Assembly (NCBI GenBank): GCA_025786725.1
Contig: JAHLTZ010000025.1
Location: forward strand, 186,001-250,000
DNA: 64,000 nt
Origin: Syncephalis fuscata S228
Taxonomy: Eukaryota > Fungi > Zoopagomycota
Direction of reading: 5' to 3'
In this document: one piece after another, positions 1-64,000 of the stretch
How the letters are laid out: each line of letters begins with the position of its first letter
Numbering within the stretch: the stretch's first letter is position 1
Position numbers and translations under genes: made by a program
Notes under the pieces: generated by a model
The model's input: only the letters and a program-made list of their open reading frames with translations
Databases searched by the model: none
What the model was told of the DNA's origin: nothing

Positions 1-997
1 CAATTGGCTGTTAGCTCAATATGATTTAAATATATATTCAGCAAAAAGCAAGACAGCTCGACAATTATGCCGTTTAGTTCATTCAAGTTTCAAGTTATAA
101 CCAGCAATCCGGTTTATTTTCTCTTTAATTAATAATACCATCATATTATTACCTTCTATGATTGGTTATTTCTATCCAACTATACAGACATGTAGTAATG
201 AAATATGATTCTATTTAATTATGTACAATCAAACTATTATGAGCATGTTCATATTCTACCTGCATTTGAAATCAGCAAATAGCAATCAAGTAAACACGCT
301 AACAGTGTATTTATACAAATATGCTGTATTAGTGTCCAAAGTAGATTGATATTGCTTATAATATTATTAACCATGTTTATTACAATATAATAGTTTTATT
401 AAAAATCAATGAATGCATTAATTGTCTCTATCTAATATTACTTCTACATAGTGTTATATAATTTATTTAGTTTAGTATAGCTGAATTGTAGTAATTAACG
501 AACAATAAAAAATCTATTTTTTATTAAAACTACACTATTCAGTCAACACATTGTACTCTAAACGTTAGTTAAGTGGCGATAAGCAGCATAAATTAACATT
601 ATAAAGTAATGTAAAGACAACGTGGTGCTTGTTCATCCAAGCTGTAATCTCGAAAACCAGAATAGTGGCAGCATAATGCTAATACACACGTATTATCACA
701 AAAATAAAAGGTTTTTGTAATAATGTTTATGAATTAATAATAAACTCGCAAATCACATTACGTTGTACGGAATAATTAAATCATTAATGGTTTTGATAAA
801 ATAGCAATACATTTGTAAACAGACTAATAAACTATTATACAATTGGTGTTAATAATGGAACATGACATTGTTATTGGTATGTTTAACACTACTTTATAAT
901 ATTTGGATATAAAGATCACATAAAAATACGCATGTTTGTAGACATACTAGTTTACTATTAATCATATCGACTATCGGCGACTGATCGTAGTGCATTT

Positions 998-1848
998 TTA
1001 AGTTGCTGTAACAGCGTTTCTATCCAACCAATAAATTATTATTATTTACAAAAAACTAGTATACTTACTTGCATGTTCTACCGCAGCTTTATAGGCTTCA
1101 TCTGCCTGTTGATTATCTCGTTCAAGTTGCTGAAATACTGCTGCCTAGATCAATACAGCCAATTAACATTATAGTAAGCTTATTCAAAACATTTATTGAT
1201 ATTTACTTCTTCTTTTTCTGATAGCTCATGAGTTGGTAATGCATCAATAAGCGTGTCTACCTGTTGGCATCGTTTCGCAATGTCTGACGCCAATTCTCGG
1301 CTTTCCTCTGTGTATTGCTATAATAAATGGCATTTATAATACAGATCTGCTACTTACGTTCAAGTTTATCCAAAGAAAGTGCTCTTTCTAATTAAATAGT
1401 AATTAGTTTGCCCATATATCCAATTCCTTACTCACCATGCGAGCGCGCCGCAGCCACTGTGTCGTCGTGAGCTACCATAGGAGCCCGCGTGCTAAGATAA
1501 TCCAAGCTACTGACGAATTGAACAGTCAACTAAACGAGTATTAAACGTTGGGCCAACAATAAAACCTTAACTTACCTGGTCGACGGCATCCTGCAGTTGG
1601 CTCACGCGATCCATGGAGCCCTGCTCCGTCTCCAGACCTTGCAGGTCGGTGGCAATTGCGGCACTGTGCGGCGCCTCACTAGCGCCAATATTACGAGACC
1701 CCGAAGACACGACCACCGAAGCCTGACTTTGCGGTGACGTGACAGCAATGATAGAGGTAGAAGCAGCGCCTACTGTTGCTGAAGCAAAAGGTGCTGATGA
1801 AGAGCTGGTCGACAAGCGCGTAGGATCAAGGCTAACCGGCGGCTGCAT
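998..1848 (-). CDS. MED21: Mediator complex subunit Med21 (Srb7), ~6 exons
   Basis: MDRVSQLQDAVDQ|LTVQFVSSLDYLSTRAP N-terminal motif, then ELASDIAKRCQQVDTLIDALP in later exons. GT-AG introns, with donors near 1575, 1435, 1357, 1206 and 1068. The canonical Met is at 1614; an upstream in-frame Met is at 1848. Confidence 0.88.
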
Positions 1849-2072
1849 TCACAATACAGGCCAGAGAAGAGAAGCCAAAGGGTGATGATTTTTTGTAAGT
1901 GATCAATATTGAAACAAGTAGCTTTTTTAAAATAAAACACACACACACACATTACAATCGATCGTTTCCAGTAGAATTACCACTTTTGACTTCTCTTCTA
2001 CTAGCTTATCTACTAAAAGTAAACAAAAAGTTATTGTCACTTGTGAATTCTTTTTATATATTACTTTGAATC

Positions 2073-2104
<32 letters not shown>

Positions 2105-2153
2105 TGCTATTATTACTATTATTACAACAATTCATTAACTTTAGGCTTTGTCA

Positions 2154-3720
2154 ATGTCAGATTCGGATAGCTCGTCGTCTGAATCGGTTCAACGACCACG
2201 GCCGAGTATTAAACCACAAAGGCTATCGGCAATAAGTCGACCACCAGCCAGTCAGCAATCCAGTCTAGAGGAATCGGCGCCTTCAACTGGCAATCAAAGC
2301 ACGCAGGTAGATTCGTTTTTTCGTCGTGCCAATACACATTATGTAGCCAATAATGGTATGTAAACTATGAGTACGTAATAGCAATTCTAACAATTAGTAG
2401 TGGCGATATTGTCGTCGGATGGAAGTGACAGTGATGATGCCGCTAATACAGATTCAAAAATAGCTAAAACGGTTAATAGTGCGCATAAAGTACACGATTT
2501 AAACGAGTCTAGTGATGAAATGTCCAATAAGGCCCGATCAGCAAAGTATGTTTATTTATTAAAATTGCTGTTAGTATGTTTATTTAAAATAGATTGAATT
2601 GCAGGCAAATTGATATATCGGATGATGATGATGATGACAATGAACGGGAACGTTCTCTTACTCCCCCACCTGAATTTACAAGGACCCCTTTCAGTGTGAT
2701 TAAGTACAAGTCACCAGCAGATGGTGAAGATTTGTATGATTTGTAAGTCAATTGAAGATAATTGACGTGGGCTAATTAAGGCATAATAGCGCTGATACAA
2801 GTGATTTGATTGACGATGTAAATACAACAGCATTAATCGATTTGGACCCAGAACTACAAGCCATTGCTTTGGATGCACCGGAACAAATGAATATCGGTTC
2901 TACCCAAGATGATGCAATGGCCGTCGGTGCATCCAAGATTGATGTACTTGTCAAGACAATCCGACATCCACAACTTCCAATTACAGCACAAAATGCATTA
3001 CAGCTGGCTGAATTTGAACGACCTCTTCTTTTTAGCATGTACGATGTAAGAGCATTTTTAATATATGAAATTATATTATGATGTTAAACAAATGTTTATT
3101 TAGACAGAGCCCTTTGACACATTAATAGATGCCTATGGCAAGTGTAAACAATTACTCAAAAGCAATATAGTATTAGTATACAAAGATGTAAGGTTGTATT
3201 CGCGTGGCACTCCGCGTAGTCTAAACATGGCGAATAATGTTGAGATTGGTAAGTTGCTACAATTCTATGTCCATTTATTATTACTGAACTACGATCATAG
3301 AAGCATTTACCATGGACGCATTTCAATATGTGAGCGTGGAACGGGAATTATCAAGAAAACGAAAATTAGAAGAGTTAGTAACTGGAGACGAGTCCATATC
3401 AACTAGAAGTAACTCTAAAGAATTGGAAAATGACACAGCTGTATGGATTCATATTACAATTCGTGATAAAACAGGACACGATGAGAAAATACGTGTCCGA
3501 CCGGTAAGCTATTGCAGTTTAAAAGAGTTGATGACAATTAAACAGTTGCTATTAGACTACACTTGTAAGCTCCATCATTAGCCAGTATGCACGTATTAAA
3601 CAGCTATCCAACGAGACAAACATCCGATTGGAATTAGATGGGGAACGTCTTGATGCCAACCAACAAGTGGCCGATACAGAACTAGAAGACGATGATATGC
3701 TGACCGCCATTGTGATTTAA
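2154..3720 (+). CDS. ESC2: Rad60/Esc2/NIP45-like protein with two C-terminal SUMO-like domains, multi-exon
   Basis: Acidic/Ser-rich N-terminus with RSLTPPP. SLD1 ...IVLVYKDVRLYSRGTPRSLNM; SLD2 IHITIRDKTGHDEKIRVRP|TTLVSSIISQY...IRLELDGERLDANQQVADTELEDDDMLTAIVI*. Confidence 0.8.
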
Positions 3721-3906
3721 TAGACACTTTTGAGTGTATTATTTCTTTAGCATTATTTAGTGCATTAATAATACATAAATGAATTTTACTATCAACATTA
3801 TTGTTAATGTGTTTAATTTTGATGTTGTATTACCACTTGTCTAGACACATGCACTCAAAGAAAGAATAAAAACAAGCGAATACGACGGCTTTTACTATCG
3901 TTATTG

Positions 3907-4301
3907 TTATTGCTGCTGCTGCTGCTGTTGCTGTGCCATTAGCTTCTCGCCAACCTTTTTGTTGACGGCAAAGAACTTGCTTACACAACGATCGGCGCAT
4001 ACTGATTCACCTTTCGTCAACTCTTCGTCAACATATCGGTTTTTAATACACTTGGCGTGGCAAACATCTACAATGCTATATAGAAGTGTTAATTGCGTCA
4101 ATAACGATTAAACAAACAAACAAACAAACAAACAAACAAAACAGCAATGAATCAATAAACGACTACTTACCGATTAAATGTATCCGTAATCATATCAATC
4201 TCTTGTTCGGCCATTGCAATGTTGTTTGGGTTGATACTCTGGCTTTGGGCCAAGGCTGGACCACCCGCGCCAGCTCCACCACCAAACATATTGAAGCTCA
4301 T
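3907..4301 (-). CDS. TIM10: Mitochondrial small Tim chaperone Tim10, 2 exons
   Basis: IAMAEQEIDMITDTFNR|IVDVCHAKCI...ELTKGESVCADRCVSKFFAVNKKVGEK with twin CX3C motifs. The intron contains an (AAAC)n microsatellite. Confidence 0.93.
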
Positions 4302-4466
4302 ACTTGATGTTTTGTTTTGTGTTGTTAAAAGAATGAAAGGCTACACGATCGTCGCGAAAGAGCTGCAAAATACGATGCTATTGTGTACAAAGTGTATTTT
4401 CTTTTTTTCTTCTTTATTTTATCCATTCACTTGCTCACCGCGCCATTAAACTTAATAGTCGGTCCA

Positions 4467-5856
4467 ATGCCCAAAGCAAAAAAAACCAAGCTAAAGCAAG
4501 CTTTATCGAGCTTTCAACAGCGTCAAGCAAAGGTTGATAAGCAAAAGGCTGCTAAAGAATGGCAAGAAGTAAAGGCTAAAAACGTACCGGTAGGAGGACA
4601 GCGCAAAAGGGCACTAAAGCACAGCAAAGCAAAGCAGCCGCAGCGGCACAGCTACGCACGCAAGAACGGCTAGAAGCCAATCTTTACACGCCGGATGATA
4701 CAATTCTACTTGTAGGAGAAGGCAAGTATTAAAAAGATATTATATAATACAATAATAACAATATACAAATGTAATTGCTGATAGGCAATTTCAGCTTTGC
4801 TCGTGCATTGGCTGAACATCATTTAGCAGGTCAAGGTGGCCATTTAGTAGCAACTGCATACGATGAAGAGTCGGTTGCACGTGCCAAATACGAGAATGAA
4901 GTCGGTACCAACATAGATGCAATACGCGTTTGTGATGGCACCGTTTTGTTCGATGTAGATGGCACAGAGTTGACGAAATGTAAATTATTACACAATCGAA
5001 AGTTTACAAAAATTGTATTTAATTTTCCACATGCAGGTAAGTAAAAATAAATGAGTGAAAAATCAGTAAATTGGTCAGGTAATTAGCTATTTAGCAAATT
5101 AATTAACAAATTAAAACATCAATCAAATAATCAACTAAACTAGCTATTTGTTAGTTATTTGGTAATTATTTTGTTAACTAGTCAATTAGTTAACAGTTTG
5201 TTGATTAGCTGGTTTGCTATTAATTAGTTAATTATTTTGTTAATCAATTAGGTAATTTGTTGATTAATTGATAAATTATTGAGTAATAATAACAGTATAC
5301 TTATAATGATTATATAATAAAAAATTTAATCGTAAAATAAAGTTCTAACAACCATTATCACATATCATATTAATCGGGTATAGGCGCGGGAATTAAAGAC
5401 CAAGATCGTAATATTCGCGTCAATCAAGAATTATTACTTGGATTCTTTGCATCGTCGGTAGAGTATTTGGCAACAAAGGAAAATGGCCACGGAGTTGATG
5501 GTGAAATCCATATCACGCTTAAATCAGGCGAACCTTATGATAGTTGGCAGGTACGCAAACTAGCACGCGCCCACAGATTAGTATGTATTCGTACGATGTC
5601 ATTTCGACCCGAATGCTATCCAGGCTATACACATCGTCGAACACTTGGATTTAAAAAAGGACTATCGGCATCCGACAATGAAGAAATTACAAGTAAAAAC
5701 CCGCGACTGTTGATATTTACACTTCAAAGCTCTGATCATCCAAACAAAAACAGTGCCTCAAAAGGAGCCAAGAATCGACGATCAGAACCAAGACAGGTGC
5801 AACATCACAACAATAACGATTACGACAACGACGACGACAGTGATAAGGATTATTAA
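4467..5856 (+). CDS. BMT5: 25S rRNA (uridine-N3)-methyltransferase (DUF2431), 3 exons, one apparent frameshift at ~4580
   Basis: ILLVGEG|NFSFARAL, LFDVDGTEL, IVFNFPHAG|AGIKDQDRNIRVNQELLLGFF, GEIHITLKSGEPYDSWQVRKLA and YPGYTHRRTLG motifs. GC-AG intron 4722-4784; GT-AG intron 5037-5383. Confidence 0.9.
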
Positions 5857-6827
5857 ACATATAGCATGATATATATCAATATAGACTAAATAGTAATGTG
5901 TGGTTGGTTGTAAATATAATAGCCGGTTTACTCTCTTTTTACAATTGCTTAAGGGGATAAAAATGTGTTAAATGATGGTTAAGTAATAGATTGAAAATTC
6001 AAAAAATAATAACGCAAATGCAGAGAGTAAACGGGTGAGTGTGAGAGAGAGTGAGGAGGTAAATAGTGGAGTGGTAAATAATAATATTCTCCGGACCAGC
6101 CAGCGACCAAGACGGTATACTATGCACGCATGTACCCGTGCATATGCCTTAGTCGGTTACGGCTCAAGCTTGCGCGACGAAAGACGCTTTTCTTTTGTAG
6201 AATAGATGTAGTCGAGACAAGTTGCGGCAATAGATGTGCTACTGTTGTCGCCACGCCATTGTTGTCGCTTTTAAATGCTGGCCAATGTATATATGCATGG
6301 TATATACGCGCGTTTTTGGCTTTTTGGAACAGAATTGGTCCAGGAGAAATTGGAAAGGCAATACACGCTGGATGATGCATATATACCTCGTCTAGGAGTA
6401 AGCAAATGCTTTATGCAGCACACACGCGCGCGTGTACATATGTGTAGCATTAAAACATTCACCCGCCACTTGCAAATGGCTATATGGATGTGGTAAAAAC
6501 GAATGTATGCAGCAATGATAAACGAGGAAGGAATATTGCAAACATAGTACGGTAAAGCCGAGTAGAAAAAAAGGAAGAGTAACAATACACAGGGGAAGCC
6601 ATCGCACACACACACACACACACGACCGACAAACTGCATCACATCAATATGCACAAGATATATAATGGCATATAATGCTACACCGAGTGACACATGCGTT
6701 TGTGTTCAGTGCAACTGTGTCGCGACTAGCCATGGCCCATACACAAACAAACACAACACATGCTAGCAATAGCAGTAGTAGTAAAAGTCAAACGCAACCT
6801 TCTGCAGACTCTGAATCTACTACCTTT

Positions 6828-7958
6828 TTAGTGAAGAGGTGGTGTTTGGATTTGCTGTGGCTCAACGGTGCAGTGAGGCGATGAAAGGCTATGGTTAATG
6901 CCAACAATGCCGCCGTTGTGTTGGTCGATGCAGCCGGCCATCATAAGCTCATTCATGTTAAAAACATCTTCGCTTGGGCTGGGAAGAAAGATTTGCTGAT
7001 GAGGCAGTGGCGAGGCAGCATGAACGGCAGCGGCCATGGCAGCAGCCGTTGTGGCGATAGAGAGCGGTGTGTTGTACATATCCATGACTGGATGGACACT
7101 GGGTGCTGAGAAGCCAAGTGGCGAAACAAAGCTTGACACAACAGGGGACATGGTACCGTTAATATCGGCGTGCATATAGTCCAAAAAGCCGGGTATTTGT
7201 CCAGCGGCAGCAGCGGCAGCGGCACTGGTTGGATCCATGGCACGTGGCGAGTTCTGTGCTGATGATGGGAATATACCAGTGGTCGGTGTAGCTGGACCAT
7301 GCGACTGTGGTGAAACAAGCGATGACAATGAACGACCGGTCGTGTCATCAATGTCATCGTTATCTTCGTCATCGTCGTCGTGGCTCATGTATGCGTGTTT
7401 AGCAGCACCATTAGAGTCGTGGGATGCAGTACGGGCAATGTCGACGCTGTCAAAGTTTTCTTCTGGCTCGGGTGACGCAGTACGAGGGCGCTCTGGCAAT
7501 GGGCTAAGACCAAGAGCACGTCGAAGACGATCGACTTCTTCACGTAGCGATACGTTCTCGTTTTTAACCGATCGCAAGTGACGCTCACGTGCATCGGTGC
7601 GTTGCTTGCTCGAATAGATGTACTCTAGACTCTTTTGCACAATAACCGACTTGGATGGACGGCGGACTTGGGAAAGAGAAGGGATAGAATGCGCTAGTTC
7701 TTGGAACTTGGAATTAAGGCATTCACGACGCGCACGCTCAATAGCGTTATGATTGGCGCGCTTCTGTGCATTGGTGGCGTTGCGCTTCGCCATGGAGCTG
7801 TCAGCAACGACGAGGCGTTGTTGCGTAACGGCATGTGCAGCAACGTGAGCTGCTGCAACTGAATTAATTGGCATGGATGATTGGCCTAGTGTCATTGGCA
7901 TACCGTGAGTGCGTGGGAATTGGATGATAGAGCCACCGTTGATTGGAGAAAGAGACAT
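6828..7958 (-). CDS. bHLH-leucine zipper transcription factor (Max/Mlx-like)
   Basis: RANHNAIERARRECLNSKFQELAHSIPSL...PSKSVIVQKSLEYI followed by the heptad LRSVKNENVSLREEVDRL. 376-aa uninterrupted ORF. Confidence 0.9.
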   Translation of the reverse strand: MSLSPINGGSIIQFPRTHGMPMTLGQSSMPINSVAAAHVAAHAVTQQRLVVADSSMAKRNATNAQKRANHNAIERARRECLNSKFQELAHSIPSLSQVRRPSKSVIVQKSLEYIYSSKQRTDARERHLRSVKNENVSLREEVDRLRRALGLSPLPERPRTASPEPEENFDSVDIARTASHDSNGAAKHAYMSHDDDDEDNDDIDDTTGRSLSSLVSPQSHGPATPTTGIFPSSAQNSPRAMDPTSAAAAAAAGQIPGFLDYMHADINGTMSPVVSSFVSPLGFSAPSVHPVMDMYNTPLSIATTAAAMAAAVHAASPLPHQQIFLPSPSEDVFNMNELMMAGCIDQHNGGIVGINHSLSSPHCTVEPQQIQTPPLH

Positions 7959-10900
7959 GGTAGTTGTAGATGGTGTGTAGTAGTAGTAGTAGTGGTGGTG
8001 GTGTAATAGTGCGTATGTGTTGAGAAGGTGTTTTTAAAGAAACGGAGTTCTCTAAATAAACATAAAAGGTTAGTATGAAACATTTTAAATATCGATGTAG
8101 TAATAATGATAGTATAACAATGATAATAAAATAATTACATCATCGTTATACCATCATTACACTGTACTTACCAATGATAATAATGCAACTTGTGTGGGTA
8201 ATGAAATCAAGTGTTTGGAGCGCTTAATGTATAGAGCGTAAAACAACGATACAAAGTCTGATGATTAAAAAAGAATCACAAACAAAGTGTAGTAATAGAG
8301 TGTGATGGTAATGAATAAGGACGAGCTTGTGTGTGTGTATATAGACGAAACAACAATATTATACCAACAAAGTAAAGGCGTTGCAGATACTTGACAATAT
8401 TAGGTCAGGTATGGTTGATAGGCGTAAGTCGATTAAAAGTCGTGCGCGCTTTTGCAAGCAAATAAAATTAGCGTAAAGTAGCAACGACAGCTATCGGTGT
8501 TTATAGCCAAACAACGCCGATATTAATAAAAAAACAGGAGTATAGACAAGCTGCTTTAACAGAATGTTTGCTGACGAGTTATTTAAACACTTGTACGGTC
8601 TCGAACACAAAAGAGAAGCGTCAGGTTTGCCAAGCGGAAATGAAACGTGGACTGGCAAAAGTGAAAAGATTACAAGCGCCAAGCAATATTACTGCGTGTG
8701 CGTTCTACTATGAAATTATTACTAGACAATAGTTGGCCAATAGGCGCGACAATAAGCGACAATAGGAAATAACGTAGATAATAAAGAACGTAGAAGAGGT
8801 AGCGCAACGAAATAGAGTGTATAAAGAACGGATATTTAACTGGCGGCAGCGTATATAAATGCACACCAAGGAAGGGAAGCGAAGGGACTGTATATATTAC
8901 TGGAGCCAATTAAACTAAAAGATGACTAAATAAAAGTAGCAGTAACAACAACAACGAGTGGCGCGCGGTTGTGGCTGCAACAGTCGGAGATGTAAGTAAA
9001 AGGAATGTGTGAACACTAGGCAATAGAGTGGTATATCGGCACTGGTGGGCAGGTCGAGGCGGTTATATATTAATCTTCTTTAAGGATACAACTGGTTCAA
9101 TTGGCCACAGCAGTGTTGTTTAGAATTGTAGGAAGGAGAGAAAATAGGGACACTACAAGAATACGAGGCGTGTGAGTGTGAGGGAGGTAGAATGAAATGA
9201 CAATAGACAAAGAGAAGAGAGAAACGAGTTCACGTTAGATCAGAGTCGGCGATAGCACCCAAGGATGTATAGGAAATGGGGTAATGGGGTGTCAGCTAGA
9301 GGCGAACCTGTATGTGCACGCGGGCCAATGTCAAACTGGAATGGCAGCGGCCGATTCACTGTCGGGCGATAGTATGGCCGTAGTAACTATTAAGACTGCG
9401 CTGCTGCTGCTGCTACTGTAATGGCAACTTTGCTCGAGTACTGTAGCGGATACTGTCACAGTAGATCGATGAATTGCTGCGTATCAGTTTAGCCCTTGAA
9501 CCGGTTGCGAAACAAGCCCAGCCAATAGACAGAACACAGAACGGCAAAAGAAAAAACAAGCAAACGATAGCAGTACAATGGGCAAAGGTGACGTTGATAT
9601 ACGAGCAGATCGGGAATAATCTAATGTTAGCAGTGTGTATGGAATAGAACGTAGAAAGTAAAAGTGTCGTTGGTGGTTTAAAGTATCAGTAATTTCTATT
9701 TCGTGGGGGGCAGAATCGGTAGAGCTAGCGGGATAGAGCCGATGTAGTGGGGACAATTGAACGTATTTTAAAGTGACGCGAACGAAATCTCCGCAGAATA
9801 TCGTGGCCAAAAAGGAAACGCCGACATTAAGCAGCTACTATTTTCTATCGACAATTACTACGCTCTACTGCTGATCCAAGGCGACACACAAACAGCCATA
9901 GAAGATTTTCAAAATGGCACTAAGGCTTAATTGGCATTGCTCGATGTGGCGGCCAATAAAACGACTTATTTCTCAGAAAGAAGGGCATTGGCACGCAACC
10001 AAACAACAACAAGAAAGTAAGAGAAAAAGGGGATTAATTAAAAAATAACGGTCTAGTAGGCGAGCAGGCATGGTTCAGCCGTTCTATTGCTTTCTTGCTC
10101 TTAGGGGCAATGGCTATGGTAATTGGAAGGCCACACATACATAATGACTGGATGAGAAATGATACAAATCTGTACAGTAAGGCGCGTCTTTGTGTAACAT
10201 CTATCTTTAGAGAGATTCTTGTTTTTGCGCTCTAAAGAGGGTGCTAAAAGAGAATGCGCCACCGCCAAATGCGTAATTCGTTTTTTGAATAAACCGGCTT
10301 TTGCACATTCTTTTGGTAACGTCTAAGGATTTTTTATTGTTCAATGGGCCTTGACACGCAAAGGCAAAGGGGCTACAAGAGCGGGACAAACATGGCACTA
10401 AGAAAGGACTCTGATCTACAACGGAGTTGCTTGTTGTTTCACCGTGAGCTAGGCAATGTTATTGATAACAACAACAGCAGCAACAATGATATAGCAACCA
10501 TTCTATGGATGACAAAGTAAGCGACCCGCGAAGAAAGGGGTATTGCCACGCAAACCGCAGCCCGGCTCTTTTTCTTCCTACAAACATTCAGTGTTACCCT
10601 ATCATTTCTACATTTGGCAAAAACAGCACGAAAGTATGGCCATCTACGCACATCGTATTAACTGCGCTGATCAACGGGATTTGTTGACCATAGACGCGTG
10701 CATGCAGGCGCATCACAATTGACGGCGCCCTGTGCGTATTTGTTACGGCGTATAGTTTTGAACAGGATAGTTTGCGTTTTACAACATCAGCGATAGAAGT
10801 AATAGTCCTGTTATTGCCATTGCTATTAACAATGCAGTCATTGTGGCCATTGAGGCCACGTTTTACCAATGCGGAAGAGCCAGACGCCATTTCAAAGAGC

Positions 10901-13384
10901 AAATTAACAAGCACTTTATTTCGACTGCCTTTTACAGCAACTTGTACCTGTCCGGTTTGTTCTCTGATTAAAAATGGCCGGTTCGTGAAAGTTCGTTATC
11001 AGTACTATTATTCGTCATCTATTGATAGTCGGCACACAAAATCACCCGGCCAGGCTTCTTTTGTCAATACCAAAAGAGAAACTCGAATGCAAAGAAATTA
11101 GCTAGATTGGCATGCTACGAAGAACTTGTGCCTAAATGGAGTGTTACACAAGACTAACGTTCAAGGCGGGCCATTTGTCAGGTGAGCTACAGTTGCACGG
11201 CTTCTGAATGGTGGTTCGTCGTGCTGTGCTACTCGTCAATAGCAGTGAAAGCCATGTTACTTTGCCAGGAATAGAGAATGGCTGCCATGCTAGTAATGAA
11301 CGGCGAATGTAATTGGTATTTGATTTTTATGAATAGAACTATAAAACAAAAAGTAGTTTATTTAGTTGAATTGGCACAATAAATGAGTAATCATTGCTAC
11401 GGTGGTAGTAATGCAGAGTAGCAGCGGACATAAACGTAGCATGGCATGGCATGGCACATGGATACAGCAATGGTAACAAGGCTCGGATATGAACGTAAGG
11501 GTAGTAAAAGTTGCCCCGAAATACCTTTAGAACTCGACAATTATGGTAATTACCCAGACAAACAAATAATGCTCGATTTGGATATGATTTACAGTGACTA
11601 TTCAAAGATAGAAAGCACCAAATAGCCATTTTATACTCCGCTTTAACAAGATGAACTAGGTTGTACTATTAATGTCACTCTTGTTTATCAAACCAGCGTG
11701 AATGGCGTATTTGTGCAGAAATAGTATTTTTTATCCAGATAACATGCTATACCATGGTCGCGTGGCATATTAGCGCGTGGATAGGAAGGTAATAGATGTT
11801 TGGCAAAAATAAAAAGTTCTACTGTTAACATTTACTAATCCATGGTTATTATTAGCTACTGCTGCTGCTGCTGTAACAGTAAAAGATGTTGCAATAGGAA
11901 AATAAATTACTATACTAGACATTTTGAGGCACTGTCACTCGAATATACATGCATTGTAAAAGTCGGAAATTTTCTCTTACAGCTGCATGATTCTATTCGC
12001 CAGCCAATGCAGATGAGACACCGCGTGGGTTCCACCGCAGGTGTCCATTCTTTTGTGCACATGTCTTTGATGAAATCTATGTTTAGGCCAGCTTATTAGG
12101 GCAATAGGTCACCGAATTTAATGATAATGATAGTAGTAGCAATTGATTGGATCTTTCTACAGCGTTTGAAATTTCCTCTTGATATCAGGTGTTGTAATTT
12201 ATTGCGCACGGGCTGTGAGCAGGTTGGTTTGTTGTTAGTTATTTTTGTAGTCGTGATAACTAGTAATAAATATATAGTTTAGACCTTTAATATGCTTATG
12301 CAGCTCTTATTTTCATACCATTGGCGCTAATCGTCGGCATACTAACCGAGTAAAAAGAATTCAAAATTTAATGTGCGTAATAATTTCTCATGAATAGTTG
12401 CACAACAGCTATAATTGAAAGATAAATCAATTAGACTAATCAAAAAATAAAAGCGCTGTTTTTTTATTGCTGTGCATCATCATAAGGACTAGTGTGAATT
12501 AATAACATTGCAGTTTTTGTCTGTATATCTAGCAAAACCCACCCACATGCATATAAATTACCACGTAAGTATCCGTACTTATTTTCATTGCAGTTAGTAC
12601 GCATGGTCTTGCATGCATATGCTATTATGGAAACTACAAGTACACACAGTCCTAAATGTTTATAGAAAAACAGATTTAATAGTAAATTATTTATTTTGCA
12701 TATTATACTACTTAATAATTGTACAAGTCATTGCTTATTAGTTGCAATAACCAACTATACTTTGCGTTAATACTAGTCGCATGGGTGCTGAGGACAAAAT
12801 ACCGAAGTAACTGGAACGAACTTGTTGATATGCACGCACTTGTGCATGCGCATGACACTATTGCGCTGATGGATCCAAATCTAGTGCCATGGGGATTGCG
12901 CTGTCTACCCTCTTCGTCGGTAATAAACAGCATTATCATAAATAGAAACAGGGAGTGTTACTGGTTTATTGTTTCAGTTGTACTGCATATTTTATCACTA
13001 CATTAAACGAGAAAACTGCATCAGCAACAATACCAACACCAGTAATAGCAATGGCTGCAATAACAATAATAAAAATTAAAAAAAAGAACTCTGCGTCCAA
13101 GGTGTTATTTATAGATCCATTTGGTTCAATTAGCAACACTACTAATGCAAATACAATAACATCAATTTTAGCAATAGCAATAATAATAGTAGAGATGGCA
13201 GCAATAGTGCAATAAAGACATAGTCCTGATGCTACGCTTGTTTTTTTATTCAAATTCAACAAAAACATCCATTTCTTACTTTCTAATAAGTATATATGTA
13301 TTTAATAGTTGATTATTTATTGCTTATTGTTTTATTGTTTTGTTTGTATCAATTACCCGCACAGTATCTAAAGCTGTTACGGTA

Positions 13385-13660
13385 CATACTGATAAACATA
13401 TTCTATAATAGTAAATAGCTTTGGTGTCAAATGACCTTTATTATTAATGCATTATCGCTTCACTTGCTGTTCTATCATATACGGACATGTTGGATAGATT
13501 GACTTTTATTATCTACACTCCATTTATTAATGAATTAAACTCATCTGTTTATAAATATTGACTGTCAGGCTCCATATCTACAATCTACGTCATCACATTT
13601 CCTTTCTCTTTCTTCACCTTGATAGTATATATCCATTGCATATACTCATCACTTCACAAA
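13385..13660 (+). repeat. Dispersed non-coding repeat, inverted homologue of 31590-31890
   Basis: tactgataaacatattctataatagtaaatagctttggtgtcaaatgac and acatttcctttctctttcttcac-cttgatagtatatatccat match the reverse complements of ~31741-31780 and ~31640-31700. Confidence 0.75.
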
Positions 13661-14715
13661 TACTTTATTGTACACTATAAATGTATTAGTCAAATGTGTA
13701 AACACGCTAGCAATATCCGTAACTATTACTTTAATGTATTATCAATTTTGTTAACTAGTGGTGAGTACAAATTGATAACTGTTGTTATAAGTTATTTTTT
13801 CATATTATTGGTTTAGCTTTAAGTTATAATCCAAAACTTCTTTTCTTTATACTTATTTTAAATACATCTAAATCTAAGTAAATAGCTAAAAGAAAGTATG
13901 TAATATTAGTAATAAAAATATAATATTTTATTTATATGTTGAAGTAGACCAAGTTAAAATATACAAAGAATAAAGCATAAAATAACACGGAGAAAACGAC
14001 TAGACAAAATAATTAACATTGCTAATAATGGCGAATTTATATTTTATGCAATTAAACAATTGAAATAAACTAAATAGGCCTATGTTTATAACAAATACAG
14101 CTGACGATAAAAATGATCTTATTAATAGTGTGCAAGCAATAAGCGGTATGATGATATCCAATATAATAAAATATGTAGCAATAAAGACATGAGCAGTGGT
14201 GTTGAAATTATATTGTATATAACTCAATGAATGAAAAGTTAAAAGCTATAACGAGTAAAACTAACCATCGCAATAGTTTTTGACATAATGTTATTAGTTT
14301 ATGATATGAGCAAAAGTGGAACAGCATTATCATGGTATATGAATGTGGAGAAGATAAAAATAAATAGTAGAAGTATCTGAATAGGAATGAGGGTAGAAAA
14401 GCCATGCCATCTTGTCAGGTCAGATAGCACAAACATAAACATTACAATATCTTTTATAATGGTAATAATACTCATGATGGATATCCAGTGGGTTCCAGAA
14501 TTGAATCTGACTATCGTTTCAAGTCAAACAAACGATATGTTACATTTAATTGCTATCTTTTATTTACTTTCAAGCGTTTTATTGTTTAATCTATATTATA
14601 ACACCAAAATTAGTAACTTTGACGACAAATAGAAGTTAAAAAAACAATATGATCTTAGATGGTGTTTTATAGCTTTATTTAGTCCAATTATTCAAATAGT
14701 TGTTCAAAAAGCAAT

Positions 14716-16707
14716 CTATAACGTATCGCACTCTCGCCCAATAAGCCGGGCGTTTTTATGTGGTGGCATAACGTACTCAGTAATGCGATTACAGCCCCAA
14801 ATCTTTAACACTAAAAGATTTGGACATTTTGCGTACAGCATTTCCAAGTGCGTGTCATCGATTGCACGACACCATGACAAATCCAGCCAACTAAGATTTG
14901 GGCAGTTGCCTGAGAGTGCTTCTAATACAGCATCGTCAGTCTGGTGTATACCATTAAGATTTAATTTGCACAGTTGTTCGCCGCTGTACTGTAGCACCGG
15001 CACAAGGCTTTTGGACGTTAATTCTAAACAGCGGGCTACATTAAACGATACAAGACCATGTTTCGATCCCTTAGATACCGGCATTGTAGTTAGCCAATGC
15101 TTGAACAATGCATCAACTCCATCGTCGGTTAAATTTGTACAATCAGCAAGCGATAGTTCACGTAATTTGTGACAATTGTATGCAATGCCGTCGGTTAGCA
15201 TTTTGTCTGTCAGCTGGATACCATTAGATAAATCAAGTTTATGCAGCTTCGGGCCCAATGCGCGTAAAACTGCAATAATAGTATCATCGGATACTTGACT
15301 TGTCGTGCCAGAAAGGTTTAATGTAGTCAGTGTGCCACGAGCTGATGCATCTGCTAGCCTCAGAATGTCAGCGTCACCAAGAGCATCACATCCACGAAGC
15401 TCAAGCTCTTCCAACTGACTGCATTTTTCAACCAAAGCAGTAATTGCTCTAGTCGACAGTCGTGCTGAGTGACCGACCGAAAATAAACGTAGTCGTCCAG
15501 ATACTGCTGTTACTAGTTTTTCAAACGCTGCGTCCGTCACTAGAAATGGACCGTGCAATGTAATTGAATGTAGATTTGTTAAATGGTCAGCGTAAAACTC
15601 TGTCGTTTCGGGCGATAAACGTCCGCAGTAGCGGAGTAACAATGTATGGATACTAGGACAAAAATGTGCTACATTCTTCAGATCATCCTCGTCCAATTCT
15701 ATCGTATTAATTTAGCAATTATTAAATTGTTTCCAATGAGTAAAATACTTACTGGTGCAGTCGTAAAGCCGAATGGCCGAGTTTGAAGGATTTAAAAACA
15801 TTTTTAAAGCAGCTGGTGAAAGTTGACGATGTTTACAAATGATTTGACAGATTTTATCCATAGTCTTTTCGTTTAGACTGCCCAACGAGCTTAAATTGGT
15901 AATGTTTTCGCCGATAATCTACTCATTAGAAAGTCAGTCCAGCAAGTCTTTTATGAGTGCTATACATAATAAATCAGCTCACCTTGATACACGCGTTTCT
16001 TAATGACACGACAGGGTCGTCTTCAGGCAGCCACCAAGTAGAATTATTGCCTTTACCACCACGACGTCGTCCACGCGTATCCAACTCAAGTTCCGGCACT
16101 TTACCAGCTTTAGCCGAGCAGTCAAGGCACAGTCGTCCGCCATTTGGTAATGACCGAGAAGCGTCGGTAACCGTGAATCGACGGCGGCATTGTTTGCAGA
16201 ACACTAAGTCGGATTGACCGGCGCTGCGGTGCCGCTTGTTGCTACTTGCATCTAATTGAAATTCGTCCTCGCTGTCCGAGTAACCTTGTTGCTTTCTGCG
16301 TAGAGCAGCACGTCTTTGCCGCATAGCTTGACCAATGTCGGCAATTGGGATTGTAGTTGATGCAGTCATCGGTGCATCTTCTACTTTGACGTCTTGCTGT
16401 CGCTGACGACGACTATTGCGCGTTTTAACCATTGGTTCTGGCGAACTTTCCTCTTTAACTTTTACGGCTTTGGATACTTTCTTTTTGTCCTCTTTGCTGC
16501 TATCGTTGTCGGAATTGCTGGACTCATATTCGAGTGGACGAGGCTTTGCAGCTTTTGGACTTAACATACTCATGTTACGCGGCTTAATACCTCGTTCCTG
16601 TAGACGTTAATACATTGTCAATGAAGTTACAGTAAACAGCGCTGTATAATACTTGCGCGAAGAAAATCGCTTAACGCGGACGTAGGTCCCTTTACGCGAT
16701 TGCTCAT
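14716..16707 (-). CDS. RAD7: Nucleotide excision repair protein Rad7 (LRR/RNI-like), 4 exons
   Basis: MSNRVKGPTSALSDFLR|ERGI N-terminal motif, CxxC..RRFTVT...LCLDC zinc motif, VVSLRNACIK, then cysteine-containing LRRs ending LIGRECDTL. The first intron is GC-AG (16598-16656). Confidence 0.9.
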
Positions 16708-16855
16708 TTTGCTTGCTTGTCAGAAAAGTAAAAAAACAAAGCGTGTGTATGTGCAAAAATAACGGCTAAGTAAAATTTAAGACCCATACTGTTCCATTTT
16801 AACTTGTCTTTTTGCACACAATTTAATCTAATTACCAAAAAAGAAATAAATAAAT

Positions 16856-18031
16856 GGGAAATTAGAAAAATACACCGTTTTTAAAATTTTACCATAATAC
16901 ATTCCCCTTTTTAAATTTCTTTATTAATAAAATCATTTTTGTTTGCCCCACACCTCGTTTTTTGTAATGACGTTTACCACAGATTAGATACTCTTTAATG
17001 GTATGTTTTCTTTTTTTATAGCTGTTTCAATACTATTAGTACTAATTTTTATATAACATATTTTGTATTGTATTTTTTGAGTTGCATTTGCCACAGCCAT
17101 ATCTTTAAAAGTCTTTTAACAAATAAAATACGATTGGCATATTGTTAATATAGCTACAATTGATTGAATTACGTAAATAAGCAAAGTTTTAAATTAAAAT
17201 TCATTGCATTTATTGTAATTAGCTTTTTTCCCGTCAGGCAATTTTTCCCATCAGGGATTTTTAGCTTTGCAACTTTTATTATTCAATAATATCATAAATA
17301 CACAATACTATTATTCAAATAATAATAAAAAGGCCTTTTATAATCCAATTATTTAGTTTATTATCAGAATTTATACATTTACGACTTCTATTATAAATAT
17401 ACTAATTTGAGCTATTGTTATAAGTTAAAAGCATTTAATAATAGTAACTTTATTAAAGTGATATTAAAACATTTGATTAAGCTGCTACTTCTATTTTTTC
17501 CCTCGTTTAGTTGCTTGGTCAATATTACATCATTTTATTACTGTTTTTGTAACAATGTCATTATTTTTTTATCGAATCAAAAGCAGACCAAGTTTTGTAA
17601 TAAAAAGTATTAGCATCTATTAAGCTATTACAATTGTTAGTGTATATTAAATAATCAAATATGTAACTAATAATTTTATTTGTACATTTTTGGTTTTACA
17701 GATAAAAATGTAGCAACATAATTTTTAATAAATTTATTGATAAATTTAATAGGTCATTACCAGAATCATATGGACAATCATTAAAATGCTTAATACTGTC
17801 ATCTTGTTGAATCACTATTTTTACTCTTGAGATTGCAACCATTAACAAGCTTAAAATTGTCAACAGCGGCCCTCAATTCTTCAATACTGCTAAATATAGC
17901 TTCTTTAAATAGTTTGGTAGACATTTGGTAGATTTTTCAAAACAATGTATTTCAATAAACAAAATTTAAAAATTAAAAACAAGAAATTTATTATGATAAA
18001 ATTTCAAAACAGTGTATTTTCTAATTTCCCC
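16856..18031 (-). mobile_element. Decayed MULE/MuDR-like DNA transposon with ~45-bp terminal inverted repeats (copy 1)
   Basis: Left end GGGAAATTAGAAAAATACACCGTTTTTAAAATTTTACCATAA is an inverted repeat of TTATGATAAAATTTCAAAACAGTGTATTTTCTAATTTCCCC (17991-18031). The minus-strand remnant from ATG 17924 reads MSTKLFKEAIFSSIEELRAAVDNFKLVNGCNLKSKNSDSTR* (MuDR/FAR1-like DNA-binding start), with KDMAVANATQKI (~17070-17105) and a degenerate zinc knuckle YLICGKRH (~16965-16990). Confidence 0.65.
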
Positions 18032-18362
18032 ATAAATCAGTTATTACTTAGCACTATGATGCTTCTAGCGCCGTTCACTATGTCTTCTGCTTCCGAAAGG
18101 AAATAAATGAACTTTTTTGCCGCTTATAAATTCTTCTACACCTTACAGAAACCAATCGTTGCCTTTGATGATGATAATTTTGGTGTGTCTATGAAAGAAA
18201 AACTATCTGCCCCTACACGAAGAATCACCGAAGCTATCAAGTAAATGGCCAATAGCTCTGGTGGTTCTATTGAGTTTATTTATGTTCATAAATACTTAAC
18301 ACGCCAAGTTTGCAATAAGTGTGAATTTAGAACATCGGAAAATATGACAGCTATTGAATCAA
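18032..18362 (+). pseudogene. Fanzor/TnpB-like nuclease fragment (copy 1, truncated inside the zinc finger)
   Basis: KPIVAFDDDNFGVSMKEKLSAPTRRITEAIK*MANSSGGSIEFIYVHKYLTRQVCNKC. Nearly identical to 34437-34766. Confidence 0.8.
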
Positions 18363-18798
18363 TATGAAATTGTGTTAAATAATTACTGCTAAAAAAAATA
18401 AATATATAATGCATTAAAATAAATTGAGTACGCAATCTAAATTGGTTTAAAGTTTCAAACAAATATATTGTAGCGCATGCGATTAATGTATACAAGCTAT
18501 CGTAAAAGTAAAAATCTACACATTTTACTTTAAAAAATGTAAATTTTCGTCATTTATTGCCAAAATAAAATTTTTCTTCCAAATTCGACATATATCTCGT
18601 GCCTATTCGTGTAAGACTTAAGGGGCAACAGCAGCATGGCTTGTTTCAAAATGAAATGTAGAAAAGCCAAAGAATAAAGCGAAAATGATCTATAAATACA
18701 CTGCATGTTTAACAATTTTGTAGGCTTTTACGATAATACGCTATTTTTTGCATTTACAATTTTACGCGTGGTTTTTTAAATAACAAACTATAGATACA

Positions 18799-20276
18799 AT
18801 GAAAATCATAAAGCAGCATCAACTTACAATATTAAGAAGTGCCTTGGCATTACTATTAACTGTTCAGTCTACATCTGCTATACCGCGTGATGCCGGTTTA
18901 GCCAAAGGTAATTTGTTATATTAGCTGCTTCATGAGTCCATACTAATAATAGCGACACAGAAATATTTGCGGTTGATCCACCGCAACTACCTTTGAGTAT
19001 TGTTATACCTGATGGGTTTAATCAAAGAAACGAGGTATCATGGAGCCAACAACTGAACAGCAAAAAAGTGAGCGTTTTATGCCAAGTGCAATATAATGTT
19101 AATAGCCAATTTCAATTTTCCAGGTATTTATTAAATATTGCTACTATTACAATCATTTAATTAATTACAAAAGCTTAGAATCTTAAACACAGCCAAAGAT
19201 CATTACGAAATGGACATGGAGATCAATATGTTTTACGTCCACAAAGCTCGTTTAATTTCCAAGGCAAATGTTGCCTTATTAAACCTCAATTATCTGATCT
19301 AACGCTAAGCTCGTATATGGGATCTCTGTCGCCTCTTGATAGGGCCAAATTAATTATACCGTTTTTACTAAACTAATACGAGGTAAGACTAGCTGCCATG
19401 CCAAAAACATACACAAGATTACTTAGCACATTTTAACTAGGTATTAATTATATACACAAAGTTGGATGGACCAATATCGACATAAGTGCTTTTGGTAAGG
19501 AATATTATGTTAACATTTAAATATTGCTAAATGAATATTGTAGATGTTGTTGTCAGATCGGATTCTGGGATAAATCCTATTATTAATGTTATGAAGACTA
19601 AGCATCCAAGACGCATTGAAGTTAGAAATGGCATTGTAGTACCGATTGATCCACCTCAAACGAAACTAATATATTTTACGGAATGGATTGAAAATACTCA
19701 AATCGATCCACGTAAAGTTGATTTATGGAAGTTGGTGAGCTTCTTTATGATACTCAATATAGTTTTTATCCTGAGAGATCTGAAAAAACCATTGAACAAA
19801 TCGTTGAAGAGACTTTCTCCAAGATGCCAAACGTACGACCAAATCTTAGTAATACAAAAGAACAATTTAAAAAACTCATGCCTCAGTTCAATGAGCTTAT
19901 TGGAAGAAGCTATAGGTCTGGTTTACCAATAGCGAATAACGATAAAGCTATTTTACTAAATACAAATGGTGGCATTCCCCTAAACAATGTTGATATATTG
20001 TTGTCACCACTCAAGCAGGCTTGGTTAACGGCAGAAATGATGGACTTGCTAAAGGTTGCGCAGGAAAGCATTTTTGGCATTAGCAATTTAGAAACTTGCT
20101 CATTGTTTGTGCTTAATGGATTGTTTCGATTGGGAATATATTGTAAGTCCACCAGCAAGTATACAGAGCATCCAAATGTGTATGCACCCATATTCGATAT
20201 GATAAACAGATTGTTAACAATCGACCCCAAAAAAACGATTGACGCTGGAACAATACTCAAAATAAATTGGCAGTAA
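18799..20276 (+). pseudogene. Secreted protein-kinase-like paralog 1 (several frameshifts: pseudogene or assembly errors)
   Basis: Signal peptide MKIIKQHQLTILRSALALLLTVQSTSA|IPR and kinase C-lobe motifs LIRGINYIHKVGWTNID, IDPRKVDLWKVGELLY, LLTIDPKKR. Indels in A/T runs at ~19362, ~19729, ~20230 and in exon 3. Confidence 0.7.
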
Positions 20277-20883
20277 TTCATGCGTCAATTGTTTACATGC
20301 ATCTTTTCAGCAATCTCAACATAAAACATAACATTATACACTATTGGTTTTAGTAACAAATATTGACATTTGCATTTAACTGTTCGTCATATTAGTATAC
20401 TATACCAAAGGTATTTATGATGGCACAATTAGTGCTAAAATGTTTGCTAGTATCAATAGCTGCTTTTTAGTACAAATAATAAACAAAGTGTAATAATATC
20501 AAATTAAATGGACAATTTACAGTGGTTTCATTTTCTTTAACACCACATTGCAGCGCAACACCGCTAATGCATATTCACTATAGTAAAGCTAGAATTGTAC
20601 ACGTTTTACTTCAAAGTATTTAACACCCAGTCGTCTGCTGCTTAAAATAAAAGAATTTATCCAAATTTAGCATATCTCGCTCGTGGATATTCGGATAAAG
20701 TTTATTAGGCAATAGCAGCATGGCTTATTTGGAATAGAAATACAAAGGGCGAAAACGAAAAATGATGTATAAGTACACAGTTTGTTCTATATTCTTTAAT
20801 ATTTTTTTACGATAAATAGGCCATTTCTTGCACTTACTCTTTTTACACACGGACTTTTTAAAAAATAACGAATTATATATATA

Positions 20884-22343
20884 ATGATAAGCAGTGTTTT
20901 AGTATTGATGCTTATTGTTCAGCTTGTATCTGCTATACCGCGTGAAGCTAATTTACCTTTGGGTAAGTTATTATGCTATATAATTATTCATTTACATTAA
21001 TAACAATAATGCATAGATGTATTTGATCCTGATCCACCGCAACCATACTTTGGTTTTGATATACCTGCTGGATTTGATCGGAATGACGAGATATCATGGG
21101 ATCAGCAATTAAATGACAGAGATGTGAAGGTTCTATGCCGTGTACGAAATAATCTTACTAATCAATTCCGGTTTTTACAGGTGTTTATTAAACACTATTA
21201 ATATTACAAACAGTTAACCAATCACAACATCATAGGATCTTAAGCGCAAGCAAACATCATTGCAAGATGATTCTGGGCGCCATTATGTTACACACCCACA
21301 AAGATCGTTTACTTTTCGAGGCAAGCTATGTTTTGCTATACCTCAATCGCCTAATGAAAATTTAAGTGATTTGTATGCAAGCCATATATCGCCTCTTGAT
21401 AGGGCCAAATTAATTATACCGTTTTTTACTAAACTAATACGAGGTAAGACTAGCTGCCATGCCAAAAACATACACAAGATTACTTAGCACATTTTAACTA
21501 GGTATTAATTATATACACAAGGTTGGATGGACCAATATCGACATAAACGCTTTTGGTAAGCAAACACTGCGCTGAATCTAGATATTGCTAACTAGACATG
21601 CAGATCTTGGAGTTGAACCAAATCTTGATAAATATCCTATTTTTAATGTTATGGAAATTGAACAACTAAGACGTATTAAAATTAAAAATGAAATTATAAT
21701 GCCAATTGATCCACCTCAGCTAGGATTAATATATCTTCCTGAGTGGATTGAAAATACCAAGATTGATCCACGTAAGGTCGATTTATGGAAAGTTGGCGAA
21801 CTTCTCTACAATATTCAATATAGTTTTTATCCTGAACAGACAGAAAAGCCATTTAAAGAACTTATGAATGAAATTGTTTCCAAGATGCCTGACGTACAAC
21901 CAAACCTTAAGAATACACAAGAACAATTCAAAAAATTTATGCCTCACTTCAAGAAGCTTATTAAAGAAGGTTACAGATCTGGTTTACCAACAGCGAATAG
22001 CGATCGAGCTATTTTATTAAATACAAACAGCGGTCTTTCAACAACCAGTATTGATACATCATCGTTTCCACTTAAACAGACTCGTTTAACAGTAGAAATA
22101 TTGGACTTGCTAGTCATTGCGCAGGACAGTATTTTTGGCTTTGGTCATCTTCAAAATTTCTTACAGTTTTTACTTAATGGATTTTTCCGATTGGGAATAT
22201 ACTGTAAGACAAGTTATTCGCATACTACACACCCAAATTTATATAATCGCATATTCGAGATGTTAAATACATTGCTGGAAATCAATCCCAAGAAACGATT
22301 AACGCCGGAACAATATTTGAGGAAAATTGACAGCAATAAATAG
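20884..22343 (+). CDS. Secreted protein-kinase-like (pseudokinase) paralog 2, 5 exons
   Basis: MISSVLVLMLIVQLVSA|IPRE signal peptide. Introns ~20963-21016, 21181-21235, 21444-21501 and 21555-21603 give an open frame. Motifs LIRGINYIHKVGWTNIDINAF, KVDLWKVGELLY, LLEINPKKRLTPEQYL. Confidence 0.8.
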
Positions 22344-22854
22344 TGCAATAATCAATGCTAAAATGATTGAATGATAGCAGAAACAGACAAACGAATACAT
22401 CACAACACTTGCATAATAATAGCTGTCTACCAACTGCATTAGCATTATATGAACGATGCTGCCGTTATTGCGACTCAACATGTTCCAATTAATAGAGTGT
22501 TTGGCACTTATATTTTTGTTGCTATACCCTTTCGCTCAATAAAACATACACAGAAACACACACGCACACGCACACACACGTATATATATTTTATTTATTG
22601 TAATATTGATAATTTTTTTTTGTCCATTATATAATTTGTTGGTATTATTTGATGTTTGGCTGTGAGTGAGCATAGCAACTTGTAAATATGCTTAGCTTTC
22701 CTAATAATAATCCATTTTGTTTAGCACTTACAAAATGAACTGCATGATGATTAGATAATAGCAATGGCTAATTACCAAATTATCAATTAATGATATTGCT
22801 GCGGGATAATATTAAATATTTTAACATTCATTAACGTTTATTATGCTGATTAAA

Positions 22855-23094
22855 TAACAGATAATAGTAATGTATTAGCCAGTTTAAATGGCCGAATGGA
22901 TAGTTTTTAGTGTTAATGCAACAATGGATGTAATATGCTTAAAAATCTACTGACATAACCAGTTGACTAAAATCATCTGCTGAGTATGGCAGCTTTATTT
23001 GATCAAAGCAAATGCATGATGGTTAGTGTGCTGTTGCAGCGTGCCTCAATCCAATAGATTGAATGACACTTCAATTGCATTTAGAGTAAAGGCA
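22855..23094 (+). repeat. Non-coding segment duplicated in inverted orientation at 43624-43835
   Basis: aatatgcttaaaaatctactgacataacc...gatcaaagcaaatgcatgatggttagtgtgctgttgcagcgtgcctcaatccaatagattgaat is a near-exact reverse complement of ~43640-43790. Confidence 0.9.
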
Positions 23095-23574
23095 TCAAAG
23101 TCTATCTAAATCAGAGAATCATTCATGCTAACATCAGTAGCCAATAGACTACAGATTATAGCTGGCATATCTGTAAAATGAACAGCGATTTAGATACAAC
23201 GCCATCTTTCTTATGTATACCACCATGCTATAAGATGTGCCATTTACACAGTGATATTATTATTTGCAGTATGATACTGTAACGCGTAATTGAATGATAT
23301 AACATACCAGCAAAACTATATCATTTAATTCTATGATACTTTTCAAGTTTACTGTATATTATTTCATTAATAGGCTGATACTTACGAGTTGTATGCCACA
23401 AACAGTTACCACTTAGCAGATAGTGCTTCAGGCTGTTTTTCTCGCATGAATATCATTGACCGTAACGAGTTGATCTGCATTCAAATCTAGCATATTGTTG
23501 TTGATGCTATATCTTGCAGCAAACAGCCTAATTGCTATGGAATGTTTATACAAATATTTTGTTTAGAATAAAAA

Positions 23575-23685
23575 TCCTCCTAATGGAGGCAGAAAAATTG
23601 AAATAATCCTTTTAAAGTATTCCCCTACACGGAGCGCTCTAGTAAAGGCGAGAGTGCTGTTCGCTCTGTAGAGGAACCAAGGACA
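23575..23685 (-). ncRNA. U5: U5 spliceosomal snRNA
   Basis: The minus strand reads UCCUUGGUUCCUCUACAGAGCGAACAGCACUCUC-GCCUUUAC-UAGAGCGCUCCGUGUAGGGGAA...AAUUUUUCUG-CCUCCAUUAGGAGG. This gives the stem I architecture, loop I (one U short of GCCUUUUAC), the internal-loop CCG, an Sm site and a 3' stem-loop. Confidence 0.9.
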
Positions 23686-24522
23686 GCACCCGAAGGTGCG
23701 AATGACTAGCTTCAAGACGGCTGTGATTGCAAACCAATTTAAGTTGTCGGAAATGCTAGTGGGATAGGCAATACAGAAATTACTAATTTAAAACTGTCAA
23801 TCAGCAATTTACATTTCATACCCATTGACTATCCTTTTTCATCACATCACAAATGGCTACAATTGTTATTAATATTCGCTAATAAAAAGTTATTATTTTC
23901 TTTCTATACCCCTCGACTACCACTATATACTATGTGTAAAATTTAGAATTGGTGATTGATAGTTTTAAATTATCAATTTAACGTTTTATATCTAATGTAT
24001 ATACTAATATGCTAGTGTCGGAGTTTAGAGTTTGCCTGCTCAACATTTTTGCCACGTATTCACCAAACGAGCAAAGATTAGCCGTCAGGTCAGCTCTATT
24101 AACAATATGATGTTACAAAACCTTAATTAGATTACAACGAAGCTTAATCTGAACTTCGTTAAATCATGGAATTTAGTCAATACTGCCAATAACACTTGGA
24201 TCTATCATAGTATACTGATTATTATATGAATAGCTACACAAATAATTACATAAAAAATAGCTATACAAGTATTATCGACATAATTAGCAATAGCAAAATA
24301 TTAACACTAGTATTACCATTATTATTACTATCATTACTGCATTCAATAACTGATTAGCATATAAATGTATATTTCATAAATAAATAAACTTACATCCTAG
24401 AATTAATTGCTATTTGTTTTATTTGATTTTCAAACCCTTTATTGTAAATATCACTATTTATCCCGATATAACAGCATTGATGTTATTGTGTATAAAGAAT
24501 AGGTTCCTGGGCAGTATTTATA

Positions 24523-25434
24523 CTATGGCACATCACCAGTAATTGTTTTTAGCTTAGGAAATATACGGTATGCATTACGTGTTGTTGCTGTGGCAACATC
24601 AAGCGTTGAAACACCTTTCAGTTCGGCAATTCGTTTGCAGACCCACTCTATTTGAGATGGTGTACTTGGTTCACCGCGCACCATTCCCAAAGCTGGCGCA
24701 TCCGACTCTAAAACCAAGCGGTCTAGCGGCACCAGCTGCACCAACCGTTCCAGCTGAGAATCACGTGCCAGTGACGGAGCAACCGAAAAGTACGCGCCAA
24801 GACCGAGACCTTCTTTAATGTATTTTGGTCGACCATCAAATGCATGAAGTAATACATTTGATGTTGCTGAAGCCTCGCCGCTATAGCCAGCTTCACGAAG
24901 CACGTCCAATACGTGGCGACCAGCTTGTCGTGAGTGTAGATTGACCGGTAGTTCTAGACGACGGGCCAGTTGCAATTGGGCCAGTAACACTTCACGCTGC
25001 TCAATACGGGCTGCATCCACGCCATTTGGATGTGTGGCCAGAACATGGGGCGAAAAATCCAATCCAATTTCACCAATGCCAACCACTTTGGGACTACTTA
25101 GCGCATAGTGCTCAAAAGCATCTTGTGATGTAAACCAATCAGTAATACGTACCGTGGTAGCAGTAGCGGTAGCATTATTAGCATCATTGGTAGCAGTTGT
25201 ACACGGGTGTATTGCTGTTGTTGGTTGCATGGGATGTAGCCCAATACAAAGTGCAATGCGATTGTTAAGTGCAGCCGCTTCAGGCAATGAAAGCCATGCT
25301 TCTATAGCCTGTATATCGCTATAGCGTTCCGTAACAATAATGCAAATCGGCAAACCGTCTCCCTGTGCCACTAATTCGCTTGTCGAATAGTAAGGCGGAT
25401 AAAGATGCGCGTGACAATCAACTAGTAAAGCCAT
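24523..25434 (-). CDS. TatD-family deoxyribonuclease (TATDN3-like), intronless
   Basis: VDCHAH, IGLHP, IGEIGLDF, VNLHSRQAG, LLHAFDG and LVLESDAP motifs. Confidence 0.92.
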   Translation of the reverse strand: MALLVDCHAHLYPPYYSTSELVAQGDGLPICIIVTERYSDIQAIEAWLSLPEAAALNNRIALCIGLHPMQPTTAIHPCTTATNDANNATATATTVRITDWFTSQDAFEHYALSSPKVVGIGEIGLDFSPHVLATHPNGVDAARIEQREVLLAQLQLARRLELPVNLHSRQAGRHVLDVLREAGYSGEASATSNVLLHAFDGRPKYIKEGLGLGAYFSVAPSLARDSQLERLVQLVPLDRLVLESDAPALGMVRGEPSTPSQIEWVCKRIAELKGVSTLDVATATTRNAYRIFPKLKTITGDVP

Positions 25435-27409
25435 TTATTTGCGTATAAAAAAAGTAAGAAGTCATAGATAGCAGTTTGCGAAACTGCAAAAGCAATTATT
25501 AACCAGCCAAACGCCGTACTGGTCATAACTACAATTATAGTAGCGGCAATAGAGCCATTACCACAGGCCACAACTGGCCTCCTATTCTTATCGCGCCATC
25601 CAGTTTAAGGGATACGCGGGCAAGTAGTTTGCAACACTGTGTGATTATCAATGGTTTGATGCCACCACCCACCGAGCAATCAGCGGGCTATTGGTATGCA
25701 TGTTCGGCAATAAGGCTATCCATAGGTTGTACAACAGCTGACATTAATTATGCCAGCTGTCGCAGCGACTTGATAGCCACCTCTAGGGCGTTATCGCTCA
25801 GCGATGAAGGTGTGGCAATGGTGGTAGTGGTGTGATACCCGTTTCCTTGGTTGGCCCGTTTCCTTCGTAACCTTGTCATTCATTTGCCCATTGACTTTTG
25901 GTGGCATGCCAATGAAGGCGTACAGGCCAAGTAGTCCCTAAGCATGCTTGACAAAGCATCATGAACAAGCCTTACTCATCAGTTATCTGTTAAATGCAGC
26001 GGCCCACATGCCACGTCTGCTGTTCGGACTCCCACACACGCCACAATTGTCCTGCAGCTGTGTCATCTGCCGTCACCTTTGGCATTTCTCGATTGCCTTT
26101 TACTTTTCTCTACTTGGTGGCAAGACGTCGACGTGTACATACACGTGGTGGGATATCTTCCATCATTTACTATTTAAATTAGCCTGGCCTTTAGCAGGTG
26201 GTGTCCTATTTCCATCTTCTTGCCTATTTAATAATATTATTGTCTTCTGCCACCCACCCATCTACCCACATTCACACAAAGCTTATCGCCGTGCTATTTT
26301 GTCTATATCTTTGCTTGCACACATTGTTTTATTTCGCTCGTCTTGACAATCCGCTTCGTTTAACCGTTATTAGTTTGTAAATTGTTTATACTACATTATA
26401 GCTTGAAACCGATAATCGCCATAGCATCATGACTTCTTTGTTATCAGGCAAGTAATTTTTATTTATTCTAAACTCAGTTTGCGTATCACTTCACGTGGCG
26501 AGCAAATAATAGCTTCTTTAGCAATATTGCGAAAGCGGAGTTCCCAGTCTAGTAGGCGCATGTGGTTGTTTGTTAAAATAGAATCTACATTTGTAGAATA
26601 CTTGTATTAGTTGTATTGATGCGTATCATTAGCGTTGCATTTTACGGGCGTAAATATACAACATTCATTATGACACATGTCATGTGGGAATGAATAGCAT
26701 TATGCAATAACGTTTGGCGATTTGTTTTATTGTTTCATTTCACATCAAGTGGTTTCGACAACTCGTTGAAACACTTATTTGCTACGCCCATTCTGTAACA
26801 ACAACAACTATAGCTTTGTTTATTGAGTCCACATGAACATACTATGCCCATGCCGGCCTTGATGTTAGCCTATCGCTCTTATTGTTCAGACTATTGTGTT
26901 TTAAAATAATCCTTGAATGTTGTACTTGTAAAAGTCGTACGATTGTACCGATCCAAGGATTGCTGTTGTCATCGATGATGCATGACTTTTCTAGTTTCAG
27001 CTCCATTGCTTAACAACAACAATTGCCATCGTCGTGGCCATAAAAACATCATTTCTTGTTGAACCAATGATCGTTTTATTCGTTTTTTTTCATTTCCAAG
27101 TTGGACTCTTGTTTTCACGTGCCGTTCATTGTGGAGAAGGAGAAAAAGGTCTGTCAGCTGCTGTTTCCGTCTTTTCGCCTCGGCCTGTCAGCGCTGCCCC
27201 TTCATCCTATTTTTTTAAACCATAGCACGCGTGCCTCCCCTTTTTGCCTAGTTTTACCATTTACTATTATTCTTTCTTTAACTCACTTACACACCTACCC
27301 ATCCACACCATACACTTGCCATTGGTATCTTTTTACTTTCGCTTCTTTGTGCTGTTGCTGTTACTATATTACGGTAACCAAAACGACAACAACAACAACA
27401 CTGCACTAC

Positions 27410-27441
<32 letters not shown>

Positions 27442-27721
27442 ACAAACGGATACTGTTTGTCGACATTTCCCGTAGTTATAGTTGTAGTAGTAGAAGCCAC
27501 GATTATTTCTGTTATTCGTTTATTCCTTTGTTGTCAGTTTAGCTAAGACGACAACGACAACAAGACGCTGTCATTCTTTGCAAGCTTTGTTCTAACTGCG
27601 TAGTTTATTGTCTTGATCTACCGTGTATTCGTTTTCTTTATTCTCATTACATCATCTTATCAATCGTTGATTCGGCGAAACAGCAGGTGGCCAATTATTA
27701 ACAAAACCGCTTCATATAGGC

Positions 27722-29383
27722 ATGGAGATTCCTCAATTACTGGCCGACGTTGTCTACTTTACCGGATTTATCTTCCATGCTAGTAAGTAATCTATCTAAA
27801 GGCTGATTTAAGAGTGGCCTATGAATTGGCTGGTTATGCGTGAATAGTTGTCTCAAAGACTCCTTTTACAAAGGATGGCTGGCCGACTGACATCCAAGAC
27901 TATATGTGGGTGCGTGTGGGCGTGTGTTCGCCTAACTGGCTGGCTGGTGGGCTGTAGATCAGTTTCTAGTCGGTAACACCTGCATATAGCTTGGATGGCT
28001 TTACCAATAAGGCTGACTGCGCATATCTGCGTCGGGCGAACAGGTGTGATACTTGTTCATCTGCACGTGCAGCAGCTACATCAAATGCCTATAACACCTT
28101 GACTTCAATGGTGGTCAATGTCGTACAAATAGAATATTGACGCTGACGCCTTTGTAGCGCTTTTACTGCTGGGCGTACCTGTAATACATGCAACATTTGG
28201 ACCGCCTGTAAATGGCTGGTCTCTTGCGCAGCATCTAATGGTGCGATGGACTCGTGCCGTCAATACTTCGCTTAAAATCCATCAGTTACGCTTAATGTCG
28301 CGTCTAGGTGGATGGCTACAATCCCGCGGACTATTAGTGACACACGACTCGGTTTTGCCGGCCTTTTGGCTCGGTGATACGCCCTGGTCTGTACGCACTC
28401 GGCTGGCCCGAGGTGAAGTAGATCTTTTAATTGTGTACATTCATGGTAAGTTCAAAAGTGTAAGATCGGCTTGACAGGCTATTAATTCTGTGTTATCAGG
28501 CGGTGGCTTCTGTTGTGGCAGTCCTTTGTTGCAGATACAGTCGGTCAATGCGTGGCGCCAAAAGCTTGAACAGCAAGGTCTTCGTGTGGCAGTTGCCTTG
28601 TTGGAATATGAACTTGCGCCCGAAGCTGTGTATCCACAACCTACCAATCATCTTTGCCAGACTATTCGCGATCTACGTGCTATACCTGGCGTTGATGGCG
28701 TATCAATGGTGCTGACTGGTGATTCAGCCGGTGGACACTTGGCCATTTCCACTGTACAACATCTTGAGCCAGCTGAACAACCTAATGCCTTAGTACTTAT
28801 CTCTCCTTGGGTACGCCTTTATCCTACCTCGGATGCCATTTGTCGCAATATCAGTACTGATGTATTGACACCACAAAATCTATTAACATGGGCCAATGCT
28901 TACTTGGGCATTTCTAATAATGGTCTATCTTTACCTGCTAAATCATACTACGCTACATCCGATACCGTTGAAGTTGTTAAACCGACCGCCACATCGCCTT
29001 CAATCAACTCTGCCAATGCTAATGAACGTACCGCGCTATTGGCATCATCAAACTGTATGGAACCAACCGGTGTATCCGATATCAGTACAACATCGGCCAT
29101 GGCAGCAGTCTCGACCAACATGACGGCACAACGTGCACTTGTTCCAACCCATATCCCACCTTGTCTTATAGTTGTGGGCAGTCGCGAGTTATTTGTCGAG
29201 GATGTTGTGGCATATGCTTGCATGCTTGAAGAGGCCGGCACCGATGTATCCATTCTAGTTGAGCCAGGTGCAGTGCACAACTATGCTATGTTGCCTGCTT
29301 TGGCCGGCTCGGACGCTTATCATCGCGCCGTTGATAATATCACCAGCTACATTGGCAAGGTTGCCACTGTCGAGTGCAATTAA
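27722..29383 (+). CDS. Alpha/beta hydrolase, hormone-sensitive-lipase family (steryl acetyl hydrolase-like); 5' exons uncertain
   Basis: VYIHG|GGF across intron 28446-28499, LEYELAPEAVYP, LTGDSAGGHLA, LISPWV, GSRELFVED and GAVHNY. The junction of the putative first exon (27722-27782) to exon 2 could not be resolved cleanly. Confidence 0.8.
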
Positions 29384-31589
29384 TACCATTTTGCCCAGTA
29401 TTTTATTAGTTTTATTTGCTTCTTATTAGCCGGTAGTAATGCTGGCTAACTTGAATTTTACGCTCAATTACTTTCTACGATGCTCTCTCAATTCTCCCCA
29501 ATTTTTTCCTTTTATTTCAGCGATTGCTTTAAACAAACAGCTGCAAGCGATAAGCATTTCTTAGTCAAATGCTTTATTCATAACATTAGCATGTTTTTAT
29601 TCTTATATTCTTACAGTACCATTTTTTGTTCCATTGCGTTTTTCCAGTCTTTCATTTTATTTGTTTTTGCGCCGCGGATATTTACATAGAATGCCTATAC
29701 ACACATAGTATATCGTTATTGGGCGCTTTCTTTTGGTCTGGATGTTATAACGTTGCCATCATCAACAGTCAATGTAACACCTTCAATAATGTACTACCAA
29801 TTATACAAATACTATAAATTGCGATTCAATATTTATTTATGTTAAAATTGTATCTTTATTATAATTTGTAGTGTCAGATAATATAGTTTAGACGATTAAG
29901 CTACACACTATCCTATGCTAGCCTTTAATGTTTACTAACATTTAAGCTGCACTTAGAATACCATGCATTAATTGGTTGGTACTGTTTTAATAATAGACAT
30001 AATTTTTATTAACCAATAATTATTACAATTCAACTACAATAAACTAAATAGCTAGTGTGATATTAAATAAAACTAAAATCAGACTAGAAACTAATACACT
30101 TTATTAGTGTTAAATAAAGCTATCATTTTAAACATAGCTAATAATAAGGCAATATAAAGCCAGCTAACACAGTTTTCTATATGGCAGTCTATCTATCCAG
30201 CAAAGCAGATAAACCAATTTAAAATAGCAAATTTAACTAAAATGCATGATTTAAATATCAATTTTATTAAATCTTTGGTTGCTGATTCTGTTCAATATAT
30301 TAAATAGCTTATTGGTACTTTTTGCTTACCAGTTGGAATAATAAACAATCTAATAAACATTCGACTTGTTAATGGCTATTGATTACTTTTTGCGTTGCTA
30401 TTTCACTATCACTTTGGTGCACTATGTTGTTTAAATAGCTTTATGAAGCATTTATGCTAACTACATATACAAATACATATACAAATACATATACAAATAT
30501 ACTATAAAGACTACATCTAGATGCATATCGTGGTTATTAACTATATCATAGTATGCTTATCATTGTTACAACTATTTATTTTTAAAACCACGCCAATGCA
30601 ATCATAATGGCAAAAACTAGGCAAAAGGACCAATGCTACAAGGCAAAAACGAATGTTTATTGCGTAGCAGTCTCAGTCGCACGTCAGTAACAACTTGGCA
30701 TTAGTTAGTGCCACTTTCAAGCAACTAGCAATAAAGGCGTATACAGCTATTTGCATGCTATCATTTATGCTTACAGATATTATATCAATTTAATTAAATA
30801 CAGCAATTTATTTAAAATTTTAAAGCATTGACGCGTGTTTAAAATATAAACTGGTAGTATATATAGCCAGAAAGTATGTAACTAACAATCACTCATAAAT
30901 GCTGACACCAATTACAGTACCAGTTCAGGAAAAATACGCTATAATCAAGCTGTCGATGCAACATCGTTAAGCCACGCTTGGCTACTCGTCAAAAGCAATA
31001 TTGATAAATAAGATTATTCGGCTGGCGGAAGAGAGCAAAAAGAAGACAATCAATGAAAAGTTGACGGTACATATAGCCAACACAGTTATTGTGCTGATCA
31101 GAGCACCAAACAGCAGTAGTAATAATAGCATATTACACTGCTTTACTTGCGCTGGATACTTATTTAGTGTTTACACTAGCAGTGCTTTCTACATTGCTGT
31201 TGTCGTGCGTGTACAGCAGACGTACACGACGATTGCAGTGGCTATATACTGCCAAATCACTGTATAATTTGCTTTGCCATAGATCATCGCTGCAGATCGC
31301 ACTGGCAACAGTTTGTACAGTATTGACAATAGTAATCGCACTACACTATCAAGATTGCATACATTGCTGCCAGATAACCTGCAGTTGTGATCAATAGTAA
31401 CACAAAGCATACAACGAGATTTTCACAGCATATGCTCAAATATCATAAAAACAAGCCAGGAATGCACTTAACGTGCCAATAAAGCTGCCAAAAGCAATGA
31501 TCGGAGTAATGATTTGCAAAAAAGGTCAGTACAAAAGAGCAATGCAAGTACATAGTGTAGAAGGCGTTTGTACCTAACTATTAGCCAGT

Positions 31590-31890
31590 TAACTACCGAC
31601 ACTATCTATATAACATATATGGAGTGTAAAAGTATATGGTATGGATATATGCTATCAAGTGTGAAGAAAGAGAAAGGAAATGTAGTGACGTGGATTGTAT
31701 GCTGTGTTGTTAATATGGCGGATTAATACTAATGTCAATTGACACCAAACTACTCATTATTATAGAACAAGTTTGTCAGTAAATAGCGAGTATATTAAAA
31801 TTATTAAATTAATGCAATAAAAGTCAATTGACACCAAAAACTACTCATTACCATAGAACATGTTTGTCAGTATTGACCAATATATTAAAG
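31590..31890 (-). repeat. Dispersed repeat homologous to 13385-13660, containing a ~70-bp tandem duplication
   Basis: Units at ~31733-31802 and ~31822-31892 both begin GTCAATTGACACCAAA (a 10-bp palindrome) followed by CTACTCATTA..ATAGAACA.GTTTGTCAGTA. Confidence 0.75.
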
Positions 31891-31977
31891 TTTGTCTCTA
31901 TGTTTATCACATATTTTATTTTTATAGTTAATGTATACGTAAGTGTTATAATATTAACAAAATCTATATTATACAAC

Positions 31978-33170
31978 TTATATTTCGCCTCGATTAATAA
32001 TGCTGAATGACGCGTCATCATCAGTCATATCTCCTGATGTAGTTTGGCGGCTTTTACGTCCCAGCTCTGCTTCTTCTGCCTCCAGCTGTTGAAGCATTTG
32101 TGCTAAACGAGCTTTTCTTGATCGTAGCGCCTGTTGATCGGCAGATACATTACGTGTACTAGTGGCTGCAGCCACTGCGGTTGGTCTGTAGCCGTGGTGC
32201 TTGTTGAAGCGTCGCCCATGCTGGCAAACGCAGCAGCTCCCATGCCCACGGCTCTTACCGCGTCCGCTGTCCATCCGCCCAATGGTAGACCAGACAAAAG
32301 TCCGGCCAGACCTCCATTGTTTCTTGGCAGCACTTCATTTGCGGCGGCAGTTTGCGTCGTATTGGTGACAGGCGACGACTAATCAATAACAATCTTTAGT
32401 CAATAGTTATTTATAATGAATAAACAATGATAATCACCTCAGATGTGCTGCCTAGTAGCAACCGTTGTAGCATTCGGAATCCATAACGGATCCATGAGAA
32501 AAATGCAATACGTGCTTGTCGAGTTGCTTCTACAATGGCTGCATCGATATTTGATTCGTTTGCAACTAAGCACGGCTCAAGCAAATGACGATAAATAACC
32601 ATTGCTCCATTAGTTTGCGGCAGTACCATCCAGAATGTGAATATGACTTTCATCAAGTAGTAAAATGGCACCCTTTTGTAATAAAATGGTTATAATTTAG
32701 TTCTACATGCTATAATAATAATAATAATAATAATAACTTACCAGAAAAAGAATTCGTCTAATATCCATTCTGCGTAGTGCCAGACGGCGAGGACACACCA
32801 GTAAGTTAGCCAGCGGGATTGTTCGAGTCGAAGCAATTCAAGTGGATCCAGTGGCTTCTCCTCCGCTTCGGCCGCCATGGACGCATCTTCTTGCGCTGTG
32901 GCTGCGGTAGTATTCGGTGAAGTAGCCATACGCATTGCAACACCGCCCGCCCAACTTAACCAGGTTGTATTGGGCGTGCCTGCTTCGCGTTCAAGTTCAA
33001 CTGCATCTGCAGCACTAAGACATTTGTAGCTTGCATATGCTGGATATAGAAAGCCTGCCGTATAGCTAATATTGATGAGTAAGTGAATAGACACGCTGTA
33101 ATTTGGCTACAGCATCAGGTAAAGCTATTACTTACCAAATAAGATATGAACACAATGAAAATAGACCCAT
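31978..33170 (-). CDS. TB2/DP1/HVA22 (YOP1/REEP) ER-shaping protein, 4 exons, apparent frameshift at ~32181
   Basis: AGFLYPAYASYKCL, RWLTYWCVLAVW, FFFW|VPFYYLMKVIFTFWMVLPQTNGAMVIYRHLLEP and ESNIDAAI motifs. A coiled-coil tail lies in the shifted frame. Confidence 0.88.
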
Positions 33171-33436
33171 TGTTGATCGATAACTAGTAATAAGCTATTG
33201 TAGCTGGCTGCTGCAAGTGAATAAGACTGAGATAATAAAGGCAAATGAGTAACTGAGAAAATGATAATGTTTTATTTAATGTGGATAACAACTGTTGTAT
33301 TTGTAGTGAAAAATCAATAGAAAGATAAGGATGGATACGATGGCTTCTGGTGGTGCTAGTTGAATGACTGTGCTGTATATTTGATTGACCAGTGATAGTT
33401 GGCATGGTGGATGTTTTGTTGATGGTATTATTTAAA

Positions 33437-34436
33437 GGAGTTTTAAAAATACACCGTTTTTATTTTAAATTTTAAAAAATTGTTTAGTTGCATTTGCCAC
33501 AGCCATATCTTTAAAAGTCTTTTAACAAATAAAATACGATTGGCATATTGTTAATATAGCTACAATTGATTGAATTACGTAAATAAGCAAAGTTTTAAAT
33601 TAAAATTCATTGCATTTATTGTAATTAGCTTTTTTCCCGTCAGGCAATTTTTCCCATCAGGGATTTTTAGCTTTGCAACTTTTATTATTCAATAATATCA
33701 TAAATACACAATATTATTATTCAAATAATAATAAAAAGGCCTTTTATAATCCAATTATTTAGTTTATTATCAGAATTTATACATTTACGACTTCTATTAT
33801 AAATATACTAATTTGAGCTATTGTTATAAGTTAAAAGCATTTAATAATATAACTTTATTAAAGTGATATTAAAACATTTGATTAAGCTGCTACTTCTATT
33901 TTTTCCCTCGTTTAGTTGCTTGGTCAATATTACATCATTTTATTACTGTTTTTGTAACAATGTCATTATTTTTTTATCGAATCAAAAGCAGACCAAGTTT
34001 TGTAATAAAAAGTATTAGCATCTATTAAGCTATTACAATTGTTAGTGTATATTAAATAATCAAATATGTAACTAATAATTTTATTTGTACATTTTTGGTT
34101 TTACAGATAAAAATGTAGCAACATAATTTGTAATAAATTTATTGATAAATTTAATAGGTCATTACCAGAATCATATGGACAATCATTAAAATGCTTAATA
34201 CTGTCATCTTGTTGAATCACTATTTTTACTCTTGAGATTGCAACCATTAACAAGCTTAAAATTGTCAACAGCGGCCCTCAATTCTTCAATACTGCTAAAT
34301 ATAGCTTCTTTAAATAGTTTGGTAGACATTTGGTAGATTTTTCAAAACAATGTATTTCAATAAACAAAATTTAAAAATTAAAAACAAGAAATTTATTATG
34401 ATAAAATTTCAAAACAGTGTATTTTCTAATTTCCCC
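33437..34436 (-). mobile_element. Decayed MULE-like TIR element (copy 2; internally deleted near the left end)
   Basis: 33486-34436 is nearly identical to 17080-18031. Left end GGAGTTTTAAAAATACACCGTTTT retains the TIR core. The transposase remnant ATG is at 34329. Confidence 0.65.
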
Positions 34437-34939
34437 ATAAATCAGTTATTACTTAGCACTATGATGCTTCTAGCGCCGTTCACTATGTCTTCTGCTTCCG
34501 AAAGAAAATAAATGAACTTCTTTGCCGCTTATAAATTCTTCTACACCTTACAGAAACCAATCGTTGCCTTTAATGATGATAATTTTGGTGTGTCTATGAA
34601 AGAAAAACTATCTGCCCTACACGAAGAATCACCGAAGCTATCAAGTAAATGGCCAATAGCTCTGGTGGTTCTATTGAGTTTATTTATGTTCATAAATACT
34701 TAACACGCCAAGTTTGTAATAAGTGTGAATTTAGAACATCGGAAAATATGACAGCTATTGAATCAAAGCGTAAAATACACGCCGTATTCCGATGCCAATC
34801 TTGTTATATAGTGTGGAATCATGATGTAATAGCGTCAGAATATACACACAATATTTTTACATACAAGGCAAGAAATAACGATAAAGATCTGATGGAATTC
34901 AGATGTGAAGACAGCCAATTACTACTTTCTTTTCAATAA
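34437..34939 (+). pseudogene. Fanzor/TnpB-like RNA-guided nuclease, C-terminal RuvC-II/zinc finger/RuvC-III fragment (copy 2)
   Basis: KPIVAF(N)DDNFGVSMKEKLSA(P), IYVHKYLTRQVCNKC, KRKIHAVFRCQSCYIVWNHDVIAS and EFR. This matches the TnpB/Fanzor pattern AFGDG..vDEyxTSqxCxxC..CxxC...WNRDxxA. Confidence 0.85.
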
Positions 34940-36039
34940 TGCGACTGATATGACTCTTTTGCACTCCTTTGGTTAACTCCAGTAAGTAATATTCAAATTA
35001 TTTGTATTAGTTAATTTACAAATACCGCATGGCTAATATAAAACGTTGAATTTAAATTAGTACAAAAATGTAAACATACTGCTACTGAAGGAAAAAAAAC
35101 AAGCAATATATAGAAAAGCGCGGTTTACTAGGCGGCTTAATATCCTTACCTATTTGCAGAGGCACACACTGTATGGCATGCCACTTTTTGCTACTGGCAC
35201 ATGAGCATAAGAGCCGGGCTATATCGCACGTGTAACACTGTCTGCACGAGCTTTGCCAATTTTCTCCTATAAGGAGCATGTTAATTTGATGATCACATGG
35301 TCGTGGCGTAAATAAACAAATACTTTAGCTGTGAATATATAAACCAATGTTTGTAATATTAAATTGAAGATTTTGTAACACAGTTATCTATTTAATAAAC
35401 TAAATACTAGATAATGTATTGTTTAATCTGTAACATAATATAAGCAATAATAATAGTAGTAACTAGCTGTCATATAATACTTATACAAGTGCCCACACAC
35501 AATTTTCACTAGCCGTTTTCACGGCAATTATCGCATGGTTTGGCATTGTAGTTCTTTTTGCAATTATTTCAGCATAATGTATGGTCAAAAAGCCATGCGT
35601 CTAGTATGTCGTTAGAATAGGTTCTTAGCGCCTAACGTGTTAGTGCACATAGATAATTTGCTTATCACGCGTTCGCGCAGTACACATGTATATATGCCTG
35701 CCAATGCACGCGCACACTTTCTGCGCAATGGTTTGGCGCCGTCATGGCCAATAAACGCTGTGTCGAACTCTCACGTGTTTTGGCTAACTGCCATCTTCAA
35801 ACTAGTGCCAAGTCGGTGTGGGCATCTATTTATTAAGAAGCCAGCGGCCATCTTGTTCTTATACCTCTATTCTCGCTATCGTTATCTATTTGTATTTTAA
35901 ACAATATTTTCTGCTTTATTCAGCCATTTGTTTAATTAAATAACTGTACCTTCGCTATTTCATATTATTTAGCTTATTAGCACACACTATTAGTTTATAA
36001 TTTGTCGTATATATTTATCTAAATCTCATAACAAGCACC

Positions 36040-37403
36040 ATGGGCGCCGATACATCAAAAATTCAAATTGGTGCAGAGCATTTTGATATCGAGGCAATAA
36101 GAAAACTGCCAAGTGAACAGCTATTAATGCTTTACACCGCTTCGTTGGAGCTACGCCTAATAGTACGCCAAGTATGTCGTCAGCTGAAGATAATGTATCA
36201 ATGCACCGGAGGAAGCCGTTGCGTTTGCAGCGTAAAGGATTGAAACAACGATCGGTTTCTTCAAAATGTTTGTCAAAACAGTACGCTAAAAATGAATCTA
36301 ATGTCACACGCCAACTTCCTACAAATCCGCCCGTTCAATGGTCAGATCGTTTGGCCGTCAGGACTGCGTCGTACAATCCCCAGCTTGCCTATGAAGCAGC
36401 CTACACTTCACATCCCATGCCGGATCGTTGTACCGATAGCAGTAATAGTAGTACACATAACCAGATTTTAAACCATAATAATCTAAATACTACGGCAAAT
36501 AAAACTATTGTTGGCGCAACTTTACTAACTGCAGATCCAGATATGGCCTTTATATCTGGTCGGCCACACCTGTCTGTCAACGGCGTCCCCGCTCTACTTC
36601 CCGCAGATACCGCTGCAATGGTCACCCAGGACATGCTCCATGATACCATCTACTATGCACTGGGTACCACTCACTTTTCACCCATTCCTCAGCCGCGCGA
36701 GATTCTTGACGTGGGCTGTGGCTCTGGTCGTTGGTTATCCGATATGACAAAGGTTTTTCCCAATTGCCACATGCACGGAGTTGATATCATTGAGCCGACA
36801 CAATTTAATAATTTACCAAGCGGATGTAAGGTAACACTGGCCGATGTACACGATGGCTTGCCCTTTGAAAGCAACCGTTTTGACTTGGTACACCAGCAAG
36901 CGTTACGCTTTTTTATTCCTAATGATCGCTGGCCATTAGTGGCTGAAGAGCTATTTCGCGTTTGTCGCCCGGGTGGCTACGCAGAATTAGTTGAATACGA
37001 TTTTGTTGCTGATCCAACAGATCGTGAGGCCCGTCGATTGCTCGATGCATTGACAGCCGTCACAAGAATGGGCGGTGTCGAGTGGGATGCCGCTCAGCAC
37101 CTAAGCAAGCTATTGCGTATTTCTGGTTTTGAGAAATCACGGTGCCAAATAGCAGATTTTACCACTACCGGCTCCGACGATGCTACGGCACGTGTTTTGG
37201 CCAAAATAATTGCTCGTTTACTTCGTGACTGTCGCCCCCTTGTGGTTGATCGATTCAACCTACTTAGCGGCAAAGAGTTTGACAATCTGGTTGCGTCAAC
37301 TTGTGGATTACAAGGAAGACCACGCATTCAGCTAAAACTCTATATCATTACTGGTCGCAAGCCGACCGGTGTATCAGGTACAGGAGTCCGATTTGGCTCC
37401 TAA
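36040..37403 (+). CDS. Class I SAM-dependent methyltransferase 1 (LaeA/TdiE-like), intronless, apparent frameshift at ~36117
   Basis: MGADTSK start; ILDVGCGSGRW, HGVDI, GLPFESNRFDLVHQ, ELFRVCRPGGYAELVE and GRKP motifs. Confidence 0.88.
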
Positions 37404-37969
37404 TTGGTTAAAAAAAGCCATCAAATTTTCCACTAATTCAGTACACTTTTGCTATGTTATCGATTCTCTTTACATTGATGCTAATTTCATCATCTTTGCT
37501 TGTTTCTAGTAGTTTTGTAGCTGCTAATTGCATAATTTTTGTGTATTTTTTATTCTTTACTTTTATTATACTTTTTGTTATTTATTACTTGTATCTTTTT
37601 GTTTATTTCTCATGCATATATTATTACCTTGTACTTGCATTGAATTATAATGCGCTTTAGTAACTTGTTGTTACAAGTAATCAAAGTATTTTCATCATTT
37701 CTAAGTTTGCATAAAATTAAAACTCAGTTTACAATGATTAGTCATAATAGATAGCTTTCAATATTTCAATGTGCTTACTCTAGACTTGAGATGTAATCAT
37801 ATATATATATGGAATACAGGCACAGTTAGGATTTCCATTTTAAGCAGCAGCCAATACATAAATTTCGCAATAATGACATTCTAGAACCAAGTTTTAAGCA
37901 TTTTATTTTATTTATTCACTGAATTTTATATGAATAACAGATAAATCCTCACTGTCGTCATTTTTCTCA

Positions 37970-38218
37970 TCAATTATATGAACTATGTTCAATGTAATTT
38001 TGAGAGTTCGGGTTCTTCCGATATTTTGGATTCCAGCCAGTAATCTTCACATTGTTCAAATTTCCTGTTACTCCTTGAACTATTTTTACTAGGCTTTCAC
38101 CGTTTACTAATTCGATACAATAGATCACACGCCTCAACTCGGCAGCTAATTCGTCATACTGCAATCCTAAATAGTCGTTGTTGCTTGTCTTCACCCACGC
38201 GCTACAGTCGATATACAT
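37970..38218 (-). CDS. Hypothetical ORF or gene fragment
   Basis: 82-aa ORF with protein-like composition in a GC-elevated patch. No recognisable motif, and the 5' end is unresolved. Confidence 0.2.
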   Translation of the reverse strand: MYIDCSAWVKTSNNDYLGLQYDELAAELRRVIYCIELVNGESLVKIVQGVTGNLNNVKITGWNPKYRKNPNSQNYIEHSSYN

Positions 38219-38673
38219 TTTTTTGCCTTATTTGAACAGTTCACTAAACCTGATAGACTACGGAACAGTTTTGAGCTCCATAGTTAATATTCCGGTTCCG
38301 ACACGCGATAACTATGTTCGGCATAATCGGCATATTTATAAAAGCATCGATCCTTCTATGCCACATTTCAAAATCCCATCGCTATCTCATTTGTCTTTTT
38401 TTGCCAGCTAATTAGATTCCTATGGCGCGCGCATGTCATTTGACTTAACAACGCAGATTATAAGCAATTACTAGCTATTATTAGCTACTAAATTTATATC
38501 AAAACAACCACTCTCCTTTTATTCTTATTTTAGTGTAGCAACTGGCCTAATAGCAATATTCTTAGCTGCAGTTAGCGCTGTGCTATACTATTATAGTTTC
38601 AAATCAATATAGATAAAATAGCAAAGTTCAAAGCCTATTCATTTTACTCGACACCTTTTGCTAGTTTGTAACA

Positions 38674-40087
38674 ATGGGAAACAGTCCATCAAACCGCGTA
38701 GAACGAGATCACAAAGTATCAGTTTAAATTCACCCCGCAATAACCGAAATAGTATATCATCATCCTCTACCTCTCTACCTAGTTCATCCGATTCCTCATC
38801 ATCCAGCAGCAAGATGCCATGGGCTTTTTGGCATACAGATATTAAAAGATCTGGCAGCAAATGTCAAGAGACTAGTTCGGGATATTCACCAAGTAAAGGA
38901 TTTCTTAGTCCACGTAATCGCAATTCCAAAAACAACACCAGGTGGGAGATTATTGATGGCCAAAAGTATTTAGTTATGCAATCCGGTGGTCCAGCTGTGT
39001 TTAGCTGTGATGGTGAAGATGAGCAAAGCAGGTAAGTAAAGTTAGAAATTATTTATAGTATGCGACTGACTCCACAATAAACAATCTTAGATTATCTTCT
39101 GTGCATCAAGTAATGCGCTATACATTGCGTACAAATTGCATTGTGCCCATGGCCGATATCAAGCGTGTTTTAGATATAGGGTGTGGCGATGGCCATTGGC
39201 TGCTGGTACATTGTCTTTATTCGTATATTAACTAAACACTAACAATCAAACATTAGGATATGGCCAATGATTATCCTCAAACTCGATTTACTGGACTTGA
39301 TATTTTAGATCAAATGAAAGATCGTGTGCTTCCGAAAAACTGTGAATTTTATTGTGGGGACGTTTTACAAGGTAATTTAAACATTTGTAATTTCATACAA
39401 AAAGAAATACTAATAATTGATTACGCTTGAATTAATGTAGGACTGCCATTTTCCGATGGCTACTTCGACTTAATTCATCAGCGTTTTATGTATTTATTTA
39501 TTCCAAGTAATGCATGGAGCGCTTTAATTTCAGAAATGGCACGAATACTTAAACCCGGCGGTCAAATTCTTTTAATAGAACGACAGTTTCATGTGGAAAA
39601 AACAAATGACGTTATTGGTACAATGCTTGGAGCTTTTAACAGTGCAATCAGCAACAATGAAGTTACCACGAGCATATGCGATCGTCTTGATCAAGTGCTT
39701 GATAAGTCTGGATTTGTTGATATCAACAAGAATAGCATCAATATTCCTGTCGGAGAATGGGGCGGCGTTCCTGGAAGGCTCATGGGCGAGGCGGTAGTGA
39801 GCTGGATTGTTGGTTCACGTGAGATAATTGTCAAACGAAGTCAGCTTAGTTATGAAGAGTTTGATGCAAGAATGTCTATTGCACCTGAAGAGTTTAATAA
39901 GGCACATGCCTATTTCACCATTCATATGTATACTGCACAGAAAGCTGGAGCAAAAAAAGTTAAAAATCGAAAACCTATACCTTTGGTAGTGTTTTTAAAA
40001 AACACCAACCAGATAATACCAGTGTTATGCTCGCATATTCCATTAGAAAATCATTTGCGAAATAAGTTGTTAGTTATTAAGCTATGA
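38674..40087 (+). CDS. Class I SAM-dependent methyltransferase 2, 4 exons; 3' end uncertain
   Basis: MGNSPS(K) start with an apparent frameshift at ~38692; VLDIGCGDGHWLL|DMANDYP, FTGLDI, G|LPFSDGYFDLIHQR, RILKPGGQILLIE, PVGEWGGVPG and AQK motifs. Confidence 0.88.
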
Positions 40088-42076
40088 TTGTTATTATTAT
40101 TTTTATTATTAAAGTTAACATTTACTTTGCGCACTCTATTTTGAATTCTTAAAGCAGAGTTCATTTCAATTGAAATTATGTGGTGATTATGCACAACAAA
40201 ACACGGTTATAATGTTTTTTAATAAAATGCTGCTAATGAATTAATTTAAATAAAGAATGTAACATACTATTTGCTTTCTTTGGAACATTTGAGAATGATT
40301 ATTGTCGTTGTTGATCATGTGTAGAAAGATTGATTGGATGTTAATAGAAGCTATATGATTGTACTTTTATGTCATTCTGCATTCGTTATTGTTGCATTAA
40401 TATATACATGCTATATACTATTTCATTTTTAACCTTTAATTTTAATACTTGTTAATTGAGTTAAATAAAATCTTTTTGTTATATATTGTGTGTCATTTAA
40501 TATTATTATACTATAGTATGAATATACGATATTAAGCAGCGATTAGCTATGTCAAAGTTAATGAGCGTATATGCATGATCAATGAGCGGAATTAGTCGAC
40601 ATTTATTAATAATGGTGCTAGAACAAAAATAAAATAGTTTTGGATAGAGGAAGACTAGGCGAGTATAGAATGATATATAAAATGATAAATGTACGGTAAG
40701 AAAACTTATAAAATAATGCTAAAGTTGTAGTGCATATAACGCAACGAGTAGACTGAATGAAGTGTATTGGGACATATAAACAATAAAATGTATCTAGTAT
40801 ATCGTAGAATAATATATAGTAGTGTGGGATAGAATGGAAATAATATAGGTGAATAGAGGATATATGCATACTGGATAATGAATCTACAATGATGAGTATT
40901 TGATGATTGATGTCACTCGCCATCCAATATCATGTTTAATAGATTGAATGGTATTAAATACTAGTCATTTGATTTTTAAATTACAATAAATAGTTAATAA
41001 AATGTTTAATGCTTGCAAAAAGGTTATTTTTATTTAATTAATAAACGAGATAATATATACAAGTTATAAATCGAATGACATTGTGTATAAAAAGATTATA
41101 AATGAAGTACTAATAAAGAGTTGTTCAAGTGGCGGAATAAAAGAAAGAATAAAATTAATAGCATAAATCAAGTATATTTATAAAGTATGTCATCAGTAAA
41201 ACAATTACAGCATTAACAAAAAGAGTATTTAAATAGATTGCTATCTAAACGCATCGTTGTATATGTTTTTAAGCCAATCTACGTAAAAATGTGACGCATT
41301 ATCACATTTAAAAAGGTAAAATGATGCCTACTAGTTATATAAATAAATAAATTACATCCGCTGTAACAAATTGAGCTCATCGTAATTGTGCGTACGCACT
41401 ATTTGGCCTTTAAAAAGCTATAATTATTTTTATCAACTTTATTTGTTTACTATATATTTTATTTTCAAAAAAGTAGAGGGCTCAAAATAAAACTTACCAA
41501 ACCAAAAAAAGCTAAGTGTTCCCACGCAATTTAATAATCAGGTAAAATAAAAAAGAAGAACCTACTTTAGAACAAAATAAACCCATCAGCCAATGACTTT
41601 TAAATACAAAAGTCCGATAGCTTTGGATTGGCCCTGTACTGTTCATTTTTTACGTCCCTTGCGGGGAATCAATAATTTTAGCCAAGAAATATGAATGAGA
41701 TATACATGCTTATATTGTTCTATTACTTGGCCTGGATTCTTACTATTCTCTTTTCCATTACTTATCGTTCCTTCAATAAGTTCAAAATTTTCTATCCTAT
41801 CTTACTATTTTGAACTTCTCTAACAACGCACTAGTTTACCGACGCAGTTACTTTCTGGTTATTGTAATAGACTGCGTAATATTACTACTTTTTGATCTTC
41901 GCTTTATTAGAATTGCTATTATTCATCAATTACTTACATCACAACATCAACATCATCATTATCATTGTCAACAACAATTACAACAACAACAATTACAACA
42001 ACATTAACAACAAATATTTCTTTTTTGTTATAGATCAACTAGCCAACGTCTGCGACTAATTGGTACTATTCTAACT

Positions 42077-43526
42077 ATGGCTAACCGCTCTTTTTCTGCC
42101 TCAGTGTTGTTGCAAAATACCCGGCAGCATAACAAAGCACACGGTCGCAGTAAATCATCGATTGGTCAAGCTGCAGCCTGCATACCCAGTATTAATGTTA
42201 TTGCTGCCCAGGAGCTTGTCAATGCACAAAGAGCGCCCCAGATTATGGGCATGTCTATGGGAGACATGACGCCAGACTCTGCATCCAGCGACGCTAGCAT
42301 GAGTAGCGACGAGGGAAGCAAACAGCGGTTCCGTGGGTTGCGCCACTGGATAAGCGATCTTAACCTGAAACGCACCGGCTCAGAGCATAAACAAAACGCC
42401 GGTACGAATCGGATGCATCGGTTAAATACCGGAAGCAGCCAGTCACTCCGATCACGGTTCAATAACTTGGATGCACCGTTTATTCGGCGCTCTAATTCGC
42501 CTCTCTCGGCATCTTCTACCTCTCTGGCGACTACTCCATCCCAGCTGGATGAATCCGTAGCTGGTGACCAAAAAGAGCGTGAGGTTCAATTGGCATTATT
42601 CCTCGATGCAAGCATCTATGAATACTCTGATACTTTGCATCATGTCTTCAAATACTATCTTGGACAAATCTATTTTGCTTCAATTGACTGCGCCGCAACA
42701 AGCAAACCACAACGAATTCTTAATATGGACTGTGGAGGGACTGATATATGGGCACGCGAAATGGCCTGTATGTATCCGACCGCAGATGTCTGGAACATGA
42801 GTGAGCGCATTGATAATCCCAACTACGGCTTTAAACGTCCACGACGCCAAAGTCTCACATTTAGCCTTAGTAATTCAAGCCCGCCCAACCTTCACTTTAC
42901 AGACAACAAACTTTCTAATGGTATGTAACATTCCAATCACAATATCTTTACTAACTATAAATCCAATCAGTCTCTTCATGGTCTGGTGAGCTTTTTGATT
43001 ATGTACATCGTCGCTTTTTTCATCCTTTATTGGCCGATAGCCGCTGGTCGGCCATTATACCTGAAATGTTTCAGGTTTGCCGGCCTGGCGGCTTTGTTGA
43101 GCTGTCCAGTATTGAATTGGATTTTGTCGATGTAAACAATAATCCCGAGGCGGCTGATTTTAAACGTGTTCTATCTAGCCTTCTCCATAAGCTAGGTCTA
43201 CAGCATGATGGCTCATTGAAGTTTGAGCAAATACTTGCCAATGCTGGATTTATTCATATAAATCGTCAAACTCATTATCTTCCTTGTGGCCAATGGGGCG
43301 ATTTAACTGGTCGACTACTTGAAGGAATCTTACGTGATACTTTTAGCTCAATTCGTGATTTACCCTCAGCCAACATGCAACCAAGTGAAATGGCTACTTA
43401 CGAGCACCTTTCCATGCATGCCTTCAACAGCTTAACGAATGGCGTTCTCATTTTTGTTTTACCGTTTATACGGCACAGAAACCGGAGCAAGCTTTCGATG
43501 AAATATCGATGTATCCAGCCGTTTAA
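42077..43526 (+). CDS. Class I SAM-dependent methyltransferase-like 3 with degenerate motif I, 2 exons
   Basis: ILNMDCGGTDIWAREMA, ELFDYVHRRF, QVCRPGGFVELS and PCGQWGDLTG motifs. The C-terminus TVYTAQKP follows an apparent frameshift at ~43433. Intron 42921-42970. Confidence 0.82.
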
Positions 43527-43623
43527 TCCTTTTAAAATAAACTGGACCGCTTTTAGTTCTAAAAACACAGCTAATATTAAGCTAAATCTACTTTGTATAT
43601 TTATAACTGCTGACTATTAGCGC

Positions 43624-43835
43624 TGCCTTTATTCTAAATGTAATTGAAGTGTTATTCAATCTATTGGATTGAGGCACGCTGCAACAGCACACTAACCATC
43701 ATGCATTTGCTTTGATCAAATAAAGTTGCCATACTCAGCAGATAATTTTGGTCAATTGGTTATGTCAGTAGATTTTTAAGCATATTAAATCCATTGTTGC
43801 ATCAACATTACAAACTATTCATTACTATTATCTGG
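43624..43835 (-). repeat. Inverted copy of the 22855-23094 segment, downstream of kinase-like paralog 3
   Basis: Near-exact reverse complement of ~22920-23094, with weaker similarity extending further. Confidence 0.9.
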
Positions 43836-43954
43836 CCACTTTAGCATCAATTACTGCACTAGAATTATATTTGCTACAATATAGTAATATGAAAAACAAT
43901 TGAATATAAATATCAATATTATTACTAAAGATGGTTCTTTACAACACTAATATT

Positions 43955-45486
43955 TTATGACTGAGCTTGTTGAACAGATGCATGTAAACGATTAGCATTT
44001 GTATTACTGTCGATTTGTCTCAGATATTGCTCCGGCGTTAGTCGTTCTTTTGGATCAATTGCCAATAGCTTATCTAGCATGTTGAATATAAAAGCATATT
44101 CATCGGGGTACTTCCTTTCACGAATATGAAATAAACCATAGATTCCCAATTGGAAAAGACCATTAGTTATAAATCGTGAGTAGTTTTGAAAGGTATTATG
44201 TGCAAGAATGTTGTACTGTGCAACGCGTATCAAGCCTATCATTTCTGGCGTTAAATAAATTTGCCTTAGTAGTGACGACGATGCAGCAATGCTGTTTTCT
44301 GGAAGGCCACCGTTTGTATTTAGTAAAATAGATCTATAATCATTGTCTATTACTGATCTATATTTATAGCTTTCTTTAATAAGATTTTTGAGGTGATACA
44401 TAAACTTATTGAATTGTTGCTGAGTATTACCAATGTTTGGCAGTACGTCTGGCATTTTGGAAAAAAGATCGTTTATGACTTGCTTGGGCGCTTTTACTGT
44501 TTTCGCAAAATAAATATTGTATTCACTTTTATAAAGAATTTCGCCAATTCTCCATAAATCAGCTTTACGCGGATCGATTTTAGTATTTTCAATCCATTCA
44601 GGAAGATATAAAAAGTTTGGTTGAGGTGGATCTATCAGTAATACAGCATTGTTTTTAAATTCAATGCGTTTTAGTTGTTCAATTTGCATGACATCAATGA
44701 TAGGATCTCTTTCAGAATCTAATCTAACTAAAATATCTATGAACTCTATTTAATAATGTTTAAATGTTAACGCGGTATTTTCTTACTGGAAGCTTTTAAT
44801 TCAATATTGGCCCATCCAACCTTGTGTATATAACTAATAGCTAATTATGTTGTGCTAAGTGATTCTGTGTGTGTGTTCACATTGCATCGACTGGTCTTAC
44901 CTCGTATCAATTTAATAAAAAAAGATGGGATTGATTTAGCTTTATCAGAAAGTGATAGAAATTCCATGTGTAAATTTAATGCTCTGCCAGATAACTGAGA
45001 CATAATGAAACAGCGTTTGCCTCGTAAAAGAAACGAGTGTTGTGGATGTACAACATATTGACGTCCAGGATCACCTCGTAATAATGCTTGCTTGCGTTTA
45101 GTGTCCTAAAATGTTGCAATTAGTAATTGGTTGTATTATTAGTCATATTTAGTAAATACCTGGAAAAAGCTGAAATAGTCTTTAAAGTTATCTTTTATGC
45201 GGTATATAGTATTCACATCCATGCCATTCAAATGTTGACTCCATGACACCTCGTCTTTTCGATCAAATTCACTAGGTATAATAAGACTTTGACGCGTCTG
45301 CGGTGGATCCTGTGCAAATATATCTATTTATTGATGCTATTAGTATGAATATATCAAGTGTCTGGTATAACAGCTTACATCGGGTAAATCAACTTCACGC
45401 GGTGTAGCAGACGCAAGCTGGGCAATAAATACTAATGCTAAAACGCTTTTTATTATTGCAAATTGCTTCCAATTTGTAATTTCCAT
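43955..45486 (-). CDS. Secreted protein-kinase-like (pseudokinase) paralog 3, 5 exons
   Basis: MEITNWKQFAIIKSVLALVFIAQLASA|TPRE signal peptide, the same intron layout as paralog 2, and IDPRKADLWRIGEILY and LLAIDPKERLTPEQYL motifs. Confidence 0.8.
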
Positions 45487-47159
45487 CGTATTATAATTTG
45501 TTATTTTAAAAACCGTGCGTAGAAAGAGTAAGTGCAAAGAACAGTGCGTTTGTCGTAGAAAGATATAAAATATTGAACAGACTGCATACTTTTAGATCAT
45601 TTTTTGTTTTTCTTTTTTACATTGCTATTTTTGACCAAACCATGCTGCTATTGCCTAATAAAATTTGTCCAAATAGCCACGAGATGTATGCCGAGTCTAA
45701 ATGAAACATTTTATTCTAAGTAATAAAAAAACAACGAGTCAAATATTTTGAAGTAAAACGCGCATATTTTAGCTTTACAGTAGCAATTATGCATCAGCGA
45801 TGTTGCGTTGTGATGTTATTGTTAAAAATATTTAACGCAATATAGACTGCACATTCGATTTGATATTACTACACCTTATTTACTATTTGAAATAACCTAT
45901 AGCGTTAAAATAAAGTACATTTATAATTATATAAAATATGTAAAAATGGGTTAAGTTTGACTATGTTATTACTAAAAATTTATTCAGCTACATGGCAGCT
46001 ATCCGCGCAAGTGTAAAATAAAGCATGGAATTGTGTGCAAATAATTATTTAGTGTGGGAAAATCATATAATTTACAATTACCATATTTGGTGATGGTATT
46101 TTGGATCACAAATATGAATTAATATGACTATTTATTGTGTTTAAATGTAAAATACAAACATTAGCAATACTTGTATAGACTGCAGCAATGGATTGCCCAA
46201 TATAGCGATCCTTCTTAACATATTGCTGTTTATTTACTATTGGGTTTCACTTTTCTAGTTCTCTAAAATGCGTAAATATTTGTAACTGGTGTTTTCAGCC
46301 TATACTCTATACTCTAACCTGAATGCAATACTTAATTTCACTACCCACTTGGAAAATAGCGTGAACTAGTTTACTATTCTTTTCTTTACAGAAACAGTAA
46401 CACCAACACCTGAACTACACCATTGCATGCAGGATTTTCCTTATTGGCGCAGTTGCAGCTGACTGCATTTCAACCTTAGAAGCTGCGAAAGCAGCAGCAC
46501 GTGCAAAACATGCGTTCCACCACTCCAGCTACTATTTTTTGGCAGTGCATTATGAAAGTATGACGATATTTACACTGATTGATACTCCGCTTTTTATTAT
46601 CAATAATCACACTAATAATGCACCGTATTCGAGGAAGCCACGCGCTGGCCGACTATCACGCGTTTCGGCAGTTGAATTTACGATAATCTGCCTCGTTAAT
46701 GGTAAGCGCGTGTCTGTTCATGTGCAAAAAGGGTAACAATCGCACATTTGAAACCAGTCATGTTGCGCCGTTTACCACAGCAACATCCCAACAGGGATAT
46801 GCCATTTTGATCCATAGTCCGTGGCACTGTAATAGATGTGAACACCTGACTAATCGGCCATTCGTTCATCAGCCTTGAGCTTTTGTTTCCGCCGGTCCTT
46901 TGTACTCTTGTCTTCTATTTCTACTCTATTCGCGATACTCGTCTTTCCGTATCTTGTTTCTATTGTATGCGTTATATTACTACTTCCATACACTGTCGTT
47001 TCTATATTATTACTCTACACTTGCCATTCAGTGCAATATTGCTATTCTCTTGCGTGTTACATGCACAACACTTGCCATTCATTTATTGATACTGGCGGAG
47101 TTTTTTAAGTAAATTTATTTGGTTTTTGACGTCACTGGCTCTGTGAGCTCAAGTAGATA

Positions 47160-48652
47160 ATGGGCAACCACCCAAGTAAAATGTCGTCAGCGGGCTATAG
47201 CGTCTCAAAAAGCGGCTCGGCACGCTCCAAAGGTCGGGCTTCGTCAAATGCTTCGTCAAAAGAGGCATCTATTAGCAATAATACTGAGTCAGACAAAACA
47301 ACACACTCGAGCTCGCCGTCAGTTAAGCGTTTTATGGTATGGTATCGCGAGGTGAAAGGGCGACGGGCCAACAGTCTAAAGACCTTTAATAATAGCGACT
47401 ATGTTACGGTGTCTGACTACGGGTCGAGTAGCGAGGCGCACAGTGTTACCAGCGAGCGTGGATTTGCACGATCCGAAAATACTATTTGGATTGATGGCCG
47501 TGAACGCATGGTTCTAGATATGAATGGTCATATCGCAGCTGTTCCCTCCGATAGCGAAGATGCAGAGCAGTAAGTAGAAAGGTGTAGGGTGTTTACGCTA
47601 TTGCAGTACATAGTTTTGCCAGTGTATAAACTTTGTTATCAAGGTCTTTTTGTGTATAATATTTCTATTTATAGTAATGCAATAATTATACAACACACTA
47701 ATATCCATCACCTGACCTACCTAGATCAAAGACCAACCATTATGTACTAAGATATGTTCTGCGGGGCAATCATGTTGCAGCATTGCAAAACCCAAAACGA
47801 ATTCTTGAAGTTGGTACCAGAACAGGGCTTTGGACAAAGGTATGCAGCTTAGTGGCAGTGGTATTGATATAATATTTATTAATATAATTATAATTTACAG
47901 GAAATGGCTAAAGAGTTTCCCAAGGCCAAAATTACAGCAATTGATATACACGACGATGTCGAACGCGATAATTGGCCATCTAATGCCGAATTTCTTTTGT
48001 GCGATATACTTAGTCCTAATGGTAAATTACATATTAAGCAAATATCTATTAATTAAAACTAACTTATCTATTAATTACTAGGCTTGCCATTCAAAGATGG
48101 TCATTTTGACTATGTTCAAATGCGCACCATGCGCTATTTTCTTCCCGACGAAACGTGGCCAAAGGTTGTGTCCGAGCTATATCGAGTCTGTAAACCTGGC
48201 GGTCTAGTAGAGCTATTAGAGGCCGATTTCAACTTCCAGACTCAAACACCCGAAACGAAGCGGTTAATGAATACCTACGCGGCTGTACTACGGACCTCTG
48301 GTGTTGAATTGGAGGCTATTCAGCATTTAGATTTACTACTGGAACTCACTGGCTTTACAGAGATCCAAAGCAGCTTTTTAACGTCCCTGCTGGAGATTGG
48401 GGCGAAACAATTGGCCGAATTGTTGGACGCACTTCCGAATACTACTTTAAAAGCTTCCGCGCTCAAGTTGCCCAATTTGAATTAATGGATCTATCCGAGT
48501 ACGACGAGGTGTTAGATTACTGCTCGAACAGTCTCGACGAACTACGCGCTCATCTTACCATCTATGTTAATGTTGGACGAAAGCCATTGGCAAAAACTGG
48601 CCGGGCTAATACGATAGCAGCACCCTGTGCCGGATCTAAACTAATGCCATAA
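47160..48652 (+). CDS. Class I SAM-dependent methyltransferase 4, 4 exons, apparent frameshift at ~48377
   Basis: MGNHPSK start; RILEVGTRTGLWTK|EMAKEFP, ITAIDI, G|LPFKDGHFDYVQMR, ELYRVCKPGGLVELLE, PAGDWG and GRKP motifs. Confidence 0.88.
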
Positions 48653-49365
48653 TCTACTTAGAAAATTGACTTGCATCATATCCATCATTATAGTCGTCGT
48701 TATCATCATTGTGGCCACCTTACCAACTAGAGGATGGTGTATACATGGATTCACTAATTATATTATAGAATAAGCGAGCATTGGTATTGTCAGCACACTT
48801 GCTGGCTAACATAGAATGAGTAAGCACGTGTACATCTTGGTAGTCTTTGCATTACTGTTCAACAACAGCTTTCAATTTATTTGCTTTAACTACACGCTTC
48901 AACGTTGGCCTTTTGTCTGGCAATCGAGGCATACCACTACCATTAAGTTATCTTATTTAAGCAGCGCTTACATTTCCAAGTGTTATATTCTATCATTTTT
49001 ATTTCTACGTGCAGGTTTAAAGTGCACAGAATGCTTTAATTACCTGCACACACTCATTCATATCTACTTTAAACATCATTCATTTGTACCGATTTTGTGG
49101 CTAATAAAATGCCGTTTCTCGATCTATTTTTGTGCATGGTTGCATAAGATGTGTTAGATCTTATTCGTCATCATTGATGCTACCAAATCAAAATGAGTCA
49201 CTCGCTGCATAAGCGTTGCAAAGACTACAGTTGACTCATCAATTATCAATAAACTTAAACTTTTATATAAACAAGACCATTTGGCATCGGTAGTTGGATA
49301 AAGTACACGCTCTTGTCTGTTAGCCGCTGTTTATCTTTTTTGTATCTACAATTTTCGTTGCAATT

Positions 49366-51760
49366 ATGGAGGCATTGGTTGATTTTTGGTCACTGGTAGA
49401 AGTTACACCATTGCCTGAATACTGTGAGCGTCTTGTAGGACCGAATGTACTAAGCAAACTAGTTTATTGCTCGGACTTCACTCTAACTATCCGCAAGCCT
49501 TCACCAGTCTCTATTGATATCGATGAGGTGGCAAATGATCAGCCAGTTGTAGTTGAAGATGACAACAACAACAACAACAACAGCGAACTAGAAATAAACG
49601 ACAAGACTACAAGTTATACAACAGATGATTTATTATCATTTGCTATGGAAGCAATGCTAGAAGAAGAAAAGGTCGTAGTACCACTGCCATCTCAAAAAGT
49701 TGAACAGGAGGACAAAATACCCGAGCGCATCTACCATCTTCATCGCTCTATTCTTTGGGTACGAACAGGCTATTTCCGCACACTGCTCGACATTGGCCAA
49801 GGCTTTTCCGAACACAACACCGATAAGTTTACACTGATCTTCGATGATCCGTGTAATGTAGCCACGGCACTATTCGACTACATCTACACCGGTCAAATAC
49901 AAATCGCTATACCCGATCTAGGTGATTTCTACGCACTGGCCGACCTCCTTCAAGTGAACGACTTGCCGCAACAGATTATCATCAAGCTAAAACACTTGAC
50001 CTTTGCTCGCTAGTCCGTTTTGCTCAGCGTATTATCAAAAAAGGCTATGCCAATATTTGTGACCGTGACTTAGTACTGGCTAGAGTTGACGAGTGGCGCA
50101 CCTGGGACTGTATCGACTTTATTGCTATTGACATTGCCGAGGAACTACTCTACGAAGGCATGCTTAATGATGCGCTTGCCCTTTACCGACTCGCCGAACG
50201 TATTGTTCGTCATTACTGGCCCGAAGGCTATGATGAGTCGGCCAAAGACCGGTTCGTGAATTACTATTCCGTGTTAATATGCCTATTTGCTATTCATCAC
50301 TTGACGATGATACGACGCAGCCAAAATCAATACAGAAAATACAAACGAAGATAATGAAGACGATAATAATGGTACCTTCTATACCAATTACTTATTCGAC
50401 GAACTTGAACAAGAATTTATTCGCATTTCGAATGAAGATTTAGTAGAAGCAAAAAAGATTGAAGGTATTTGGCATCTAGTGCCATTAGCCAAATTGGATG
50501 CGGCCTTTTTGATGGCCAGTCTACTTAATACATATATACCACGCAACTATGTGTTGTCCGCCATCCAATGGAGAGCAAGTTGCGCTGAATCTACTGGTAG
50601 AAAGTAAGTAATTACACTCTGTTATTGGTTATTTAATAGCAATACTAATTATTTAATGATTACTTTATTACTTGTAGACCAACTTATAAGTATTTTGAAC
50701 CATTACGCACCATTGAAGTGTCCGTACCATTACCAGAAGATTATATTCCTAGTATAGAAGTAGAGGATACAAATACCAAAACTACCGAACCTGCGTGGAT
50801 ACTGCAGTATTATTTATGCCAGGTATCAATAAACTATGGCAGATGCAGAAGCTACACCACCAACAACAGGCAGCAGTCGCGGTTAAGCTACTTGAATTTA
50901 CTACTACCACTCAACTATTCTATGAATTCCCCCGCGATACACCATATACAGATATTCAACTACGCGATACAGCTAATGATGATCAACTAATAAGCACCCA
51001 TCGTGTTTTATTACATCTACGCTGTCCCGACACTTTAAAATCGCTTAATCTTCGACAAATGAACACTTATTTACGCGATGTTCCCTTATTACTATTACCC
51101 GGTGCACTCGATAATGCTTTGTCCTGGGTATATAGTGGCACGCCTCAACCGGCCATTAACAATAATAGCTTTATTGATTTGCGTGAGCTATTCGCCTTTC
51201 TAGGCTATACACCTGGTCTAATAGCTATAAAAGAGTTTTTTCAAAAACTTACCTCGTTTGCCGCATGGCAAATTATACACCAAACGGTAAAACGTGGTAA
51301 TTTGCCGCACACTTCGTTTAAAGCACTCGAATCCATTTGTACAAAAAACCTGGATTGGTTACCATATTATCGCAATGAACTACCGGCTCTTCGACCTATC
51401 GTGCAGCGATTAGTGCTTACGGAACTGAAAAGTCGCAAGTGTCAAACCGATTGGTATATTAGGCAACATATAATGACGCTAGTTCATTTATGGTATCCAC
51501 AGTATCGTCGCTCGCCTGATGCATGGCAGCGTGCCCTTACAGCCATGGGTCTGGCCGGTGAAATTACCCATGATACGACAAGTACCCAAGAGGAACGAGA
51601 ACTTGAATCGCTTTATGCCATCTGTCTTCACGAATTAAGCTTGGAAGGTCTAAATACTATGCTCTATGATGAATCTGTACCAATTGGCCCCGTTCTACGG
51701 GCTATTGCCTATAGAAGTCAGCAATTCGACGATTGTATTCCTCAACTAGATCTAAGTTAA
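49366..51760 (+). CDS. Protein with two BTB/POZ domains; one intron and about four apparent frameshifts
   Basis: CSDFTLTI...YHLHRSILWVRTGYFRTLL...LFDYIYTG...LADLLQVNDL and YTDIQL...STHRVLLHLRCP...LSWVYSG. The ORF pieces join after single-base restorations at ~50003, 50260, 50325 and 50789. Intron ~50604-50677. Confidence 0.75.
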
Positions 51761-51891
51761 AACTACACATCACTTCATTTACACATTGTTCATTTTTATA
51801 GCATGTAATTTAGATTTTATTATCCACAATAAATAAAAATGCGGTTTTTAAAGTACAAAGAATTTCACCCGGTGGCAATGTTATCCATGGA

Positions 51892-54535
51892 TTATTTTAG
51901 TTTTGCAACTCTATGACTAATGACTAAATATGATCTGTCAAAGATGTTGATTCGGTTTCTAGACTACAATTATGCGTATAATTCACTAGATTATCCTATA
52001 ATGGTTATATCAATCTTAGTATTAACCACACCACCATCTTATTCATTACCTGTAATGTCGTCGCTTCTATCGTAGAAGACTCGCTACGATTGTTGCTATC
52101 ATCATTACTATGATTAGTGGCTATCGTATGTAATGCTCGTTGACCAGCTAGCCATTGAGCTACTTCAACCTAAATGTATTATTTAATTCATTCGTTCATT
52201 AGAAGTAGTTTATAAATACCTATTACTAGCCATTTTACTTACCTCTTCTATAGTGAATGTCGCGCTATCTATCGACTTTTCCGAGTTTGATATCTGTACT
52301 GGATCAGGCAGCGATGGATCTACCTGCTCGTGCAACCATGGACGACCTCTAACCCCATTATTGCTATATTATTACTATATTATTATTTTATATTACTATT
52401 TATGTTCAACTTACGAATGAGCAGCATTGATAAATTGTAGTCGAACACTCCAGGCCGGTATTCTGTAACGAACACTGTTCGTAGCTTGTACTTCTTGGAA
52501 TTCCGATGAATCGTGTAGTGCAATATCTACATTACCATCATTGGCCACAAATGGATCATCGGCCATCTGCCAACTTTCGTGTCTAAATTGCCGTCTCCGT
52601 TTACCGGTAGTTACTACATGTTCAACATGATTGGGACACATCCATCGTCGGTGTGAATTAGGCGGAGAGGTCATCGGTGGCGATAAACAGTCCATGTGCC
52701 AATGTAATGGACAGTAATCACAGGATATAACCGGACCATGAAGGGCTGATTTACGACATGTAAAACATAATCGAATCTGACCATTACTCGACTTTAATTG
52801 ATTAACATCAGATTCCGCACTATAAATGATTAATAAGCCGCATAAATTAACTAGTAATAATGACCTAATAAATAGTTACATTTCCCGATTGGTTTTTGTC
52901 TCTGTTAAATCAACATATTCTCCTAATGAATTGCTTCCCACTACATTATTTCAATTAACACTGCATGATGACTAGTATACGGTTAATGATGGCTTACCTC
53001 CTTTAAATATAGATCGGATTTCATAGGGTAGTCGGAATGCTTTGGGATTAGTACCATTAAATTGTTCCATAAGACCTTGAAACGGCCCTGCATTCTGTGT
53101 AGCAGTAGTAGTGGTAGTCGTTGTTGTTGTTGTTGTTGTTGTAGTGGCTATAGCCATTTCTTGTCCCTTATTATCAACACGGTCAGCAACTATCTACGCC
53201 ATTAGTACAAGTCTATCTACCTTGGCATATCGACAACGTGTACAGAACCAGTCACCTTCCGGTACAGCATCTGGTGATACAGGTGGGTCCATACAACTAA
53301 AATGAAATGCTGCTGGACATGCGTCACAGCATAAAAACTTTCCCTCGCCGCCACAAGCATCACATGTATCGTGATTATGATCCATTGGAAGCTGCAGGAT
53401 ATGATAAGTCGCTATGTCTATCTAATAACTATTGCTTGCCCTCTACCTTCGTGTAATCAAATTGACTTCGTAATACACGCGATGTGGATCGCCGTGCTCG
53501 TTTCTCCGTCTCCTCTGCCTGACTATGACTATTCTGCTTACTATAGACGTATTAATAAGCATCAATGTTTGTACTCCTATTGATCTACCTTGATAACGAA
53601 ATAGCCGGTAATGAAGTAGCTCGAATCACTGGCGATGAAGCTATTTTACTATCATAGATCATTTGATCGGGTAATTCGGTAGATAGTGCCGATATAGATG
53701 CCGTCGCTGCTTCTAGTGTTGGGGCCAGTGTGGTCCTTGTTTTACTATTCATAGGAATAGTATATGGTGGTGGTGGCAATGAAGAAGTGGATTTAGAAGA
53801 AGTAATAGCTATTGTAGCTATCTTTGAATGATCCATTGATCGTTCATTATGAAACGACTTTACACATTGACGTCGATTCAACTTTCTGTGCTTTTCCGTC
53901 TCCAATCCATTATATAAGGAGTTTGTTGTTATTGATTTTGCTGTTGTGGTACTAGTTGTTGTCAGTGGTAGTGGTAGTGGTAGTGGTAGTGGTAGTGGTG
54001 GTGTTGTTGTTGTAATAGTGTCCATAGTGTCCATAGTGTTCCCATATCCATTGACCTTTGTAGTATCTACATCCATGGGCGTTGTTGTTGTTGTTTTATT
54101 ACTAATCAAATCCCATTCTGAATTGACCACTTCACTTATCTTTTCCCTTTCCCTTCCTATAATAGGAGAGGAAGAGGAGGATGATAAAGATGAAGATAGT
54201 ATAGGTTGTCCATTAGACAGTTTAGTTGTTGTTGTTGTTCTTGTGGTACGCGGTGATCTTCGACGAGTATGGCTATGGGATCTTTTGGTTGTTACGGCAG
54301 TAGTAACTGGGCCATCAGACAATGATGATGATGATGATGGCAATACTAATGGTGTAGATGGATGTGTATTGGTTGTTGTCGATGTTAACGATGTTGACAA
54401 TGACCTTTTACTTTTACTTTTACTTTTACTTTTACTACGCCATGAAGAAGTTGCCCGTTCTGTTTTCAAGTTCTTTAATGCCGGTATTGTAATAATAAGA
54501 CGGGTGGGCGGTGACGTTTTTGCTTCTTCCGTCAT
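51892..54535 (-). CDS. RCO1: Double-PHD-finger protein, Rco1/Cph1-2-like subunit of the Rpd3S HDAC complex, multi-exon
   Basis: PHD1 NHDTCDACGGEGKFLCCDACPAAFHFSCMDPP..GDWFCTRC; NPKAFRLP linker; PHD2 CFTCRKS...ISCDYCPLHWHMDCLSPP...WMCPNHVEH. Long Thr/Ser-rich N-terminus. Confidence 0.82.
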
Positions 54536-55185
54536 GATTTACAAACTATAGTCGTTATTATTCCTATTACGGTGGCTACAACTACAACTACAGCTACTAT
54601 TGCTGTTACAAGGGTTACTACTCGCACTACTAATAGTATTATGACTATAACTATACTACTACTATGGCTACATTAAACAATACCATTGACTTTGTTAATA
54701 ACAAGATTTGTTAAGTGATTGTTCAATACAAAATACTTACATTAGACTGTAGTCAACTATATAAATATAGTTACAAAACAATAATAATGGGTTGACCCAC
54801 GTCCAATAAGTTAACCAGTGGCTGGTCAAGTAATAGGTGTGGGTGTGTAGTAATAGTAATAGTAATAGTGGTGGTGGTGGTGGTGGTAAGATAAAAAGAA
54901 AACAAGTAGTAAAGTGTGAATAGTAAAGTGTGAGTAAGGAAGAAAGAGTGAGGAAAAAGGGGAAGAAATTGAACCGTGTAGTTTTACTACTTCCGAACGC
55001 TTAACCACTCATGGTTCTTGAGTCAGTTCATAGATAGTGTTGGTTATTTGGTTATCATTATAGAGATGTATAACTATATACATATACATATACATATACA
55101 TACTATGATACTCATTATGATCATAGATTTATAGACAGTACACAGGGTTGATATTGATCGGTTTATTCAATATACCGTAACAAGG

Positions 55186-55248
55186 ATGATGATGATGATG
55201 ATGATGATGATGTTGTTGTTGTTGTTGTTGTGGTGGTGGTGGTGGTTG
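55186..55248 (+). repeat. Compound trinucleotide microsatellite (GAT)n(GTT)n(GGT)n
   Basis: Directly visible just downstream of the cysteine synthase stop codon. Confidence 0.9.
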
Positions 55249-55276
55249 TCGTGTATGTGTTGTGTGTATAGACATC

Positions 55277-56976
<1,700 letters not shown>

Positions 56977-57225
56977 GATAAACTAAATAATCAAAGAAAA
57001 AGAGACGTATACATACACAGGTTCAATGTAACAAGAGTGACGGTGATAGTATATATATATATATATATACGTGTGTGTGTGTGTGTATTTCAGTCAAGTA
57101 AAAGGATAAAAATGAATTAGTAAATGTTTTGTATTTAAATGAATGTGAAATACGCCATACTATACAACGATGATGATTAATCTATCATTTTATTAGATAG
57201 ATGGATAACCATAGGATGTATTTAT

Positions 57226-57779
57226 TTAAGCAGTACGGAGAATGATATGAACACCGCTATCTGTCCATACTGGACCACTCATTTCTCCAACTTCTAGGGC
57301 AAATGCTGCTTCTTCGAACGCCGCCTGCATCTGACCGCGTTTAAAGAAACCAAGATCACCACCATGACTGGCACTGGAGCAATCGGACTCGGTGGTAGCT
57401 AGTGCGGCCAGAGTCGTTTGATTAGATACAATACGCGAGATATAATCTTCCAGTATAGCCGCCGCCTCTTCTTTACTCCGAGTAATACGCGACTAAACCA
57501 ATAACGTACCGATTATAAATACTATTCATTCATTCATTCATGTTAGATACTTACGGAACGCCATGACGCAGGACGTCGACTTTCACAGTGCTTAACGAGT
57601 AAATGACTTGCTCTAACCTGTTCTACAGAGGCAATGTGACCACTACCACTACTACCTTCTAACTCTGGTCGCTCCCATCGACTTTCTTTCGTACGATGAT
57701 TGTAGTAGTAGGGAAGATTACGCGACGATGAGTGTCTTACTTCCCAGTTGGGCGGTAATGGACCGTGATTGTCGCTCAT
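57226..57779 (-). CDS. ESS1: Peptidyl-prolyl cis-trans isomerase Pin1/Ess1, 2 exons
   Basis: WW domain LPPNWEVRHSSSRNLPYYYNHRTKESRWERP; parvulin domain VRASHLLVKH, SDCSSA, GDLGFFKRGQMQAAFEEAAFAL, TDSGVHIILRTA*. Confidence 0.96.
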
Positions 57780-58030
57780 GCTTCAAATAAACTATAAAGT
57801 TGTGGTAATTTGATAAGATGGTTAATTGGTTATGGTTATCGTGATGACTATGACGGTTATGGTAACGATAAAGAAAGAAAGTAAGGAAACAAGATGACGA
57901 TGAACTGTTAACGCGACCACTACACGACTATTTCTATCTCTTTCTCTTTTACTCTGCTCTTCTATTCAATCAACTAACCACAACACCAAGTCTATTGTTA
58001 AACGTTATTACTGTTGAGTAAAACAACACG

Positions 58031-58261
58031 ATGACGGCCACTATTCTACCAACCCAGCTATTCTCAAAAACACTTATTTCACCACAAGTGCAAACATCAC
58101 TGCCTACCGGCTATGTTATTCGTCCGTTGGCCATTGATGACTATGAGAAGGGCTTTATTGAGGCATTGAGTCACTTGACGGAAGTAGGTGCACATTCCAA
58201 GGCAACTTTTCTAGGTAAGAGGATATGCTTATTCTATAATAACCATAGTTACTATACTAAT

Positions 58262-58298
<37 letters not shown>

Positions 58299-58770
58299 AT
58301 AGAACGCTATACGTATATTAAGGCGCATAACCATGAATACTATACACTTGTAATTGAAGATACAAAGCGATCCAAGATTATGGCAGCAGGCACTGTCTTC
58401 ATTGAACGTAAATTTATTCGTGGTAATGGTCTAGTTGGTCATATCGAGGATATTGTAGTGCACAAAGAAGCACGCGGTCTACAATTTGGACGGTATATTA
58501 TTGAAGCACTTAAATATGTTGGTGCTAGTGTAGGTTGTTATAAAAGTAAGTAATTATTAAATAGTATACTATTTATACTAATAAAATGTCACTAGTTATT
58601 CTCGACTGTTCGGAGAAGAATGTGCCATTTTACGAGAAATGCGGGTAAGTAGACGTGTTGTTGTTTTATTAATACAAATACCCTTCATCTAATAATATGG
58701 TAGATTCAAATTAAAAGAAGTTGAAATGTCCTGGTATATTCCAACGGATGCTCCTCGTGCCAAACTCTAA
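58031..58770 (+). CDS. GNA1: Glucosamine-6-phosphate N-acetyltransferase, 4 exons
   Basis: IRPLAIDDYEKGF, IERKFIRGNGLVGHIEDIVV and GCYK|VILDCSEKNVPFYEKCG|F motifs. Confidence 0.95.
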
Positions 58771-58815
58771 TTATATTGATAATTGGACATTTAATTAATA
58801 CAAATAAAGAAATGT

Positions 58816-60596
58816 TTATTTCGCAGATCGCTTTCTATTTGCTTTAAGTTTAGTTGGTGCCAAAGTAAATTTGGGTTTCTTTACTGGTCGTTCTATTATA
58901 GATAAATAGATTAATTTATTTATTTATTTATTTATTATACTATTAACTACTTACCTCGTTCTACTGGTGTCTCTTTTACTTCTGTAGCATCTTCATCTTC
59001 ATCTTCATCAAATGCTTCCATATGATCATCACTATCATTGTCACTACCAAATCCATTTTCATCTTCAGTATCCGAATTAAATAGTCCACCTTTACGTATA
59101 CGTGGATGATCAGCATCCTCAATCTCTATATCCTCATTATCTTCTTCTTCTTCTTCTTCTTCTTCTTCTTCTTCCTCTTCCTCTCCTTCTTCTTCATCAT
59201 CGCCATCTTCATCTTGTTTTTGTTTTGATTCATCATTGGCCTTTTTACGTGCTACATTTTCTTCTTGTTCCTTTCGTCGACGAGCCTTTTCTTGTTGTTT
59301 CTGTAGAACACGTGCCTCTTGTTCTTTAACCTCAGCCTTTGTCTTTACCACTATAACCATACATTAACATTATATCTATATATACATATAATATATATAA
59401 CCACTTACCATGATGATGATAAAGTACTTCACCGTTACAGAGACCTGCTTCTACTTTAAGTAGCTTCAATTCCATACGTGGTCCCATTTCAGTCAATCGT
59501 ACAGCTCTTTGTTCTGAACTTTGGTTATTACGGCCTACATATCGTTGAGATAAGGTTACGGTATTTTCAGGTCCATCTTCTACATCACTTTCTGAGGCAA
59601 ATGCTTCTCTATACAGTGACAAGTATTAATGATCTATTTACAGCATTAAATAGCGACCTACCGTAACACATAGTCGCTAACATCTTCAAACTGAGAAAGA
59701 TTAGGTAGATTGGTGTTGATAATAACGCGTTTTACACCTTTTGTTACGCCTACAGGCTTTACATTAATACTATAGTGTCGGAAGTCGATATTGCCCGTAT
59801 CTGTGTTGTAGTTAAGCAGTACAACACGACGTGCCTCTGATAGTTTCATCTAATAACATAGATAGTTAGTTAAATTATTAATAATGGCCCTGTATTATTC
59901 TATACAACTTACTGTTTTCACATTGATTGGGGCAAATAGATTTTGGAACATGGCGGTTAGTAATTTCATTTGCTTTTGCTCCCCACCAAAGTTATTCATA
60001 ACAAGCTAATTATACGAGTATATTGGTTGGTTAATAGGCCATTTACCCTATGATATTTACTTACTAGTGGTGCGGTCTGGAATTCAGCACCTGGAGATTT
60101 GGGTCGTCGTTGTGAGGAGAGTACATCTCTGGCCAGTGAATAGGTGCAAATACGGAAGGTAAGTGTAGGACCGTGTGGAACACGCGCCATACGTAGATTC
60201 ACGGCTGTCTCCGTTCGTCCAAATACTAGCATATGAGTGACACCAAGTTGACCGGCTACTTGAATAAAATCTTTTAATTTGTTATTTTTCCTTTCCTATA
60301 ATATGGATTATTAATTAATATTGATCTACTTTAATATACAACTATTACCTTTAGACGAGAAGCGGTATGTGGTTCCATTACTGAACGGATATCATGGACC
60401 AGTTCTGATACACTTCGACCTGGATTACCAGCTCGAATCACAAAACTCTTGGGGATCTTGGTGGCATTTTCAACATTGGCTCCTTCTGGCACAGCACCTT
60501 CCTTTCCTTTATTATGCGTTCTGGTCTTTCTCTATAAATGGACATAAGCATACCGTACTATTACAATAATAAATAACTACTTACCCGACGAGCCAT
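58816..60596 (-). CDS. SSF1: Brix-domain ribosome biogenesis factor Ssf1/Peter Pan, multi-exon
   Basis: PKSFVIRAG, VMEPHTASRLK|ERKNNKLKDF, PHGPTLTFRICTYSL, FQNLFAPI, DFRHYSI and AVRLTEMGPRMELKLLKVEAG motifs, with an acidic tail. Confidence 0.93.
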
Positions 60597-60734
60597 GACA
60601 CTTTGTAGTAATAGTCGTAATAATAAATACTGTAAAGAATGAATTCAAAGCTGCTTTTAAACGATCAAAGAAAAAAGAAGAAAAAATAAACTGAACAATA
60701 TTCATTTCTTAGTACACACACACACACGTACACG

Positions 60735-61650
60735 ATGTCAACACCCAGTACTACTGAAGAGACAACACCAGTCTCTAAATGTCCAGTTGATCATAAGAAC
60801 TTTGCGCACTTTCTACCAAATAGTAGTAATGACCAATCTACAAGTAGTCATGACAAAGAAACGCTGAATCCAATCAATTATATGTCGACACCAAATCAAG
60901 AACGGGCTACTGACCAGCAAATACCTCTTGATACTTATCGTGAGCTTTCTACCATTCCAATGGCTATATCAACGCAAAAGCTACTTGGCAATGACAGTAG
61001 TAATAGCAATAGTAATAGCAATAACCATACTGATAGTGAAAATGCATGTCCAGCAGCAAGTGGCGATAAAAAGGACGGTGTCTGGGTATATCCATCACAG
61101 CAAATGTTCTTTAATGCACTAAGACGCAAGAATTGGAATCCAAATGAAGAGGATATGCGTACTATTGTACCCATTCATAATGCAGTTAATGAACGGGCCT
61201 GGAAGGAAATTCTTAAATGGGAACATATGCATCAAAGGTAGACAGATTGGTCTAGTATTATCATTATAATGATTATTAACAATGTTAATAATATAGTGAG
61301 TGTGGACAACCGGCACTTGTTCGATTTCAAGGACGGCCTCAGGATATATCACCAAAAGCGTGGATACGTAGTTGGTTTGGGTAAGTAGCTGATACTAATT
61401 TATAGTTATGTATTTAGTGTATCTAATACGACACGTTACTAGATATAAATTGCCCTTTGATCGACATGATTGGGTGGTAGATCGGTGTGGTGAAGAAGTT
61501 ACATATATTATTGATTTCTATGCTGGACAGCCTGATCCAAAACGACCCGATGCCGTGGCATCCTTTTATCTCGATGTTAGACCAACACTGACACCGAGTG
61601 GTCTATTAGATCGTGTCAAATATCTATTTCGTCAATTAACCAGTGATTAA
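60735..61650 (+). CDS. CYT2: Holocytochrome c/c1 synthase (heme lyase), CYT2-like, 3 exons
   Basis: CPVDH heme-regulatory motif; WVYPSQQMFFNALRRKNW, IHNAVNERAWKEILKWE, PFDRHDWVVDRCG and FYLDVRP motifs. The CYT2 versus CYC3 assignment is tentative. Confidence 0.85.
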
Positions 61651-61731
61651 CACAATAATTAAACAATTTTATTATATCCTATTATATCCTATTTTATTAT
61701 ATTTTATTATATTTAAATTAGTTTAAATGAT

Positions 61732-63108
61732 TTAACTGCTATTTTCAGTGGTAATTGATAGGTTCGATTTGACTTTTGACATGATATTCTTTGTAATGTC
61801 ATCTGGTTGAATGCCTGCAGCTAGTAGTTCTCGGTAGTAGCGATAGGCAGCAGGAATGTCATCCATTAGTATCGACCAATGAATCAGCGTATTAAATGTG
61901 ACAATATCACGATGTACATGCTTGCTGTTCATCCTTTGAAGTATTTCATTAAATGCCGTGGCATCTCGTTTCTCGCTATATATGTGCAAAAGTATATTGT
62001 AGGCCATAGTGGATGGTACTAAGCCTCGCCGGTCAAATTCGTCAAATTTGTTCCGTGCCGCTACTGCGTTGCCAAACCTGGCATAGCCTCGCATAAGTTC
62101 GCATAGTGTTACCACAGTCGGGCGTACATCATTGACGAGCATACGAGCAAAGGTGCGCTCGGCTTCGGCCATATCGCTACTATTGACATGGGCGTGGATC
62201 AATTCGGTATAGATATAGGCATTGACCTGGACACCTTCGACACGCATTTGATAATAAATGGCCAGTGCATCGGTTATGCGTTGAGCCTTTACGTAAGTGT
62301 GGATCAATGCTGCATAGATTACGCCATTAGGTTGACGGTTAAGACGCCGCATTTCTTTAACCACCTTCTCGGCACCTTCTATATCATCACGTCGCATATA
62401 AACGGTAATTAAATTACCAAATGTACGTTTCCCCGGTGCCACATCATCTTTAAGCATTTGTTGGTACATCGTCCAAGCATTTTGTCGATCTGCCGGGTAA
62501 ACAGAGCCATAAGCTTGCAACAGCAGATTATAAGCAAGTTGCGTCGGTGGACGTGGCTTATGGCGGTGTCGATGTTGACGAAATAACTTTTCCATGCGAC
62601 GTAGGCTTTGCCATGGCAATGTACGTCGACGACCTGTATTCCACGAGTAAATGCCGCTTAAATGAGCGCGTAACATCAGCTCTAAGGTAAGATCATCCGG
62701 CTTAACATTCTCGTTCTGTAATTGTCGATACACCTTTTCCGCTTCTTTGACGTCGTAGTTATGTGTTGCATTAAGAATATCAGTATGAAAGGGCTCTAGT
62801 TCTGGTATTGATTGCGGTAATGGATCAGATCTTTGATACTTCCAGACCGTATCTGGCTGTTTCGCTAATGGACCGGCTACATGGCAGCATCTAGCTTGAT
62901 CAACGGTCGGTGCAGAACAGTTTGACACCAGATCATTCCTGGTCTTGGTCGAGAAAGTAGACAAACTAGTGGATAGATAACAAACGCGACTATTTGCGTA
63001 TTTTAAAGATACAAAATAACTATATGCTTGGTGAAGTGAAGTAGGAAACGATTGATACTGAATGCTTGTATTAAAACGCGATGAAAACAGTATGTACCGC
63101 CGCAACAT
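61732..63108 (-). CDS. Mitochondrial pentatricopeptide-repeat (PPR) protein
   Basis: Tandem ~35-aa repeats (YNLLLQAYG, TFGNLITVY, IYAALIHTY, IYTELIHAH, AYNILLHIY, TFNTLIHW...GIQPD) and an Arg/Ser-rich presequence-like N-terminus. Confidence 0.92.
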   Translation of the reverse strand: MLRRYILFSSRFNTSIQYQSFPTSLHQAYSYFVSLKYANSRVCYLSTSLSTFSTKTRNDLVSNCSAPTVDQARCCHVAGPLAKQPDTVWKYQRSDPLPQSIPELEPFHTDILNATHNYDVKEAEKVYRQLQNENVKPDDLTLELMLRAHLSGIYSWNTGRRRTLPWQSLRRMEKLFRQHRHRHKPRPPTQLAYNLLLQAYGSVYPADRQNAWTMYQQMLKDDVAPGKRTFGNLITVYMRRDDIEGAEKVVKEMRRLNRQPNGVIYAALIHTYVKAQRITDALAIYYQMRVEGVQVNAYIYTELIHAHVNSSDMAEAERTFARMLVNDVRPTVVTLCELMRGYARFGNAVAARNKFDEFDRRGLVPSTMAYNILLHIYSEKRDATAFNEILQRMNSKHVHRDIVTFNTLIHWSILMDDIPAAYRYYRELLAAGIQPDDITKNIMSKVKSNLSITTENSS

Positions 63109-64000
63109 GGCTAATTGAATTCATAAAAAGATAAGGAAATATGTAATGAATGAATATGTAGAAAAACTTTTATTTAAGTAATAAAATAGTTTGATTTATA
63201 TATAAATAATAATAATAATAATGGCTTGATAAAAGCTTGCCAATGTAAATAGTTTTAATAAAATTAGATTTGTAAAATATGTAAAACTGAAAACAATAGA
63301 TGACATGATGATCATTGGATTAAGCGTAACGCGTATACTGTAATCTAGTACCAAACTTGCAATACGATATTGAGTTGCAGTGTGATGGCAGTCAAAATAC
63401 ATTATTATACATATACTAGCAAAAAGTAATATGATAGTATTGTAATATATAGTAGCTAATAAATAAATCTTATTGTTTAGCTGCAAGCTATAATTCAAAT
63501 ATTTTTGTATTAATAATATAAATCAATCAATAAATAAAGTGCTATTAAAGAAATAGAATGTAGAGTAGGGTATAATGATTATGTGAATTATTCATGATTT
63601 ATTTTGTTAGAATGTATTAAACTTAATTTCTTTAAAAAAGTTTTTATTGTTTAATCAAAGTATAGTGGTATGAATAGAGCAGCAATATCAATGTCTTGAC
63701 TTTAAAACTATACGACATAAGAGCTATAAGAGTAGTAGCTAAACAAATGTAGATAGTTGGAGACAAAAAGTTAAAGCTTATTATTTAGTAGTTTAGTTAG
63801 GCAAAACAACAATTTGATGCTAATTTTAGTGCATTAGCAAGCAATTGAATAAAATGATAATCTATTCAATAATTGAGTGTACAAGAGGCTTTTTGAAATG
63901 ACACTATAAATATACGGTGTTTTGCATAATGCTATCCGTGTTTGTTGACAAAATGATTTATTGAATAAAATACAGTAATATTTGCTTAATGAATTGAAAT

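Follow-up and report, generated by a model that had tools for sequence, protein, structure and literature searches.

A MULE relic and a Fanzor-tail relic that adjoin in a fungal genome, and whose junction was probably duplicated without transposition

The window analysed here, a stretch of 64,000 nucleotides (G000:C168:186001-250000) within a 29.4-Mb assembly of 371 contigs, holds two loci at which the right end of a MULE abuts the tail of a Fanzor gene, and neither part is functional now. The account that we regard as probable is that two unrelated dead relics came to adjoin one another, and that their junction was copied once, locally and by a non-transpositional route. The parts of the two loci, referred to as copy A and copy B, are the following.

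33437-33485, plus strand: short-form left terminus of the copy B MULE, including the left TIR (GGAGTTTTAAAAATACACCGTTTTT), with the TIR core at 33446; not homologous to the left end of copy A
33486-34436, plus strand: MULE body and right TIR of copy B, ending in ...CTAATTTCCCC; three differences from 17080-18030 of copy A over about 950 bp
34101-34329, minus strand: remnant of the N-terminal DNA-binding domain of a MULE transposase in copy B, in pieces 34204-34329 and 34101-34268, split by a private deletion of about 100 bp at about 34203
34437-34553, plus strand: non-coding leader of the Fanzor-tail repeat, ending in ...TTACAG; no protein homology here
34554-34939, plus strand: C-terminal coding relic of a Fanzor, with AFNDDNFG at the RuvC-II position, the C4 finger CNKC...CQSC and WNHD at RuvC-III
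34940-35043, plus strand: 3' non-coding end of the Fanzor-tail repeat, with homology to the paralog L034 up to 35043
16856-17079, plus strand: long-form left terminus of the copy A MULE, with the left TIR GGGAAATTAGAAAAATACACCG and about 200 bp of subterminal sequence, TIR core at 16867; absent from copy B
17080-18030, plus strand: MULE body and right TIR of copy A; three differences from copy B
18031-18362, plus strand: first 332 bp of the Fanzor tail in copy A, with an abrupt end in the zinc-finger region

Structure and copies of the duplicated block

The near-identical duplicate noted in an earlier, sequence-only reading of this DNA is borne out by pairwise alignment. Copy A (17080-18362, 1283 bp) and copy B (33486-34766, 1281 bp) lie on the same contig, the former 16.4 kb upstream of the latter, and are separated by eight differences, namely six substitutions and two single-base indels. 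When 16900-18700 is aligned with 33306-35106, the near-identity runs uninterrupted from 17080/33486 to 18362/34766 and is not seen outside these limits. On the left, it starts exactly where the short and long forms of the MULE left end converge; on the right, it ends inside the zinc finger of the Fanzor ORF, from where copy B runs on to about 35043. The right boundary of copy A at 18362 shows no TIR and no terminal features.

A search of the whole assembly located a third copy of the block at C151:1955-3236. The contig that carries it matches window positions 16427-19863, including the flanks, at 99.3%; the one interruption is an inserted LINE 3' fragment of 826 bp, recognised by its T-run, its 14-bp TSD and its zf-RVT ORF. 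Within the common block the C151 copy has 14 differences of its own from copy A, and it is cut at the same point of the Fanzor tail. Given the 99.3% match and the common flanks, C151 represents the entire A locus again, either duplicated or in the form of another haplotype, and two independent junction loci therefore remain. A 111-bp probe laid across the MULE/Fanzor junction found only B, A and C151 genome-wide, its remaining matches stopping at the MULE end. The three-way alignment with the C151 copy places three of the eight A-B differences in the MULE part and five in the Fanzor part, and reveals among them both A-specific and B-specific states.

Several lesions are common to A and B. In the Fanzor part they comprise a TAA codon at 34646-34648, where paralogs have CAA, and the substitutions HK for DE, TR for TS and HD for RD, at conserved motif and presumed catalytic residues; in the MULE part, a deletion of about 100 bp interrupts the DNA-binding ORF. 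Since both copies have these lesions in common, both parts were already dead when the block was copied, as the sequence-only reading had maintained.

A non-autonomous MULE and its probable master

The element at A and B is a non-autonomous MULE of about 1.0-1.2 kb with both TIRs and subterminal repeats. The description of a TIR-bounded unit with a minus-strand transposase remnant thus holds, and the remnant corresponds to the N-terminus of a MULE DNA-binding domain. The TIR GGG(G)AAATT(A/T)GAAAAATACACCG is present at both ends of A and of B, with cores at 16867 and 33446 on the left and at 18006 and 34411 on the right, where the elements close at 18030/34436. Furthermore, the motif AAAATACACCGTTTT lies 11 nt inside each MULE end and is repeated subterminally. 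At least 40 genomic segments match 33486-34436 at about 80% identity, with homology stopping at 34432-34436, and the last ~90 bp of the MULE also have inverted matches upstream of several genomic copies. The short left end of B recurs in L012, L016 and L029, and the long left end of A aligns with L007, L018, L021 and L027; a genome search for further copies of the A/B lineage itself returned none apart from A, B and C151.

A consensus derived from 29 copies of the family restores a minus-strand frame of 118 aa with a C..C..H..C pattern, which is open in two genomic copies (L013:1299-1652 and L023:2042-2395). The deletion in A and B, at 17798/34203, is private to them and has removed the zinc-finger segment with this pattern. 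Against the Pfam model of the MuDR DNA-binding domain (PF03108), the N-terminal ORF gave a weak match below the cut-off (E 0.046-0.18), and the MULE assignment consequently rests on linked elements that contain the MULE DDE domain (PF10551). This domain has 15 matches in the genome, and all 15 are preceded, about 300 bp upstream and on the same strand, by the N-terminal ORF of the family, which there has 84% amino acid identity to the family consensus; terminal DNA is also common to these elements and the short family.

Two 2.4-kb elements, L061 and L062, display four ORF segments on the same strand: the DNA-binding domain (DBD), a region matching PF10551 (71 bits) and PF00872, a SWIM finger, and a C-terminal segment with a weak, sub-threshold match to a zinc knuckle. 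In L061, the second of these maps to 1318-1947 (PF10551, 71.3 bits; PF00872, 42.8 bits) and 1925-2452 matches the SWIM profile PF04434. Both elements have the 23-bp TIR GGGAAATTTTGAAAAATACACCG and are flanked by perfect 9-bp TSDs that differ between them (TACTTTTTA in L061, TAAAATTTA in L062), and over their full length, both TIRs included, they agree at 99.3% while lying in unrelated flanks. The family of L061 and L062 is hence a Mutator-superfamily element that has transposed recently. These 2.4-kb MULEs are the probable master of the short family, and might still mobilise the A/B MULE in trans. The expectation of masters elsewhere in the genome is in this respect upheld for the MULE, whereas no intact Fanzor was detected.

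Searching the flanks revealed no 9-bp TSD around the MULE of either A or B, and the flank of copy A, a low-complexity sequence with three near matches to a TSD within 40 nt, is uninformative. The MULE bodies give a star-like tree in which elements with the short left end are polyphyletic, which indicates that ends have been exchanged between MULE copies before. Recombination is therefore a plausible route by which the copies trade ends and flanks.

A relic of the Fanzor C-terminus

The plus-strand fragment is a Fanzor relic of about 600 bp, in which the final ~125 codons are followed by the 3' non-coding end. The TnpB/Fanzor identity proposed for it is corroborated by the 96-aa ORF at 34649-34936, which scores 30.5 bits (E 4.2e-7) against PF07282 (Cas12f1-like_TNB), above the gathering cut-off of 26.3. 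Of the two profile comparisons suggested at the outset, the one on the nuclease relic was hence positive, and the one on the MULE remnant gave only the weak PF03108 match, the assignment coming through PF10551. The fragment had been taken for the 3' half of the ORF, but it amounts to the last ~125 residues (15-22%) instead. The motifs AFNDDNFG, YLTRQVCNKC, CQSC and WNHD are all found on the plus strand, as had been asserted for each copy; copy A, however, comes to its end at 18362 with the zinc finger incomplete.

Genomic paralogs keep the pattern VDEYxTSQxCxKC...CQSCG..WNRDxxAAKNI. A profile built from seven genomic tails found its best PDB matches in the C-termini of TnpB-like L79 (9b0l, E 0.0017) and of G. 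theta Fanzor1 (9cer, E 0.007), followed by TnpB and Cas12 entries. A phmmer search of the PDB with the 96-aa ORF alone yielded nothing relevant, and the full-length relatives P0019, P0021 and P0008 produced weak matches to PDB entries, again C-terminal. Through exhaustive profile searching, 806 relatives were collected, of which the long ones, at 559-1037 aa, are always matched at their C-terminal end. Compared with database proteins, the relic shows 35-53% identity to their C-terminal ends; in full-length relatives, the locus matches residues 454-548 of 559 (P0028) and 761-861 of 863 (P0019), starting at about 34551, and the WED/REC and RuvC-I parts of a complete protein are missing. The preceding non-coding stretch, 34437-34553, is probably an intron remnant, to judge from the splice-acceptor-like TTACAG at its end.

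Besides the lesions common to both copies, copy B alone has a 1-bp deletion at 34614/34615. The motif D-X(125,275)-[TS][TS]-X-X-[C4 zinc finger]-X(5,50)-RD, defined for Fanzor and TnpB (PMC3627910), is not present in full; the region of its first Asp (RuvC-I) is absent, and the C4 finger is intact. A rearranged RuvC-II has been described in which Gly or Pro occupies the canonical Glu position and an alternative Glu lies about 45 residues downstream (PMC10530073). The paralogs read AFGDGNFG, followed by VDEY about 41 residues later, and the position of these motifs suggests that AFGDGNFG may be a Fanzor-type RuvC-II site without its Glu, for which the DE ~41 residues further on would provide the alternative Glu. 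The predicted fold of 34860-35050 gives no signal in the 3' non-coding end (z -0.31 against shuffles), and Rfam, searched over 16500-35500 at gathering thresholds, returned no match at the tail. The sole Rfam match in that interval is a U5 snRNA gene at 23574-23685.

Fanzor tails across the genome

Fanzor tails are numerous in this assembly. PF07282 has 71 genomic matches and the 96-aa ORF at least 150, all of them in open frames shorter than 170 aa, and PF01385 has none in the genome. The full-length TnpB model NF040570 is matched only at positions 322-387 of 389, and the full-length relatives behave likewise, P0028 finding genome-wide matches to residues 428-552 of 559 only and P0019 to residues 732-862 of 863 only. 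The genome matches thus comprise the last ~125 residues only and no intact Fanzor master was detected, a result to be read in the light of the fast divergence of Fanzor N-terminal halves, of introns that break frames and of scoring confined to the best candidates.

The tail lineage represented by 34437-35043 has about 20 copies at 70-78% identity, and no inverted repeats were found to bound it. Among the subset of loci examined, on which these family boundaries rest, paralogs begin 0 to -93 bp relative to 34437: the L034 group and L042 start within a few bases of this position, and L041, L044 and L048 extend 65-93 bp further to the left. A repeat with conserved minus-strand frames lies upstream of the paralogs L032-L034 and L044. 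At 39 other Fanzor-tail loci, a search over about 1.5 kb showed no TIR belonging to the A/B MULE family. Six or seven MULE loci do have a tail less than 1.5 kb away; these tails belong to other Fanzor lineages, and their distances and orientations vary, as expected in repeat-rich DNA.

Origin of the junction and of its second copy

The account that we favour builds on the identities of the two parts, their copy numbers, their boundaries and their common lesions. The MULE relic and the Fanzor-tail relic would have come to adjoin at locus B. Since the Fanzor piece is located outside the MULE TIR pair, a MULE transposase would not carry the tail along. The junction would then have been copied once, from B, where the tail is complete, to A, where a long-form MULE was resident. 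The process would have been homology-driven, by ectopic gene conversion, templated break repair, SDSA or template switching, with a copied tract that passed the MULE right end and took in 332 bp of the Fanzor tail. The tail being complete in B and cut in A, B or a lost relative of B is the likely donor. Furthermore, the left limit of the tract coincides with the limit of homology between the short and long forms and its right limit is arbitrary, within a non-homologous flank, a combination that fits homology-initiated copying and not transposition. Three sequences cannot prove the polarity of donor and recipient, and we infer both the direction, from B to A, and the repair mechanism from this geometry.

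Several observations weigh against this local copying of a chance junction. The MULE of B is also devoid of a TSD, so that locus B has been rearranged too and its junction may not be the first one. The start of the tail, within a few bases of the starts of independent paralogs, would be unexpected under random juxtaposition. Lastly, a 7-bp match, ATTTAAA, flanks 33437-35049, with its second copy 6 bp past the end of tail homology; the empirical chance of such a match is ~0.9% (about 1%) in a single test, and is estimated at 1-5% after multiple looks. This match hints that the block 33437-35049, or the tail as a filler at a TIR break, arrived in one event.

The latter idea leads to a different sequence of events, which we hold to be possible but unlikely. 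A transposase would have cut at the right TIR of B, an ectopic Fanzor tail would have been taken up as filler at the break, and a later break at A would have been repaired from B. The filler would accordingly sit between the TIR and its TSD, and the repair at A would carry the MULE end together with 332 bp of tail, a scenario that we view with the same doubt. It agrees with the start of foreign DNA at the last TIR base (34436/34437) and with the recurrence of the left flank TTATTTAAA as GAATTTAAA 4 bp past the end of tail homology; the recent transposition of the MULE family would have made transposase available, and end-swapped elements do occur in the family. The TSD-like match, however, extends to only 7 of 9 positions, with a chance of 1-5%; the flank of A, with its three near matches, is of too low complexity to lend help; and a filler would not be expected to start at the usual left boundary of the tail family.

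The sequence-only reading had proposed a MULE-Fanzor chimera that moves as a unit, that is, a true composite, a single non-autonomous element made of the MULE plus the Fanzor tail, mobilised in trans and inserted at A and at B. We deem this very improbable. An identical junction in three places, the ATTTAAA on both sides of 33437-35049 and the precedent of Mucorales, in which Fanzor1 genes occur within TIR elements of the MuDR type that have 9-bp TSDs (PMC3627910), would all be in keeping with such an element. Nevertheless, there are only two independent loci, the left termini of A and B differ, and no TIR follows the tail: downstream of it, the only further core of the family is a weak match at 39336, 4.3 kb away and probably due to chance. 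Copy A stops inside the ORF without terminal features and has no TSD, and a search for a 9-bp TSD around 33437-35049 likewise returned none, the best match reaching 7 of 9 positions. The tail is, moreover, absent from other MULE copies, and this MULE is absent beside other tails of the lineage. A mobile composite is thus largely refuted by the junction count, the left ends, the boundary of A and the absence of a TSD. The sequence-only reading had itself named the finding of these copies alone, with no shared termini, as a mark of local duplication, and this is what the genome search revealed.

To the notion that the 1.28-kb blocks were made or homogenised by the assembler or polisher we give almost no credence: many regions of this assembly are near-identical duplicates or haplotigs, but the structure of A, with both junctions, is repeated on the independent contig C151 with 14 differences of its own and a private LINE insertion, the A-B differences include states specific to each copy, and other family members, ~20% divergent, are too distant for polishing to homogenise.

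Comparison with known systems

The locus is ordinary transposon debris and represents no new kind of element, since its parts belong to the known kinds of non-autonomous MULEs and Fanzor relics. As a non-autonomous MULE, that is, an internal-deletion derivative, the element shares TIRs and subterminal repeats with the 2.4-kb elements that have a DBD, a DDE domain, a SWIM finger and 9-bp TSDs, and of the transposase ORF it has, like dozens of copies in this genome, no more than the N-terminal part. There is no essential difference from such elements, to which A and B add their private deletion of about 100 bp and two forms of the left end. In Pack-MULEs, the captured fragment lies between the TIRs and is amplified together with them; here, it lies outside the TIRs and is found at two independent loci.

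No new question in RNA-guided nuclease biology is opened by these results. What they do yield is a MULE family, now defined, whose 2.4-kb candidate masters transposed recently; a further indication that the many Fanzor copies of this genome have been reduced to their last ~125 codons; and a hint that MULE ends and flanks are exchanged by recombination. Should the tail have been captured after all as a templated filler at a transposase-made break at the MULE right TIR, and have then reached a second MULE by homology-driven repair, an eventuality that we rate low, MULE copies would be carrying flanking Fanzor fragments without transposing them, which could explain the end-swapped chimeras.

Among Fanzor-bearing elements, the Fanzor1 Helitron2 copies CRe-1, 2 and 3 of Chlamydomonas are 5'-truncated, with the 3' end strongly over-represented and occasional capture of non-Fanzor sequence upstream of the normal 5' end (PMC3627910). 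The present case is similar in these respects, but no Helitron termini and no hairpin/CTRR end were identified, and copy A is without the 3' end; the likeness is a lead only. [quoted passage not shown] As in those elements, a Mutator-superfamily element shares one locus of a fungal genome with a Fanzor1-like C-terminal motif, and no working MuDR transposase is encoded. [quoted passage not shown] The locus therefore serves as a caution, in that a Fanzor fragment placed at a MULE TIR, with its junction duplicated, mimics the published MuDR-Fanzor1 association.

Related MULEs and exchange of ends

Two 2.4-kb MULEs were located elsewhere in the assembly (G000):

L061:601-3008 (G000:C90:22412-24819), 2.4-kb MULE
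L062:279-2688 (contig C351), 2.4-kb MULE

Compared pairwise, these two elements share 99.3% identity from TIR to TIR; their flanks differ, and each is bordered by a perfect 9-bp TSD, the sequence of which is not the same at the two sites. Their coding content consists of four ORF segments on one strand, corresponding to a DBD, a MULE DDE domain and a SWIM finger, plus a weak, sub-threshold match to a zinc-knuckle. The pair appears to represent a Mutator-like transposon with recent activity, whose transposase is probably spliced. The short-form left end, one of two left termini and the one found in copy B, L012 and L016/L029, is discordant with the phylogeny of the element bodies in the MULE tree (loci L004-L030); this discordance suggests that MULE copies have swapped ends repeatedly.

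Duplicated loci and a polymorphic insertion

Many paired repeat loci occur genome-wide, with 95-99.6% identity over the entire 3.7-kb locus, flanks included:

Near-identical locus pairs: L006/L009, L014/L019, L016/L029, L018/L010, L025/L026, L027/L028, L032/L033, L039/L040

Haplotigs or recent segmental duplications are therefore numerous in the assembly, and repeat copy counts are too high. The duplicate of the copy-A locus on contig C151 carries an insertion:

L003:388-1213 (G000:C151, about 842-1667), 826-bp insertion

This segment is missing from the window (corresponding site between 16793 and 16813). One of its ends bears a T-run, its TSD (CCATTTTAACTTGT) is 14 bp long, and it contains a zf-RVT ORF of 224 aa; it is a 5'-truncated LINE, polymorphic between the C151 and window copies of the locus.

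Surroundings of the relics

An exon lies upstream of the copy-B MULE, about 340 bp away:

Window 32738-33094, minus strand, TB2/DP1/HVA22-family gene exon (PF03134, E 3e-5)

The relics are therefore located in a gene-proximal intergenic region. At other loci (L033, L034 and L044), several Fanzor tails of the same lineage as the copy-B tail are joined, 40-700 bp upstream, to another repeat that spans at least 650 bp. Its minus-strand frames are conserved (e.g., IMPFINYTSPDYNEWMNSDIKQLGARLHPLGE), and it may be the remainder of the ancestral Fanzor-carrying element.
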